Assembly (NCBI GenBank): GCA_963749495.1
Contig: CAVVMW010000021.1
Location: 288,001-352,000, forward strand
Length of the DNA stretch: 64,000 nt
Direction: 5' to 3'
Source of the DNA: an uncultured bacterium
GTDB lineage: Bacteria > Verrucomicrobiota > Verrucomicrobiia > Limisphaerales > UBA8199
Made by a program: the position numbers and the translations under genes
The notes under the pieces: generated by a model
The model's input: the letters and a program-made list of their open reading frames with translations, nothing else
Told to the model about the DNA's origin: nothing
The model's database searches: none
Part shown: in pieces, positions 1 through 64,000 of the stretch
How positions within the stretch are numbered: the first letter of the stretch is position 1
How the letters are laid out: every line of letters starts with the position of its first letter

Positions 1-642
1 CTGATGATTGGGTCGCAATTCTGCGGGATCAACGCCATTATCTATTACTCGACGAAGATCTTCGAGACGGCGGCTACCGCGCAGAGCGCGGGGGCCAGCG
101 CGCTGCACGCCGCCGCGTCTGCCGCCGCGGTGAAGCGGGCGGCGTTCGAGGCGACGGCCTGGGTGGGGCTGGTCAACCTGCTCTTCACGTTCGTGGCGAT
201 TGGCCTTGTGGACCTGGCTGGCCGGCGGCCGTTGTTGCTGGCGGGCACCGCCGTGCAGACCGTTGCCCTCGGCTTGGTGGGCTGGATGCTCCACGCCCAC
301 ATGAGCGTCGCGCCGCTCATGGCGTGCATCATGGTCTTCATCGCTGCTTTCGCCAGCGCCATGGGGCCGATCCCGTGGATCTTCTGTTCCGAGATCTTTC
401 CCAACAAAGTCCGGGGCCGGGCGATGTCCATCGCCACGTTCACCATCTGGAGTTCCTGTTACGTGGTGGCCCAGACCTTCCCGATGCTCAACGACAGCAA
501 GGCCGTTGGTCCGGTCCTGACCTTCGGGCTTTACGGCGGGGTGAGCCTCCTGACCTTCATTTTCGTCTGCCTGGCGGTGCCCGAAACCAAGGGGCGCACC
601 CTCGAAGAAATCGAGGCCTCGTGGAGGACGAGGCCCCGCTGA
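1..642 (+). CDS. Sugar porter family MFS transporter (C-terminal part, 5'-truncated by the window)
   Basis: QFCGINAIIYYS, D-x-x-GRR, SEIFP and PETKGRTLEEIE sugar-porter motifs. Confidence 0.93.
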   Translation: MMIGSQFCGINAIIYYSTKIFETAATAQSAGASALHAAASAAAVKRAAFEATAWVGLVNLLFTFVAIGLVDLAGRRPLLLAGTAVQTVALGLVGWMLHAHMSVAPLMACIMVFIAAFASAMGPIPWIFCSEIFPNKVRGRAMSIATFTIWSSCYVVAQTFPMLNDSKAVGPVLTFGLYGGVSLLTFIFVCLAVPETKGRTLEEIEASWRTRPR

Positions 643-671
643 TGCATTTCGTACACTGCCGGGGGTAATGC

Positions 672-882
672 CTCAGCAAGGCGGAAACAGAGTCCGCCGC
701 GGACCCCTCACCCCAACCCTCTCCCCGTCCGACGGGGAGAGGGAGAGGCGTCGGCAGTCTCTTGAACTTCCACGCGTCTCTGCTTGCTCGAGCGGCTGCG
801 GAGAATCCTCCCTCTCCCCATCCGATGGGGAGAGGGTCGGGGTGAGGGGTCTGCCCGCGGTGCTGCCCCCGCTTTCACTGAG
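672..882. repeat. Family A palindromic element (CCCCTCACCCC..CTCTCCC hairpin doublet with CTCAG..CTGAG ends)
   Basis: Inverted arms gacccctcacccc / ggggtgaggggtc at about 702-851; similar copies at 18783, 38653, 52571, 60117 and 63640. Confidence 0.9.
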
Positions 883-1017
883 AAGGTGTGAAAAAATGCC
901 AAAACGCACAACATCCGCGAAAACATCCCTCGGTTTTCCTGGGGATTTTGCAGATTTTTGCGGGCCTTGGCCACAGGAATCGATTTTTTGACACCTTCTG
1001 AGGCCTTACTGTCCGGG

Positions 1018-2481
1018 CTACCGTCGCAGGCCCTTCAACTGCCGCGCCTCGGGTCTGGCGGCGTAGTAGTCATCCAGGGGGTAGCAGCCGCTGATGAGGC
1101 CGTTGCGGGGGGCGGTGGTGCAATCGCTGAAGGTGCGGCACAGGAGCCGGGTCTGGAGCCTGCCGTGGGTCAGGGCGTCCGAAAAGATGGCCGGGTAGGC
1201 CAGGACCATGCGGCCGATGCCGACCAGGTCGATCCATCCATTGCGGACCACCCCTTGGGCGACCTGCGGGAGAAACTCCTGCAGGTAGGAATAGGCGGAG
1301 CCGACCAGGAGGATGCCCGCTGGGGCGCGCCCCTTGACCTGGCGCGCGGCCTGGACCTGGCGGGCAACGCCGATCAGCGGGTCTTCGGGCGGCTGGTAAC
1401 CGTCCGAGGGCGGATAGGCGGCCGGGCGTTGGATGTGGGGATTGTAGTAAGGCGAGCCGGCGCTGAGGTTGACGAGCTTGACGCCGAGCTCCCGGCACAA
1501 TTCAACAAAGCGAAACGTCTCGGCGAGGTCGTATTGGGCCGGGTCATCCGGGTTGACGCCGAAGGCGTAGCGATAGGGCAGGCACTGGGAGAACTCCTCG
1601 GGAATGCCTGGCCCTGGCTTGCCCGGCGCGGACAGGGCCGGGTCCGGGCGGAAGGGCACCAAGTCGAAGGCGCTCAAGCGCACGGCCAAGTCGATGGGAT
1701 TGCCCGAGGCGCGGATGGCGCGGACGATGTCGCGGAGGATGCGGGTGCGGTTTTCGAACGGGCCCCCGTACTGGCCCGGGCGGGCATAGGCGCTGAGAAA
1801 CTCGTGAAGGAGATAACCGTGGCAGTGTTTGATATCGACGAAATCGGCGCCAACGTCCCAGGCGAGTCTGGCCGCCCGGACATAGTCCTCGATGAGGGCC
1901 TCGATTTGGGCATCGGTCCAGACCTGGTCCGGGCTGGTGACGTTGAACCGGCGGTCGAGGATGGGGTGGCGATAGGCAACGCGGGGCTCGAGGCGGAAGT
2001 GGTCGTTGGGTTTGCAGAAGCGCCCGGAATGGGTGAGTTGGAAACCGATGACCAGGTCATCGGCCGTGCCGTGGCGCTGGCGGTGGGCCTCGACGAGGGT
2101 CTCGCGCAGTTTGGCCAGGCCCGCCTTGTTCTCTTCACGGATGACGAGCTGGTTGGGGTTTGCACGGCCGTCCGGGCGCACCGCCATGGCCTCGCCGCCA
2201 AAGATGAGCTTGGCCCCGCTCTGCCCAAACCGCTGCCAGCGCCGGAGCACCGGTTCGGTAATGCCCCCGCTCGGCGAGGCGTCCCAGCCTTCCATAGGCT
2301 GCACCGCGCAACGGTTGCCGATTCGCTTGCCGTTGATGAGGACGCCCTCGACGGGCCGGCCCAGCGGCGAGGCGCTGCCGCTGAGGATTTGGTCGTCACA
2401 GGGCAGTTCGATCCCAAGCGACGCCAGATGCCTGCGGAATTCCTCGGCATTCTTGAGAGAAGGGACCCGCTGGAATTTCAT
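1018..2481 (-). CDS. NADH:flavin oxidoreductase (Old Yellow Enzyme family)
   Basis: QPMEGWD, QLTHSGR, DIKHCHGYLLHEFLS and YGGPFENRTR motifs. Confidence 0.9.
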   Translation of the reverse strand: MKFQRVPSLKNAEEFRRHLASLGIELPCDDQILSGSASPLGRPVEGVLINGKRIGNRCAVQPMEGWDASPSGGITEPVLRRWQRFGQSGAKLIFGGEAMAVRPDGRANPNQLVIREENKAGLAKLRETLVEAHRQRHGTADDLVIGFQLTHSGRFCKPNDHFRLEPRVAYRHPILDRRFNVTSPDQVWTDAQIEALIEDYVRAARLAWDVGADFVDIKHCHGYLLHEFLSAYARPGQYGGPFENRTRILRDIVRAIRASGNPIDLAVRLSAFDLVPFRPDPALSAPGKPGPGIPEEFSQCLPYRYAFGVNPDDPAQYDLAETFRFVELCRELGVKLVNLSAGSPYYNPHIQRPAAYPPSDGYQPPEDPLIGVARQVQAARQVKGRAPAGILLVGSAYSYLQEFLPQVAQGVVRNGWIDLVGIGRMVLAYPAIFSDALTHGRLQTRLLCRTFSDCTTAPRNGLISGCYPLDDYYAARPEARQLKGLRR

Positions 2482-3893
2482 GACTCAAAGAACGTAGGGT
2501 ACTTGTCGCCTCGCGCTTCGCGCAGGAGCAGCACCGCCAGTTCGCGCGCGTGGTAGTCGCCCCACATCGAGCTTTCGCCGTTGGGGACTTTCTGGCCCGG
2601 CAGGATGCGGTCCCAGCCGCCGGGCCGGTGATAGACCGAGTGGAGCAGCAGGCCCTGGTGCCTCGGAGCGGCCGACAGATAGGGGTCGTCGAACAGGGTA
2701 TTGGCCACGGTCAGCCCCGCCTGGCGATAGCGGGCGCCGAGCCGGGTCCGGCCTTTGGCGGCGAGGTGATTCCCGAGGCGGACCAGGCCCTGGGCGGCGA
2801 TGGCGGCGGCCGAGCTGTCGACGGGTTCCCACGGGTTGAACGGGTCGGCGGCGCGGTCCAGGTAATCGCCCAGGCGGTGCAAATTCGGGGCCCCGGTGTC
2901 CCACATCGGAACGCCGTCGGCGCAGGAATTGGCGAGGTAAAAGTCCGCCGTGGCCAGCGCCGCGGCCGAGAACCAGGCCGTGGCCGACTCCAGTGTGGAG
3001 GCCTGGGCTTGAGCGGAGCGCAGGCGATTCCGCGAGCCAGCGGGGCGCCCGGCTCGCAACGTCTGGAGAAACTCCAGTTGCTCGGCGTAGCCCAGCAGGG
3101 CCCACGCCAGCCCGCGCGTCCACGTCGTGAAAGGCGAATAGCCCTGCTGCGAGCTGGGACAGCGGTAGGTGCCGTCATTCACATTGAAGAGGCTCTCGTG
3201 GGCGGTGCGGCCGCCCACGTCGTAGAGGTCGCGCCCCTGGCCATAATAGACGTTGTAGCGGGCCGTGCACTCCCCGTGCTCCAGGAGGCGCTGCAAGAGG
3301 CAGATCTTCCGATCGCCCTCGCCCAGGAGCGCGTGGCCCAGTTGATGCGCCACGGCCAGCGAGCGCAACGAGCGCATGGTGTCCACAAACAGGGAATGGG
3401 GGCCGTTGAACGAATAAATGAAGCCCAGCCCGCCGGCCACAGGGGTCCAGCGCGCGGCCTGCACCGCCCCGGAGACCTTGAGGGCCAGTTCGTAGGTCTG
3501 CATCTCGCGCGGGTCGAAGGGTATCTTGCCCTCCCGCATCAGGCGCCGGAGATTGCCGTAAGTCGAGATGTTATTGAACCCGTGGTCGTGAACTCCGACA
3601 TGCGAGACATGCGCCGCCATTACCTCGATGGTCTTGCGCCGGCCAATCTCCAGAAAGCGCCCCTCGCCGGCGGCGTCGAACTGGAGCAGGGCGGAGCCGA
3701 ATTGGAAACCTTGCGTCCACTCGGTCCAGCCGCGCGTGGTGTAGTGGCCGCGGGCAGTGAACACGGGCGTGCCGCGGGCCGGGTCCCAGCGCTTCTCGAT
3801 GTCCAGGATCTTGCCGGCGGAAAGCTCGAGCAACCGGTTCAATTTGGGCGCAAGTTGTTTGGCGGTGAGAACGGAGTCGATTTTCAGGGCCAT
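2478..3893 (-). CDS. Glycoside hydrolase family 88-like (unsaturated glucuronyl hydrolase-like) protein
   Basis: WTxGF, HDHGF, WTRGLAW, DSSAAAIAA and WGDY motifs; ATG at 3893. Confidence 0.75.
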   Translation of the reverse strand: MALKIDSVLTAKQLAPKLNRLLELSAGKILDIEKRWDPARGTPVFTARGHYTTRGWTEWTQGFQFGSALLQFDAAGEGRFLEIGRRKTIEVMAAHVSHVGVHDHGFNNISTYGNLRRLMREGKIPFDPREMQTYELALKVSGAVQAARWTPVAGGLGFIYSFNGPHSLFVDTMRSLRSLAVAHQLGHALLGEGDRKICLLQRLLEHGECTARYNVYYGQGRDLYDVGGRTAHESLFNVNDGTYRCPSSQQGYSPFTTWTRGLAWALLGYAEQLEFLQTLRAGRPAGSRNRLRSAQAQASTLESATAWFSAAALATADFYLANSCADGVPMWDTGAPNLHRLGDYLDRAADPFNPWEPVDSSAAAIAAQGLVRLGNHLAAKGRTRLGARYRQAGLTVANTLFDDPYLSAAPRHQGLLLHSVYHRPGGWDRILPGQKVPNGESSMWGDYHARELAVLLLREARGDKYPTFFES

Positions 3894-3912
3894 AGGCGGG
3901 TGCTTCTGAGAC

Positions 3913-4710
3913 TCACAATCTGCGCAAATGGAACCCGCCGTCCACATTGAGGACCTCGCCGGTGCTGAACGGCAGGAGGTCCTGGACGATGGCGGCGACG
4001 GCCTTGGCAACGTCTTCGGGCGTGCCCCACCGCTGGATGGGCGTCAGGCCGCCGGCGATGAGCCGGTCATAGTGCTCCTTGACCGGGCTGGTCATGTCGG
4101 TGGCAATGATGCCGGGGCGGATTTCATAGACGTTGATGCCGTATTGGGCCAGGCGGGCGGCGAAGAGGGGCGTGAGCATGGCCAGGGCGGCCTTGGCGAG
4201 GCAGTAGTCGCCCCGGTTGACCGATGCGGTGTAGGCGCTGATCGAGGTGATGGTGATGATCTTGGGGCGGAAAGGAGCGGCGGGCGCGCCGGCGCGGGTC
4301 TGCTCGATCATCCAGCGGGCGGCGAGTTGGGTCAGAAAATAGGGGCCTTTGAGATTGACATTGATGAGCCGGTCAAAGCTCTCTTCGGTGGCTTCCAGGA
4401 TGTCGGCGCGCACCTCTGGGGCCACGCCGGCATTGTTGACCAGGAGATCGAGCCGCCCGAACAAGGACCGGGTCAGGTCGAGGACTTTCTGCCGATCCGC
4501 GGCGCAACCGATGTCCCCCGGGCAAATCTCGGCGCGGATGGACTTGCCCTGGCTCCGGGCCGCGGCCAGGCAGTCGGCGGCGGTCTGGCGCGCAGCCTCG
4601 AGGTTTCGGGCGTAGCCCAGGACCAGGTCGGTCCCCAGCCTGGCCAGCTCCAGGGCAATGCCGCGTCCAATGCCGCGCGAGGCGCCGGTGATTAGGGCTG
4701 CTGCACTCAT
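3913..4710 (-). CDS. Short-chain dehydrogenase/reductase (FabG-like)
   Basis: [12 protein letters not shown] and YCLAK motifs. Confidence 0.92.
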
Positions 4711-4748
4711 GCATGGCCAGGATAGGGTACAGACGGGCCAGGGAAAGA

Positions 4749-5682
4749 TCATTTGCCGTCCAGGGCGTCGGACAGGCTCCGGACCGGATCGAGCTGCTCT
4801 GGCCTGGGATTGAGGACCAGGCGCAGGTAGGCGATGGCATCAGCAATGGTCTTGACCGAGCGCGGCAGGGTTGCGGCGCTGGCATTGGCATGGCCGCCGC
4901 CCTGGAGCGTTTCGGCGACCTTAAGGGCCTCGCCGTTCCGGCTGCGGACGCTGGCAATCATGGCACCGGTTGCGCGGCGAAAGAGCGTCAGGAGCACCGG
5001 GTAGTTGGAGACCCGCTGCTCGAGCAATTGGTGAACGATGAGGTTGTTGTTCCCGACGACTGTGTTGACAAAGCCGACGGCGGGGGTGATCTGGACGATG
5101 TTCTCCCGGCTCCACGCCAGGCCGATCGGGTCTTCGATGCGGCGCTTGACGGCCATGACTTCGAGCAACGGATGATCCAAGAGCCTCTCGAGCTGGCCTC
5201 CGATGAGCGCGTGCAGGTTCCAGAACTGGTAGATCTTGACCAGGTTGGCGTAGTCGCTGGCGAGGACGAAATCCGGGTCGTCCTCCAGGAACAGGTCCGC
5301 CACGTTGTTCAGGTGGACCAGCCGGTCCAGGGCCGGCGAGCCCAGGCCGTGCTCCCGGCACAACTCATAGCAGAGCAGCCCGGCGGACTTGCCGACATCG
5401 TGAACCAGAATGGCGTTGCGCGCCGGCAGGCTCCGTCGCGTGATGATCGATCACCGCCCAGTTCGGCTTGTCCAGGCGCGGCTCGAAGCTCAGGTCCGAC
5501 ACCCAGGCGGAGCGCTCGCGCAATTCCCGCTGCCGCCACGTGTGATAGTGATAGGCCTCCAGGCGCACCTCCGTGTTGAACAGCCGCTGCGCCAGGCGGC
5601 CCAGCAACACGCCGGCCACAAGCCCATCGAGATCGCTCTCGTGAGTGATGATCACTTCCGGTCTTGGCAAGCTATTCGTCAT
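4749..5682 (-). CDS. DHH family phosphoesterase, with a frameshift near 5425 (probably a sequencing indel)
   Basis: HESDLDG and DHH in ORF 5365-5682; GGGHANAS in ORF 4749-5363; one extra C joins the two frames. Confidence 0.8.
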
Positions 5683-5963
5683 TCAACCACAATAGCGGAA
5701 TCCGCCCCCGCTGGCCAGCGGCGAAAACGTCAACCGCCAGGCCTTAAATGCGTCTGCCCTGTTTTTATGCTGGACTTGCCGGGATTTTTGTGTCTTCCTC
5801 TTGCCCCGGCCTTGTAACGAGGGGTCAATCGTTGCGGGCAAATGGGGCTGAGGGCGGGTGACCGGTGAGCGGTGAGCACGGCGGGTTTCGCAGGGGCGCA
5901 AGACTAATCCCTTTTGTCACCAAGGGCCCGCGGACAGGCGATTCGGACGGTCTTTTTTGCAGT

Positions 5964-7009
5964 ATGACGACAGCGAGCATTCAAAGAACACAATTCGGCA
6001 AGTTGGCGGATGGCACGCCAGTCGAGCTTTTCACCCTCACCAACGCCAACGGCTTGGTGGCCAAGATCACCAACTACGGCACGATTATCACGGAATTGCA
6101 CGTCCCGGACCGGACCGGACGGCTGGGGGACGTCGTTCTCGGTTTCGACAACCTGGCCCAATATCTAGGCGGGCATCCCTGCTTTGGGTGCACCGTAGGG
6201 CGTGTGGCCAACCGGATCGGCAAAGGGCGCTTTACGCTCGATGGCAAGGTCTATTGCCTGGCGATCAACAACGGCCCCAATCACCTGCACGGGGGTCTCA
6301 AAGGCTTCGACAAAGTCCTGTGGCAGGCCGAGCCGCAGCCAGACGCCGCCGCGGTCAAGTTCAGCTACACCAGCCCTGACGGCGAGGAAGGCTATCCCGG
6401 CACCGTCAACGCCCAGGTCACGATGAGCCTGACGGATGCCAACGAGTTGCGCATCAATTACACCGCCGTCACCGACAAATCGACCCCGGTCAACCTCACC
6501 AATCATTCCTATTTCAACCTGGCCGGGCAAGGGGACATCCTGGCCCATGAACTGATGCTGGCGGCGGACTTTTACACGCCCGCCGATGACGGCCTGATCC
6601 CCACAGGCGAGATACGGCCGGTCAAAGGCACGCCGCTGGACTTTACCCATCCGCAGCCCATCGGGTCCAGGTTCTCCCAACTCGCCGGCGAGCCGGTCGG
6701 CTACGACCACAATTTTGTTCTGAACCGGGGCGGAAGCGGCCTGGCCCTGGCCGCGCGCGTCTCCGACCCCGGACCGGGCGCGTCCTGGAAGTCCTGACCA
6801 CCCAGCCGGGCGTACAGCTCTATACGGCCAATTACCTGGACGGCGCGCTCACCGGCAAGTACGGGATCGTCTATCGGCGTCACGCCGCGTTCTGCCTCGA
6901 GACACAGCATTATCCCGATTCGGTCAACAAACCCTCATTCCCCTCGGTCATCCTGCGTCCCGGACGGACCTACCGGCAGACCACGGTGCATAAGTTTACC
7001 GCAAAATGA
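5964..7009 (+). CDS. galM: Aldose 1-epimerase (mutarotase), with a frameshift near 6772
   Basis: GRVANRI, HLHGG, NLTNHSYFNL and YDHNF; the second frame continues QPGVQLYTAN..FCLETQHYPDSVN to TGA at 7009. Confidence 0.9.
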
Positions 7010-7017
7010 TTCCCCCC

Positions 7018-8193
7018 ATGAGCCTCAATGAGCTTGCCAGCCTGACCACTAAAGAATTCGAAAAGGCCTTCGCGCGCGCGCCCCGGTGGGTCGCGGCGGC
7101 GCCGGGGCGGGTCAACGTCATCGGCGAACACACCGATTACAACGACGGGTTCGTGCTCCCGATGGCGATTGAACGCTACACGGTCATCGCCGCGGCGCCG
7201 GCTGCGGGCGCGGGCCAGATCGTCCGCCTCCGCTCGACGCTCGGCGATGGGGTGGCCGCCATTGATCTGCGCCGGCCCCTGAGTCCCGCCCCCAAAGGCA
7301 CATGGTTCAATTACCCCTTGGGGGTCATTGCGGGATTCCTGGCGCGCGGCGCCCGGCCCGGCGGGTTCGACGCCCTCATCCACTCGAACGTGCCGTTTGG
7401 CGGCGGTGTCTCCAGCAGCGCCGCCCTGGAAGTGGCAACGGCCACGCTGCTGGAGGCGATGACCGGGCGCACGCTCGACCCACTCGAAAAGGCCCTGCTC
7501 TGCCAAAAGGCCGAGCATGACTACGCCGGGATGCCTTGCGGCATCATGGACCAATTCATCTCCGTGATGGGCAGAAAAGACCATTTGTTGCTGTTGGACT
7601 GCCGCTCCCGCAAACCCGAATTGGTGCCCATGACCGACCCGTCGGTGGCCCTGCTCATCACCAATACCAATGTGAAACACGAGTTGACCGGGGGCGGCTA
7701 CGCCAAACGCCGCGCCCAGTGCGAGGAGGCGGCGCAAGCGCTCGGCGTGCCCTCGCTGCGCAACGCCACTGCCGGCATGCTCCAAAGCGCCGACGGCAAG
7801 CTGGATCCGGTCGTCTATCGCCGCGCCCGCCACGTCATCGCCGAAATCGAGCGCACCGTCCGTGCCGCCCAAGCCGTGCGCGCCTCCAACTGGCCTGCCC
7901 TGGGCCAACTGATGTATGCCAGCCATGCCTCCCTGCGCGATGATTACGAGGTGAGCTGCGCCGAATTGGATGCAGTCGTCGAGATCGCCCAAACCATCGG
8001 CCCCAACGGCGGCGTCCTGGGTTGCCGCATGACCGGGGGCGGCTTCGGTGGCTGCACCGTCGCCCTGGTCCGCGCCGACGCCTTGGACGCCGTCTCGGAC
8101 CGCATCGCCGACGGTTACGAAAAACGCACGCAGATCAAACCCTCCCTGTTCGTCTCCCGCCCGGCCCAGGGCGCCACGCTCCTGAAAGGATAG
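7018..8193 (+). CDS. galK: Galactokinase
   Basis: APGRVNVIGEHTDYN, GGGVSSSAA, CGIMDQ and GCRMTGGGFGG motifs. Confidence 0.96.
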   Translation: MSLNELASLTTKEFEKAFARAPRWVAAAPGRVNVIGEHTDYNDGFVLPMAIERYTVIAAAPAAGAGQIVRLRSTLGDGVAAIDLRRPLSPAPKGTWFNYPLGVIAGFLARGARPGGFDALIHSNVPFGGGVSSSAALEVATATLLEAMTGRTLDPLEKALLCQKAEHDYAGMPCGIMDQFISVMGRKDHLLLLDCRSRKPELVPMTDPSVALLITNTNVKHELTGGGYAKRRAQCEEAAQALGVPSLRNATAGMLQSADGKLDPVVYRRARHVIAEIERTVRAAQAVRASNWPALGQLMYASHASLRDDYEVSCAELDAVVEIAQTIGPNGGVLGCRMTGGGFGGCTVALVRADALDAVSDRIADGYEKRTQIKPSLFVSRPAQGATLLKG

Positions 8194-8259
8194 GGATCAA
8201 TCGTTACAGGGGCTGGCTCGGGACTTGAATCTAAAGACCAATCATGAGACAAGGGAGGC

Positions 8260-9225
8260 ATGAAAGCTCACACTCGAAGGGAATTTCTGGAACGATCTCT
8301 CACTCTTGCGGTCACCGCAACGCTTTTTGAATCAGCCACCCTCCTGCCCGGAACCGCGCGGGCGGCCCAAGCCCGGACCCAACCCATCCGCCTGGGCGGC
8401 CCGGTCTTCGATGGCGGCGACGACCCGGAGGCGCTGGCGCTCGCCCACCGAAAACTGGGCTACCGGGCCGCCTATTGTCCCAACGTCTCGCTGAAAGACA
8501 CGGACAAGCTCGGCGCCTATGCCCGGGCCTTCGCCCGGCACGATGTGGTCATCTCCAAGGTGGGCCGCTGGGTCAACCTGCTGGATGCTGATCCCCAAAA
8601 GCGCCGCCAGAACCTCCAAACCGTGACCGAGGGACTGGCCCTGGCCGAAGCCATCGGCGCCCTCTGCTGCGTGGACATCGCCGGCTCCTTCAGCACCACC
8701 TCCTGGTTCGGCCCCCATCCCGAGAACCTGACCAAGCGGTACTTCAATGCCACCGTCGAGAACGCCAGAAAGATCATCAACGCGGTAAAACCCAAGCGCG
8801 CCCACTTCACCTTCGAGGTCATGGGCTGGGCCCTGCCGGACAGCCCGGACAGCTACTTGAAGCTGATCAAGGCCATCAACCGCAAGGCCTTTGGCGTTCA
8901 CCTGGACCCCTGCAACCTGGTCAATTCGCCCGACAAATTCTATCACAACAGCGCCCTGCTCAATGAGTGCTTCGACAAGCTGGGGCGGTGGATCGTGAGC
9001 TGCCACGGCAAGGACTTGACCTGGGATGTCGAGATGAATGTCCATTTCCGCGAGGTTGTCGCCGGCACCGGTTGCCTGGATTACGCCACCTATCTCCGGC
9101 GCCTTGCCGGACTGCCTCAAAACCCGCCCCTCATGCTCGAACACCTGGCCAACGCGGAACAATACACCGCCGCCCGCACTTATGTCTTTAACGTCGGACA
9201 CAAAGCGGGGCTGAGCTTCGAGTAG
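8260..9225 (+). CDS. Tat-exported sugar phosphate isomerase/epimerase (TIM barrel)
   Basis: TRREFL signal; HLDPCN, HGKD and LEH metal ligands; GGGAGG RBS. Confidence 0.85.
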   Translation: MKAHTRREFLERSLTLAVTATLFESATLLPGTARAAQARTQPIRLGGPVFDGGDDPEALALAHRKLGYRAAYCPNVSLKDTDKLGAYARAFARHDVVISKVGRWVNLLDADPQKRRQNLQTVTEGLALAEAIGALCCVDIAGSFSTTSWFGPHPENLTKRYFNATVENARKIINAVKPKRAHFTFEVMGWALPDSPDSYLKLIKAINRKAFGVHLDPCNLVNSPDKFYHNSALLNECFDKLGRWIVSCHGKDLTWDVEMNVHFREVVAGTGCLDYATYLRRLAGLPQNPPLMLEHLANAEQYTAARTYVFNVGHKAGLSFE

Positions 9226-9393
9226 CGCTCCATCAACACCGGTCCGACCCGTCAGACCCGTGCGAGTCACTCGACACTCGAAGAGGGTCCGTCACTCGAC
9301 GGCGTGTTGGCAAGATCATTTCAGAAACCCCTCTCCTAATGATTTTGCCATCAATGATTCTGCCTTTTCTCGAAAGTGAAATGATTCTGTCTA

Positions 9394-11088
9394 TCAGCGT
9401 TTTCCCGCCCTGAGGATGAGGAGCCAATCGCCGGGTTGCGGAGTCTGGAAGCGGCAGGTCTTGCCGTCGAGCGCGGGCGCAGCGGAAATCGTGGCGCCGT
9501 TGGCGGGATTGTACCAGGCGGCGGCGGGCGCCGGGGGCAGGCTCTCGGCCGCCAACTCGACCGAGCGCTCTTCGGGGACATAGACCAGGGCGAGGTCTTT
9601 GGTTTCGGTGACGGCAGCGGCGACGAACTTATGGGGCGAGGCAGCGCCCGGCTGCGAGGCCACCGCCTTGGGTTCGGGCCGAAGGCGCCAGAAATCGATG
9701 CCGTACATGAAGTTCACCAAATGGGCCATCTGTTTGGCGCCAGCCATGAACATGGCGCGGCGCCAGAGCGGCAGGTTGCCGCCCCGGACTTTGGATTTCT
9801 CCTTGGGAAGCAACGTGTCCCAGTTGACCACACCCAGGCCGGTATAGCTGACCCCGGCCGGGGGGTTGAGCAGCTCGCTCCAATAGGCGGCGCGCCCGAC
9901 CTCGCCGGCAGTGTAGCGTTGGGTCGAGCCGGGGATAAGGGCGTTCTCGCAGGGCAGCAAGGCGATGATCGGGTGCGGCGGGAGGTTGGACCACTCCTTG
10001 GCGAAGGGACCCGTCCAGGCGCGCGCCAGGGCGCCATCGGAGAAATCGGTGATGCCTTCCAGGCCGAGGAGATCCACCCAAGGCTGATTGCGAAAGGCAT
10101 CGAGGACCTCGATGGCCGCGCCTGGGCAGACCATGACGGGCGCATGGCGGCCCTCGGAGAAGACGGCCTGGCCGATGCGTTTCCAACGGTCCACCAATCG
10201 CGGGTTGCTGCCGTCGAACGTCAGCACCCACACCACCGGGTCGGCGCCCCAGCGGGCGACCATGTAACGGACCAGCAGCGCCACCTGGTCATCGGGGAGT
10301 GAGACACCCCGCCGGTGCGGGTCCAACTCGGCCAGCGGCGCGATGGCGCTCAAGAGCCCTGCGTGGGTCAAGACCGTCAGCTTCTCATCCAGGCCCCCGA
10401 AGAACTCCGGGTTGACCGCAATCCGGTCCGGAAAACCGCCCAGCGCGGATTGGCCCTTGACGTCCTCGCCGGGGCCGGCCCCCCATTGCACGGCGGTGAA
10501 TCGCTGAGAGGCGCGCAGAATCGCATAGATTTCCCAGTTCTTCAGCTCGGCCATTCGCGCCCCATCCCACGTCGTGTCGGCCAGCCAGAAGAAGGGGGTG
10601 CCGTCGGCGTGCTCGAGGTGGTGGCCGTCCCGGGCGACTCGGGCCGGGCCGTGGGTGTGGAGGGGGTTCTTGCCGATCGCGCCGGTGCAAAGGAACTCCC
10701 CGGCCCGGTTGTGGAGGCCGTGGTTCTCTGTATCCGAGCAAACGGTCCTGAAGGTCCAGCGCCCAGGCTGATTCGGCATGAAGCGCACGCGCCAGGTCCT
10801 CTCGCCGTCCCAAAACCCATAGACCATGTTCGTCTCGCCCAACGGCGACACGAACAGCACGGTCAGCGTGGCATCCTGAAGGGCGTTGGCGTAGAGGGTC
10901 TCACTCTTGAAGACCTGCTCGAAGCGATTCCACTTGGGGACGACGGACATTGGCGGCGACTCGGTGGCCGCCGGGAGGTCCAGCGGCAGCAGCCCGAGCA
11001 GCGACAGCGAGAGGATCGCTGCCGCGCTGGCCGGCGTGTGCCGCAGGCCCGGCAGGGCAGAGGCCCGTTTGAGAACGAAGTTCGTCAT
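9394..11088 (-). CDS. Secreted DUF5060/DUF4038 (apiosidase-like) protein with a C-terminal collagen-binding-like domain
   Basis: Signal peptide; GFWDG..WRVRF, HADGTPFFWLADT and WYNP..G..DW motifs. Confidence 0.8.
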   Translation of the reverse strand: MTNFVLKRASALPGLRHTPASAAAILSLSLLGLLPLDLPAATESPPMSVVPKWNRFEQVFKSETLYANALQDATLTVLFVSPLGETNMVYGFWDGERTWRVRFMPNQPGRWTFRTVCSDTENHGLHNRAGEFLCTGAIGKNPLHTHGPARVARDGHHLEHADGTPFFWLADTTWDGARMAELKNWEIYAILRASQRFTAVQWGAGPGEDVKGQSALGGFPDRIAVNPEFFGGLDEKLTVLTHAGLLSAIAPLAELDPHRRGVSLPDDQVALLVRYMVARWGADPVVWVLTFDGSNPRLVDRWKRIGQAVFSEGRHAPVMVCPGAAIEVLDAFRNQPWVDLLGLEGITDFSDGALARAWTGPFAKEWSNLPPHPIIALLPCENALIPGSTQRYTAGEVGRAAYWSELLNPPAGVSYTGLGVVNWDTLLPKEKSKVRGGNLPLWRRAMFMAGAKQMAHLVNFMYGIDFWRLRPEPKAVASQPGAASPHKFVAAAVTETKDLALVYVPEERSVELAAESLPPAPAAAWYNPANGATISAAPALDGKTCRFQTPQPGDWLLILRAGKR

Positions 11089-11194
11089 ATCGATTCCTTT
11101 CGATTGATCCTGCGCGCATGAGACAACAAAGCGGACGCCCTGTCAATGCCCCTGGGTGAAAACCAGGGCCCAGGGGCGGGGCGCCCGATCCCAA

Positions 11195-11300
11195 ACCTTT
11201 GTCGCGGCCTTTGTCGCAGCCTTTGTCGAGGCATGGCTAACGCGACAAAGGTTGCGACAAAGGTTGCGACAAAGGTTGCGACAAAGGTTGCGACAAAGGT
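11195..11300. repeat. Inverted doublet of 12-bp tandem units (CCTTTGTCGCRR x3 / YGCGACAAAGGT x5)
   Basis: Read directly; second copy at 57304-57370. Confidence 0.9.
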
Positions 11301-11410
11301 CAGGAAAAAGGCCCATGGAGGTCCTCTTTGGCAAACGCCAGACTGGCGAAATTCCCAGATTGGGTTATCAGTAGGATCATGGTTCGTGGTACAAGAACAA
11401 CGGTCAATTC

Positions 11411-12994
11411 ATGAATGACTCTTTGAAAACGCGTTGGGCCCGCTGGCCTTGGCCCGGGGCGTCCGGGCTGGCCCTGGCGCTGGCGCTCGGGCTGGCCCTG
11501 CCCCTTGGCGCGGCGCAGGGCACCTCGGCAAAGACGCAAACCCAGAACCCGCCGGCCAATCTCAACATCGATGACTCCCCGCCGCCCCGTGACGCGCGGG
11601 CCGGCCTGAGCTTCGCCCCGGTGGTCAAAAAGGTGGCGCCCAGCGTCGTCAACATCTACTCGACAACCACCGTCCACGAGCGGGGTTTGCCCGGGACACT
11701 GTTCAACGACCCCCTGTTGCGCCGGTTCTTTGGCGAACATTTCGGCATGAATGACCAGCCGCGCTCTCACCAGGAGCAGGGCCTTGGCTCGGGCGTCATT
11801 GTCTCGGCCGACGGCTACATCCTCACCGCCAACCACATCGTCAATGGCGCCGATACCGTGAAGGTGGCTTTGGCGACGGGGGAGCAGGAGTTCGACGCCA
11901 AAGTCATCGGCACCGACCCCGCGACAGACGTGGCCGTGCTGCGGATCGAGTCCCGGAAACCGCTGCCGGCCATCACGCTGGGCGACAGCGACAAGCTCGA
12001 AGTCGGGGACGTGGTGCTGGCCCTGGGCAACCCCTTCGCCGTCGGCCAGACTGTCACCATGGGCATTGTCAGCGGCTTGGGACGCGGCGGCTTCGGCACC
12101 ACCGGCTACGAGGATTTCATCCAGACCGATGCGGCGATCAACCCAGGCAATTCCGGCGGGGCGCTGGTGGATTCGCAAGGCCGGCTGGTCGGCATCAACA
12201 CGGCCATCCTCACCCGCAGCGGCGGCTACCAGGGCGTCGGTTTCGCTGTCCCGATCAACATGGCCCGGTTCGTCATGGACATGCTCATCCGCGAGGGGCG
12301 GGTGACGCGCGGCTTCCTGGGCGTGTATCTCCAGACACTCACGCCTGCCCTGGCCCGGAACCTCGACTTGCCCGAGGACACCACGGGCGTGCTGGTTGGG
12401 GGCGTCAACCAGAACAGCCCTGCCGAAAAGGCCGGCATCCAAAACGGCGATGTCATTACCGAACTCAATGGCCGAAAAATGTCGGAGCGCCGCAATCTGC
12501 GGCTCCTGGTCGCCCAGACCCCGCCGGGCACCAAGGTCACGTTGCGGCTCTTGCGCGCCAGGCCCGGCCACGAGCCGGCCCAGCACACCCTGACGGCAAA
12601 ACTGGGCGAACTGCCCTCCGAGGCCCTGGCCGCCATGGGCGGCGCGCACCCCGCCCCCAAACCCCGAGGCCAGTCCAAGCTCGATGCCCTCAACGGCGTC
12701 GAGGTGACCGACCTGGATGCGCGCGTGCGCCGCCAGTTCGATCTCCCCGCCACCCTCCGCGGCGCCCTCGTGGTCAGTGTCGAGCAGGACTCCAATGCCG
12801 CCGAGGCCGGGCTGCACCCCGGCAACGTCCTCCTCGAAATCGATAAGCAACCGGTCGCCGACGCCGATGCCGCCATCCGGTTGAGCGACAAGGCCAAGGG
12901 CGAGCAGATGCTGCTCAGGGTCTGGAGCGGGGCCGAAGATGGCGGGTCCGCCGGCACACGTTATCTGGTGGTGGACAACATCAAACATAAGTGA
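11411..12994 (+). CDS. degP: Do/DegP-type periplasmic serine endoprotease with two PDZ domains
   Basis: GLGSGVI, TANH, TDVAV and QTDAAINPGNSGG motifs. Confidence 0.93.
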   Translation: MNDSLKTRWARWPWPGASGLALALALGLALPLGAAQGTSAKTQTQNPPANLNIDDSPPPRDARAGLSFAPVVKKVAPSVVNIYSTTTVHERGLPGTLFNDPLLRRFFGEHFGMNDQPRSHQEQGLGSGVIVSADGYILTANHIVNGADTVKVALATGEQEFDAKVIGTDPATDVAVLRIESRKPLPAITLGDSDKLEVGDVVLALGNPFAVGQTVTMGIVSGLGRGGFGTTGYEDFIQTDAAINPGNSGGALVDSQGRLVGINTAILTRSGGYQGVGFAVPINMARFVMDMLIREGRVTRGFLGVYLQTLTPALARNLDLPEDTTGVLVGGVNQNSPAEKAGIQNGDVITELNGRKMSERRNLRLLVAQTPPGTKVTLRLLRARPGHEPAQHTLTAKLGELPSEALAAMGGAHPAPKPRGQSKLDALNGVEVTDLDARVRRQFDLPATLRGALVVSVEQDSNAAEAGLHPGNVLLEIDKQPVADADAAIRLSDKAKGEQMLLRVWSGAEDGGSAGTRYLVVDNIKHK

Positions 12995-13000
12995 TACCGC

Positions 13001-13384
13001 ATGACATTGACATGGAGCCTGGTTACCAAGCACATCCGCCCCCACGGGCAGTTGCACAACAAACTCCAGCGGAAGATCGCCAAGCTCGAGGCCCACTTGG
13101 AGCATTTCCCCCAGGACGCCGTCCACCTGCAGGTCAACCTCTCCCGGCACCCCAGGAAGCTTTGGTTCACCGCCGCGCTGACCCTGCGGTTGCCCTCCAA
13201 TATCCTGCGCGCGCAAAAATCGGGTGAGGACCCCGTCCCGGCCTTCGACCAGGCCGTCAAGGCCCTCTTGCGCGAGGTCGCTGTCCTCAAGTCCGCCCTG
13301 CGCCGCGAATACCAGTGGCAGCACCCCGCCAAGTCCCTGGCCATCCCCAGCGTCCCCGCCCCGCTCGTGCAGGGCCGGGTCTGA
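13001..13384 (+). CDS. HPF/RaiA-like ribosome-associated protein
   Basis: Size and KLExHL..L.LP..L.A....D...AFD pattern typical of the family. Confidence 0.7.
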   Translation: MTLTWSLVTKHIRPHGQLHNKLQRKIAKLEAHLEHFPQDAVHLQVNLSRHPRKLWFTAALTLRLPSNILRAQKSGEDPVPAFDQAVKALLREVAVLKSALRREYQWQHPAKSLAIPSVPAPLVQGRV

Positions 13385-13387
13385 GGG

Positions 13388-13457
13388 AAAAGGCTAAAGG
13401 CTAAAGGCTATCCATCCTCCGTAGCAGTGCTACTGCGGAGGACGGAAAGGCTAAAGG
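13388..13457. repeat. (AAAGGCT)n heptamer tract interrupted by a 36-bp palindrome (13411-13446)
   Basis: aaaggct x3, then tccatcctccgtagcagtgctactgcggaggacgga, then aaggctaaagg. Confidence 0.8.
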
Positions 13458-13584
13458 AAGACGGCGGCGACCGCAGAGGGCGGGAGCAAGAAGGGAGCGC
13501 GGGCGGCCTGCCACCGCGTTGCGGGGCAGACCCCTCAGCCCGGCCCTGCCTCTCCACCTTCACTGAGGCCTGACTGACTTCCAT

Positions 13585-13710
13585 TGCGGACTGTGGACTG
13601 TGGACCGTGGATTGTGGACCGTGGACTGTGGACTGTGGACTCTGGACTGTGGACCGTGGACTGTGGACTGTGGACTGTGGACTGTGGACTGTGGACTGTG
13701 GACTGTGGAC
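13585..13710 (+). repeat. Tandem heptamer (TGTGGAC) x18
   Basis: Counted directly; ends just upstream of the dnaJ-like gene. Confidence 0.95.
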
Positions 13711-13748
13711 TTTAGGTGCGCTATACTCGGCTCGAAACAGAGGGTGAT

Positions 13749-14804
13749 ATGCCCGTGAAATACAAAGATTACTATCAGGCCTTGGGTGTCGCGCGCAACG
13801 CCAGCGATGACGAGATCAAGAAGGCCTTTCGCAAACTGGCGCGCCAGTATCATCCGGACGTGGCCAAGAACAAGAAACAGGCCGAGGAGAAATTCAAGGA
13901 GATCAACGAGGCCTACGAGGTGTTGGGCGATGCGCCCAAGCGCAAGCGCTACGATGAACTGGGGCCGGACTGGAATTCGGGCGCCGGCTTCCGCCCGCCG
14001 CCCGGCTGGCAATCCGGCCAGGGCGGTTTCCGGAGCCAGGGGCCCGGCGGCCCGGACTCCGAGTTCCAGTTTGGCGGCACCGGTTTCAGCGATTTCTTCG
14101 AGCACGTCTTCGGGTCCCGGGGCGGGCGCGGGCGGAGGGGCCCGGCCTGGCAGGGCGGCTTTGCCGAAGACGACCTGGCCGTGGAGCGGGGACAGGACAT
14201 GGAGGGCAACCTGTTGGTCACACTGGAAGAGGCCATGAGAGGCTCTTTGCGGACGGTGTCGGCGCGCCACACTGTTCCATGCGGTGAGTGCGGCGGCACC
14301 GGCGCCCGCGCCCGCATGGCCTGCCGCGCCTGCGGCGGCACCGGCCAGGTGGCCAAGACCGACACCTACCAGGTCAAGATTCCCCCAGGCGTCACCGAAG
14401 GCCAGCGCCTGCGCGTGGCCGGGCGCGGCCAAGCCGGCGCGGGCGGCGCCGCCCCCGGCAACCTCTACCTGCGCGTCCGCCTGGCCAAACACCCCGATTT
14501 CACGGTCGAAAACCACAACCTCATTTACGAAGCCAGCCTCGCCCCCTGGGAAGCCGTGCTGGGCGCGAAGATCGCCGTGCCGACGCTTAACGGCGGCATC
14601 AGCATCCGCATCCCGCCCGGCACTCAGAATGGGCAAAGACTGCGCGTGCGCGGCCGCGGCCTGCCCCAGCGCGCCGGCGGCGGCGACTTGATCGTCGTCG
14701 CGCGCATCGAAGTGCCCGAGCGGGTCTCCGACTCCGAACGCAAGCTCTGGGAGCAACTGGCCCGCGAGTCGCGATTCGACCCCAGGGGAGTTAGTGGTCA
14801 GTAG
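13749..14804 (+). CDS. DnaJ-class chaperone (CbpA-like) with two CxxCxGxG motifs
   Basis: [29 protein letters not shown] and CRACGGTG; DnaJ C-terminal domain. Confidence 0.93.
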
Positions 14805-14860
14805 TCTTCGGAATCCCGCGTTGGGACCACGAACCGGACGGGCCTCGCCTGGCGCGAAGC

Positions 14861-14940
14861 GTTTTGGACTGCGCCAGTCCTCTGGCGCTTTTTGGAACCA
14901 GGGGACGCGAAAGCGCCAGAGGACTGGCGCAGTCCAAAAC
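14861..14940. repeat. Family B palindromic element (GTTTTGGA(C/G)TGCG..CGCA(G/C)TCCAAAAC)
   Basis: Near-perfect 80-bp inverted repeat; five copies in the window. Confidence 0.92.
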
Positions 14941-15092
14941 CTTGCGGGCTTCCCGACGCGGCGCTCCAATTGCCTGGCTTGCCGAGGGCCGACAAAGGTG
15001 AGATGCGCCCGGGCGCATCCCCCCTGCACGATTTTGATTGCTCCCAATCATCCCGATGCTATAATCGGTCAAATTCGATCACGTACTGAGAC

Positions 15093-15872
15093 ATGCCCGA
15101 TCTGGACGGAAGAGCCCTGGCGCCGCAGCGGTGGAACGACCTGCGCGCCTTGATTCGCGACAGCGGCGTCATCCGCGTCGAGGACCTTTGCCGCCGGCTG
15201 GGGGTCTCGGCCGCCACGGTGCGGCGGGACCTGGACCAACTGGAGCGCAGCGGCTCCATCCGCCGCGTCCATGGCGGCGCGGTCAGCGTCGAGAGCCGCC
15301 TGGATGAGCCGGTCTTCGAGGACAAGACCTCGCTGGCCGTGCGCGAGAAACGGCGGATTGCCGAGGCGGCGGCGGGCCTCATCGAGCCGGGTGACACGAT
15401 CTACCTGGACGGCGGCAGCACGGTGCTGGAGTTGGCGCGCCTGCTCCGCGAGCGGACCCGTCTGACCGTCGTCACCAACTCCCTGCACGCCGCCTATGAA
15501 CTGGCAGGCCGCGGGCCCCGCCTCATCGTCATCGGCGGCGAGTTGCGGCGGCTGAGCCAGACGCTGGTCGGCCCCCTCACGCGCCTGGTGCTGGAGGGGC
15601 TGCACCTGGACAAGGCCTTCATGGGGACGATCGGCTTCGCCCTCGGGCAGGGCCTCACCACGACGGACCCGAGCGAGGCCTTTACAAAACAACTCGTCAG
15701 CGCCCATGCCCGCCAGGTCATTCTGCTGGCCGACAGCTCCAAGGCGGGCAAGGTCTCCTTCGCCTCCGCCGGCAACTGGGAGAGCATCCACGTGCTGATT
15801 ACCGACAAGCAGATCGAAAAGAGTTTCGCTCGAGACCTCGCGGCCAGAGGGATCAAAATCGTGCGAGCGTGA
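15093..15872 (+). CDS. DeoR/GlpR family transcriptional regulator
   Basis: VSAATVRRDL HTH; RVHGGA, LDGGST, TNS and ADSSK motifs. Confidence 0.95.
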   Translation: MPDLDGRALAPQRWNDLRALIRDSGVIRVEDLCRRLGVSAATVRRDLDQLERSGSIRRVHGGAVSVESRLDEPVFEDKTSLAVREKRRIAEAAAGLIEPGDTIYLDGGSTVLELARLLRERTRLTVVTNSLHAAYELAGRGPRLIVIGGELRRLSQTLVGPLTRLVLEGLHLDKAFMGTIGFALGQGLTTTDPSEAFTKQLVSAHARQVILLADSSKAGKVSFASAGNWESIHVLITDKQIEKSFARDLAARGIKIVRA

Positions 15873-15892
15873 AAAATCACTGCACACTACCC

Positions 15893-18193
15893 ATGACAAA
15901 ATCACCTGTCTATTTGAGCAATTCGCGGCCGAAGTTCACCCCGTTCGAGATTGACTGCGGGCGCATCCCGGCCTACCGCTACGCCGGCAAGCTCGAGAGC
16001 GAGCTCAAGGCCGGGACTATCACGCCCGCCGAGGCGGTGGCCTTGCTGGAGGACATGCTGGTCATCCGCGAATTCGAGGAGATGATCGTCAAACTGCGTT
16101 CGGGGGCCTATGAACCCATCCGGGGGTTTAACTATCGGGGCCCGACCCACGTGTCGGTCGGCCAGGAAGGGACAGCGGCCGGGGCGTGCTCGGCACTGCG
16201 ATTGGCCGACAACATCACCAGCACCCACCGCGGGCACGGCGAGAGCCTGGCCAAGGGCACCGTCGCCTTGCGCCAGATGACCGATGAGCAACTGCGCCGG
16301 CGCGTGCCCGAGTGCCAGGCCGCGCGTCGCGAGGAACTGCTGGAGGCCGCCCTCGAACGACACGTCTATCGCACCATTTGCGAACTCTTCGGCAAGGACG
16401 ACGGTTATTGCCGCGGGCGCGGCGGCTCCATGCACATCGCCGATTTCAGCGTCGGCCATCTCGGGGCCAACGCCATCGTCGGCGGCGGCGTGCCGATCGC
16501 CACCGGCGCCGCGCTGGCCAACCGCTACCTGGAGCGCGGCAGCGTGGTCTGCTGCTTCGCGGGCGACGGGGCCTTCGCCAACGGCGTCGTGCTGGAGGCC
16601 CTGAATTTCGCCGCCCAAGCCCAGTTCACCAATCACCTGGCCGAGGGCCGCAAAGGGGGCCTGCCAATCGTGTTCCTGGTGTGCAACAACCATTACGGGA
16701 TGACCGGACGGTGCGATGACGAGGTGATGGGGGTCGAGCGCATTGCGCGCCGGGCGGCCGGGTTCGCCACCAACAACATGCACGCCGAGGTCGTCAACGG
16801 CATGAACGTGCTGGCCGTGCGCGAGGGGGTCGGGCGCGCCGTGGGCCTCTGCCGCCAGGGACAGGGCCCCGTGCTCCTGGACGTGGATTGCTACCGCTAT
16901 TGGGGCCACTCGCTGAGCGACCCGCGCAATGAGTACCGCACCCGCGAGGAAGAGGCGGCCTGGCGCGCCGCCGACGCCATCCAGGCCTACAAGCAGGAGT
17001 TGCTCGAGGCCAAGGCGCTCGATGCCGCCGGCATCGCCGCGGTGGAACGGCGTGTCGCCGAGCGCAACGCGCGCGCCGCCAAGCGCGCCGCCGCCGCCGC
17101 CGACCCTGCGCCCGAGGAGGTCCTCACCTTCATGTACACCGACACGAAGTGCGAGACCGTGCCGGCCGAATCTGCCGGCGCTGCCCTGGTGGGCCCGCTG
17201 CCGGAGATCAAGCGGGCCAACGGCGAACTGACTTACAAGGACGCCCTCAAGGAGGCACTGGTCCAAGAGATGCTCCGCGACAAGCGGGTGATCTTCTATG
17301 GCGAGGACGTGGCGGACTACGGCGGGGCCTTCAAAGTGACCAAGGGCCTGCTGGAGGCCTTCGGACGCGACCGCGTCTTTAACACGCCGATCAGCGAGGC
17401 CTGCATCTGCGGCACCGCCTGCGGCGCCGCCATGAACGGCCTCCGGCCCGTGGTCGAGTTGATGTACTTCGATTTCGCGCTGATGTCGTCCGACCAGATC
17501 AGCAACCAGGCGGCCAAGTGGCACTACATGAGCGGCGCTCAGACCGAAGTGCCGCTGGTCATCCGCGCCTCCGCCGGCGCGGGCAAGGGCTACGGCGGCC
17601 AGCACTCCCAGACACTCGAATCGGTCTTCTGCCACATCCCCGGGCTCTACGTGGTTTATCCCGCAACGCCTTACGACGCCAAGGGCCTGCTCAAGGCGGC
17701 CATCCGGGACAATAACCCCGTCCTGTTCGTCGAGTCCCAGGCCCTCTACGGCATGAAAGGGCCGGTGCCGGAAGGCGACTACGTGGTGCCGCTGGGCGTG
17801 GCGGAGGTCCGGCGGCCGGGCGCCGACCTCACGCTGGTGGCCTGGGGCCCGGTGGTCCACGATTGCCTCAAGGCCGCCGACCAGCTCCAGGCTGAACGCG
17901 GCGTCAGCGCCGAGGTCATCGACCTGCGCTGCCTGGTCCCGCTGGACCTCCAGACCGTCTTGCGCTCGGTCCAAAAGACCGGCCGTTGCATCGTTGCCAG
18001 CCAGGCGGTCAACATTGGCAGCTACACGGCCGAGATTGCCTCGACCATCCAGGACGAGGCCTTCGACTACTTGGACGCCCCAGTCAAACGGGTTGGCGCC
18101 AAAAACGGCATCGCCCCCCAATCATACATCCTGGAGGCCGCGTTTCTCCCCAACGCAAACGACATCGTCGCTGCAGCGGCTGCTATCCTTTGA
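15893..18193 (+). CDS. 2-oxoacid/acetoin dehydrogenase-like E1, fused alpha+beta
   Basis: GQE, THRGHG, GRGGSMH, GDGA..NN ThDP motif, GHSLSD; beta part with GEDV, TPISE and QHSQ. Confidence 0.92.
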   Translation: MTKSPVYLSNSRPKFTPFEIDCGRIPAYRYAGKLESELKAGTITPAEAVALLEDMLVIREFEEMIVKLRSGAYEPIRGFNYRGPTHVSVGQEGTAAGACSALRLADNITSTHRGHGESLAKGTVALRQMTDEQLRRRVPECQAARREELLEAALERHVYRTICELFGKDDGYCRGRGGSMHIADFSVGHLGANAIVGGGVPIATGAALANRYLERGSVVCCFAGDGAFANGVVLEALNFAAQAQFTNHLAEGRKGGLPIVFLVCNNHYGMTGRCDDEVMGVERIARRAAGFATNNMHAEVVNGMNVLAVREGVGRAVGLCRQGQGPVLLDVDCYRYWGHSLSDPRNEYRTREEEAAWRAADAIQAYKQELLEAKALDAAGIAAVERRVAERNARAAKRAAAAADPAPEEVLTFMYTDTKCETVPAESAGAALVGPLPEIKRANGELTYKDALKEALVQEMLRDKRVIFYGEDVADYGGAFKVTKGLLEAFGRDRVFNTPISEACICGTACGAAMNGLRPVVELMYFDFALMSSDQISNQAAKWHYMSGAQTEVPLVIRASAGAGKGYGGQHSQTLESVFCHIPGLYVVYPATPYDAKGLLKAAIRDNNPVLFVESQALYGMKGPVPEGDYVVPLGVAEVRRPGADLTLVAWGPVVHDCLKAADQLQAERGVSAEVIDLRCLVPLDLQTVLRSVQKTGRCIVASQAVNIGSYTAEIASTIQDEAFDYLDAPVKRVGAKNGIAPQSYILEAAFLPNANDIVAAAAAIL

Positions 18194-18259
18194 GCGAAAA
18201 AGCTACGTATGACCACCCACCGATGCCCTCGCCGGTTGCAAGGAGCCCCTTCTCCTCAC

Positions 18260-18468
18260 CGCGTAGCGGTGCCTGAAGGTAGCCGTGGACTTCCAGTCCA
18301 CGGAACCCTGGCCCAGCATTACTCGCGTCGCGTAGCAACGCCTGAAAACGGGGTCCGAGTCGACAGCACGAAGGCATCGGGCGTCGCTACGCGACGCATT
18401 GCTTGCTTCGCTCGGCAAACCGTGGACTTCCAGTCCACGGCTACCATCACTGCGTCGCTACGCGACGC
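18260..18468. repeat. Family C REP-like composite palindrome (CCGTGGACTTCCAGTCCACGG x2 with CGTCGCGTAGC/GCTACGCGACG arms)
   Basis: Read directly between the E1 and E2 genes. Confidence 0.8.
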
Positions 18469-18505
18469 ACAGCCAAACCGCGCCCCGGAACACTTCTGAC
18501 CTCCC

Positions 18506-19888
18506 ATGGCTACCCCAATCATCATGCCCAAGTTCGGGCAAATGACCGAAGAGAGCTCGATCGTCGAGTGGCTCAAGAAGGAGGGCGATGCGGTCGCCAA
18601 AGGTGACATCCTCTTCACCGTCGAAACCGACAAGTCGGTGATGGAGGTCGAAAGCTTCGAGCAAGGCACGCTGCTCAAGATCCTCGTGCCGCCTGGCAAG
18701 AGCGTTCCGGTCCAATGCACTGTCGCCTTTCTGGGCCAGCCCGGCGAGCCGATCCCGGCAGTGCCGGCGGTGAAAGGCCCCAGACCCCCCACCCCGACCC
18801 TCTCCCCTTCGGAAGGGGAGAGGGCGAAGCGCCGGCCGGCTCCGGAACTTTCAAGCGTCTCGGCTTCCTCAAGCCGCGAGCGAGAATTCTCCCTCTCCCC
18901 TTCGGAAGGGGTGAGGGGTCCGGCCGAGTACCCAGCGTTGCCGGCGCTGTTGCGCATCAGCCCGCGCGCCAGACAGTTGGCTGCGGAGTGCGTCATTGAC
19001 CCGGCGCGCATCCCAGGGTCCGGCCCCAACGGGCGTATCATCGAGCGAGACGTGAGGGCCTACCTGGAAGGCAGGGGTTATGGCCGGCTCCGGATTTCGC
19101 CTGCCGCCAAGGAGCTGGCGGCCCGGGAGAAGCTGGATCTCCTGGCCCTCACCGGCACCGGCGAGGCCGGGCGAATCGGGGTCGACAACGTCCAGCGCGC
19201 CTTGGCCGAGCGGCCCAGGCCCCTGAGCAAGATGCGGCAGGTCATCGCCCAGCGCCTCAGCCAGAGCGTCCTCACGGCCCCCCATTTCTTCGTCACCGTC
19301 GAGGTCAACCTGACGGGCCTGCTCGAGTTGCGCGCCCGGCTCAAAGAGCAAGGCGCCCCCTACACGGTCACCGACTTCATCTCGCAGGCGGTCGTGCTGG
19401 CCTTGAAGGAGTTCCCGGATGTTAACAGTTGGACCGACGGCAAGAGCGTCCGCTGGAACAGTCGGGTACACCTCGGCCTGGCGGTGTCGCTCGAACAGGG
19501 TCTGGTCGTCCCGGTAATCCGCAATGCGGACGAGTTGACCCTGCCCGAACTCAATGCCCGCTCGCGGGAACTGGCCGACAAGGCCCGCAAGGGCAAGCTC
19601 TCCCCGGACGAGATGAGCGGCAGCACCTTCACCATCTCGAACATGGGCATGCTCGATGTCGAGAACTTCACCGCCATTATCAACCCTGGCGAATCCGCCA
19701 TCCTCGCCGTCGCCAGCGCCCTCAGCAAACCGGTCGTGCGCGACGGCCGGGTCGTCGTCCGCTCGATCATGAAGATGACCATGTCGTCCGACCATCGCCT
19801 CATCAACGGCGTCCTGGCCGCGCGCTTCACCAATGCCGTCAAACAAAAGCTCGAGGACCTCGAAATATGGAAGCGGCTTGCGGCATAG
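18506..19888 (+). CDS. Dihydrolipoamide acyltransferase E2, with an in-frame family A insertion in the linker
   Basis: ETDKS lipoyl site; two E3-binding GxGxxGRI repeats; STFTISNMG and DHR motifs. Confidence 0.93.
   Translation: MATPIIMPKFGQMTEESSIVEWLKKEGDAVAKGDILFTVETDKSVMEVESFEQGTLLKILVPPGKSVPVQCTVAFLGQPGEPIPAVPAVKGPRPPTPTLSPSEGERAKRRPAPELSSVSASSSREREFSLSPSEGVRGPAEYPALPALLRISPRARQLAAECVIDPARIPGSGPNGRIIERDVRAYLEGRGYGRLRISPAAKELAAREKLDLLALTGTGEAGRIGVDNVQRALAERPRPLSKMRQVIAQRLSQSVLTAPHFFVTVEVNLTGLLELRARLKEQGAPYTVTDFISQAVVLALKEFPDVNSWTDGKSVRWNSRVHLGLAVSLEQGLVVPVIRNADELTLPELNARSRELADKARKGKLSPDEMSGSTFTISNMGMLDVENFTAIINPGESAILAVASALSKPVVRDGRVVVRSIMKMTMSSDHRLINGVLAARFTNAVKQKLEDLEIWKRLAA
18783..18920. 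repeat. Family A element inside the E2 coding sequence
   Basis: Encodes PPTPTLSPSEGERA..SLSPSEGVRG; right arm partly deleted. Confidence 0.88.
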
Positions 19889-19921
19889 CCCTCACCCCTG
19901 CGTCATCGCCAAGCCCGCAAG

Positions 19922-20001
19922 GTTTTGGAGTGCGGCAGTCCTCTGCTGCTTTCTCGTCCCCACCCTCCAAAAAGCGGCAGAGGACTGCCGCACTCCAAAA
20001 C
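19922..20001. repeat. Family B element, followed by (TCGTCAT)n and (TCCGCCC)n heptamers up to about 20097
   Basis: Read directly. Confidence 0.9.
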
Positions 20002-20100
20002 GCTTCGCGAATCCGGCGGCGCGCCTCCACCGGGCACATTCCGTCATTCGTCATTCGTCATTCGTCATTCCGTATTCCGCCCTCCGCCCTCCGCACTTAA

Positions 20101-21327
20101 ATGATCGCCCCCTGCAGGACTTTCGTCGGCTTCGGTTTCGGCGCCATCCAGGCCGGGTTGTTTCTCTACGAGGCATCGCGGTCGGGCAGCTTCGGGCGGT
20201 TGGTCGTGGCGGAGGTTGTGCCCGAGGTGGTTGAGGCGGTGCGGCGGGCGGGGGGCTGCTACCGGGTCAACATCGCCACGCAATCCGGGATCGAGGTGCG
20301 GGAGGTGCGCGATGTCGAGATCTTCAACCCGCGCGTGGCTTCGGACGCCGAGGCACTGGCCGCCGCCCTGGCTGAGGCCTCCGAGGTCTGCACCGCCTTG
20401 CCGAGCGTCGAGTTCTACTCGATCGGGGAACCGTCCGTGGCCGGGCTCATTGGCCGGGGGATGGAGCGGAAGGCGGTCGGCAAGGCCCTGCCGCGATGCA
20501 TCGTTTATACCGCTGAAAACCACAATCACGCCGCCGAGATCCTGCAAGGGCTTTGCGAACAGGGCGTGGACCCAGCCGCGCGCGCGGCGGTCCGCCGGAC
20601 CGTGCAATACCTCAACACGGTCATCGGCAAGATGAGCGGGGTGGTGAGCGGGGCGGAGCCGATTCGGGCGGAGGGACTGGCCTGCCTGGCTGAGGGGTTT
20701 GAGCGTGCCTTCCTGGTCGAGGAGTTCAACCGCATCCTGATCAGTCGCATTGCCCTGCCGGACTTCCGGCGCGGCATCAAGGTCTTCATCGAGAAGCCCG
20801 ATCTCCTCCCCTTCGAGGAGGCCAAACTCTACGGACACAACGCTGTCCACGCCCTCATCGGTTACCTGGCCCGCCGCAACGGCTGCCGCTTTATGTCCGA
20901 GGCGGCCGGGGACCGGCGCCTGATGGCCCTGGCGCGGGAGGCCTTTGTTGCCGAATCTGGCCCTGCCCTGATCGCGCGGCACAAAGGACTGGACCCCCTC
21001 TTCACGCCGGCAGGTTACCGGGCCTACGGAGAAGACCTCCTGGCCCGCATGGCCAACCCTTATCTGCGCGACCGCACCGAGCGCGTCACACGCGACACGC
21101 GCCGCAAACTCGCCTGGGACGACCGCCTCATCGGCACGATGCGCCTGGCCCTGGACGCGGGCCTGACGCCCTGGCGCCTGGCCCTGGGCGCCGCAGCGGC
21201 CCTCGAGACCCTCCCTGTGGGCTGGGACGAACTCTGGCCGGTGCCTGACGCGCCCCCGGGACGCAAGATGCAGCTTATGGATTTGATCGCGCAGGCCCGA
21301 AAGAAACTGATCTCCGGTGATTGGTAA
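20101..21327 (+). CDS. Mannitol-1-phosphate 5-dehydrogenase-like polyol-phosphate dehydrogenase
   Basis: GFGFGAIQAG Rossmann motif; AEN, KLYGHNAVHA, RMANPYLRD and RKLAWDDRL motifs. Confidence 0.75.
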   Translation: MIAPCRTFVGFGFGAIQAGLFLYEASRSGSFGRLVVAEVVPEVVEAVRRAGGCYRVNIATQSGIEVREVRDVEIFNPRVASDAEALAAALAEASEVCTALPSVEFYSIGEPSVAGLIGRGMERKAVGKALPRCIVYTAENHNHAAEILQGLCEQGVDPAARAAVRRTVQYLNTVIGKMSGVVSGAEPIRAEGLACLAEGFERAFLVEEFNRILISRIALPDFRRGIKVFIEKPDLLPFEEAKLYGHNAVHALIGYLARRNGCRFMSEAAGDRRLMALAREAFVAESGPALIARHKGLDPLFTPAGYRAYGEDLLARMANPYLRDRTERVTRDTRRKLAWDDRLIGTMRLALDAGLTPWRLALGAAAALETLPVGWDELWPVPDAPPGRKMQLMDLIAQARKKLISGDW

Positions 21328-21390
21328 GTGAAAACGTCCGACGCGTCTGACCCGTCTGACGTGTTCTTGCTGAACAAAAGTGATCTAACT

Positions 21391-22785
21391 ATGGAAAACT
21401 TCGATCTCGCAGTCATTGGCGCGGGTCCGGGCGGCTACCCGGCGGCGATTCGCGCTGCCCAACTTGGGGCCTCCGTCGCCCTCATCGAGAGGGAACAACT
21501 GGGCGGCACCTGCCTGAACTGGGGGTGCATTCCCACCAAGGCCCTCATCGCCGCCGCCGGCACCGTCACCCAAATCAAACACGCGGCAGCGTTCGGCATC
21601 ACCGTCAATGGCCTCTCGGTGGATTATGCCGCGATGATCGGCCACAAGAACAAGGTGGTCGCCCAACTCCGCGGGGGCATCAAGAAACTCCTGTCCGCCA
21701 ACGGCGTGAAGCTCTTCACCGGGGCCGCCTCCTTCAAGGATCGCACTACGCTGGCCCTGGCGGGGGCCGCGCCCATCAGCGCCAAAAAGATTATCATCGC
21801 CACCGGGTCCACCTCCGCCATGCCCGGGTTCCTCCCCAGGCACCAACGCGTGGTCGAGAGCCGCGGCTTCCTGGACCTGGACCGCCTGCCCCGGACGCTG
21901 CTGGTCCTGGGCGGGGGGTTTATCGGATGCGAACTGGCCTGCATGGCGGCCGCGCTCGGCGTCCGGGTCACGTTGGTCGAACTGCTCGAAGATATTCTCC
22001 TGTTGTTGGACCTGGATGTCCGGCGCGAAGTGCGCGGGGTCCTGGAGAAGAGCCTGGGCATCCGCGTGCTCACCGGCAAGGCCCTCGAAAAAATCGCCGC
22101 TGATGCCGCCGGCGTGCGCGGCAGCTTCGGTGATGAAATGCTCGAAGCCGACCTGCTGCTCAGCGCCGTGGGCCGCAAGCCGGTCACCGACGGGTTGGGT
22201 CTGGAGAACGCCGGGCTTGCGCCCAGCCCGCTCGGCTTCATCGAGACTGACGATTACTGCCGCACGCAGGCCGCCACGATCTACGCCATCGGCAACGTGA
22301 CCGGCAAGACCCAGCTCGCCCATTTCGCCACCGCGCAGGGAATCACCGCGGCGGAAAACGCCGTCGGCCCCAAACCCGCCAGGCACGAGACCCTGGTGCC
22401 CAACGTCATCTTCACCTCGCCCGAGATCGGCACTGTCGGCCTCAGTGAGGAGGACGCCAGGAAAGCCAACCGCCCCGTCCAGACCGGCAAGTTCCGCTTT
22501 GCCAGTTTGGGCAAGGCCCTGGCCGTCGGCGAAACCGCCGGCTTTGTGAAGTGGATAGCCGATGCCGCCACGGGCCAATTGCTGGGCGCGGCCGTCGTCG
22601 GTCCGCACGCAACCGAGCTGATAGCCGAAGCCGCCGCCGCTATCCGCGCCGAACTCACCGCCCGCGAACTGGGCCGCACCATCCACGCCCACCCCACCTT
22701 CAGCGAGGCCTGGATGGAGGCCGCCCACGTTCTCCATGGCCAGGCCATCCACGCCCCGCCCAAACGCGTCAGGGCAGCGGTGTAG
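21391..22785 (+). CDS. lpdA: Dihydrolipoyl dehydrogenase E3
   Basis: GAGPGG, GGTCLNWGCIPTK and HAHPTFSE motifs. Confidence 0.96.
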   Translation: MENFDLAVIGAGPGGYPAAIRAAQLGASVALIEREQLGGTCLNWGCIPTKALIAAAGTVTQIKHAAAFGITVNGLSVDYAAMIGHKNKVVAQLRGGIKKLLSANGVKLFTGAASFKDRTTLALAGAAPISAKKIIIATGSTSAMPGFLPRHQRVVESRGFLDLDRLPRTLLVLGGGFIGCELACMAAALGVRVTLVELLEDILLLLDLDVRREVRGVLEKSLGIRVLTGKALEKIAADAAGVRGSFGDEMLEADLLLSAVGRKPVTDGLGLENAGLAPSPLGFIETDDYCRTQAATIYAIGNVTGKTQLAHFATAQGITAAENAVGPKPARHETLVPNVIFTSPEIGTVGLSEEDARKANRPVQTGKFRFASLGKALAVGETAGFVKWIADAATGQLLGAAVVGPHATELIAEAAAAIRAELTARELGRTIHAHPTFSEAWMEAAHVLHGQAIHAPPKRVRAAV

Positions 22786-22829
22786 GATCGGGATTGATGT
22801 TCCTTGCCATTGCTCCTATTGTTCCGTGT

Positions 22830-23198
22830 ATGAAGACGCGCAGAAACGGCCCCTTGCAATGCCTGTCGAAGCGGGTTGAATTGGGCCAGTTCATTGTCGC
22901 CGATCCGGCGATCTGTCATGGCCGACTCACGTTCAAGGGTACGCGGGTCTTCGTGGCGGACGTACTGACCGACGTGGAACGGGGGCTGTCCTGGGACTTT
23001 ATCGTGCAGCGCTGGGGCGGCGGCAAGATCAGCAAAGCCGCGGTCGCTGAGGCTGTCCGTCTGGCGCGGACTGCGTTGCTGAGACAAGACGGGGCCACGG
23101 CCGCACGCGTAGTGCCAGGAAACACCGAGATGCCCTCCAACAGGTCGGCTGGACCGCGGTTTAGTCGCGGAACCCAACTTAGTTCCTTGAGCCGATGA
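22830..23198 (+). CDS. DUF433 domain protein
   Basis: [19 protein letters not shown] motif. Confidence 0.8.
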
Positions 23199-23721
23199 TG
23201 TTCGCGACTGCGCCCTCGTGGGCCTCGAGGGCCGCTTTGCCGAAGCAGACCAGCACCACTTTTTGCGGGAGGTTGTTCGCTTCCAGAAAGGTCTTGATCT
23301 CATTCACCGCGATACGCGCGGCACGGTCCATCGGAAAGCCGTAAGCCCCGGTGCTGATGGAAGGAAAGGCTATCGAGCGGAGGCCACGTTGCGAGGCCAG
23401 GGCGAGGCTGTTGCGGTAACAACTCGCCAGCAACTCGTCCTCGCGATGGTTGCCGTCGCGCCAGACGGGTCCGACGGTGTGAATGACCCACCGGGCGGGG
23501 AGGCGATAGCCGCCGGTGATCTTGGCCTGGCCCGTCGCGCAGCCCTTGAGCGCACGGCATTCCTCGAGCAACTCCGGCCCGGCGGCGCGATGAATCGCCC
23601 CGTCCACGCCGCCGCCGCCCAGCAGGCTCGAGTTGGCCGCATTGACGATGGCGTCCACCGCCTGCCGCGTGATGTCCCCTTCGAGGACCGTGATTCTGCT
23701 TTCGAGATTCCGGTTGTTCAT
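23179..23721 (-). CDS. ymdB: Macro-domain O-acetyl-ADP-ribose deacetylase
   Basis: [23 protein letters not shown] and [10 protein letters not shown] motifs. Confidence 0.95.
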
Positions 23722-25163
23722 CGGCCCTTGGTTGGCGGCTCAGCGGCGCGGAATTCGGTCCACGGCTGGGCCGGACGGCTCTTGAGGATGTCGCGCATCC
23801 AATCAAATTGGGGATGAGCGGTGAGGAATTGGCGGGCATCGAAGGTGCGGCCGCAGGCGCTGCCCCATCTTGCCGCAAAGCTCATCGTCCGGGCCATGGG
23901 GGCATCCACCACCTTGGCGTCCACCGTCCCGGCGCATTCGTAAGGAATGCCGGGCCAGGGGCCGGCTCCGGCTCCAACTCGAAATGGCCGCAGAGGCTGC
24001 GGCCGCCGGCGCGGGTCTTCTGCAGCCAGGCGTCGAAGTGGTCGGCCTCGAACTCTTTGGCCAGGGGCACGTCTATGCGGCCGGCGTACTGCTTCATGAG
24101 TTGTTTCCATCGCACCCGGCGGGCCACGCAGGAATCCCGGATGTCGGTGTCCTTGGCGTTGGTCTCGAAGCGGAGCAGCTTGAGGTCTTCGGCCACGTTC
24201 GAGCCGGTGAAGCAGCCGTCGCGCTTTTTCTCGAAGGCAACCACTTTGAGTCCCAGTTCGAGCCGGGCGATTTCGCGCGTATTGATGTCGCCCAAGAGCC
24301 AGGCGTTGGCATAGCCGCCGTTGTTGCCGCGCCGCATGGCGGCGCACCATTCCTCGATCGAGGCGGCGTCCTGAGTGGCCCGGCGCATTCGCACGAACTC
24401 CGGGACCGCATTGCTCTCGAACCCCTCGAAGGCCCCGATGGTGGTCTCGGCGCCGACCAGGCCGGCGTCCGTGATGAAGAAATCGGTGCCGCTGTGAATC
24501 CAGCCCGGCTGGGTCTGCCAGAGGATGCGATGCCCATGCTCCGGGACAATGTCCGCCACGACGTTCGGGAGCGCCCCTTCATAGTCCATCATCGTGTTAT
24601 GACCCAGGACCACGTTGCCGTCGCGCGTCATGCTCCCGGTGGCGATGAAGGCGCTGCACGATTGGCGCACCGCCGGGGCCGGGAGCGGACCGTCCTTGAA
24701 CTTCCTCAACTCGATCGGCCACCAATACTCGGAGAGACTCGATGAAGCCGTTGTATGAGATCAACTCGCCGCGCGTTGCCGAAAGCCCCGCGGCCTTGAC
24801 GCCGTCGACGATGCCCTCCATCTCCGCCAGGTCCTCAGCATCAATGCGAGGGGTGAACATCCGCTCCGCCTGTTCGACCAGCCACGGCCAGGGCATGGCG
24901 CTCTCGTGCTCCCAGTAAATGCGCGTCGCGCGCAGCCCCTGATCAATCTCCGCCGCCAGGAGGTACCCGTGCTGAAAGCCGCGTTGCTTGGGCCCGCCTT
25001 CCAAGTGCAGGCCGATCCACCCGTGGCGCTCGAAACGCCGCCCCCTGGCCAGGCATTGCTGCTGTTCGCTGGAGAGCGGGGCCGCCGCTTCCAGGTGGAG
25101 GCAGACCAGCGCGACCGCGCAAAGGGCAAGCCCTCGCGCGCGTGACTTCAAGATCCAGATCAT
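23718..25163 (-). CDS. Secreted Ntn-hydrolase (peptidase C45 / phospholipase B-like), with frameshifts near 24738 and 23960
   Basis: [10 protein letters not shown], nucleophile [11 protein letters not shown] and NNGGYAN across three consecutive frames. Confidence 0.78.
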
Positions 25164-25196
25164 GTCCTCAATAAAGCAGGGAACAACAGCTTTGCA

Positions 25197-25268
25197 ATGA
25201 CGAATGACGAATGACGAATGACGAATGACGAAACCGCCCGGCCGCATTCGTCATTCGTCATTCGTCAT
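25197..25268. repeat. Inverted heptamer doublet (ATGACGA)x5 / (TCGTCAT)x3
   Basis: Read directly; includes the stop codon of the ThuA-like gene. Confidence 0.9.
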
Positions 25269-26329
25269 CGTCGCACCGGCGGCAAACCGGCGGCCCAGGC
25301 GGTGGCGCGGCGGAACAACTCCTGCACGGCAGGCACGCTCAGCGCCGCGGCATTATGCCCCAGGGGACACTGGAAGCTCCGTCCCTTGCCGCAGTTGGCC
25401 GTGAATGCCATGGGGTAGTACTTGCCGTCCACCTTCGATTTTGCCTGGGCCAGCACTTCGATCGGCACGTCGCCCGTCAGGCAGGTATAGAGCTCGTCCT
25501 CCGTCTCGAAGTCGCTCATGCCCTGCACCAGGGGATGGTCCGGTTTGACGATTTCGACCTTGAACCTCCCAAAGGGGTCGTGCTGGCGGACATTCTCGCC
25601 TGCCCACACGCGCCCGGCGACCTGGACAAACCCCGGCCACTCGTCGTGCCAGGCGCCGCAAGCGAAATGCAGCAGCACCACCCCTTTGCCGCCCTCGACG
25701 AACTGGCGGAGGTTGTCGCGGGCCTGCGGGCCGGGACCCGGCTGCTGCCAGGTCTGGAAGTGCAGGATGACGACGTCGTAGCGGGCCAGGGCCGAGGAGT
25801 CCAGAAAGTGCGGGTCCTCGACCGTGAAGACCTCGAGGCGGGGGTCCTGGCGCAGGGCTTGGGCGAGGACCGGCGCCGTTTGGCGCCAGAGGTGGCCCGG
25901 ATAATCGATCCCCGTCACCAGCAGCACGCGCGCCTTCATGGCCGTCGCGGCGGGTGTGGCCGCGGGCGGTTCGGCGGCCCAGGATGCCAGGCCGCAGCCC
26001 ACAAACAACAGCACCAGGGCCGCCGCAAACCGGCGGGCGAATGGGTGGGCGGGGGCGATTGGAGGCCGATTAAAACTGTCGGTCAGCCCGCGACGCCTTC
26101 CTGCCCCGGAGGGGCTTCCGAGAATAGCCCGGCGTTTCAACGCCGGGTGAGCGGACCCAAGGAGCCGGTCAGTCCCGAAGGGACGGCTGAAGGCAAGGAA
26201 TGTTCTCAGTCGTCCCTTCGGGACGAGGGTCCCTCTTGTGGCCTCCCCGGCGTTGAAACGCCGGGCTATTGTCAGGTGTCCCTTCGGGACAAAACCCCGG
26301 AGGCGTATGGTGGACGCTTGCAATCGCAC
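25265..26329 (-). CDS. Secreted ThuA-like (class I glutamine amidotransferase-like) domain protein; start uncertain, N-terminus overlaps repeat D
   Basis: VLLVTG..GH.W, FVEGGKGVVLLH, DELY and GKGRSF..LGH motifs; signal-like segment near 25980-26040. Confidence 0.8.
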   Translation of the reverse strand: MRLQASTIRLRGFVPKGHLTIARRFNAGEATRGTLVPKGRLRTFLAFSRPFGTDRLLGSAHPALKRRAILGSPSGAGRRRGLTDSFNRPPIAPAHPFARRFAAALVLLFVGCGLASWAAEPPAATPAATAMKARVLLVTGIDYPGHLWRQTAPVLAQALRQDPRLEVFTVEDPHFLDSSALARYDVVILHFQTWQQPGPGPQARDNLRQFVEGGKGVVLLHFACGAWHDEWPGFVQVAGRVWAGENVRQHDPFGRFKVEIVKPDHPLVQGMSDFETEDELYTCLTGDVPIEVLAQAKSKVDGKYYPMAFTANCGKGRSFQCPLGHNAAALSVPAVQELFRRATAWAAGLPPVRR

Positions 26330-26331
26330 CC
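26070..26331. repeat. Family D ~260-bp element (CCCGGCGTTTCAACGCCGGG and GTCCCGAAGGGAC hairpins)
   Basis: Full-length inverted copy at 33843-34105. Confidence 0.9.
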
Positions 26332-26451
26332 GCGAGGTTACACGCGTTTGACGCTCGAACCGAGCGCAGCAGTCAGGCTGCAGGTACCTGTTTCTTTATC
26401 TGTCGTCATAGCAGAGGTTTCGTTATGTGTTCAAAGCTCGATAACCGCGAG

Positions 26452-26531
26452 GTTTTGGACTGCGGCAGTCCTCTGCCGCTTTCTCGTCCCCAGGATCCAA
26501 AAAGCGGCAGAGGACTGCCGCAGTCCAAAAC
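26452..26531. repeat. Family B element
   Basis: Read directly. Confidence 0.92.
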
Positions 26532-26557
26532 GCTTCGCGCCGAGCGGCGCCTGTTGT

Positions 26558-27871
26558 CTAAATCAGCACCGTCCTGCCGGGGATCAGCGTCGGGTAGCTG
26601 CCGTTGGGGCCGGGCACGGTCGGAGGTTCCATGTCGTCGCGGCAATCCTCGGGCTTGGGCGGGTAGAAGAAGTCCGAGTCGTTGACCTTCTCCCAGGTGA
26701 CCTCCTTGCCGGTGTAGCAGGAGATCTGGCCCATGACGCCGATCATTGTGCTGCGGGCCATGTAGTCGCCGCAGTTGATGGGGTCGCCCGAGCGGATGGC
26801 GGAAAAGAGCTTGTCGTGTTCGATCTGGTAGGGGTCGCAGGAGCCCGTCCAGCGCCAGGTGGTCTCGCCCTTGATCCAGCAGGACATGACGGAGGCCTTC
26901 CCCTTGCTCCCGAAGACCAGGCTCGAACCCTCGTCGTAGCACCCGGCGGTCGTGCGCGTAAAGGCATAGACCCGCACGCCATTCTCGAATTCGTACACGA
27001 CCGAATGGTGGTCGAAGACATCGCCATAGATGGGCTCGACCATCGAGGAGCGCCCGCCCAGCCCGTGGCACGTGACCGGCGCCTTGTTGCCCAGCACCCA
27101 GCTCGCCCGATCCATGTTGTGTACCAGCGACTGCGGCACGTCATCGCCCGAGAGCCAGTAGAAATGGTATTGCGTGCTGCACTGCCATTGCAGCTCCGTC
27201 ATATCCGGCTTGCGTTCCGTCACCACGTAAGGCGCCCGCAGGAAGTTCTCCTCGATGGTGACCACGTCGCCGATGGCGCCGTCGTGGATGCGTTTGACGG
27301 TCTCGGCGTAGCCCTCGTGGAACCGGCTCTGCAGGCCCGAGACGACGGAGAGCTTCTTCTCCCTGGCCAAATCGCAGGCCTGCCGCAGCAGCTTGAGGCC
27401 GCGCGGGTCGATGCCGTGGGGTTTCTCGACAAAGACGTGTTTGCCCGCCTGGATGGCGGACATGGTGTGGAAGGGATGGAACTTCGCGGCGTTGGCAATC
27501 AGGACCACGTCCGAGGCCTCGATGACGTGCTTATAGCCCTGGAAGCCGGTGAAGCAGTGGTCGTCATCGACGGCCACCTGCTCGCCCTTGGCGGCCTTGA
27601 TGGTGGCCCGGCTGGCCTCGACGCGGTCACGGAAGATGTCGCACATGGCCACCAGGCGGGCGCCTTTGTCCGCAGTCAGGGCCTGGCCCGCCGCGCCCGT
27701 GCAACGCCCGCCGCACCCGATCATGCCCACCTTGATGATGTCGCTGCCGGCCGCGTGGGCGCTGCGGGCCAGGTCGAGCGTGCCCGCGGCCGTGGCCGAG
27801 GCGGCCATAGCCGAGGTCTTCAAAAAGTCCCGGCGCGTGAGTGTCTGGGAAGGAGGAGTTTGGTTTTTCAT
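26558..27871 (-). CDS. Tat-exported Gfo/Idh/MocA oxidoreductase
   Basis: TRRDFL signal; IGCGGR and HVFVEKP motifs. Confidence 0.92.
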   Translation of the reverse strand: MKNQTPPSQTLTRRDFLKTSAMAASATAAGTLDLARSAHAAGSDIIKVGMIGCGGRCTGAAGQALTADKGARLVAMCDIFRDRVEASRATIKAAKGEQVAVDDDHCFTGFQGYKHVIEASDVVLIANAAKFHPFHTMSAIQAGKHVFVEKPHGIDPRGLKLLRQACDLAREKKLSVVSGLQSRFHEGYAETVKRIHDGAIGDVVTIEENFLRAPYVVTERKPDMTELQWQCSTQYHFYWLSGDDVPQSLVHNMDRASWVLGNKAPVTCHGLGGRSSMVEPIYGDVFDHHSVVYEFENGVRVYAFTRTTAGCYDEGSSLVFGSKGKASVMSCWIKGETTWRWTGSCDPYQIEHDKLFSAIRSGDPINCGDYMARSTMIGVMGQISCYTGKEVTWEKVNDSDFFYPPKPEDCRDDMEPPTVPGPNGSYPTLIPGRTVLI

Positions 27872-27889
27872 TATCGGTTTGTGGATCAA

Positions 27890-28753
27890 TCAATGTTGGA
27901 TCTTCAATTCAGCAAGGGTCTTTCGCAGCCAGGCCAGGGACTGCTCAATCATCGGGCCGGCCTGGCCTTCGCACTCGATGCTGAGCATGCCCTCATAGGC
28001 GGCGTCCCGCAGCAGGGCCAGGCAGCGGCGGATGTTCTCCGCGTTGACGCCGCCGCCCAGGGGACAATGGCTGACGGCGATGCCGGTCTGGCCGCCCCGG
28101 ACCGCCTGGGCGAGCGATTCGGAGACATCTTTGACGTGGACGTGGCTGACCTTGTTCAGGAACCGGCCGAGGAAGGCCACCGGGTCGCGGCCGGCGATGA
28201 AGGTGTTGCCCGTGTCCATGTTCATCCGCAGGAACGGGCTGTCGCTGAAGGCCAGCATCTGGGCCATGAAATCCGGGTTGGTGGTGAAGTAACCGTGCGG
28301 TTCGATGTTCACCGTGACGCGATGCGCCTCGGCCACCTTGAGGATCTGCTGGTAGCTCTGCTTCATCAAGGCCAGTGATTCCGCATCGGTCAGCCCCTCG
28401 GGCCGGTGCAGCCCGTCGGTCGTGTCCACGCAGGGACAGCCGACCTGGGCGGCCCAGGCGATGGCCTTCATCACATAGGGCACACCGCGCAACGGCCCCT
28501 CCTCGCCCGAGAGGGGAAAGGCGGCGTCCACCTGTGAGAATTGCACGCCGTATCGGTCCATCTTGCGCCGGAGCAGGACCGGGTCTTCATACAACGCGAC
28601 GTGCGGTTGGTAGCCCAGGCCGTGAATCCAGCTCACCCCGTCGATGAGCCCGCACTCGATGTAATGGAGCCCGTTCTGGTGCGCCCAGGCCAGGCACTTG
28701 TCAAACGACCAATAGGCCGAGTTGAAGGCGTCGGTGTGAAAACCGATTCTCAT
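27890..28753 (-). CDS. Sugar phosphate isomerase/epimerase (TIM barrel)
   Basis: EPHG, DTGN, HVHVKD and SIE ligands. Confidence 0.9.
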   Translation of the reverse strand: MRIGFHTDAFNSAYWSFDKCLAWAHQNGLHYIECGLIDGVSWIHGLGYQPHVALYEDPVLLRRKMDRYGVQFSQVDAAFPLSGEEGPLRGVPYVMKAIAWAAQVGCPCVDTTDGLHRPEGLTDAESLALMKQSYQQILKVAEAHRVTVNIEPHGYFTTNPDFMAQMLAFSDSPFLRMNMDTGNTFIAGRDPVAFLGRFLNKVSHVHVKDVSESLAQAVRGGQTGIAVSHCPLGGGVNAENIRRCLALLRDAAYEGMLSIECEGQAGPMIEQSLAWLRKTLAELKIQH

Positions 28754-28772
28754 TCAAGGGTTCCTTTCCAGT

Positions 28773-29714
28773 TCACTGCTTGGTCGAGGAGTACCGGTCC
28801 CACCCCTCGGCACTGTGGTACACCCACCAGTCCTCTTCTTTGGGGTTTCCCTTGAAGCGGTAGGCGGAGTTGTCCGCGTGGACGACGTTCATCCCCCTGT
28901 CGTGGGGCATATACATGGCCTCGTGATAGGGGATCTCCCAGATGAGCACGGCGATGGAGGGCTGCATGACCTGCGTGCTCTTGCGGCCGCTGATGGGCGG
29001 GCCATAGACCGAGTTTGTCGGGTCCCAATACTCGTGGTTCCACACGTAGGAGACGCCGTTATTGGCGTAGTAAAAGTCGTTATCGAAGCCGTAATCCTGG
29101 CTCGTGGGAGGCACCTTGATTTTGATGCCCGAGGGGCAGGCGAACATGCCGCTCGAGGGGACGTACTTTACCGAGGTGAGGCCGTGGGTGCTGTTCCGGT
29201 TGGTGCCCAGGTAGGGCAGGAAGGCCTCCGGCATCCAGACGCGCGCCGGGTTGAGCATGTGGTCGTCGCCCCAGGCCTCGCCCCAGTTGTGCAGCCACGC
29301 AAAGCGGTCCGCGAAATCGTGCGAGTAGCTCGCCGAGGCGATGCCGATCTGCTTGAGGCTGTTCAGGCAATAGGTCTGGTTGGCCTTCTGTTTGGCCCTG
29401 GCCAGCGCCGGCAAGAGCATGGCGGCCAGGATCGCAATGATCGCGATCACCACCAGCAGCTCGATCAGCGTAAAACCCAACCCAATCAGGCCAGGGCCAC
29501 GCTCTCGAGGCGGCTGGTCATGAGGAGCCTCGACAATGTTGACATCGTGCCCGGGGACCACGAACCGGAAGGGCGCCGTCCAACGCGAAGCGTTTTGGAC
29601 TGCGGCAGTCCTCTGCCGCTTTCGTACGCGCTGGGGTCGGAAAAGCGGCAGAGGACTGCCGCACTCCAAAACCTTCGGGCTTACGGTCGGTTCATGGAAA
29701 TCGTTCCGGCGCAT
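28773..29714 (-). CDS. Prepilin-type N-terminal cleavage/methylation protein with a C-terminal H-X9-D motif; leader contains repeat B
   Basis: [51 protein letters not shown] before ATG 29714. Confidence 0.88.
29592..29672. repeat. Family B element inside the prepilin leader
   Basis: Read directly; translates as [21 protein letters not shown]. Confidence 0.9.
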
Positions 29715-29751
29715 ACGAGTATCCTCCGTTGTTCATACTACGAGTAAGGCC

Positions 29752-31296
29752 TCATTTTTCGACCCACTCGATGATCGAGATGACGGCGTTGGAGCCTTTG
29801 CGCGCGTTGAGGGCGCGCACCGGGACCTTGCCGTCGGCGGTCTGTTCCGGACCGACGCGGCGCTCGATCCATTTGCCGTCCTGGAAGGCGGTGATGGGGC
29901 CGAACTCCTGTCCGGCGATGCTCACCTTTTCTGCTCGGCCGCCGTCGAAATTGTCCGGGTCGATAACGAAGACGCGCACCAGGCCGGCGGCGCCTTGGGG
30001 GACAGTGAGCTGGATGGCGGCCTCGTCGTCGCCGGCGAGCGCGTGATAGACCGGCAAGGGCCAACCGCTCCAGGCATAGCCCTTTTGGGTGGCGGCGCTG
30101 TAACCGGGCTCGGCATAGATGAGTTCCTTGGCTGGGCGGCCGCAAAGCAGGTGCAACTTGACGCCGCGCTCCCGGAGTTCGGCGCCCGTGGGCAGCTTCT
30201 CTTTGTCCGGCCAGAACGGCTCCTCGGGGGCGGGGGCGCGTTCGGCGGCCGAGGGCATCGGCGGCAGCGGCGCGTGCGGCTCGACCTGGTACCAATAGAC
30301 CGTGCTGGAGAACTGCAGCGTGCTGCCGGGCTTCGAGAAATCGCGCCGGAACATCGGGTCTTCATTGACGCCGAAACCGATGGCCACGCGCAGGGACCGC
30401 TCGAAATTGATGGCGTCCTGGGTGAAGAACCGGTAGGCGGCCGCACCCTTGAGAAACCGGAAATAGCCCGTCAGCGGAAAGATACTGTCGCTCTCTGGGA
30501 ATCCCCAACTGAACCCGAACGAGTCCTCCAGACCCTGGAACTCGACCGAGGCGGTTTCTTCGCCATCGATGTAGAACTTCTCGTTTTCGTCCACCGGGTA
30601 GCCGTCCCGGCCAGGGCTGCGGACGGTGACGTTCCAACCGACGAATTTGCCTTTGCCCGTGGCCTCCAGGGCGAGGTAATCCCGCTTGCCGAGCAGCAAC
30701 CCCTCCTGGCGCCAACTGGCGTGGAAATAGCCGGCGTCCTCCGGGATAGCGCCGGCGGCCCGGTAGGTGACATAGCTGTAGCAGGGCATGATCTTCCAGA
30801 GTTCGTCGCCTGGGGCGAGGGGCCCGTCATAGAGCAGTTCGATTTTGGCGGCGCGGCGGAAGGGCATGGGGAAATAGGCATTGAAACCGCGCCGCTTGTT
30901 GACCAGGGCGGTATTGACCTGCTCACGCAGGCCCGCCGGGTCGCAGAAGAAATCCACCAGCGGCACCTCCACGCTGGGCGAGGTCTCGCCGTCCCAGAAC
31001 ATGCGCAGGAGCACGTCCCGGTTCAGCTTGAGAGTCTGGGGCATGGCGAAGTGAATCATCGTGATGACCGCCGGGCCCTTGAGGTCGGCCACCACGACCT
31101 GCTTGGAGGAGTTGAACCGGGCGCTCAAGGCATTCTCGATCCAAAGCGCATTCTCCGCCTTGGTCCGCCCGGGCGTCAGCCGCGCCAGGTCCTCGATGCC
31201 AGGCGTCTGGCCCGCGGCACAAACGGCCCACGAGGCGATGAGCATTCCGGCCAGGCTCAAGTGAATGCCGCGCGGCGGGCCTCGATGTGCTCTCAT
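29752..31296 (-). CDS. Secreted DUF2961 (GH172-like) protein
   Basis: WDGE..PSVEVP, YFPMPF, YFHA.W, GKGKFVG and GLEDSF motifs. Confidence 0.85.
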   Translation of the reverse strand: MRAHRGPPRGIHLSLAGMLIASWAVCAAGQTPGIEDLARLTPGRTKAENALWIENALSARFNSSKQVVVADLKGPAVITMIHFAMPQTLKLNRDVLLRMFWDGETSPSVEVPLVDFFCDPAGLREQVNTALVNKRRGFNAYFPMPFRRAAKIELLYDGPLAPGDELWKIMPCYSYVTYRAAGAIPEDAGYFHASWRQEGLLLGKRDYLALEATGKGKFVGWNVTVRSPGRDGYPVDENEKFYIDGEETASVEFQGLEDSFGFSWGFPESDSIFPLTGYFRFLKGAAAYRFFTQDAINFERSLRVAIGFGVNEDPMFRRDFSKPGSTLQFSSTVYWYQVEPHAPLPPMPSAAERAPAPEEPFWPDKEKLPTGAELRERGVKLHLLCGRPAKELIYAEPGYSAATQKGYAWSGWPLPVYHALAGDDEAAIQLTVPQGAAGLVRVFVIDPDNFDGGRAEKVSIAGQEFGPITAFQDGKWIERRVGPEQTADGKVPVRALNARKGSNAVISIIEWVEK

Positions 31297-31340
31297 GAGC
31301 GGTATTCAACCCCACCGGCCGCCCGCTGGCAATCGCAAAA

Positions 31341-31509
31341 GTAACTGTTCAGGTTGCGCAGGCGCGGCTCAGCTTCGTCGGCCTTCGGCAAGACGGACAA
31401 ATGGAGCGCGGCCCCGGGAAGCCCGCAAGGTTTTGGACTGCGCCAGTCCTCTGGCGCTTTCGCGTCCCCAGGGTCCGAAAAGCGGCAGAGGACTGCCGCA
31501 GTCCAAAAC
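31341..31509. repeat. Family B element (31430-31509) preceded by a solo GTAACTGTTCAGGT end of family E
   Basis: Read directly; the flank resembles 14941-15015 in reverse orientation. Confidence 0.8.
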
Positions 31510-31715
31510 GCGTCGCGGCTTCGGACGCGCACTCCAATCGCCCCGTTCGGCCGGGCTCGAAAAAGGTGAGATGCCCCCAGGTCGCGCAGAGGAGCGCGGA
31601 CGAGGCGTCCGCGCTCCTATCCGGCGCCGCTTTTCATTGCGAACAATTGGTCGCGAAAAAGACGAATTGCTTTGATGTTTTTTTGCCTGCATGTTTTTCT
31701 CGTGAACTAGGTGTT

Positions 31716-32966
31716 ATGACATCGCGTGAACGAGTGTTGGCTGCCCTGAACCACCGGGAACCGGACTGCGTCCCGATCGACCTGTCGGGCCATCGTTCGT
31801 CGGGCATCGCGGCGATGGCTTATGCGCGGCTGCGGGATTACCTGGGCCTGCCCAAGCGGCCGATCCGCGTCTATGACCCCATCCAGCAACTGGCGATTGT
31901 GGACGAGGACCTGCTGGAGCGGTTCCAGGTGGATACGATCGAACTGGGGCGCGCCTTCGCGCGCGAGGACAAATACTGGGCCGAGTGGGTCCTGCCCGAC
32001 GGGACGCCATGCCTGATGCCGGCCTGGGCGTTGCCGGAGAGACTCAACGGCGAGTGGGTGCTCCGTTCCAAGCCCGGCGGGCGTGTTATCGCCCGGATGC
32101 CGGAGGGCGTGTTGTATTTCGAGCAGGCCTGTTTTCCCTTCCTGGACCACGAAGACCTCGACCAGGTCGAGGCCGAGCTGTCCGGGTGTATGTGGGCGGC
32201 GATCGCCTCTCCGCCCGGACCCATCACGGCGGGGGAGGGGGGCGCAGCCATCCTGGCCGAGGGCGCCCGCGCCTTGCGCCGCCAGAGCGACCGCGCCATC
32301 CTGGGCCTGTTTGGCGGCAACTTCCTCGAACTGGGCCAATGGTTCTATCGCAACGACAACTTCTTCATGTTGCTGGCGGGCGAACCGGAGCGGGCCCACC
32401 GCTTCCTGGATCGGTTGCTCCAAATCCACGTCCGCAACCTCGACCGTTTCCTGGGCGCCGTGGCCGGCTCAATCAACATCATCGTTTTCGGCGACGACTT
32501 GGGCATGCAGTCGGGTCCGCAGGTCTCGCCAGCGATGTACCGGGAGTTTTTCAAGCCGCGCGAACGCATCCTCTGGCGGCAGGTCAAGGAGCGGGCGCCC
32601 CACCTCAAGATCATGCTCCACTGCTGCGGCGGCGTCCGCGAGTTGCTGCCCGACCTCATTGACGCCGGACTCGAAGCCATCAACCCGGTCCAGGTCACGT
32701 GCCACGGGATGGACGCCCGGGGCCTGAAGGCCGATTTCGGAAGGCAGTTGACCTTTTGGGGCGGCGGGTGCGACACCCGCGAGATCCTCATCAAGGGCAC
32801 TCCCGGCCAAGTCCGCGACCACGTCCGCCGCCAGGTCGAAATCCTAAGCCCGGGCGGCGGCTTCGTCTTCCAGCAAGTCCACAACATCCTGGCCGACGTG
32901 CCCCCGGCAAATGTCGTGGCTATGTACGAGGCGGTCTCGGATCAGCGGCGGAAGCCGCGCCCGTAG
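31716..32966 (+). CDS. Uroporphyrinogen decarboxylase family (MtaA/CmuA-like) protein
   Basis: MTSRERV..H.EPD, GDDLGMQ, HCCG, NPVQ, FWGGGCD and HNI motifs. Confidence 0.88.
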   Translation: MTSRERVLAALNHREPDCVPIDLSGHRSSGIAAMAYARLRDYLGLPKRPIRVYDPIQQLAIVDEDLLERFQVDTIELGRAFAREDKYWAEWVLPDGTPCLMPAWALPERLNGEWVLRSKPGGRVIARMPEGVLYFEQACFPFLDHEDLDQVEAELSGCMWAAIASPPGPITAGEGGAAILAEGARALRRQSDRAILGLFGGNFLELGQWFYRNDNFFMLLAGEPERAHRFLDRLLQIHVRNLDRFLGAVAGSINIIVFGDDLGMQSGPQVSPAMYREFFKPRERILWRQVKERAPHLKIMLHCCGGVRELLPDLIDAGLEAINPVQVTCHGMDARGLKADFGRQLTFWGGGCDTREILIKGTPGQVRDHVRRQVEILSPGGGFVFQQVHNILADVPPANVVAMYEAVSDQRRKPRP

Positions 32967-33673
32967 CGATAGTAGCCCCCGCCGAAGCCCCGCCCTCCCC
33001 AATATCCCCCGCGGCCGAAACCAAAGCCGATCGAGATTCCCGGGGAGAAATACGGCCCATAGTACCCATAGGAATAAGGAGCATAGTAGCCGTAGTAGGG
33101 GTTTATGGGCGGCGGGGAAGGGATGACGTAAAGGGAAGACGACGGCTGGGGGGCGGGCGGCGGCTTGGGGTAAACGGGCGCATATTGCGGGGCAGGCGCC
33201 GGGGCGGCCGGGGCCGGATAGGCCGGGGCGGGATAGGCCTGGGCCGCGGCCTCCTGCGCGGCGGCGGCCTGGGCGGCCGCTTCCTCTCCCACGTGGTTGC
33301 GCTGATTCATCATGGTGGTGAGCACGCGCTCGGAAACACCCTGGTTGCGCAAATAGACAATGTCGTTGGCGCGCAGGTTATAGACGGTGCCCGAGTTCAG
33401 GACAAAGTTGATGACGAGGTCCTCGCCGACCTGGGCCTTGGTGAGCTTGAGGACATCGTCCACCCCGTATGGCAGTCTGGCGGGGGCGGCTTGGACAGCC
33501 GATGGGGCCGGGGCCGGCGCTGGCGCGGGGGCCTGGACGACCGCAGGGGCGGGGGCGGCCTCAGCCGGAGGGGCATTTGTGTCTTCACCCTCGGCGAAAG
33601 CGGCGGAGACGGGGAGAAGTGACATGGCACTGGCCACCGCCAGGAAGAGGGCTCGAGCCGTCGGTCTTTTCAT
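32942..33673 (-). CDS. Hypothetical secreted protein with Pro/Ala-rich linkers and a Tyr/Gly-rich tail
   Basis: Signal peptide; DVLKL....VGED..I...Y.L...DIVYLR.QGVS..V domain. Confidence 0.75.
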   Translation of the reverse strand: MKRPTARALFLAVASAMSLLPVSAAFAEGEDTNAPPAEAAPAPAVVQAPAPAPAPAPSAVQAAPARLPYGVDDVLKLTKAQVGEDLVINFVLNSGTVYNLRANDIVYLRNQGVSERVLTTMMNQRNHVGEEAAAQAAAAQEAAAQAYPAPAYPAPAAPAPAPQYAPVYPKPPPAPQPSSSLYVIPSPPPINPYYGYYAPYSYGYYGPYFSPGISIGFGFGRGGYWGGRGFGGGYYRYGRGFRR

Positions 33674-33842
33674 AAAAACAGCCTTTCAACAGTTCTCGTT
33701 TACATATCCACTATGGCCGGAACGGACCGCCCGGTCAAGCAGGGACCGGTTGCACGTTCATCCTGCGATCCGTTCTGTGCTCTATAACACCGAGTCTTTG
33801 GACGAGTTGCGCATCGGGGGTATTCGAGGGCGGCGGAGAAAC

Positions 33843-34105
33843 GGGTGCGATTAAGAGCTTCGGGCATGCGCCTCGGGAGTTTTGTCCCGGAGGGACATCC
33901 GACAATAGCCCGGCGTTTCAACGCCGGGGAGGCCACAAAAGGGACCCTCGTCCCGAAGGGACGACTGAAAACACTCCTCGCTTTCAGCCGTCCCTTCGGG
34001 ACGGACCCTCTCCTTGGGTCCGCTCACCCGGCGTTGAAACGCCGGGCTATTGTCGAAAGCCCCTTCGGGGCAGAAAGGCGCCGTGGACTGACCGACAGTT
34101 TTTAA
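33843..34105. repeat. Family D element (second copy)
   Basis: Aligns end to end with the reverse complement of 26070-26331. Confidence 0.9.
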
Positions 34106-34168
34106 GGTGCAGCGCTTCAGGGCCGCGCTTTTTGTTGTCAACGGCAGATACATCCATTATCCATCAGC

Positions 34169-34318
34169 GTAACTGTTCAGGTGGTGACGCGTGGGGCAGA
34201 CCTCCGGTCTGCCGGTTGCAGGGGCCTCTGGCCCCGAGCCTCGGAACTGCAAAGAACACGGAGCCGGAGGCTCCGTGAACCGGCAGACCAGAGGTCTGCC
34301 CCACACCTGAACAGTTAC
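34169..34318. mobile_element. MITE (family E) with 15-bp terminal inverted repeats and an 8-bp target-site duplication
   Basis: GTAACTGTTCAGGTG...CACCTGAACAGTTAC flanked by CCATCAGC at 34161-34168 and 34319-34326. Confidence 0.9.
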
Positions 34319-34366
34319 CCATCAGCAACCGGGCCAAATGAGAAGGTTGGCGGCGCGCTCCAATTT

Positions 34367-35362
34367 ATGAAGAAGCTGAAGATCGCCCAATTCGGGCTTG
34401 GCCCCATCGGGGTCGAGACGTTGAAACTGGCGGCAACCAGGCCGTGGGCCGGGGTTGTCGGGGCCGTGGACATTGCCCCCGACAAGGTTGGGCGCGACCT
34501 TGGGCAAGTGACGGGGAGCAAGAGTCTCAAAGGCAGGCGAGTCTTCGGTTCGCTGGAGGAGGTGGTCGCGCAGACCAGGCCGGACTTGGTCTTTCACACG
34601 GCCGTCTCCAGGTTCGAGGAGGCCTTCGAACACCTCGCGTCAATGGCCAGGCTCGGCATCAATGTGGTCTCCTCGTGCGAGGAGTTGGTCTTCCCGCAAC
34701 TGCGGCATCCGCGCCTGGCCCGCAGCCTGGACCGGGTTTGCAAGGCCGGCGGCGCGCGCGTCCTGGGCACGGGCGTCAATCCCGGGTTCGTCATGGACGT
34801 CCTGCCCCTGCTGCTGACCTCGGTGACGCGCGACGTCTGCTCCGTCCACGTCCAGCGCGTGGTCAATGCCTCGACGCGGCGCGGGCCGCTCCAAAAGAAG
34901 ATCGGCAGCGGCCAACCGCCCGAGGTCTTCGGGCGCCTGCTCAAACAGGGCAAGGCCGGCCACGCCGGCTTGAAGGAGTCTGCGGCCCTTATCGCCCATT
35001 GCCTGGGATGGGAGCCGGTCCGGTTCATCGAGACGTCCCAGCCCATCGTCGCCCCTTACGACCTGCGCACCGCCTTTTTCGAGGTCAAGCGGGGCCAGAC
35101 CTGCGGCATTCACCAGCGCGTCGAGGCCCGGGTCAAGGGTGTCCAGTGCCTGACACTGGACCTCCAGATGTGCCTGGATGCCGAAGACCCCCATGACGCC
35201 ATCCAGATCGAGGGCGACCCGACGATCCAGGTGCTCATCCCGGGTGGCGTGCCGGGCGATGCCGCAACCGCAGCCGCCCTGGTCCACGTCGTCCCGCGCC
35301 TGCTGGAGGCCCCGCCCGGCCTCCGGCTCATGACGGACCTGGCTCTGCCCAGGTTCGGCTAA
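34367..35362 (+). CDS. Dihydrodipicolinate reductase-like / 2,4-diaminopentanoate dehydrogenase-like NAD(P)-dependent enzyme
   Basis: FGLGPIG, NVVSSCEE, GTGVNPGFVMD and GGVPGD motifs. Confidence 0.82.
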   Translation: MKKLKIAQFGLGPIGVETLKLAATRPWAGVVGAVDIAPDKVGRDLGQVTGSKSLKGRRVFGSLEEVVAQTRPDLVFHTAVSRFEEAFEHLASMARLGINVVSSCEELVFPQLRHPRLARSLDRVCKAGGARVLGTGVNPGFVMDVLPLLLTSVTRDVCSVHVQRVVNASTRRGPLQKKIGSGQPPEVFGRLLKQGKAGHAGLKESAALIAHCLGWEPVRFIETSQPIVAPYDLRTAFFEVKRGQTCGIHQRVEARVKGVQCLTLDLQMCLDAEDPHDAIQIEGDPTIQVLIPGGVPGDAATAAALVHVVPRLLEAPPGLRLMTDLALPRFG

Positions 35363-35370
35363 CCCCTCCG

Positions 35371-35739
35371 ATGGCCTGGAAGCGCAAAGTCAAGGGCGGG
35401 GTCCTGGCAGGAGTCGGTTACATGCTCTCGCCGCTGTCGTGGTGGAACGACCTCTTCGTCAATGTCCCGCTGGCGCTGGTCTTTGCCTGGGTGGTCAGCC
35501 TCTTCTACAAGCCCGCGTTCCAGGCCAGCCTGGTCATTGGCTACTGGCTCACTAACATCCTGGGCCTGGTCCTCCTGCACAAAGGCGCCGAGCAGCTCCT
35601 GACCGAAAACGAGCGAAAATACTCGCTGCGCCACCTGGCGCGGGACCTGGCCATTTCCCTGCTCTACACCGCGTTGATCCTCCTCCTGGTGAAGGCGGGG
35701 GTGTTGAAGCCCGTCGAGAGTTATTTCCCGGCAAGGTGA
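35371..35739 (+). CDS. Small hypothetical membrane protein
   Basis: Hydrophobic helices; LSPLSWWNDLFVN; codon usage typical of the window. Confidence 0.75.
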   Translation: MAWKRKVKGGVLAGVGYMLSPLSWWNDLFVNVPLALVFAWVVSLFYKPAFQASLVIGYWLTNILGLVLLHKGAEQLLTENERKYSLRHLARDLAISLLYTALILLLVKAGVLKPVESYFPAR

Positions 35740-35805
35740 GCCCACCAAATCCGGGACGAATCGGACCTGTCGGACCGGTCTGACGCGTCTGAGGCGTCCA
35801 ACTCG

Positions 35806-37029
35806 TCACCCAATAAACGCCGCGTGTACCGCCCTCAGGGCCTGCTCGGCCTTGGCGAGGTCCACTACGACGGAGATCTTGATCTCGCTGGTGGAAATCA
35901 TTTCGATGTTGATCCCTTCGCGGGCGAGCGTCTCGAAGAGTTTGCCCGCCACGCCGGTGTGGGTCTTCATGCCCACGCCCACGATCGAGAGCTTGGCGAT
36001 GTTGTCGGTGGCGATGACCTTGCCGAAGCTCATCTCGGGCTTGAGGCCATCGATGACCTTCTGGGCCTTGAGCAGGTCCGGTTTATCCACTGTAAACGAC
36101 AGGTCTGTGGCGCCCGGCATGCCGGAGTTGCCGTGGCTGAAGTTCTGCACGATCATGTCCACGTTGATGGCCGCATCGCCGATGGCCTTGAAGATGCGGG
36201 CGGCGATGCCCGGCTTGTCCGGCACGGCCACGAGCGTGACTTTGGCCTGGTTCTTGTCGAGCGAGACTCCCCGCACGACAATGTCCTCCATGTTCTTGGT
36301 TTCCTCTTTCACAATGGTTCCTGGGTTTTCATTGAGGCTGGAGCGTACTTCGAAGACGACTCCAAATTTTTTTGCGAACTCGACCGAACGCGACTGCATG
36401 ACCTTGGCGCCGAGGCTGGCCAATTCGAGCATCTCGTCATAAGAGATCTCGTCGAGCTTCCTGGCCTGGGGCACCAGTCGGGGGTCGGCGGTATAGACCC
36501 CGTCCACGTCGGTGTAAATCTGGCACAGGTCGGCCTTGAGGGTGGCGGCCAGCGCGATGGCCGTGAGGTCCGAACCGCCGCGTCCGAGCGTGGTGATCTG
36601 GCCCTCGAGGGTCTGGCCCTGGAACCCGGCCACGATGACCACTTTGCCCTGGCCCAGCAGTTCGTGGATTTTCCTGGGGGTGATGTTCTGAATCTTGGCC
36701 TTAGTGTGGACGCCGTCGGTCACGATGCCCGCCTGCGCCCCCGTGAGCGACACGGCCGGAATGTCCAGCGCGTGCAGGGCGATCGCCGTCAAGGCAATTG
36801 TCGTTTGCTCCCCCGTGGCCAGCAGCACGTCCATCTCCCGCTCGTTGGGCAGGGGCATGATCTCCTTGGCCAGCTTGATCAAATTGTCCGTCACGCCGCT
36901 CATGGCCGAAACGACCACGACAACCTTCTCGCCTTTGGTGTAATACCGGGCCACGCGCGAGGCCACGTTGCGGATGCGGTCCGGATTGGCCACCGACGTG
37001 CCGCCATACTTTTGTACAATCAATGCCAT
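35806..37029 (-). CDS. lysC: Aspartate kinase
   Basis: QKYGGTSV, TTLGRGGSD and TDVDGVYTADP motifs; two ACT domains. Confidence 0.97.
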   Translation of the reverse strand: MALIVQKYGGTSVANPDRIRNVASRVARYYTKGEKVVVVVSAMSGVTDNLIKLAKEIMPLPNEREMDVLLATGEQTTIALTAIALHALDIPAVSLTGAQAGIVTDGVHTKAKIQNITPRKIHELLGQGKVVIVAGFQGQTLEGQITTLGRGGSDLTAIALAATLKADLCQIYTDVDGVYTADPRLVPQARKLDEISYDEMLELASLGAKVMQSRSVEFAKKFGVVFEVRSSLNENPGTIVKEETKNMEDIVVRGVSLDKNQAKVTLVAVPDKPGIAARIFKAIGDAAINVDMIVQNFSHGNSGMPGATDLSFTVDKPDLLKAQKVIDGLKPEMSFGKVIATDNIAKLSIVGVGMKTHTGVAGKLFETLAREGINIEMISTSEIKISVVVDLAKAEQALRAVHAAFIG

Positions 37030-37079
37030 AACCGGCTTAGATTATGCGCAAGTGCGGCCACTTGACACGCCTTTTCTGC

Positions 37080-38555
37080 TCAACTGAAGTCCTCCACCCG
37101 GATGCGGACCGGGGGCGCCTTGACCACCGCCAGCCTGCCGATCTGGCCCAGGGCCCGTTCCACCGCCCCGTTGGGCGCATCGTGCAGCATCAGGATGAGC
37201 GGCACCCCCTGGCCGGGATGGCCCTCGGGCTGTATCACCGACGAAATGCCGATCCGCGCGGCGCCAAAGATTTTGGCTATCTTTGCCAGCGTGCCCGGCA
37301 CGTCCAGGACGTTGAGCCGCACGAAGCAGCGCGACACCACCTCCGCGATCGGCGCCACCGCCCCGTCCCGCTCATGCGGCACAAACGGGGGCAGGCGGTG
37401 CTTGGTGCCGAACTTGAGGTCCAGCGCCGCGTCCGCCAGATCGCTCAGCACCGCGCTGGCCGTGGCGTCCTTGCCCGCGCCCCGCCCGTAGAAGAGCGTG
37501 TCCCCAACAATGTCCCCGCGCACAAAGACCGCGTTAAAGACGTCGTTGACGCTGGCCAGGACGTGGCTGTTGGGCACGAGCGTCGGATAGACCGACACCT
37601 GGATGCGCGCCCCGCCGCGCCCCTCCGCCCTCCGTCCTCCGTCTTCCGTCCTCCGCCCTCCGTCTTCCGTCCTCCGCCCTCCGTCCTCTGCCCTCCGCCC
37701 TCCGCCCTCCGTCCTCCGTCCTCCGCCCTCCGTCCTCCGCCCTCCGCCCTCCGTCCTCCGCCCTCCGCCCTCCGTCCTCCGCCCTCCGTCTTCCGCCTTG
37801 ATGATCCCCAGCAGCTTGATCGTGTAGCCCAGTTGCGCGGCAAACCGGATGTCCATCTGCGTGATGGACCGGATGCCTTCCACATAGATGTCCTTGGGGT
37901 TGACCCAAAACCCATGGGCCAGCGAGGCCAGAATGCCGATCTTGTGGAGGGCGTCATGGCCGTCCACGTCCAGCGACGGCTCCGCCTCGGCGTAGCCGTG
38001 GGCCTGGGCGTCCTTGAGGACGGCGTCAAAATCCGCCCCCTCGTGTTTCATGCGAGTGAGGATGTAATTGCAGGTCCCGTTGACGATGCCATAGAGTTGG
38101 GTGATGCGATTGCCGACGAACCCCTCGCGCAGCGACTTGATGATCGGGATGCCGCCGCACACGCTCGCTTCGTAGTAAAGGTTGGTTCCATACTGCCGGG
38201 CGGCGGCGAAGAGTTCCTCGCCGTGCGCCGAGAGCAGCGCCTTGTTGGCCGTGATGACCGGCTTGCCCAGCTTGAGCGCCGCCAGGATGATGGACCGGGC
38301 CAGCGTGAGGCCTCCCACCAGTTCGGTGACGACGTCCACCTGCGGGTCGTTGACCACACCCTGCCAATCGGTCGTCAGCCACCGCGCCGCAATCTCGTAG
38401 GGCCGCGGCTCGTCCAAGGCCTTGACTGCCACTTTGCGCACGTTGACCCTCACACCGATGCGCGAGGCCATCAGATCGCCGTTGACCTGCAGGGCGTGAA
38501 ACACGCCGCTGCCCACCGTGCCGCCCCCAATCATGCCCAAATTCACTTGCTGCAT
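37080..38555 (-). CDS. hom: Homoserine dehydrogenase with an in-frame tandem-repeat insertion
   Basis: GGGTVG, TANKA, YEASVCGGIP, GIVNGTCNYIL, GYAEAEP and YGRGAG motifs; C-terminal ACT. Confidence 0.96.
   Translation of the reverse strand: MQQVNLGMIGGGTVGSGVFHALQVNGDLMASRIGVRVNVRKVAVKALDEPRPYEIAARWLTTDWQGVVNDPQVDVVTELVGGLTLARSIILAALKLGKPVITANKALLSAHGEELFAAARQYGTNLYYEASVCGGIPIIKSLREGFVGNRITQLYGIVNGTCNYILTRMKHEGADFDAVLKDAQAHGYAEAEPSLDVDGHDALHKIGILASLAHGFWVNPKDIYVEGIRSITQMDIRFAAQLGYTIKLLGIIKAEDGGRRTEGGGRRTEGGGRRTEGGGRRTEGGGRRAEDGGRRTEDGGRRTEDGGRRAEGRGGARIQVSVYPTLVPNSHVLASVNDVFNAVFVRGDIVGDTLFYGRGAGKDATASAVLSDLADAALDLKFGTKHRLPPFVPHERDGAVAPIAEVVSRCFVRLNVLDVPGTLAKIAKIFGAARIGISSVIQPEGHPGQGVPLILMLHDAPNGAVERALGQIGRLAVVKAPPVRIRVEDFS
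37621..37795 (+). repeat. Tandem heptamer (YCYTCCG) x25 inside hom
   Basis: Counted directly (175 bp); encodes about 8 EGGGRRT-like units. Confidence 0.96.
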
Positions 38556-38652
38556 AATAAGTCGCCCAGCTTGCCGCGATCCGAGGCCCGGGACAATGCA
38601 TTTTTGCGGCCCCGCGCAAGGCCGCAGTGCAGGTGGGAACGTCACTGGGGCA

Positions 38653-38802
38653 GACCCCTCACCCCGGCCCTCTCCCCTTCGGAAGGGGAGAGGGAGAGTT
38701 CTCCGTAGCGCTTTGAGGAAGCGAAGGCGCCGGAAAGCTCCCGAGACTGCCAACGCCTCTCCCTCTCCCCGTCGGACGGGGAGAGGGTTGGGGTGAGGGG
38801 TC
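38653..38802. repeat. Family A element
   Basis: Read directly between the divergent hom and protease genes. Confidence 0.9.
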
Positions 38803-38894
38803 CGCCCGGCACTCCGTCTCCGGCTTCACTGATCGATTACGTCCGCGCCGCTATTCTTCTTGACCGGCGACACAGGGGCTTTCATTTTCGGCAA

Positions 38895-40346
38895 GTGTTG
38901 AGAAAGATAGTATTGGTTTGGGTGCTGGCGGCGTGGCTGGTTCCGGCGCCGGGTGCGGAACCGGAGCGGTCGGTGGTGCAGATCATGACGTTTGCGCAGC
39001 AGCCGGCCTGGGACAGTCCATGGCGGTTCGACACGGTGCGGCGGGTGGGCGGCTCGGGTTTTGTCATCAAGGGCAAACGGGTCATGACCAACGCGCACGT
39101 GGTGAGCTGGGCGCGCCAGATCATCCTGCGCCGTTACCAGGACCCGCGCCCGTATCTGGCGGAGGTGGAGTACGTGGGCCACGACTGCGACCTGGCAGTG
39201 ATGAGCGTGGCGGACGGGCGTTTTTTCGAGGGCCTGGAGCCGCTGGAGTTTGGGGTGCTGCCCCAAGTGCGCTCGACGGTGGTCACTTACGGTTACCCGG
39301 CGGGCGGGGAGGAGATCTCCTACACGCGGGGGGTGGTGTCGCGGATCGAGCTGGAGACCTACGCGCACATTGGCAACCGGCATCTGCTGAGCGCACAGAC
39401 CGACGCGGCAATCAACCCGGGGAACAGCGGCGGGCCGGTCATCCAGGAGGACAAGGTGGTGGGCGTGGCGTTTCAAGGGATGCCGGGGCTGGAGAACGCG
39501 GGCTTTTTCATTCCGCCGCCGGTGATCGAGCATTTTCTGAAGGACATCGAGGACAAGCATTACGACGGCATTCCGCAGGCGGGGGTGCGTCTGGCCCAAC
39601 TCCAGAATCCGGCCTACCGGGCCCTGCTCAAGCTGCCGGACGATGCGCAGGGCGCGCGGGTGGACGGCCTGCTGCCGATTCCCAGCACCGAGAAGGTCCT
39701 CAAAGAGGAGGATGTGATTCTGCGAATCGGCTCGTTCGAGGTAGCGAGTGACAGCAAGATTCTTTACCAGGGAAATCGCGTGTCGGCGGCGCTGGCCTTT
39801 CAACTGGCCCAGGCAGGCGAGAGCGTTCCGCTGCAACTCTGGCGCGACGGGCGGCAGCAGGAGGTCTCGCTGCCGGTCTTTCCGTACACGGGTGACCGCG
39901 CCGCCGGCTACCAGCACGAGTCTTTGCCTCGTTATTTTGTGTATGGCGGACTGGTGTTCACGCCCTTGAGTCTCGATTACCTGAGGACCCAGGGGCGTCC
40001 TTCGGCCGATTCCTCGTCGAGCGAGCTCTACTACGAACTCTACTATCGGCGCTACGAAGACCCCAAGACGGCCCGCCCGGAGCCGGTGGTCCTGGCTTCG
40101 GTGCTGGCCGATGCCGTCAATGCCAACGTGGCCGTTCGGGGGCGGACGTTGGTGGACCGGATCAACGGGACCCGGATCGAGAGGCTCGAGGACGTGGTCC
40201 ACGCCTTCGAGGCCAGCACCAACGCCTACGAGGTGATTGAGTTCTTGCCCAATCACGTGGTCGAATGCCTGGATCGCGCCGAGACCGCCAAGGCCAATGC
40301 CGGCATTCTCAAGACCTATGGCGTGGGCAAGGACCGACGGCTGTGA
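38895..40346 (+). CDS. Deg2-like trypsin serine protease with PDZ domains (start approximate)
   Basis: GSGF, TNAHV, DCDLA, DAAINPGNSGGP and YGGLVF motifs. Confidence 0.9.
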   Translation: MLRKIVLVWVLAAWLVPAPGAEPERSVVQIMTFAQQPAWDSPWRFDTVRRVGGSGFVIKGKRVMTNAHVVSWARQIILRRYQDPRPYLAEVEYVGHDCDLAVMSVADGRFFEGLEPLEFGVLPQVRSTVVTYGYPAGGEEISYTRGVVSRIELETYAHIGNRHLLSAQTDAAINPGNSGGPVIQEDKVVGVAFQGMPGLENAGFFIPPPVIEHFLKDIEDKHYDGIPQAGVRLAQLQNPAYRALLKLPDDAQGARVDGLLPIPSTEKVLKEEDVILRIGSFEVASDSKILYQGNRVSAALAFQLAQAGESVPLQLWRDGRQQEVSLPVFPYTGDRAAGYQHESLPRYFVYGGLVFTPLSLDYLRTQGRPSADSSSSELYYELYYRRYEDPKTARPEPVVLASVLADAVNANVAVRGRTLVDRINGTRIERLEDVVHAFEASTNAYEVIEFLPNHVVECLDRAETAKANAGILKTYGVGKDRRL

Positions 40347-40347
40347 A

Positions 40348-40432
40348 GTGCGGAATGCGGAGTGCGGAGTGCGGAGTGCGGAATCCTTCGGGGGCAGGGG
40401 GGAATGACGAATGACGAATGACGAATGACGAA
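40348..40432 (+). repeat. Heptamer tracts (GTGCGGA)x5 and (ATGACGA)x4
   Basis: Read directly. Confidence 0.88.
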
Positions 40433-40501
40433 TGCAGATTTCAAAATGCGGGATGCGGGGCTTCGGCTTCGGATTCTGGAGAGGATGAGGTGCAGGAGAT
40501 T

Positions 40502-42005
40502 ATGTGCTCATATTTGACGAGGTTGAGGTGCGTGCTGGTGTTGCTGCTGGCGGTTCCGGTGGCGCGCGGCGCGGCCGGGGCGGCAGCGGAGGGCAAGGAT
40601 GAGAGATCGGTGTGGGAGTCGTCGATCGTGACGGTCGAGGTGGCGCGCAAGCAATATGATTATTACCAGCCCTGGAGCAAGGGCACGCGACGGCTGCAAA
40701 AGGCCGGGCTGGTCGTGGGGGAACGGGAGGTGCTGACGACGGCCGACGAGATGTTCGAGCGGACGCTGGTGCGGGTGCAGAAGGGGGGGCGCGGGCGGTG
40801 GTGGATTGGGGACGTGGCCTGGATAGATTACCACGCCAACCTGGCGCTGGTCACCGTTGCCGAGGCGGACTTTTGGCGCGGCCTCAGGCCGGCGGCGCTG
40901 GGCAGCGCGGCGCGGACCGAGGGAGCCATGAAGATTCTGAGGTGGCGCGAGGGCAACCTCGAGGACCGGCGGGCGGAGTTCACCCAGTTTCTCCGTGCGC
41001 GAGGGCCAGTTGAGCCCGGTCAACCAGGCGGTGCTCGAGGTCAGCTCCGAGATCCAGGGGGCGGGCTGGGGCGAGCCGGTGGTGGTCAATTCGCACGTGG
41101 CGGGGCTGCTGACGGCACAGGACGGGCGCAACAGCTATGCGATGCCGGGCTCGTTCATCCAGGCCGTGCTCGATGCCCGCCGCAAGGGCGCCTATCATGG
41201 CCTGGGTTTCTTCCACTTCTTTTGGGAGCCGGCCAAGAACCCGGCCACGCTGGCGCGGCTCGGCCTCACGGGCGAACCGCGAGGCGTCATCGTCATCCAC
41301 GTGCCCAGTCGCCCGGACGATTGCGAGCAGGTGGTCAAGCCCAACGACATTCTGTTGAACATCGACGGCTTCGATATCGATATCCAGGGCGACTACACGG
41401 ACCCGGAGTTCGGGCATTTGAGCCTGGAGGCCCTGGCAACGCGGCGCAAATGGGCGGGCGAGGACGTGAAGGTGCAGATCTGGCGCGACGGCAAGAGCAC
41501 GGACGTGAACTATCGGCTGCCGCGCTACGAGTACACCAACGCCCTGGTGCCTTACGCGGTGCACGACCAGGAGCCGGACTACTTGATTCTAGGCGGGCTT
41601 GTCTTCCAGCCCGTGACGGACAGCTACTTGCAGAGCTGGGGGCCGGAGTGGAAACGCAATGCGCCATTCCGCCTTTACTACTACAACAACGAGGAGCCGA
41701 CTCGGGAACGTCCGGCCCTGGTATTGCTCTCGCACGTGCTGCCGGATGCTTACAACATCGGCTACCAGGACCAAAAATACCTGGTGTTGGACAACGTCAA
41801 TGGACAGCGCGTCAACCGCCTCTCAGAGCTGCGCCAGGCCCTGCAAAAGCCTCAAGGCGGTTTCCACGTGCTCGATTTCGCGCGCGGCGACTCGCTCCGG
41901 CGCATCGTGCTGGCCGCTGGCAACGCCGAGCGCGAGGCCACAGCCCGGGTGCTCCGGCAATACGGCGTCAACCAGGCCAGCCGCATCGCGGCCCAGGCCA
42001 AGTGA
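40502..42005 (+). CDS. Deg2-like PDZ protease paralogue lacking the catalytic triad; frameshift near 40990
   Basis: Colinear with the upstream protease (GGLVFQP, C-terminal YGV) but has TTADE, YHANLA and GAGWGEP at the triad positions. Confidence 0.78.
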
Positions 42006-42136
42006 GCCGGGGGCCAGACCAGTCCGACTGGTCCGACGCGCCAGGCGTCAAGGAAACCCCGCGCCCCAATCGCCATCCAGGATGTCCGCCGGACAGGCTT
42101 GCTTCGAAGCCATGTTTAACGTATGGTGTTAGCACT

Positions 42137-42376
42137 ATGACGCAGAAGAATATCAGCGGCAGGCAGCTCCGGCACGGCAGCCCGGAGGAATCACTGTCGC
42201 CAGGTGAAAGTCTGACCATCAAGAAGCGTGGCGGAAAGGTGTTCCAACTGACCCGCACAGATGCCGGCGGCAGGGACATCAATGCCCAGATGGATCAACT
42301 CTTTAAGGACATCCCGCCGGAGGGTCCGCGCGTGAAAACGGACCTCGTCCGCCTGCTGATGGAGGAACGGGAATGA
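42137..42376 (+). CDS. Putative antitoxin (Phd/YefM-like)
   Basis: 79 aa; GE..TI.KRG pattern; ATGA overlap with the PIN gene. Confidence 0.7.
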   Translation: MTQKNISGRQLRHGSPEESLSPGESLTIKKRGGKVFQLTRTDAGGRDINAQMDQLFKDIPPEGPRVKTDLVRLLMEERE

Positions 42377-42813
42377 GGGTTTACTGCGACACCAGTTTTT
42401 TATTTAGTTATCTGAACGAAGACGATGTCAACCACGCTGCCGCGCGAGCGCGGGCAGGCCGGTTATCCGGCGATGACTTTGTCATCTGCGAAGTTCACCT
42501 ATTGGAACTGCCCGCCGCCGTGCGGGCGGCAACGCACCGGGATGCGGGTGCGGTTCCGGTCCCGATTGCGCGCCGGATAATCAACCGGTTCGACCGCGCG
42601 GTGACTGGGAAAATCTTTCTCAAAAAACAGTTGGACATGGCGGAGTCTGTCGCCATGGCCCGTTCTCTTGGTGAGAGCCACGGCTGGAGCGAGCGCCACA
42701 CCACTTTTGACCTGTGGCACCTGGCCGCTGCGTGGTCGCTGTCTGCCGGGGCCTTCCTTACCTTCGACCAGCGCCAGGAAAAGATCGCCCGCAGCCTGGG
42801 CATGAAGACCTGA
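42373..42813 (+). CDS. PIN-domain (VapC-like) toxin
   Basis: YCDTS, DLWHLAAA and FLTFDQRQ motifs. Confidence 0.9.
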   Translation: MRVYCDTSFLFSYLNEDDVNHAAARARAGRLSGDDFVICEVHLLELPAAVRAATHRDAGAVPVPIARRIINRFDRAVTGKIFLKKQLDMAESVAMARSLGESHGWSERHTTFDLWHLAAAWSLSAGAFLTFDQRQEKIARSLGMKT

Positions 42814-42850
42814 GCTTTAACATCATACGAGCTCCGATATACTGCTCCCG

Positions 42851-43402
42851 ATGGAACTGAAAGAACAAGCGCCCGCGGCTACTTTGGCCCGCAGGCTGGG
42901 AGACACCGCCCACGTGTCGGGCTTGGTCATCCGGTTGGCGCGGTTGAGCGGGGCCGGGGATCGCCTGCCGGAATGGCTCCTGAGAACCGCGGTGGAACGG
43001 GGTGCCAAACACTACCAACGCGACTTCGATCCCTCGCTCCCGCCGGACAACCCGGCGATCTCTGACGAAGGAATTGGCATCGCTCTCTGCCTGGGGCAGA
43101 TGCCCGACGATCCTTGGTTCATCCGCGCGGCGGCCCAGCTGCTCTCCTCGCCGCGGGTGGATCCGCAGCGCCTCGCCCGCCTGGCGAAGATGGAACGTGT
43201 CGAACCGGTCCTGCTCCACATCGCCGCCGCCTGTGAGCGCGTGGGCGAAAAGTCGGAACCGTGGGCGAGCTTGCGGCGACAACTCCATCCGCGGCGCACC
43301 GTCCGCACCGAAGCCCTCCCCCACTGGACGCGGTTTGCCATTCTGCCGGGCCTCACGCGCAACGGCTACGCGCCACCGCAGTGGCTCAAGCGCCGTGAAT
43401 AA
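42851..43402 (+). CDS. Hypothetical protein A1 (partner of the nucleotidyltransferase)
   Basis: Paralogue of 43463-44017 along its whole length. Confidence 0.8.
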   Translation: MELKEQAPAATLARRLGDTAHVSGLVIRLARLSGAGDRLPEWLLRTAVERGAKHYQRDFDPSLPPDNPAISDEGIGIALCLGQMPDDPWFIRAAAQLLSSPRVDPQRLARLAKMERVEPVLLHIAAACERVGEKSEPWASLRRQLHPRRTVRTEALPHWTRFAILPGLTRNGYAPPQWLKRRE

Positions 43403-43451
43403 TCCCCTCGCCATCCTGCAAACGCTGGACCGCCACCTCGATCACCCGATA
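43395..43451 (+). pseudogene. Truncated 5' end of a nucleotidyltransferase gene (B1)
   Basis: GTG NNPLAILQTLDRHL matches the N-terminus of 44010-44585 and then breaks off. Confidence 0.8.
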
Positions 43452-43462
43452 CTTTACAGCCA

Positions 43463-44017
43463 ATGGAACTGAAGGAACAAGCGCAGGCAACCACCCTGGC
43501 CCGCAACCTGGGAGACTTGGCCCACGTTTCGGGCCTGGCCATCCGCTTGGCGAGCTTGACCGGGACAGGAGATCGTCTTCCAGAGTGGCTTCTCAAGGTC
43601 GCGGTGGAACGGGGCGCAACGCATTACCAGCGTAACTTCGATCCGGCGCTCCCACCGGACATCCCGACAATCTCCGACGAAGAAATTGGCGTTGCCCTGT
43701 GCCTGGGCCAGCACCCTTACCACTTGGACAACCTTCGCGCCGCCGCCCAGTTGCTCACTTCGCCGCGCGTGGATGCCGCACGCCTTTGCCGCCTCGCCGT
43801 GCGCGAGCGTTGCGAACCGGTGCTGCTCCACATCGCCGCGGTCGCCGAACGCTTCGCCGCCGCGCTGGAGCCCTGGGCCTACCTGCGCGAGCACCTGCCG
43901 CCCCGCTGGGTCCCCCGGACCGGTGCCCTGCCGCACTGGACTCGCCTTGTGAGCCACACGGGGGTGACCGCGCAAGGAGGTCCGCCGAAAACCGTCTGGC
44001 TCTGCCGCCATGAATAA
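43463..44017 (+). CDS. Hypothetical protein A2
   Basis: MELKEQA..; overlaps the downstream gene start. Confidence 0.8.
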   Translation: MELKEQAQATTLARNLGDLAHVSGLAIRLASLTGTGDRLPEWLLKVAVERGATHYQRNFDPALPPDIPTISDEEIGVALCLGQHPYHLDNLRAAAQLLTSPRVDAARLCRLAVRERCEPVLLHIAAVAERFAAALEPWAYLREHLPPRWVPRTGALPHWTRLVSHTGVTAQGGPPKTVWLCRHE

Positions 44018-44585
44018 CCCGCTGCGTATCCTCCAGACCCTGGACCGGCATCTGACCGCGCCAGTGGAAATCACCCTGTTCGGTCGCGCCGCGCTGGCTC
44101 TCGGCTTCGCCGCGGGCCCCGCCGCTTTTGCCGCCACGCACGATGTGGACGCCATCCTGCCGCTTGCGTGGCTGGCGGTCGAAGACGAGAACCTGGACTT
44201 CTGGGAGGCTCAGCAACGCACCAACGCCGAGCTCGAACCGGAAGGTCTCTATCTCACGCACCTGTTTCGTGAACTGGAGGTCATTCTCACACCGGACTGG
44301 CTGGGCCGCCGCGTTCGAATCCCGCTGGGGCTCGAGCGTCTGACGGTGTTCCGTCCGGCCACACTCGATCTCATCCTCACCAAAATGGCGCGTGGCGATG
44401 CCAACGACCTGGCCGACATCGCATTTCTGTTGACCCGCGAATCGCTGACCGCCGATCAACTGCGCGCGGCGTTTGCGCGCGCCCGTGTGCCCGACGTGCC
44501 TGAAATCCAGGCTCTTTTCCGCGCTGCCCAACCCAAAGTCCTGGCACTGGTGCAGCCTCGAGGAAATAGGACTGCCTCCTCATGA
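44010..44585 (+). CDS. Pol-beta-superfamily nucleotidyltransferase (DUF6036/AbiEii-like)
   Basis: LFGRAAL, THDVD and LTKMAR...D..D motifs. Confidence 0.78.
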   Translation: MNNPLRILQTLDRHLTAPVEITLFGRAALALGFAAGPAAFAATHDVDAILPLAWLAVEDENLDFWEAQQRTNAELEPEGLYLTHLFRELEVILTPDWLGRRVRIPLGLERLTVFRPATLDLILTKMARGDANDLADIAFLLTRESLTADQLRAAFARARVPDVPEIQALFRAAQPKVLALVQPRGNRTASS

Positions 44586-44596
44586 AGCCACTCCCC

Positions 44597-44690
44597 AGGA
44601 CGCCGAAGGCGTCGCTCATACCAGCCCGGGGCCAGCGCTCGGGGGTTCACGGCCCTACGCGCTCGGCTGAGCGCTGAAGGCGCGATTCAT
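44597..44690. repeat. Degenerate REP-like half element (gacgccgaaggcgtc / ccagcccgggg / gcgctgaaggcgc hairpins)
   Basis: Short GC hairpins; single copy in the window. Confidence 0.45.
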
Positions 44691-44753
44691 CGTGCCCCTG
44701 AGCAACGCGCCAAATTCCTTGTAAATCACCGGTTGCCCTCGTAGAATCGGCGC

Positions 44754-45395
44754 GTGTGCACGGGTTTCGAATACGATGTTTTCCTAAGCCACAGCTCAAA
44801 GGACAAGACGGTGGTGCGCCCGCTGGCGGAGCGGTTGCGCACTTGTCGCGCCGAAGCCGCCGGGCGAAGGCGGAAGGACGGGCTGAAGGTGTGGCCCGTC
44901 CGGCTGAAGCGCCTGCGAGAAGGCGGATTCGATGGATGGGTGCTCAGGCCCGAGCCTCCCCTCGCCCATCGGCTGGGAGAGGGCTCAGCGGTGAGGGCGG
45001 CGAAGGTCAATCCGCCTTCGCTCACAAGCTACGGCGGGACAGGGGACCGGCTGGAGCACTCGCTCGTGCTGGCTGGTCCGGCCGTAGCTTCAGTGCGAAG
45101 GCGGACCTGTCCCGCCGTAACCTCTTGGCGGAGGCGGATGCTCTGCATGTCGGCCAGTGCTTTCGGCTCTGACTGGGCGCAGTTGGCTCGTCGCTCCGAA
45201 GCTTCAGTGCGAAGGCGGAAGGCCGGCACGTGTGGGAGGGGCAACTTGCCCTTTCGCGACCCGCTGAACCTGGAGCGGCGTTTCATTCCCCTGCGCCTCG
45301 ACGACGCCCCCATCAAAGGCTCCGTGGAACAAACCCCGTCCAGTAGTAATAGCCGCTATAGCTGCATCGACAGGCATGGACATCCCCCGATTTGA
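44754..45395 (+). CDS. TIR-domain gene or remnant carrying about eight short in-frame insertions
   Basis: YDVFLSHSSKDK..VRPLAERL, LCMS..AFGSDWAQL and FRDPLN.ERRFIPLRLDDAPIKGS segments separated by inserts. Confidence 0.85.
   Translation: MCTGFEYDVFLSHSSKDKTVVRPLAERLRTCRAEAAGRRRKDGLKVWPVRLKRLREGGFDGWVLRPEPPLAHRLGEGSAVRAAKVNPPSLTSYGGTGDRLEHSLVLAGPAVASVRRRTCPAVTSWRRRMLCMSASAFGSDWAQLARRSEASVRRRKAGTCGRGNLPFRDPLNLERRFIPLRLDDAPIKGSVEQTPSSSNSRYSCIDRHGHPPI
44842..45219. repeat. Six 33-bp mini-elements: 44842-44874, 44895-44927, 45011-45043 (reverse), 45073-45105, 45106-45138, 45187-45219
   Basis: Shared CYNGTC start and RAGGCGGA end; each exactly 33 bp. Confidence 0.9.
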
Positions 45396-48300
45396 AACGC
45401 AACACCTGAATCCAAGAATCGCTGGCGCCGACATCGGTGATGCTTTTCAAGGATTCGTTCATGAATTACTTCTGCCTGAGCATCCCCAACTGCATCGTTT
45501 TCCTGGTGGCGGAAAAGATGGAGGAATCGATCTCATTGAGACGGCAGGCGCGTGCTTCGTCGCACAATGCAAGGTTGTCGGGGACGACGACTACGCACAA
45601 ATCGAACAGCGCTGGAAAACGGTGAGGGGGCACTTGGAGGAACATCTGCGCGACCCCAATGGGCCGACCAAAGGTCAGTCGTAATACGGTCCTTGGTATT
45701 CTACGGACGCGCCAATCGCTGAGTAGGCTCTCTGTGTCAGCGCAGTCTTCGCAAACGAGCAACTACGCCGTGACCTGGCGACAGGGATCGCCGGTTACTT
45801 CCGCGATGTCGCCAAGCGGCGCCGACACCTCTCCCATCTTGCAGCTCTGAGGGTCACAGTTGTTGACTGGAACGACCTTTGCGACCGCCTGCGCAAGCGA
45901 CCCAACACTCTGTTTCGGTGGTTTCCCAGATCACGGCCAAACGGCTTCGTCCCGCTTGATGAAGCGATTGATGTCGGCACATTCCGCGCTTACCTCAACA
46001 GTGGCACGTTGCCTTACTACAGCGTGGCTGAACATCTGTACGCCGCGCCCTCGCCGGGCAACGTCGCGATTCTGGATGAGGATAGTCTTCTCGTTCAGAT
46101 CGACAACCGGACGGTTACGGGACTGGTAATCAGCGGGAAGGGCGGGATCGGGAAAAGCCGGTTGACGTTGGAGCTTGGTTGGAAGGCGCTAAGAAAGGGT
46201 TGGGCCGTCATGCGAGTGGAAAGCCGCCTCAAGAGCGATGCGCTGGAGAGGCTCGCTGAACAGCTCTCGCCGCACATCCCAGCGCTGTTGCTCGTTGATT
46301 ACATCGAGACGCAGAGTGATTTCCTCGAACTGGTGGAGAATATATATCTTCTGAATGACACAGGCGTGGCACGCATTGGCTACGTTGCGGCGTGCCGCAC
46401 CGGTTACTACCACGAAGCTGTCGGTGGGACTGCCAGGCACTTGCCTCTTGATCTTTCGCCTCCACCGGGAGATGCCGCGGCTTTCTGGTTTAAGGAATAT
46501 CGCTGTGAATCTGTCAAGAGGATCTTGGCCAGAGCTGGACTCACCGTTACAGCGCAACATCTGGCAGTTTGTCACGATCTTCCGATTCTAGCCGTCTTCT
46601 TAACTTACCTGCACACGTTAGGGCGAACTGAGGAGCTTGCGGAATTGCTCAGGGAGGCAGAGTTTGGGCGGTGGATTGCCAGACGGGTGCAACTCAGTTT
46701 TTCGGCAAGGGATGTTTCGCGTGCCTTGGCATTGCTCGTTCCGCTGTTTCCGATGACGGATGCTGCCGCCGACAGACTTGAGTCTGTACAACTGCGTCCG
46801 GTTTTCGAACGTTTGGCAACTGACGGCTGGATCGAACGGGTGACGCCGTCCGAGCCGGCTTCATCCTGCGAGTGGGTTACGGCCCACGACGTTCTGGCCG
46901 ATCAGATCCTGATTGCCTATTTGCGCAGCATCCCCAATACGGCTGAGGCTTTTGTGGCACAACTCCTTTCACTCGCTACGAAGCTTGATTGTCTCGCTTC
47001 TGCCCTAATCGCGTTACAGCGAATCGCCGACGCGCCGCCCCTTAACGCTGTGCCGTGGGGTATGGTCATTACGAAGGCGATTGAAATGAACGAGAACGCC
47101 TGGCGTAAGGTCCGCAGCCTCCTGATTCGAACGACACCGCTGTCCGTTCCCGAAGGAATTGCGCTGCTCAATAAGCACAAGGGTCTTTGGACCGATGCGG
47201 AGCGAGAGATTGACTTCCACAATGCCCTTGGATGGTTCTGCCGCTGGTTGGCAATCACGCGCAGCGGGATTGATTCGGCGACACTTAAGCAGGAGTTAAC
47301 CCCATGGGTGATCAAAGCCGCACTGTTTGCCGAGAGAAGCAATTTTGTGCTCTCATGGGGCTTGCGGCTCGTTCCTGAAGCTTTGGCACATGTCGCACTA
47401 AAATGGATTGCCAATCGCCCAACTCTCTTCCAAACGCACTACTTAGTGGTCGCATGGCTGCAATGTCACCTGCCGGTCAAGGAAATCGGTGCCGCGGTTC
47501 AGTCCTGGTGTCAGAAGTTTTCGTCGGACCCTCACCTGAGCTTCGTAGCTGAGGCTTGGCTGGACGCTGGCGGAGACAAGACGGTCGTGGAACAACCGAT
47601 CCGAGACTGGCTGGGCGTCAACGCGAACAGGACGGGCGGGGCGGCAAGCCATGTTTACAGAGCTTGGCTGGAGGCTGGCGGGGACAACACGCTGGTGGAA
47701 CAACCGATCCGAGACTGGCTGGGCGTCGAGGCGAACAGGACGGGTGAGGCGGCAAGCCATGTTTACAAAGCTTGGCTGGACGCTGGCGGGGAACGGAATG
47801 TTGTGTGGGACTCCCTGCTGCTCTGGCTGACAAAGTACCGCACGAACGAATCTGCAGTATATGTGACGCACTTCGTGGCTAGGCACCGGGACCTCCCAGA
47901 GGCGTCAGTGAAGGACGTCTTGGCGTGGTGTCGCGCGTTCCCGGCGCACGAGGACGTTTTGTGGCGAGTGACCCAGCTCGGATCAAACCTCTTGAACGTC
48001 GATGTTTTGGAGGATGCGTGTGCGACAGCAGAAACGCTGTTGTCCCACACTGTTGACTCTTTAGAGGAAGTCAGCGAGCTAGCACGCGGGCAAGTCACGA
48101 CATTGCTCTGTTACCTGGTTGATGCTGCTAAAGAGCATTCGAGCAAAATGCGCGACCGATTGGACCGGCTCATTGTACTTTGGATGAGATACCCGGCCTC
48201 GTTTGGACGCAAACCGAAGCCTCACGCCAATATTCAGCGAATCGGATTTGCTCGCAGAGTGCTGCTCCTGCTTGATTCAGGTGAACTCAATATTGCCCGG

Positions 48301-48453
48301 GACAAAGCTTCTGTCCAACGGTTTCTCGAATGGATCGATGAGTGGGAAGTAGTCTGGAAGCGAAGGTTGCATTCGTCGATTGAGGTTTATAGCACACGGT
48401 ATCCAGCACCGGAAGCGTGGAGCATCGTTCGTTTGGAGGAACCGGAGGAATGA
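45376..48453 (+). pseudogene. PD-(D/E)XK nuclease-STAND/P-loop NTPase-helical repeat protein with two in-frame stops (TAA 45682, TAG 45724)
   Basis: KDGGID..QCK nuclease motif; Walker A GKGGIGKS and Walker B LLLVDY; ORFs 45376 and 46009 are in the same frame; visibly lower GC. Confidence 0.75.
47554..47790 (+). repeat. 108-bp (36-aa) internal tandem repeat, about 2.2 copies
   Basis: AWL(D/E)AGG units start at 47554, 47662 and 47770. Confidence 0.92.
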
Positions 48454-48462
48454 GTTAATTGC

Positions 48463-48840
48463 TCTGAAGCACGAAACCCGAGTACTGAGGTGGTTCCACG
48501 AAGTGCGTGCGGTGGTAAACCTGTTGACCGGGCCGGGTACGATCCAACGTCTGGACTGTGGCGGCTTCATCCTGCTGCGACCGGAGGTGCTGAGCCAGTA
48601 CGCCGCCGCCGTGCTGCGGAAGGTCCGCAAACATCCGCAGGAGCTGGGCTGCATCCGCGAGGATGAGTTGCTGGCCGGGGCTTTGGGCTACCAGGATTTC
48701 AAACGCCCGCCGCACGATGACGAGGCGGTTGTGTTGCGCACCCTGCTGGAGACTTTCATCAGCCGGGCTTGGTGTTTACGCCAGCCTTGCGATGCCTCGG
48801 AGATGCTGACTTTTCCGAGCTAATTTAGCCGCGAGCGCGA
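48463..48840 (+). pseudogene. Internal fragment of a large multidomain protein (COR-like segment)
   Basis: RAVVNLLTGPG..GGFILLRPE..LTFPS*FSRER; no start codon; family recognised from memory only. Confidence 0.55.
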
Positions 48841-48858
48841 GCGTCAACCAAAGTGACA

Positions 48859-48933
48859 AACCGCTAATCGTCGCTGATGGACGCTAATGTGGAGACTTGG
48901 CCCATTAGCACATATGAGCGCCGATTAGCGGTT
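48859..48933. repeat. Orphan inverted doublet of the 30-bp AACCGCTAAT-type repeat
   Basis: aaccgctaatcgtcgctgatggacgctaat, 15-nt spacer, attagcacatatgagcgccgattagcggtt. Confidence 0.85.
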
Positions 48934-48957
48934 CATGATCGGCTGGCATTTATCGGC

Positions 48958-49428
48958 CGGGCGGTGATTGACAACGAGAGCCGCGAACTGCTGGCGGTGC
49001 ATCACACCGGATTCATCGTGGCCGAAGCCGGGCAAATCTATCTCGGCTACACCTACAGCGATCACGGGATTGATGGCGAGATCGAGTTCAAGGACGACCA
49101 GGGGCGCGCCTCCGGGAAGCGTCTCTACGTGCAGCTTAAGTCTGGCGACTCCTATCTCAAGAAACGCCGGGGCGATGGGGCGGAGGTGTTTCAGATCAAG
49201 AACCCACGCTGGGCCGATTACTGGCAGCAGCAGGCTTACGCCGTCATGCTGGTCATCCGCACGTCCGATGGCGAAATTCGCTGGATGGACGTGAGCGCGT
49301 GGCTGAAACGCGAAAGCGTCGGCGGGAAAACCGTGAGGCAAATCGTCTTCGAGGGCGAACGGTTTGATGTGATGAGCGTGCGGCGGTGGCGAGAGCGAGT
49401 GCTGTGCGCAACGGGCAAGGACTGCTAA
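48958..49428 (+). pseudogene. DUF4365 (PD-(D/E)XK) C-terminal domain fragment
   Basis: SDHGIDGEIEF..YVQLKSGDSY motif; the ORF start at 48877 lies inside the repeat doublet. Confidence 0.75.
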
Positions 49429-49470
49429 TGTTTAGCGTTGATTTGTTCAGGGGGGCAGTCCAATGATTTG

Positions 49471-49982
49471 AACCGCTGATAATCACTAATTTACGCTAAT
49501 CGGACCAAGTAATCATATGAAGGCGGAAGTATATAAGGAAGAGGGCTACCAGTTCATGGGCGCGGCATTCGAGGTCTATAACGACCGGGGTTACGGACTG
49601 GCGGAGGAGATTTACCAGGAATGCCTCGAAATCGAGCTGGAGTTGCGCGCGATTGCGTTTCGGTCCAAAGCCGAAATCCGGTGCTTTTACAAGGGGCGCG
49701 AACTCAAGAAGCGCTACATCCCGGACCTGTTCGTGTTCGGTTGCCTGGTGGTGGAATTGAAGGCGGTGGCGGAGCTTGCGCCGGAGCATGAGGCGCAACT
49801 CATGAACTACCTGCGTATCGCCCGACAACCGGTCGGCTACTTGGTGAACTTCGGCCACAAAGGGACGCTCGAGTGGAAACGGTTCATCCTCTCGGAATTC
49901 ATCGCGCAAAGCGTTCACCCTGGCGCACCCCATGCTGCCGTTCCCAAGGTAGATTAGCGTAGATTAGCGCAGATTAGCGGTT
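49471..49982. mobile_element. Candidate GxxExxY element bounded by 30-bp imperfect inverted repeats (49471-49500, 49953-49982)
   Basis: Left arm aaccgctgataatcactaatttacgctaat; right arm reverse complement aaccgctaatctgcgctaatctacgctaat. Confidence 0.6.
49517..49957 (+). CDS. GxxExxY protein (PD-(D/E)XK nuclease family)
   Basis: GLAEEIY, PDL, VELKA, AQLMNYL and GYLVNFG motifs. Confidence 0.93.
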   Translation: MKAEVYKEEGYQFMGAAFEVYNDRGYGLAEEIYQECLEIELELRAIAFRSKAEIRCFYKGRELKKRYIPDLFVFGCLVVELKAVAELAPEHEAQLMNYLRIARQPVGYLVNFGHKGTLEWKRFILSEFIAQSVHPGAPHAAVPKVD

Positions 49983-51059
49983 CCAGATTAGCCATTCCCG
50001 AGCCCAAGCTCAAACTCGAGCTCCCCGGCCTGCGGAAGGCGGCGGTGGACAACTCGGGGCTGGTTTCCGGCAGGCCAGCCTTCCGGCGCGCGACGTGGAA
50101 CATTTGAGAAATCTGGTCGGCGAAGCTCCCCTCTCCGCGCATCCGGGAACCGAAGCGCGGATCGTTGAGCTTGCCGCCGCGCAGGGCACGGATGCGGCCC
50201 AGGATTTTTTCCTTTTTCGCGGGGACAGTACGTTCGAGCCATTGCTCGAAGATCGGCGCGACGGCCAGGGGCAGGCGCAGGACCTCGGTGCCGGCCCACA
50301 CCGCCCCGGCGGCTTTGGCTGCGGCCAGGACCGAGGGGATCTCGTGATCGGTCAGGGCCGGGATGACGGGGGCGACCAGGACGCCCACGGGCACGCCGGC
50401 GTTGGCCAGGAGTTCAACAGCGTCCAGGCGCTGCCTGGGCGAGGAGGCCCGGGCTCGAGCTGGCGCGCCAGATCGGGGTCGAGCGAGTTTATCGAGAAGT
50501 TGACGTGCACCGCCTGGCAGGCCGCCAGTTCGCGCAGCAGGTCCAGGTTGCGCGTGACCAGGAAGTTCTTGGTGACGATGCTGACCGGGTTGCGGAATTC
50601 GGCCAGTACGGCCAGGCATCGGCGGGTGAGTTGGAACCGGCGTTCGATGGGCTGGTAGCAATCGGTCACGCCGCTCATCGCCAACTCCTGGGGTTTCCAT
50701 TTGGGAGAAGAGAGTTCGCGTCTCAGGAGTTCCGGCGCGTTCTCCTTGACCATGATGCGGCTCTCGAAATCGAGCCCCGCGGAAAAGCCCAGGTATTCAT
50801 GATAGGGCCGCGCGTAGCAATAGCTGCACCCGTGCTCGCAGCCGCGATAGGGATTGAGGCTGGCGCGGAACGGGATGTCGGGGCTGTCGTTGTAAGTGAT
50901 GATACTCTGGGTGAGGTCGCGGAGGAATTGGGTCCTCGGGGCCGGGTCCTGCTCCGGGTCCCAGTCCGCATCGCGTTCGAGCCAGATGCGCTCGAAGCGG
51001 TTCGGAGGGTTGCTCGATGCGCCTCGCCCGCGCGGAGATGTTGCCGGCCTGTCGCTCAC
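49954..51059 (-). CDS. PA0069 family radical SAM protein, with a frameshift near 50452
   Basis: NPYRGCEHGCSYCYARP, SGVTDCYQP and RFGSRMRG motifs. Confidence 0.9.
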
Positions 51060-51126
51060 ACCTTCATTTTCCACCATCCTGGCGCTCGCGTCGAGGCACG
51101 TCCGTGCAGCTCCGCATTCTCGGGCG

Positions 51127-51327
51127 GGGCCGTTGACAAAGTTGTAGCGCAGGTTTCCAAACCTGCTGTATCGCCGATTTCCAATCGGCAGGGCGTCGGC
51201 ATGTCGAGCGCCCCCGGTTTGCGGACGGCCTGCGGGTTTGGAAACCCGCGATACAGCAGGTTTGGAAACCTGCGCTACGCTGGCGCCCCTGGCGCACAGG
51301 CGCGCCGAGCGACTTTGACAATGGCCC
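51127..51327. mobile_element. Family F MITE-like element (GGGCCGTTGACAAAG ends; internal GTAGCGCAGGTTTCCAAACCTGC doublet)
   Basis: Imperfect ~18-bp terminal inverted repeats; near-identical copy at 58476-58680. Confidence 0.8.
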
Positions 51328-51388
51328 TGCATTCTCAGGCCGTATGGCTGCACGGGCCTGGGACGACCACCAAAGGCGGGTCGCCTGC

Positions 51389-51859
51389 TCAGAGCGCGAG
51401 GAACTGTGGGCGGAGGCCCTTGGAGTCCGAGTGGAGCAGGGCGATGGTGCGGGGCAGGGCGAAGCGGGGTTTGCCGGCGTAGCCCGGGTTGAAGAAGAGG
51501 ATGCCGTGGGAGGTATCGCAAAACGGCTTGTGGGAGTGGCCGAACACGACGGCCGCGGGCCGCTCGCGGGCGATGGCGGCGCGGAGCGAATCGCTCGGGG
51601 CAAGGGGATTGACAATATGGTGCAGGAGGAACCTGCGGCCATCGAGCTCGACGGTTTCGAAGAGTTTGAAGCCAAGAAACGGGTCGTCGGTATTGCCCGC
51701 AACGGCGGTGACGGGGGCGAGCAGGCGCAATTGGGCCAGCAGCCAGGGCTGGCCGATGTCTCCGGCGTGGAGGATGTGCTCGACGCCCGCGCCCCGGAAC
51801 AGCCCCGGAATGGTCGAATCCAGGAAATTGTGCGTGTCGGAGATGACGCCGATGGTCAT
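51389..51859 (-). CDS. YfcE-like metallophosphoesterase
   Basis: SDTH, HAGD, GNTD, GHSH and NPG motifs. Confidence 0.92.
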   Translation of the reverse strand: MTIGVISDTHNFLDSTIPGLFRGAGVEHILHAGDIGQPWLLAQLRLLAPVTAVAGNTDDPFLGFKLFETVELDGRRFLLHHIVNPLAPSDSLRAAIARERPAAVVFGHSHKPFCDTSHGILFFNPGYAGKPRFALPRTIALLHSDSKGLRPQFLAL

Positions 51860-52485
51860 CAAGCGTCTTGCGGTTTGACGCCCTCTTCGCTTTCCGGCTC
51901 CGCGTCTTCGGCAGGCTTCTCCTCGGCCTCTTTTTCCTCGGCTGGTTCCGGGGCTTCGCTCAGCTTCATGGCGCCGGCGAACAGGCCGGTGAACAAGCCG
52001 CCACTCAGGAGTGTATTGCGGAAGAATTCGAGCGTGGTCGGGTAGCCGTTGGTGCCCTTGGTCAGGGCGATGAGCCAGCCTGAGAGGTCTTTGGGGTATT
52101 CCGGGTTGGCGAGCCATGCCGCCGTGTTGGTGATCAGGTAGAAGACGATGGCGCCCAGGATTCCCCCCGAGAGCAGGCGCACGAACGAGGACCGCGGGCT
52201 GAAGCGGGTGCCGAACCAGATGATGCAGCCGTAGGCGCCGTAATTGACCAGCATCCCCGCCGTGAAGGCCTGGACGTGATAGTAACACAGGTTGAGGACG
52301 ATGTTGGTGAACACCAATGTCCCCAGCGGCAGCCACCACTTCGTTGTGCGGGGGAAGAAGGCGCCGGCGCAAAAGGCCAGGCCGTAGAACGCGCTGAAAT
52401 TGGGCGGGAACAATTTGGGCCAGCGCGACAATGCGGCCAGCGCCATGAACAGATACGGCAGGCACTTGCTCCACTTCTCAGTCAT
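51859..52485 (-). CDS. DUF6580-like membrane protein (putative ECF S-component)
   Basis: PPNFS, FYLITN and FFRN motifs; hydrophobic helices. Confidence 0.7.
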   Translation of the reverse strand: MTEKWSKCLPYLFMALAALSRWPKLFPPNFSAFYGLAFCAGAFFPRTTKWWLPLGTLVFTNIVLNLCYYHVQAFTAGMLVNYGAYGCIIWFGTRFSPRSSFVRLLSGGILGAIVFYLITNTAAWLANPEYPKDLSGWLIALTKGTNGYPTTLEFFRNTLLSGGLFTGLFAGAMKLSEAPEPAEEKEAEEKPAEDAEPESEEGVKPQDA

Positions 52486-52570
52486 GCGGGCAGCATACTT
52501 TTCCGAGGCCCAATGGCAAGGGCTTCGTGGGTTCTGGGTTAAGGCCTCAGCGGGAGTGACACGGCAGGCG

Positions 52571-52722
52571 GACCCCTCACCCCAACCCTCTCCCCATCGG
52601 ATGGGGAGAGGGAGAGTTCTGCGTCGCGGCTTGAGGAAGCGGAGACGGTTGGAAGTTCCGGAGACTGCTGACGCTTCTCCCTCTCCCCTTCGGAAGGGGA
52701 GAGGGTTGGGGTGGGGTGGGGC
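52571..52722. repeat. Family A element
   Basis: Read directly. Confidence 0.9.
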
Positions 52723-52773
52723 TCCGCCCGGCACTGCGTCTCCGCCTTGATTGACCGACTACATTCTGGGGGA

Positions 52774-54139
52774 TTACGGCTTGGCGTGGCTCAGGGCGTA
52801 GGCGCGGGCGGTGGTGTAGTACTTGGCGAGCATGCAGGGCACTTCCCAGGCGGGCATTTGGTTGGCAGCCAGGAAGCCCAGGTAACGCTCCGTGACCTGG
52901 CCAAAATGGGCTTCGTGGCCGACGCCGTATTTTTGGGGAACAACGATTTGCCAGGATTGGCCGGCGGCTTTCAGGTCGAGGCCGGGCCAGGTGGCGGAGA
53001 GTCTGGCGACGGCTCCGCGGAGGACTTGCTCGAAGACGGCGGGAGCGATGCCCGGGTTTGGCTCGACATAGAGGGTGGGGACATAGTGCTGCTCGGGGCC
53101 CTGGACGACGCGCAGCGAGGCGGTCGTGCCCCGCAGGACCGAGAAATGGCTGTCTTGGGCGCCAGGCGGGGCCTCGAATCGCCACAGGGCGCGGACTTTG
53201 GCATGGACGCCGCGCAAGGACCAGGCGACCTCGCCGTTTTGAAAGACCTCCAGCGCGCCGTCGGAGCGCACATCCGGTTTCAAAAAATCGGGGTAATCGT
53301 CCAGTCCGGTCACGCGCCGGAACTGTTCGAGGGAGAGCGTAGTGGGCCAGCGGCGAGCGGCATAGACCCGGACATCCTTCTGCCAATCCAGGGCCTGCTC
53401 GGGGAAGCATTCCCATTGGACCAGGTTGACCAGGTGGGTGCCCACGTCGGGGATGGCCTCCCCTTGCTGGCGGACATCGAAGAACCAGGCGGGCCGGCTC
53501 AGGGGCTTGCCGGCCACCTCTTTGAAGAAATGGTGGATGCTCTCCATCTCGACGGCCGCGCGCTCCGGTGAGCCGGGTTCGAGGAGGCCGAAGACGTTGG
53601 AATCTCGGGCCAACTCGCGCTGGAGGATGCTGGCGATCTCGTAGCGCTCGGTCATGATGTCGTAGAGCAGGACTTTCCTGGCGGCGGCGGTCGCGAAGGC
53701 CCGACGGAGGAGTTCGAAGCCATCGGGGGTGATGGACATCGGCTTGTCGGCCAGGACGTTGAGCCCAGCCGTGACGGCCCGCTCGATGTACTCGGTTTTC
53801 CGGGCGTTGTTGCCGGAGATGACGACGACGTTGCCCGCTTTGTCCCGGACCATCCGTTCGAGGAAATCGGGGCCGGCATAGACCTTCTCCTCCCAGTGGG
53901 TGGGGTTGTCGGGGCGGGTGTTGAAGCTGGTGATGCGCTTGAGGTGCTCATCGAGGTCCGGCCCGGCGGGGGCATACACGTGCACCGTGGGGCTCGACCT
54001 CGGGGTACATGAGCTTCTGCACCAGGCCGGCGTGGAAATGACCGGGGTCGAGCGTGATGAGCCGCACGGCGGCCTCCGCTGCACCCGCCGACGTTACAAG
54101 AAGAAAGGAAACAAACAAAAAGGCAAAGAGAAGTTTCAT
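52774..54139 (-). CDS. Secreted putative oxidoreductase (Gfo/Idh/MocA-related), with a frameshift near 53990
   Basis: Signal peptide; [20 protein letters not shown] and GHEAHF motifs. Confidence 0.82.
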
Positions 54140-54176
54140 AGGTCTTACAGGAAACGGAGGAAACGAACAACATTTT

Positions 54177-54242
54177 ACAGAAGGAAACGAAGGAAACAAA
54201 GGGCCATAGGGCGGGGCCTTCGTTTCCTTCGTTTCCTTCTGT
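54177..54242. repeat. Inverted doublet of ACAGAAGGAAACRAAGGAAACRAAG downstream of the second GxxExxY gene
   Basis: Arms at 54177-54201 and 54218-54242. Confidence 0.9.
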
Positions 54243-54251
54243 GAGTCTCTT

Positions 54252-54655
54252 TCAAGGTTGGTTGGCACCGGGCAGAATGAGACGGTGAATGCCGTTCACG
54301 AGCTTGAGTTCATGAAAGTTGATCAGGAGGCCAACGGGGATGTCGAGCAGCTTCATGTAACTGAGGAGTTTGGCCTTGTGGATGGGGAGGACTTCCTGAA
54401 CCGCTTTGAGTTCAAGGAGCAGGCAATCTTCGGCCAGAACGTCAAAGCGGAGCGGCTCCTCAAAAACGATTCCCTTGTACTCGATCTTGACGTCCCGCTG
54501 GTTGACCGCGGCTACGCCTCGAAGGCTCAATTCGCGCAGGAGGCACTTTTCATAAATGCTCTCGATGAGCCCGGCCCCTTAAGCCGATGCACCTCAATGG
54601 CTGCGCCAATCACCGTATGGCTGAGTTGGTCGGCCTTTTGGAACAGCGGATGCAT
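54252..54655 (-). CDS. GxxExxY protein, with a frameshift near 54570
   Basis: [24 protein letters not shown] and GLLINF motifs; one G missing in a G-run. Confidence 0.88.
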
Positions 54656-54699
54656 GGGTGGATACTACAGAAGGACACCATGAAAACAAAGGACATATC

Positions 54700-54851
54700 A
54701 CAGAAGGAAACAAAGGAAACGAAGAACTGAAAGGAGAATTGCTCGCTCGTGGATGGGACAGACTCGCTTGGGAACGCCCGGGCTCCAGACGTGTAAGGCT
54801 GGCTGGGCCGGCCTGACTCTTCTATTTTTTGTTTCCTTCGTTTCCTTCTGT
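54700..54851. repeat. Inverted doublet of the same 25-bp repeat upstream of the second GxxExxY gene
   Basis: Arms at 54700-54724 and 54828-54851. Confidence 0.9.
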
Positions 54852-54859
54852 GGATTCCT

Positions 54860-56308
54860 TTAGGCTTTCTTGAGCAGGGCGTCGCTCCCGTAAGGGGCGC
54901 GTTGGGGGCGGGAGCGGAGGGCGTTGGCCTCGGGGTCGTCCGGGAAGGCCTCTTTGACGGGGTCCCAGCGGAGTTTGCGGCCCAGTTTCATGGCTATCCA
55001 GCCCAGTTCGCAGGCGCTGGTGGCGCGGTGGGCCTGCTCCGGCGAGGTGGCTGCGCGGCCCCGCGAACGGATGCTCTGGAGCCAGTCCAGGTGGTGGTCT
55101 GAACTCTTGTAGAGATGGATTTCGTTGGGGCCGATTTTGGAGTCGAGGATCTTGGGGTCGCTGGCGGCGATCGGCTGGTCTTTGGTGACGTTGGGGTCGC
55201 TGGCAGTAGCGCGGGCGCCGCCGCGGCTCACGAAGAGCCAGCCATCGGAACCTTCGAAACGCACGCCGTTGGCGTAGTGATCGTCGAGGATCATCGTGAC
55301 GCCGTTGGCGTATCTGGCCTCGATGTGGTAAGGGCCATGCACGTTCCACAGGCCCTGCTTGGGGAACTCTGCGCGGCCTTCGATCTCGATAGGGCCGGTC
55401 AGTTCGGTGTCCATGCCCCAGTGTGCGATGTCAACGTGGTGCGAGCCCCAGCCGGTGATCATGCCCAGGCAATACGACTCGATGCGCAGCCAACCGGGGC
55501 GGTCGGTGACGTTGACCTCTTCCACGAGTTGGCCGCCCTGGCGGCGGTGCTGAGGGTGGACGCGGTTTTCAGTGTAGGGCGCCAGCGGGGTGCAGCCCAA
55601 CCACATTTCGTAATTGAGGTGGGGTGGCACGGGCATCTCCTTTTCGACTTGGCCGGCTGGGTCGGTGGGCAGGCCCACGCGAACGGTGTGCAGCGTGCCG
55701 ATGCGCCCGTTGCGCACCAGTTCGACCCCGCGCCGGAACTGGGGCCAGGGGGCGTCGGAGCGTTGCTGGCTGCCGATCTGAAAGGCGCATTTCTTTTCAC
55801 GAAGGATGTCGCTGACGATCCGGCCTTCGGACAGCGTCATCGAGAGCGGCTTCTGCACATAAACATCCTTGCCGGCCAGTGTGGCGGCCATGATCAGCTC
55901 GGCGTGCCAATGGTCGGGCGTGCTGATGGCCACCGCATCGATGGCGGGGTCTTTGAGCAACTCGCGGTAGTCGCCGTAGCTCTTGACCTCGAGCGGCGCG
56001 CGGGCGCCGGTCTTATCGGCATAGTGCCGCTCGACGCGTTCTTTGGCCCTGGCCAGGCGCTTGGAATCCAGGTCGCACACGGCCACGATGCGGGCGGCGT
56101 TGTAGTGCTTGAGAATTCCGGGCATGTCCATCTCGTTGGCAATGCGGCCGCAGCCAATCTGGCCGACATGGATGAGATTGCTCGGGGCGCTCTGGCCGAA
56201 GACCGAGGAGGGCAAGATGGCCGGAACGGCCAGCACGCCGGCTGCGGAGACCCGGATGAAGCGGCGACGGGAGAGGACGGCTGCAGGCAGGGGGTTAAGT
56301 TTGGTCAT
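54860..56308 (-). CDS. Tat-exported Gfo/Idh/MocA oxidoreductase
   Basis: SRRRFI signal; IGCG, STPDHWH, QKP, GSQQRS and WGSHH.D motifs. Confidence 0.93.
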   Translation of the reverse strand: MTKLNPLPAAVLSRRRFIRVSAAGVLAVPAILPSSVFGQSAPSNLIHVGQIGCGRIANEMDMPGILKHYNAARIVAVCDLDSKRLARAKERVERHYADKTGARAPLEVKSYGDYRELLKDPAIDAVAISTPDHWHAELIMAATLAGKDVYVQKPLSMTLSEGRIVSDILREKKCAFQIGSQQRSDAPWPQFRRGVELVRNGRIGTLHTVRVGLPTDPAGQVEKEMPVPPHLNYEMWLGCTPLAPYTENRVHPQHRRQGGQLVEEVNVTDRPGWLRIESYCLGMITGWGSHHVDIAHWGMDTELTGPIEIEGRAEFPKQGLWNVHGPYHIEARYANGVTMILDDHYANGVRFEGSDGWLFVSRGGARATASDPNVTKDQPIAASDPKILDSKIGPNEIHLYKSSDHHLDWLQSIRSRGRAATSPEQAHRATSACELGWIAMKLGRKLRWDPVKEAFPDDPEANALRSRPQRAPYGSDALLKKA

Positions 56309-56372
56309 AGTGGAATCCTTTCAAATTTCAAGTTTCAAGTTCCCCATCCAGCGCCTGATTCAGGTCCGGCGG

Positions 56373-57154
56373 TTACTTTGTCTCTCCCATGGCCCAGCGG
56401 ATGCCGCCCAGGATGAGCTGGGTCAGCCTGGGGTCCGAATAATGTTCCGGCTTGTGGCCCAGGGCGGTGTACCACTCGCGTCCGCCGTCGAACTGGTGGC
56501 GCCACGCCAGGGGGAACTCGTCGCCGAAGAGCCTGCCGGGGTACTGGCCCTTGGCGGGGTCGTCGAGGCTCGCCAGGTCGCCCGCCAGCAGCACGTGGAG
56601 GTCGTTGGCCATGTTATCCACGAAGTAAAACTCGTCGGTCCACTGGAACGAGGCAGGCAGATGGGCGGTCGAGGGGTCATTGGGGTCTTTGACCTTGACG
56701 GTGAAGGGCTGGAGCCTGGGGTGGCGCTTGAATTTGCCGCCGAGCATGGACCAGAACCACGGCCACTGGCGCATCGAACCGCAGGCCGAGTGAATGCCCA
56801 CAAATCCGCCCCCGGCGCGAATATAGGCCTGCAAGGCGGCCTTTTGCTCGTCCGTGTCGAGGATCTCGTTGTTGGTGTTGTCAAAAACCAGGGCCTTGTA
56901 ACGCTTGAGATTGCCCTCGGTGAAAACGGCCGGGTCGTCCGATACGTCCACGGCAAAGTGGTTTTCCGCGCCGAGCTTTTTGATAGCAGCCACGCTGGCG
57001 GCAATGTTGTCGTGGACGTAAAGTCCCTGGCCGACCTGGTTTCTCGTATAGACCAGCACACGGGGTCCGGTGTGCCGGCGGCGGCCGGGAGCGGGAGCGT
57101 CAGGCAGCCCAGGAGGAGGCAAGCCGCAATCATCATTCGAGGCATGAGGCGCAT
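56373..57154 (-). CDS. Secreted ThuA-like domain protein, with a frameshift near 57063
   Basis: Signal peptide in one frame; VLVYTRN, GGGFVGIHSA, DEFY and YTALGH in the next. Confidence 0.85.
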
Positions 57155-57303
57155 AGGCAGTTTCTGGTACTACGTTGGCTCAGTTGTTGCCGGGCCGTGT
57201 CGGGGCGGGGCTCTCCAGCGCTGCCCCCGCAGCCTGGCGGCATTATGATCGCCCTGGGCAGGTTATCAAGCGGGAAGCAACGCCCCCGGTTCTACCTTGG
57301 TAT

Positions 57304-57370
57304 CTTTGTCGCAACCTTTGTCGCAACCTTTGTCGGACCGGGCATTTTGCGACAAAGGCCGCGACAAAGG
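57304..57370. repeat. Inverted 12-bp tandem doublet (same family as 11195-11300)
   Basis: Read directly. Confidence 0.88.
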
Positions 57371-57395
57371 CCCGCAACACGAGTGCTTCGGCCCC

Positions 57396-58373
57396 TCACC
57401 TCACCAGTCGGCGCCAGGCGGCGGGAAAGGGATAGGCCAGAACGGAGCGCCAGATCAGGCCCTTGACCTGGGAGCGGCTGATCTTGAGCCGGTGGGCGGC
57501 ATCGAGGACGTTTCCGCAGCGCAAGAGCTTGAGCGTCTCGACTCCGATCAGAATGGGCCAGGCGCAAGCCAGACGCACACGGGTGCAGCCGCGCGGCAGC
57601 GCGTCGGTATAGTCCCAGCCGGCCAGCAAATGGCCCTTCGCCCGGTCCAGCAAAGCATTATAGAGCGGGCGAAGCCGGGCCTCGTTGGCGGGTTCGAGGA
57701 GATCCGGCGGGGCCAGCTTGCAGTCCGCCAACGCATCCGCCGGCAGGTAGCATCGCCCTTTCCTCAAATTGACGGGCAAATCGCGCAGGATATTGACCAA
57801 TTGCAATCCCTTGCCAAAGCGGACGCCATTGGCAAGGAGAAGGGCTTCATCGAGCGGCGCTTTGGGGAAGAGATGGGCGCGGCACATCCGTGTCCAGAAC
57901 TCGCCCACGCAGCCGGCGACGCGATATGTGTAATCGTCCAGCTCGGCGTCTGTGCGGAGGCTGATGATTCTCCAGGCCGAGGCGCCGGCGAACCGGCGCA
58001 GGTCCAGGTCCTGTCCGCTGGTGATGATGTCGAGCACCTGGCGGACGCGTTGCTGGTCGGCGGGGGCCAGGGCCTGGAGCAGCGCCAGGCTCTCTTCAAT
58101 CCGGTCCAGCAGCCGGCCTTCGGCAGGGGAGCCCTGGCGCCGTGCCAATTCGCCCAGGTCCAGCGGAGCCTGGCTCTGGCCCAGGATGCGCCGGCGCAGG
58201 GCCTCCAGTGCCGCCAACCGGCGCTCCAGGGACACCAACTCCGTGTCCGCAATCGTGTCCGTGGTGCGCGCCAGCAAATAGGCCAGCCCGATTTGCGGCC
58301 GAATCCGCCCCGGCAGCACGCGCAACGTGAGGTAGAACGAGCGCGAGACATCCTTGAGGAGGGAGGTCAGCAT
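57396..58373 (-). CDS. Phytoene/squalene synthase family protein (start approximate)
   Basis: VSRSF, DTIAD, Y.VAGCVG and LQLVNILRD motifs. Confidence 0.9.
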   Translation of the reverse strand: MLTSLLKDVSRSFYLTLRVLPGRIRPQIGLAYLLARTTDTIADTELVSLERRLAALEALRRRILGQSQAPLDLGELARRQGSPAEGRLLDRIEESLALLQALAPADQQRVRQVLDIITSGQDLDLRRFAGASAWRIISLRTDAELDDYTYRVAGCVGEFWTRMCRAHLFPKAPLDEALLLANGVRFGKGLQLVNILRDLPVNLRKGRCYLPADALADCKLAPPDLLEPANEARLRPLYNALLDRAKGHLLAGWDYTDALPRGCTRVRLACAWPILIGVETLKLLRCGNVLDAAHRLKISRSQVKGLIWRSVLAYPFPAAWRRLVR

Positions 58374-58475
58374 GCCCGGATTGGAGCGTTGGATGTGCGT
58401 GCCATGCGGGCCATAGACTAGCCAGGAAGGCAGCATGAAGGCGAGATCAAACCCTGGGAGATCTGGCTGACGCCC

Positions 58476-58680
58476 AGGGACGTTGACAAAGTCGTAGCGC
58501 AGGTTTCCAAACCTGCCGTATCGCCGATTTCCAAATCGGCAGGGCGTTCAACATATCGGGCGCGCCCGGTTTGCGGACGGCCTGCGGGTTTGGAAACCCG
58601 CGACACAGCAGACTTGGAAGTCTGCGCTACGCTGGCGCCCCTGGCGCACAGGCGCACCGAGCGACCTTGTCAATAGCCCT
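58476..58680. mobile_element. Family F MITE-like element (second copy)
   Basis: Matches 51127-51327. Confidence 0.8.
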
Positions 58681-58693
58681 GGCCCCCATGGCC

Positions 58694-58764
58694 TCCCTTT
58701 TGTCCCTTTCGTCCCTTTCGTCCCTTCAACAAGGGACAAAAGCGACAAAAGCGACAAAAGGGAC
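58694..58764. repeat. Inverted doublet of 9-bp units (GTCCCTTTY)n / (AAAAGSGAC)n
   Basis: Read directly. Confidence 0.85.
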
Positions 58765-58834
58765 GGACTTCGGATTTCGCATTCTCTGGCCCACCGAGTT
58801 GACCTTTTGCGCGCGAGCCTCCATGCTCGAAGGC

Positions 58835-60075
58835 ATGCAAGATGTGGCGGTGCTCAAGACGTACCTGGAACAACACCTGCCTGCGGGCCTGGAGCTGCTG
58901 CGGGAAATGGTTGGCATCAACAGTTTCACGGGCAATCCGGAGGGGGTGAACCGGCTGGGCCGCTTTACGGCGCAGTGTTTTGCGCCGTTGGGTTTCCAGG
59001 CCCAGTTCGTGCCCTCGACCAACCCGGCCTGGGGCAAGCACCTGGTCATGGTCCGGCCCGGACGTTCGGGCAAGAGCATCGCCTTGATCTCGCACCTGGA
59101 CACGGTCTTTCCGCCGGAGGACGAGGCGCGGAACAACTTCCGCTGGCAGCGCGAGGGGGATCGCATCTTTGGTCCCGGCACGGTGGACATCAAGGGCGGG
59201 ACGGTGATGATGTGGCTGGTGCTCTGGGCCTTGCGCCAGCACGCGCCGGAGGTCTTCGAGGCGATAAGCTGGAAGCTCATCTGGAACTCGTCCGAGGAGG
59301 CCTTCTCGCCCGACTTCGAGCAGGCCTGCCGCAGCCGTTTCGACGCGGCCACGCTGGCGGCGCTGGTGTTCGAGGCCGAAGAGCATGCGGGCCAGGAAAG
59401 CCTCCTGGTGACGGGCCGAAAAGGCCGGGGGGCCTGGCGCGTGACGGCGACGGGCCGCGCTGCGCACGCGGGGGGCAGACACCCGCACGGGGCCAATGCC
59501 ATCGTTCAACTGGGCCTCACGCTCCAGCGCATCGCCGCGCTCACCGACTATTCGCGGGACCTCACCTTCAATGTGGGCACCATCTCCGGCGGCACGGTGG
59601 TCAATCGCGTCCCGCACGCGGCCACGGCTGAGGGGGAATATCGCGCCTTCTTGCCGCAGGTCTGCGCCCAGGCCAGGGAATCCCTGCTGGCCTTGAACGG
59701 GCCCGGCGAGGTGCGCAGCCCGGCCGACGGCTATGCCTGCCACGTCAAGGTCGAGATCGTCGAGGAGTGGCGCCCCTGGCCGCCCAACGCGGCCACCGAC
59801 CGCCTCTGCCAATTCTGGACGCAGGCGGGCGCCCAACTCGGCCTGCGCGTTGGCGGCCAGGCCCGCGGGGGCTCAGCGACGGCAACGGCATCTGGGACGC
59901 CGTTCCGACGCTCGACGGCCTTGGGCCCTGGGGTGACAACGACCATTGCTCCGAGCGCAGCCCCGACGGCTCCAAACTGCCCGAGTTCGTTTCCGCCGCC
60001 TCGTTCGTCCCCAAGGCCGCCCTGAATGTGCTGGGGATCTTGAAGCTGGCCGCGCCGGCCGTTGCGCGCGCATAG
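58835..60075 (+). CDS. M20 family metallopeptidase (carboxypeptidase G2-like), with a frameshift near 59870
   Basis: SHLDTV, DIKGG, SEE, AAHAG and SDGN..DGLGP.G...H motifs. Confidence 0.88.
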
Positions 60076-60116
60076 CCCGCATCCTGAGCAGTCCCTGCGG
60101 TGCATTGCAGAGGGAC

Positions 60117-60264
60117 GACCCCTCACCCCGGCCCTCTCCCCTCCCAGGGGAGAGGGAGAAGCTTCGCCCGTCTCTGGAACTTGCGAGCATGTCCGCTTCC
60201 TCCTGCCGCTACCGAGGATTCTCCCTCTCCCCTTCTGAAGGGGAGAGGGCCGGGGTGAGGGGTC
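60117..60264. repeat. Family A element
   Basis: Read directly. Confidence 0.9.
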
Positions 60265-60340
60265 TGCCCGCGGTGCCGCTCGCGCCTGCACTGAGGTATT
60301 ACCTGGTGCGGTGTAACCTCCTGCCCCGCCCGCGCGTATA

Positions 60341-62143
60341 ATGAGTAGAACTATGATTGCGCTCCGAAAAACACTCTTGCTCTGCGGGTTGGCGTTGCCA
60401 GTGTTGGTCCTTCAAAGGGCTGTGGCGGCCGAAGGATTGCCCCCGGCCAGCCTGTGGATTGGGGGCGATGCCGCCCTGGTGATCGAGGTGTCCGAGCCAG
60501 GCGCGTTGCTGGAGCCGCTGCTCAGTCCGGAGGCGGGCAGGGCATGGGCGGCACTGACCGAGAACCAGAAGGGCAATCTGAAGTTCCAGCAACTGGAGGG
60601 TATGGTGGCGTACCTGGAATTGCAGCTCGGCACCAACTGGCGGGCCGGGCTGAGGCAGCTTCTGGGCGGGGGTCTGGCGTTTGCCATCGAGCCTGGTGGC
60701 GGGGTGTTGCTCGCTGTGGACGCCAAAGACGGGAAGGTGCTGGGCCAGTTGGAGGAGGTTGTGCGGCACTTTGCGGCCAGCGAAGCAGCCAAGCAAGGCC
60801 GCACCGAGCAAGTCGCCTCCCGCGAATACCGCGGCGTCACGACCTGGTCGCTCTCGACCAACGAGTCGCACGCCATCCTGGGCAGCCGCCTGCTCCTGGC
60901 CAATCGCCCGGCGGCCCTGGACCGGGCGTTGGACCTGCGCGCCCAAGCCGCGGGCAAAGACATCACCTCCGTGCCGCTTTACCAGGCGGCCCTGCAGGCG
61001 GTGGGCAAAGACGCCCTGGGCAGGGTCTTTGTGAACATGCAACTGTTGCGCCAGGCGCCCAACGTCAAAGAGGCCCTGGCCAAAGAAATCAATCCGATGG
61101 GGGCGCTGCTGCTGGGCGACACCAAAGAGGCGCTGGGCCAGGCCAATTGGCTGGCGTTGGGCGCCTATATCCGGGATGGCAAACTGGTGCTCAAGGCCTT
61201 CACCGACGGCCAGGCGCCCGCCACCTCCAAGGCCGCAGCCTTCGCGACGCCACACCAGCCCGGTGAAGGGATCATGCCCGCGCTGGACGTGCCCGGGGGC
61301 ATCGCCTGCCTGAGCCTGTACCGGGACTTGCGCGCCTTCTACTCCGCCAAGGACGACCTCTTCCCGGAACGAACCTCGGGCCTGGTCTTCTTCGAGAACA
61401 TGATGGGGATCTTTTTCAGCGGCATCGAATTGACCGAGGGCGTGCTGGGCCAGACCCGCCCGGACCTTCGAGTGGTGGTCGCCGTCCAGCGCTATGATCC
61501 GTCCATCGGCACGCCGGCCTCTCAAGTGCCCGCCTTCGCCGCCGTCCTGCGCCTGCGCAATCCCCAGGCCTTCGGCGAGACCGTCGAGGAGGCCTGGCAG
61601 AAGGCCATCGGCCTGGCCAATTTCACGCGCGGACAGGACGCCAAGCCCGGCCTGATTCTGGACCGCGCAACGCACAACGGCGTGAAATACTCGCTCTCCT
61701 ATTTCCGTCCGCCGGACGGCCAGGACAAGTCTGCCATCGACACCCGCTACAACTTCCGCCCAACCCTGGCCCGGCCCGGCGATTACCTCATTCTCAGCTC
61801 GACCGACGGGCTGGCCCGGGACCTGATCGATGCCGTCCAGAAAGAGTCAGCCGCCGCGCCTAAGCCCTCCCAGGCCACCCATGCCGCATTGGAACTGGAC
61901 GGCGCCCAACTGCACGCCATCCTCGTTGCCAACCGCGAGCAGTTCATTCGCAAGAACATGGTCGAGAAGGGCAACAGCCGCGCCCAGGCCGAGGCCGAGA
62001 TTGGCATCCTGTTGGCGGCGGCAGGCTACCTGGACCGGGCCGCCCTCACGCTTGGACGCGTCCATGCCTGCCCCCAGGCAACACTCGAACTCAAGTTCAA
62101 GGCGCCAGGCGGCCCCACCGAAAAGACCGAAGCCATGAAGTGA
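60341..62143 (+). CDS. Hypothetical secreted protein (DUF3352-like)
   Basis: Signal peptide; 600 aa with typical codon usage; co-oriented with DUF1800/DUF1501. Confidence 0.7.
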   Translation: MSRTMIALRKTLLLCGLALPVLVLQRAVAAEGLPPASLWIGGDAALVIEVSEPGALLEPLLSPEAGRAWAALTENQKGNLKFQQLEGMVAYLELQLGTNWRAGLRQLLGGGLAFAIEPGGGVLLAVDAKDGKVLGQLEEVVRHFAASEAAKQGRTEQVASREYRGVTTWSLSTNESHAILGSRLLLANRPAALDRALDLRAQAAGKDITSVPLYQAALQAVGKDALGRVFVNMQLLRQAPNVKEALAKEINPMGALLLGDTKEALGQANWLALGAYIRDGKLVLKAFTDGQAPATSKAAAFATPHQPGEGIMPALDVPGGIACLSLYRDLRAFYSAKDDLFPERTSGLVFFENMMGIFFSGIELTEGVLGQTRPDLRVVVAVQRYDPSIGTPASQVPAFAAVLRLRNPQAFGETVEEAWQKAIGLANFTRGQDAKPGLILDRATHNGVKYSLSYFRPPDGQDKSAIDTRYNFRPTLARPGDYLILSSTDGLARDLIDAVQKESAAAPKPSQATHAALELDGAQLHAILVANREQFIRKNMVEKGNSRAQAEAEIGILLAAAGYLDRAALTLGRVHACPQATLELKFKAPGGPTEKTEAMK

Positions 62144-62150
62144 CTCTGAA

Positions 62151-63572
62151 TTGGCCCTGACAACCTCTGAGCCTTCCGTGCAAGCACCGACACCAAATGC
62201 TCTTCCGCCCGGGGCCCTCCACGCCCCCTCCTGGTTGTGGGCTCCTTTTCAGCCGGATGGCGCCCTGCCTTGGGGCCTTGGGTTGGCCGGGCATCTCTAT
62301 GGCCGCGCCGGCTTCGGGGCCAATTGGGGGGAACTCCAGCAGGCGGTGGCGGGCGGCCCGGAAGCGGCTGTCGAGAAACTCCTGCACCCCGAGGCCGACG
62401 TGGCGGCGTTCAACGAGAGTTACAGCGCTTACGAGAAGGCGGCCGCCGGCTCGGAAAGCGATTTGGCGGCGTGGTGGCTGAGGCGCCTCTTGGAGACGCC
62501 GCACCCGCTGCTGGAGCAGATGACCCTGTTCTGGCACAACCACTTCGCGATAACCAATGGGCGCGTGGCCAATCCCGCTTTGATGTGCCGCTATGTCGCT
62601 GTGCTGCGGCGGCACGCGCTCGGGCGCTTCGATGCCCTTCTGGAGGCCGTCTTGGACGAACCGGCGGTGCTGCTCTCGCTGGGCGGCCAGGCCAACCGCA
62701 AGGCGCGCCCGAACCTGGACTTTTCGCGCGCCGTGCTCGAACGGTTCACCCTGGGGCCGGGCGTGTGCGCTGATGGTGATGTCCGGGCCGCAGCCGGGGC
62801 CTTGACGGGCTGGTTCGTCTCGCACAACGAAGCCCAGTACATCCCCCGCGAACACGACTCAGGCCCCAAGAAACTGCTGGGCCGCGAGGGTGACTTCGGG
62901 CGCAAAGACCTCGTGCGCGTCCTGCTCGAGCACCCGGCGACGGCCCAGTTCATCGTCCGCAGACTTTGTCGTTGGTTCATCTCGGATGTCTCCGCCTTGC
63001 CGGAGAGCGTGATTGCGCCCCTGGCAGCCGATTTGCGCAAAGACTACGATTTGGCCAGGCTCGCCCGGACCATCCTGCTGTCGAACCTGTTCTTTTCCTC
63101 GCGCGGGCAGAAGGTCAAGAGCCCGGTCCAGTTCGCCGTGGGCTTGGTCAGGCCGCTCGAAGGCAAAATCGGGACCGTGCGCCTGGCCTCGGACCTCACC
63201 GCGCTGGGGCAGGACCTGCTCCAGCCCCCGACTGCCGAGGGGTGGGCGGGGGGCCAAAGCTGGATCAACCGGTTTACGCTCCTGGGCCGCGCCAGGCTCG
63301 CCCAGGACCTGCTGGCCGCTTCGGGTCCCTACGAGGGCAAGACGGACCCGGCGGCTGCCGCATCAAAACACGGCCAGTCGGGTCTCCAGGCCGCAAGCCG
63401 GTTCCTTTGCGACCTATTGTTCCAGGGCAACCTGCCCGAAGAAACCAGCCAGGCCGTGCTCAAAAGGGCAGGGGAGGCCCCGGCCCCGCCTCCAGGCGAG
63501 GGCGCCCTCTCCGCTCCCCTCCGCCGCCTTGCCCTCCTGCTGGCAACGATGCCCGAGTACCAAATGGCGTGA
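62151..63572 (+). CDS. DUF1800 domain protein
   Basis: HL..RAGFG, MTLFWHNHFA, LE.FTLG, KSP and PEYQ motifs. Confidence 0.9.
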   Translation: MALTTSEPSVQAPTPNALPPGALHAPSWLWAPFQPDGALPWGLGLAGHLYGRAGFGANWGELQQAVAGGPEAAVEKLLHPEADVAAFNESYSAYEKAAAGSESDLAAWWLRRLLETPHPLLEQMTLFWHNHFAITNGRVANPALMCRYVAVLRRHALGRFDALLEAVLDEPAVLLSLGGQANRKARPNLDFSRAVLERFTLGPGVCADGDVRAAAGALTGWFVSHNEAQYIPREHDSGPKKLLGREGDFGRKDLVRVLLEHPATAQFIVRRLCRWFISDVSALPESVIAPLAADLRKDYDLARLARTILLSNLFFSSRGQKVKSPVQFAVGLVRPLEGKIGTVRLASDLTALGQDLLQPPTAEGWAGGQSWINRFTLLGRARLAQDLLAASGPYEGKTDPAAAASKHGQSGLQAASRFLCDLLFQGNLPEETSQAVLKRAGEAPAPPPGEGALSAPLRRLALLLATMPEYQMA

Positions 63573-63589
63573 GCAGCGTGGAGCGAATT

Positions 63590-64000
63590 ATGGACACCTC
63601 AGTGATGGGCCAGTTGAGGCGGAGACGGAGTGCGGGGCAGACCCCTCACCCCAACCCTCTCCCCTTCCGAAGGGGAGAGGGGGAAGTGTCGGCAGTCTCT
63701 GGATCTCCCAGGCGTCTGCCCTTCCTCAAAGCGCCACCGAGAACGCTCCCTCTCCCCATCCGATGGGGAGAGGGCCGGGGTGAGGGGTCTGCCCGCGATA
63801 GCGATGCAGCCTTCACTGAGACCTTGCGCACCACACGTCGCGATTTCATCAGGACGCTATTCGGGGCTTCGGCGGTGGCGGCGTTCAGTCCGGCGGTGCC
63901 GGCGTTCCTGGCCCGGACGGCGCTGGCCGCCGGCGCGCAAGGCGCGGCTCGTGATTCGGTCCTGGTCGTCGTTCAATTGTCCGGCGGCAATGATGGCCTC
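63590..64000 (+). CDS. DUF1501 domain Tat protein (3'-truncated by the window) with an in-frame family A insertion
   Basis: GGAG RBS and ATG 63590, open through to TRRDF and LVVVQLSGGNDGL. Confidence 0.85.
   Translation, partial: MDTSVMGQLRRRRSAGQTPHPNPLPFRRGEGEVSAVSGSPRRLPFLKAPPRTLPLPIRWGEGRGEGSARDSDAAFTETLRTTRRDFIRTLFGASAVAAFSPAVPAFLARTALAAGAQGAARDSVLVVVQLSGGNDGL
63598..63820. mobile_element. Full-length family A element with CTCAGTGA/TCACTGAG ends and a possible AC duplication
   Basis: Removing 223 bp plus AC gives MDTLRTTRRDF. Confidence 0.8.

Follow-up and report, generated by a model that had tools for sequence, protein, structure and literature searches.

A PD-(D/E)XK-fold gene family, GxxExxY, linked to its own helix-phased inverted repeats in Verrucomicrobiota

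Genes of the GxxExxY family mostly lie between short inverted repeats of their own, the repeat type follows the clade of the protein, and copies of the repeat elsewhere in a genome follow the presence of the matching clade. The link between gene and repeat is real and apparently undescribed, and is best seen as a variant of the known repeat-plus-enzyme systems; no description of flanking repeats at GxxExxY or PF13366 genes was found in the open literature. We analysed a stretch of 64,000 nucleotides from an uncultured member of the Verrucomicrobiota (hereafter the window), together with its genome of 11.4 Mb and the genomes of its relatives. Our preferred explanation, to which we give an even chance, is a nuclease specific to the repeat, with host repair of its cuts spreading the repeat arms.

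The first-pass annotation of the window had described a GxxExxY gene between inverted 30-bp arms, each made of three units with a 10-bp period, and had placed its stop codon inside the right arm, and both descriptions were confirmed (Table 1). As an inverted match the arms cover 32 nt (49470-49501 and 49952-49983) and are 81% complementary. The TAG stop (49955-49957) lies within the first unit of the right arm, and residues ~130-146 of the 146-aa protein form a low-confidence tail running to it. This arrangement is common, not general, being present in 17 of the 35 genes of the clade whose downstream arm is inverted. A reversed triplet pattern, used as a control for chance, had no matches in the genome compared with eight for the real pattern. 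The annotation had also reported a gene-less copy of the same ends upstream. A doublet is indeed present, with a 15-bp spacer and ending 537 bp before the left arm (31 nt, 81% as an inverted match), but the four arms of cassette and doublet are only 77-83% alike, and are therefore members of one family and not identical ends. The doublet forms a hairpin of -22.4 kcal/mol (z -5.8) and none of 200 shuffles folded equally well; the single cassette arms had no structure when folded (z 0.67 and -0.10). An Rfam scan gave no match on the element.

Table 1 Coordinates of the cassette, the gene-less doublet and the neighbouring genes in the window
Feature	Position	Strand	Remarks
TIR-WD40-small-GTPase-DUF4365 gene, remnant of middle	48509..48852	+	ends at doublet; G002 has an intact copy (1163 aa) at this site
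Gene-less doublet	48859..48933	.	inverted arms 48859-48888 and 48904-48933, 15-bp spacer
Same broken host gene, DUF4365 end	48960..49428	+	stretch between doublet and GxxExxY gene
Cassette left arm	49471..49500	+	AAC head, then three CRCTRAT units, 10-bp period
GxxExxY gene, PD-(D/E)XK fold	49517..49957	+	predicted active site E30, D70, E80, K82; Q94xxxY98 motif
Cassette right arm	49953..49982	-	inverted; carries the GxxExxY stop (TAG, +) and the convergent radical SAM stop (TAA, -)
PA0069-like radical SAM gene	49954..51053	-	split across two reading frames; convergent with cassette
Extra degenerate unit, outside right arm	49984..49997	-	relatives' radical SAM genes end about here; the window frame continues into the arm

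The window protein is a member of the GxxExxY family, with motif residues G27, E30 and Y33 and matches to TIGR04256 (127.9 bits, cut-off 35) and PF13366 (131.9 bits, cut-off 22). These two profiles were the only ones matched, with no HUH or DDE motif family among them, and a protein atlas search gave no usable match beyond PF13366. In a structure model with a pLDDT of 88, the best Foldseek match was Cas4 SSO0001 (E 9.7e-4), followed by lambda-type exonucleases, and in a wider structural search the best Z was 7.3 among restriction-like folds, with none at 8 or more. The leading structural matches all have the PD-(D/E)XK fold, and the fold matches listed include no transposase. Across 144 proteins, E30 is conserved in 143, D70 in 140, an E or D at position 80 in 143, K82 in 140, Q94 in 141 and Y98 in 132. 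The Q94 and Y98 residues form a QxxxY motif after the E-x-K site, which we take to be a feature of the Cas4, RecB-like and lambda-exonuclease group that heads the Foldseek matches. GxxExxY nevertheless differs from this group in its length of ~125 residues, its lack of conserved iron-sulphur cysteines and a sequence identity of <20%, and the wider structural search places restriction-endonuclease-like proteins equally. A sequence search of solved structures returned T7 endonuclease I alone (E 1.6), and support for a resolvase goes no further than the common fold. The model and the conserved residues suggest that GxxExxY is an active nuclease; its fold match is a generic one and does not pin down the substrate. 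The earlier view of GxxExxY as a PD-(D/E)XK-fold family without a known function holds, the fold being evident from sequence and model. In a survey of the superfamily (PMC3424549), the function of PF13366 is given as unknown and multiple transfers are noted.

PF13366 was carried by 33 of the 41 genomes searched in this order, and the named closest relatives of the window gene are mostly from Verrucomicrobiota. Proteins with 75-78% identity were also found on contigs labelled Acidoferrum and Haliangiales. With this one query (E<=1e-8), a set of 72,556 plasmid records gave 8 matches and a set of 50,697 phage records gave none. Forty-seven loci of the query clade occupy 30 neighbourhoods, with two old sites common to 6 to 9 loci. 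A long form of GxxExxY with a 318-aa open frame was seen between GGCAGAATCAT repeats (G000:C21:49733-50062); the genome contains 200 exact copies of this motif, and several relatives have comparable long forms.

In order to compare flanks across the family, we used 145 loci plus eight regions of the window's own genome, from which 165 domain hits yielded 144 full-length genes after fragments and three duplicates were dropped. One search was seeded with the query, which is why 48 of the 144 genes belong to its clade. An inverted flank match was present at 116 of the 142 genes with full flanks, compared with 5 of 398 long reading frames of the window's genome and 0 of 70 windows located 1 kb away. 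Phased triplets on both sides were found at 79 of the 142 genes, compared with 0 of 398 and 1 of 70 controls. Enrichment of inverted phased repeats, which the first-pass annotation had proposed looking for at GxxExxY genes, is thus evident. Twelve repeat classes could be assigned to 107 genes, and on the protein tree the class changed 16 times compared with 60-66 times in the five shuffles listed out of 200, a count that leaves out the 37 of 144 genes without a label. Repeat family thus follows GxxExxY phylogeny, which the annotation had made a point on which its proposal depended. Because a gene and its flanks are inherited together, the tree result alone proves nothing, and linkage could give it. 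Five loci (L057, L058, L065, L069, L121) form a subgroup nested within the CGCTAAT clade in which the arms have switched to CGCAGAT. Clade consensus lines were compared by eye, without a statistic, for residues that might determine specificity, and no convergent position was evident.

The specificity extends to repeats in trans. Five repeat families were counted in 41 related genomes, with one mismatch allowed in three families and none in two, and genes were assigned to clades by protein. Among these genomes, which are mostly drafts and as relatives are not independent, at least five copies were present in 38 of 44 genome-family cells with the matching clade and in 24 of 161 cells without it. 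The observed rank was reached in none of 20,000 shuffles of clade labels within genomes, and the same was true after subtracting three copies per gene. In 300 further genomes of the phylum, at least five CGCTAAT arms were found in 9 of 19 genomes with a close protein (E<=1e-40) and in 22 of 281 without, so that copy number follows the matching clade in both samples, as had been anticipated. Ten genome-family cells had 15 or more copies and no matching gene, and 22 of the 31 arm-rich genomes of the phylum sample had no gene at E<=1e-40. Among ten such arm-rich genomes, for which 28 of 59 matches were inspected, five contain a more distant clade member (four of these having arms beside it) and five showed none among the matches inspected. 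Six of the 19 gene-bearing genomes had zero arms matching the pattern. A correlation of this kind could also result if other enzymes moved the cassette and its decay left the gene-less copies, as is seen for the CGCGGAA family described below. In the window's genome, 543 arms were counted. Arms were located near 8 of 9 GxxExxY genes and near 1 of 21 Y1_Tnp genes, and Y1/RAYT transposases were rejected as the partner of the arms on the latter count.

The history of the window site shows what arrived and what was lost. In the congeneric genome G002, the intact TIR-WD40-small-GTPase-DUF4365 gene faces the radical SAM gene with 69 bp between them, and neither arms nor a GxxExxY gene are found there. 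For a homing endonuclease, the uninserted allele would be expected to carry the recognition site and insertion to destroy it; the empty G002 site has no arm, and the sequence of the 69-bp gap has diverged too far for the insertion junction to be located. The GxxExxY gene was also found in 0 of 80 metagenome loci of the host gene, 58 of which have at least 700 bp downstream; together with the G002 site this indicates that the cassette is a local arrival. It is present as a single copy in its own genome. At the doublet, a core of ~107 bp of non-host DNA (about 48853-48959) stands in place of ~510 bp of the host gene. The corresponding host interval was measurable in 50 loci, and was 483-577 bp in 47, a negative value in one and 293 bp in L275 and L283, which are near-identical. 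In these two loci a 143-bp CACGAAT doublet replaces 376 bp with no duplication. The left breakpoints of this replacement and that in the window lie within about 7 bp of each other and the right ends differ. L275 clusters with an intact allele (support 95/76), but the AU test did not reject a common origin with the window (p 0.22).

Several other observations were made around this site. Inspection of the intact host gene by eye showed a 6-bp stem 11 bases ahead of the shared breakpoint, an observation on two events only. In L260, L323 and L325, a duplicated DUF4365 piece of ~58 bp is followed directly by a CACGAAA-type doublet. Variable cargo is seen in the DNA downstream of the PA0069-like radical SAM gene (window 44754-48453, as well as L170 and L171 at G003:C7 and G001:C19), where relatives have several partial copies of the radical SAM 3' end with different genes in between. 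In the window, the host gene is interrupted by fragments of TIR sequence and by an 814-aa gene that weakly matches STAND NTPases. A second GxxExxY gene, broken and of another clade, is located 4 kb from the cassette (54252..54655, minus strand), with 9-bp GAAGGAAAC arms on both sides at about 54178, 54241, 54701 and 54850 (span 54178-54850); the syntenic stretch of G002 has no arms matching these. An inverted repeat at 51144-51280 is matched by many public contigs at high depth, and for this reason probably represents another abundant repeat family. Two inverted pairs of Acido-Lenti-1 motifs occur at 26102-26291 and 33883-34072. In run X3, one contig contains the DUF4365 tail and the whole cassette (window 49303-49978) with 56 differences in 676 bases, and among the rows shown this run has no other piece on window 47000-52000. 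The sequencing runs listed as matching the window include no RNA run and have small DNA shares, and no contig among them spans the site.

What is copied in the CGCTAAT family was studied in the window's genome and in two others, G024 and G038. Only 4 of 13 CGCTAAT arms in the window's genome are paired, compared with 84 of 100, 117 of 162 and 139 of 204 arms in inverted pairs for the abundant families of this genome. In G024 (30 loci of 76 places), arms are mostly single and lie in unrelated DNA, often amid other short tandem repeats, and mixed doublets of two repeat families are present. The doublet beside the G024 cassette contains 70 bp of the 5' end of the gene at 90% identity, and is therefore a deletion derivative of the cassette. 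Fifteen doublets from G038 have spacers of 12-116 bp, with 1 of 105 pairs homologous. The CGCTAAT arms of G024 and G038 have almost no flank or spacer sequence in common. Pairwise identity of arms was 0.88 and 0.93 in the cores, values raised by the search pattern, compared with 0.45 and 0.53 in the linkers and 0.27 and 0.31 in the tail flanks. No target duplication was evident at 30 CGCTAAT cassettes, where direct repeats numbered 11, 5 and 2 (k 4, 5 and 6) compared with 11.6, 3.1 and 0.8 in shuffles. Pairing between the flanks of a doublet, which would be a sign of selection on the hairpin, was not specific to the copy, with within-copy values equal to shuffled ones (p 0.23, 0.09 and 0.88). 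None of the 13 CGCTAAT arms in the window's genome lies inside ISKra4 ends. With no target duplication, no arms in such ends and a host deletion at the doublet, the CGCTAAT cassette was rejected as a DDE insertion sequence or MITE. A search for empty paralogues within the genome returned 12 candidate pairs from 322 repeat loci, with one clear doublet element inside a coding gene. In this case, a CACGGAT doublet element interrupts the gene at G000:C4:204507 (L201) and is missing from the paralogues at C15:360511 and C7:37260; its right end has a small GCGGC-loop-GCCGC hairpin.

Sister families in the same genome are partly amplified by a second route, hitch-hiking with DDE-type elements, which was shown for them and not for CGCTAAT. 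The non-autonomous elements that contain the CGCGGAA cassette have 23-bp GGG ends and a 9-bp duplication, which is exact in 6 of 15 paired non-autonomous copies and has one mismatch in three more. Ten full elements of 1.83 kb with the same GGG ends encode an ISKra4 transposase (family by NF033572), so that terminal repeats, target duplication and an autonomous partner are all present. BLAST identified 28 pieces with CGCGGAA cassette coding sequence, many joining the start of the gene to its end. Arms inside such shells account for 50 of 162 CGCGGAA, 85 of 204 GAAGGAAAC and 69 of 100 CGCAAAG arms. The GAAGGAAAC arms are found in a related 274-bp shell, with an 8-9-bp duplication in 9 of 26 paired shells. 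The CGCAAAG arms adjoin GAG ends, and an identical TNA triplet is present on both sides in 9 of the 12 testable doublets out of 31 copies, as expected from target duplication; a pattern search returned no autonomous insertion sequence with these GAG ends. The fixed, REPIN-like doublet spacing of the sister families of this genome lies largely inside DDE-type mini-transposon ends. Separately, group II intron sequence (Rfam group-II-D1D4-4 in L015) ends within the upstream CGCGGAA arm, at two different units, at G000:C10:555405, C22:460736 and C29:125455 (L015), and the arm may be a target of the intron. Several contigs of G000 (e.g., C14:373109 and C21:616286) carry another MITE-like family, an element of 145-147 bp that has GAGCCTGTCCCAAAA ends and TTTGTCG repeats inside.

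Among known systems, GxxExxY and its arms appear by analogy to work most like Ssn-NTS, and share the layout of REPIN-RAYT. In the Ssn report (PMC11893778), a small single-domain nuclease gene is flanked by its own repeat, many repeat copies have no gene, and there are many enzyme-repeat pairs each with their own specificity; a nuclease gene between its own repeat is likewise what the flank enrichment and clade match show for GxxExxY. In contrast, Ssn is a GIY-YIG enzyme and GxxExxY is PD-(D/E)XK by sequence and model; the NTS is a single-unit hairpin, whereas the GxxExxY arm has three direct units with a 9- or 10-bp period and no hairpin; and cleavage has been demonstrated for SsnA (PMC11893778), whereas GxxExxY is a predicted nuclease. 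The Ssn authors also raise the origin of the system from a domesticated mobile element (PMC11893778). With REPIN-RAYT (PMC3116915, bioRxiv 10.1101/2021.07.10.451892), GxxExxY shares inverted doublets in intergenic DNA that form hairpins (here at z -5.8), as well as a repeat type tied to the cognate enzyme, fewer repeats without the enzyme (here among kin that are not independent) and rarity on plasmids. The differences are that RAYT is an HUH/tyrosine transposase, single-site and vertically inherited, whereas GxxExxY has a PD-(D/E)XK nuclease fold and its clade is spread over 30 neighbourhoods among 47 loci, although two sites are shared by 6 to 9 loci, and is found at 75-78% identity on the contigs labelled Acidoferrum and Haliangiales; that REPs are palindromic and GxxExxY arms are not, two single arms having no structure; and that REPIN doublets have characteristic spacings, whereas CGCTAAT doublet spacers are unrelated and the doublet is not the dominant copied unit. 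MITEs are non-autonomous mini-elements of insertion sequences, and the sister cassettes resemble those of ISKra4 in their GGG ends, 9-bp target duplications and series of internal deletions. The window cassette and doublet differ in having no such ends or duplication, and in the sister elements the GxxExxY gene is cargo and not the transposase.

These comparisons bear on how the arms spread. The first-pass annotation had proposed that GxxExxY is a transposase-like mobiliser of a REPIN-like system, excising and inserting hairpin doublets as units in the way RAYT is thought to act on REPINs. The gene-in-repeat layout, the flank enrichment, the clade-specific counts, the strong hairpins of the doublets, the near confinement to chromosomes as in RAYT, the old sites and the mostly paired arms of the abundant families are all in keeping with this proposal. 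The association it predicted was therefore found, but the mobilisation it inferred fits poorly with a family in which only 4 of 13 arms here are paired, most inspected G024 arms are single, G038 spacers are variable and unrelated, insertions remove 376-510 bp of host DNA with differing right ends and without target duplication, and the protein has a plain PD-(D/E)XK fold and no HUH or DDE motif family. PD-(D/E)XK chemistry is also hydrolytic. We consider a mobiliser of this kind improbable. Less probable still, and in our view very unlikely, is a system acting on RNA, in which the enzyme would process or bind long hairpins formed by doublets and cassette arms within polycistronic mRNA. It would suit the 71 of 107 labelled cassettes that lie between two same-direction neighbours (by a crude reading-frame pick), examples of which sit among sugar-pathway and transporter genes. 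Single arms have no fold and are yet common and well kept, however, complementarity between the two flanks of a doublet is no higher than that with the flanks of other copies, the neighbours of the window cassette are convergent, and the window doublet has destroyed a gene.

A more serious alternative, although one we still rate as unlikely, is that the protein binds or cuts the repeat for another purpose, such as an Ssn-like filter on incoming single-stranded DNA, and spreads nothing. The gene-less copies would then be broken cassettes, together with arms moved by DDE transposases and general recombination. Much of what is seen in the sister families is consistent with this, from the CGCGGAA cassette inside GGG-ended elements with ISKra4-encoding full copies to the shares of arms found within shells of all three families and the TNA triplets of the CGCAAAG doublets. 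Arms also persist without the gene in many genomes, and SsnA provides a precedent for a repeat-flanked nuclease with an effect on its host (PMC11893778). For CGCTAAT, however, no arm of the window's genome lies in an ISKra4 shell, the near absence of common flank or spacer sequence in G024 and G038 means that no shell explains those arms, and the replacement junctions have no target duplication. Nor does this alternative explain why the DDE shells of a single genome came to contain three different families.

Under the repeat-specific nuclease that we prefer, the gene and its two arms make up a small cassette found at many different chromosomal sites. The protein would bind either the three sites of an arm, spaced by about one helical turn, or the long hairpin that a doublet forms, and its cuts would fall at arrays of its own 7-base unit or next to them. 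Host repair might then copy arm-bounded pieces to new places, and an arm or cassette landing between the ends of a DDE insertion sequence would be amplified by that transposase as a passenger. PD-(D/E)XK enzymes hydrolyse strands and do not join them, and GxxExxY, having no known strand-joining chemistry, would not be a transposase. More tentatively, and with somewhat less than an even chance in our judgement, cuts would be made beside the arm, repair would replace host DNA with arms, with doublets or with the cassette as a whole, and GxxExxY would be a large family of ~125-residue nucleases that each read their own three-unit, helix-phased array and drive repeat mobility without a transposase.

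If this is true, GxxExxY and its arms would join REP-RAYT and NTS-Ssn as a third system that pairs an enzyme with a repeat, and would include at least a dozen natural specificities. The results also account for a sizeable class of intergenic repeats in Verrucomicrobiota, the abundance of which has two sources that need to be separated, namely the matching nuclease clade and unrelated DDE transposases. Each GxxExxY clade gains a named candidate substrate, which opens binding and cutting to assays on short oligonucleotides, both within a clade and across clades, and the CGCTAAT to CGCAGAT subgroup represents a natural change of specificity that could be used to map the residues involved in recognition. 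If GxxExxY enzymes do cut, they would be very small sequence-specific nucleases with many natural specificities.
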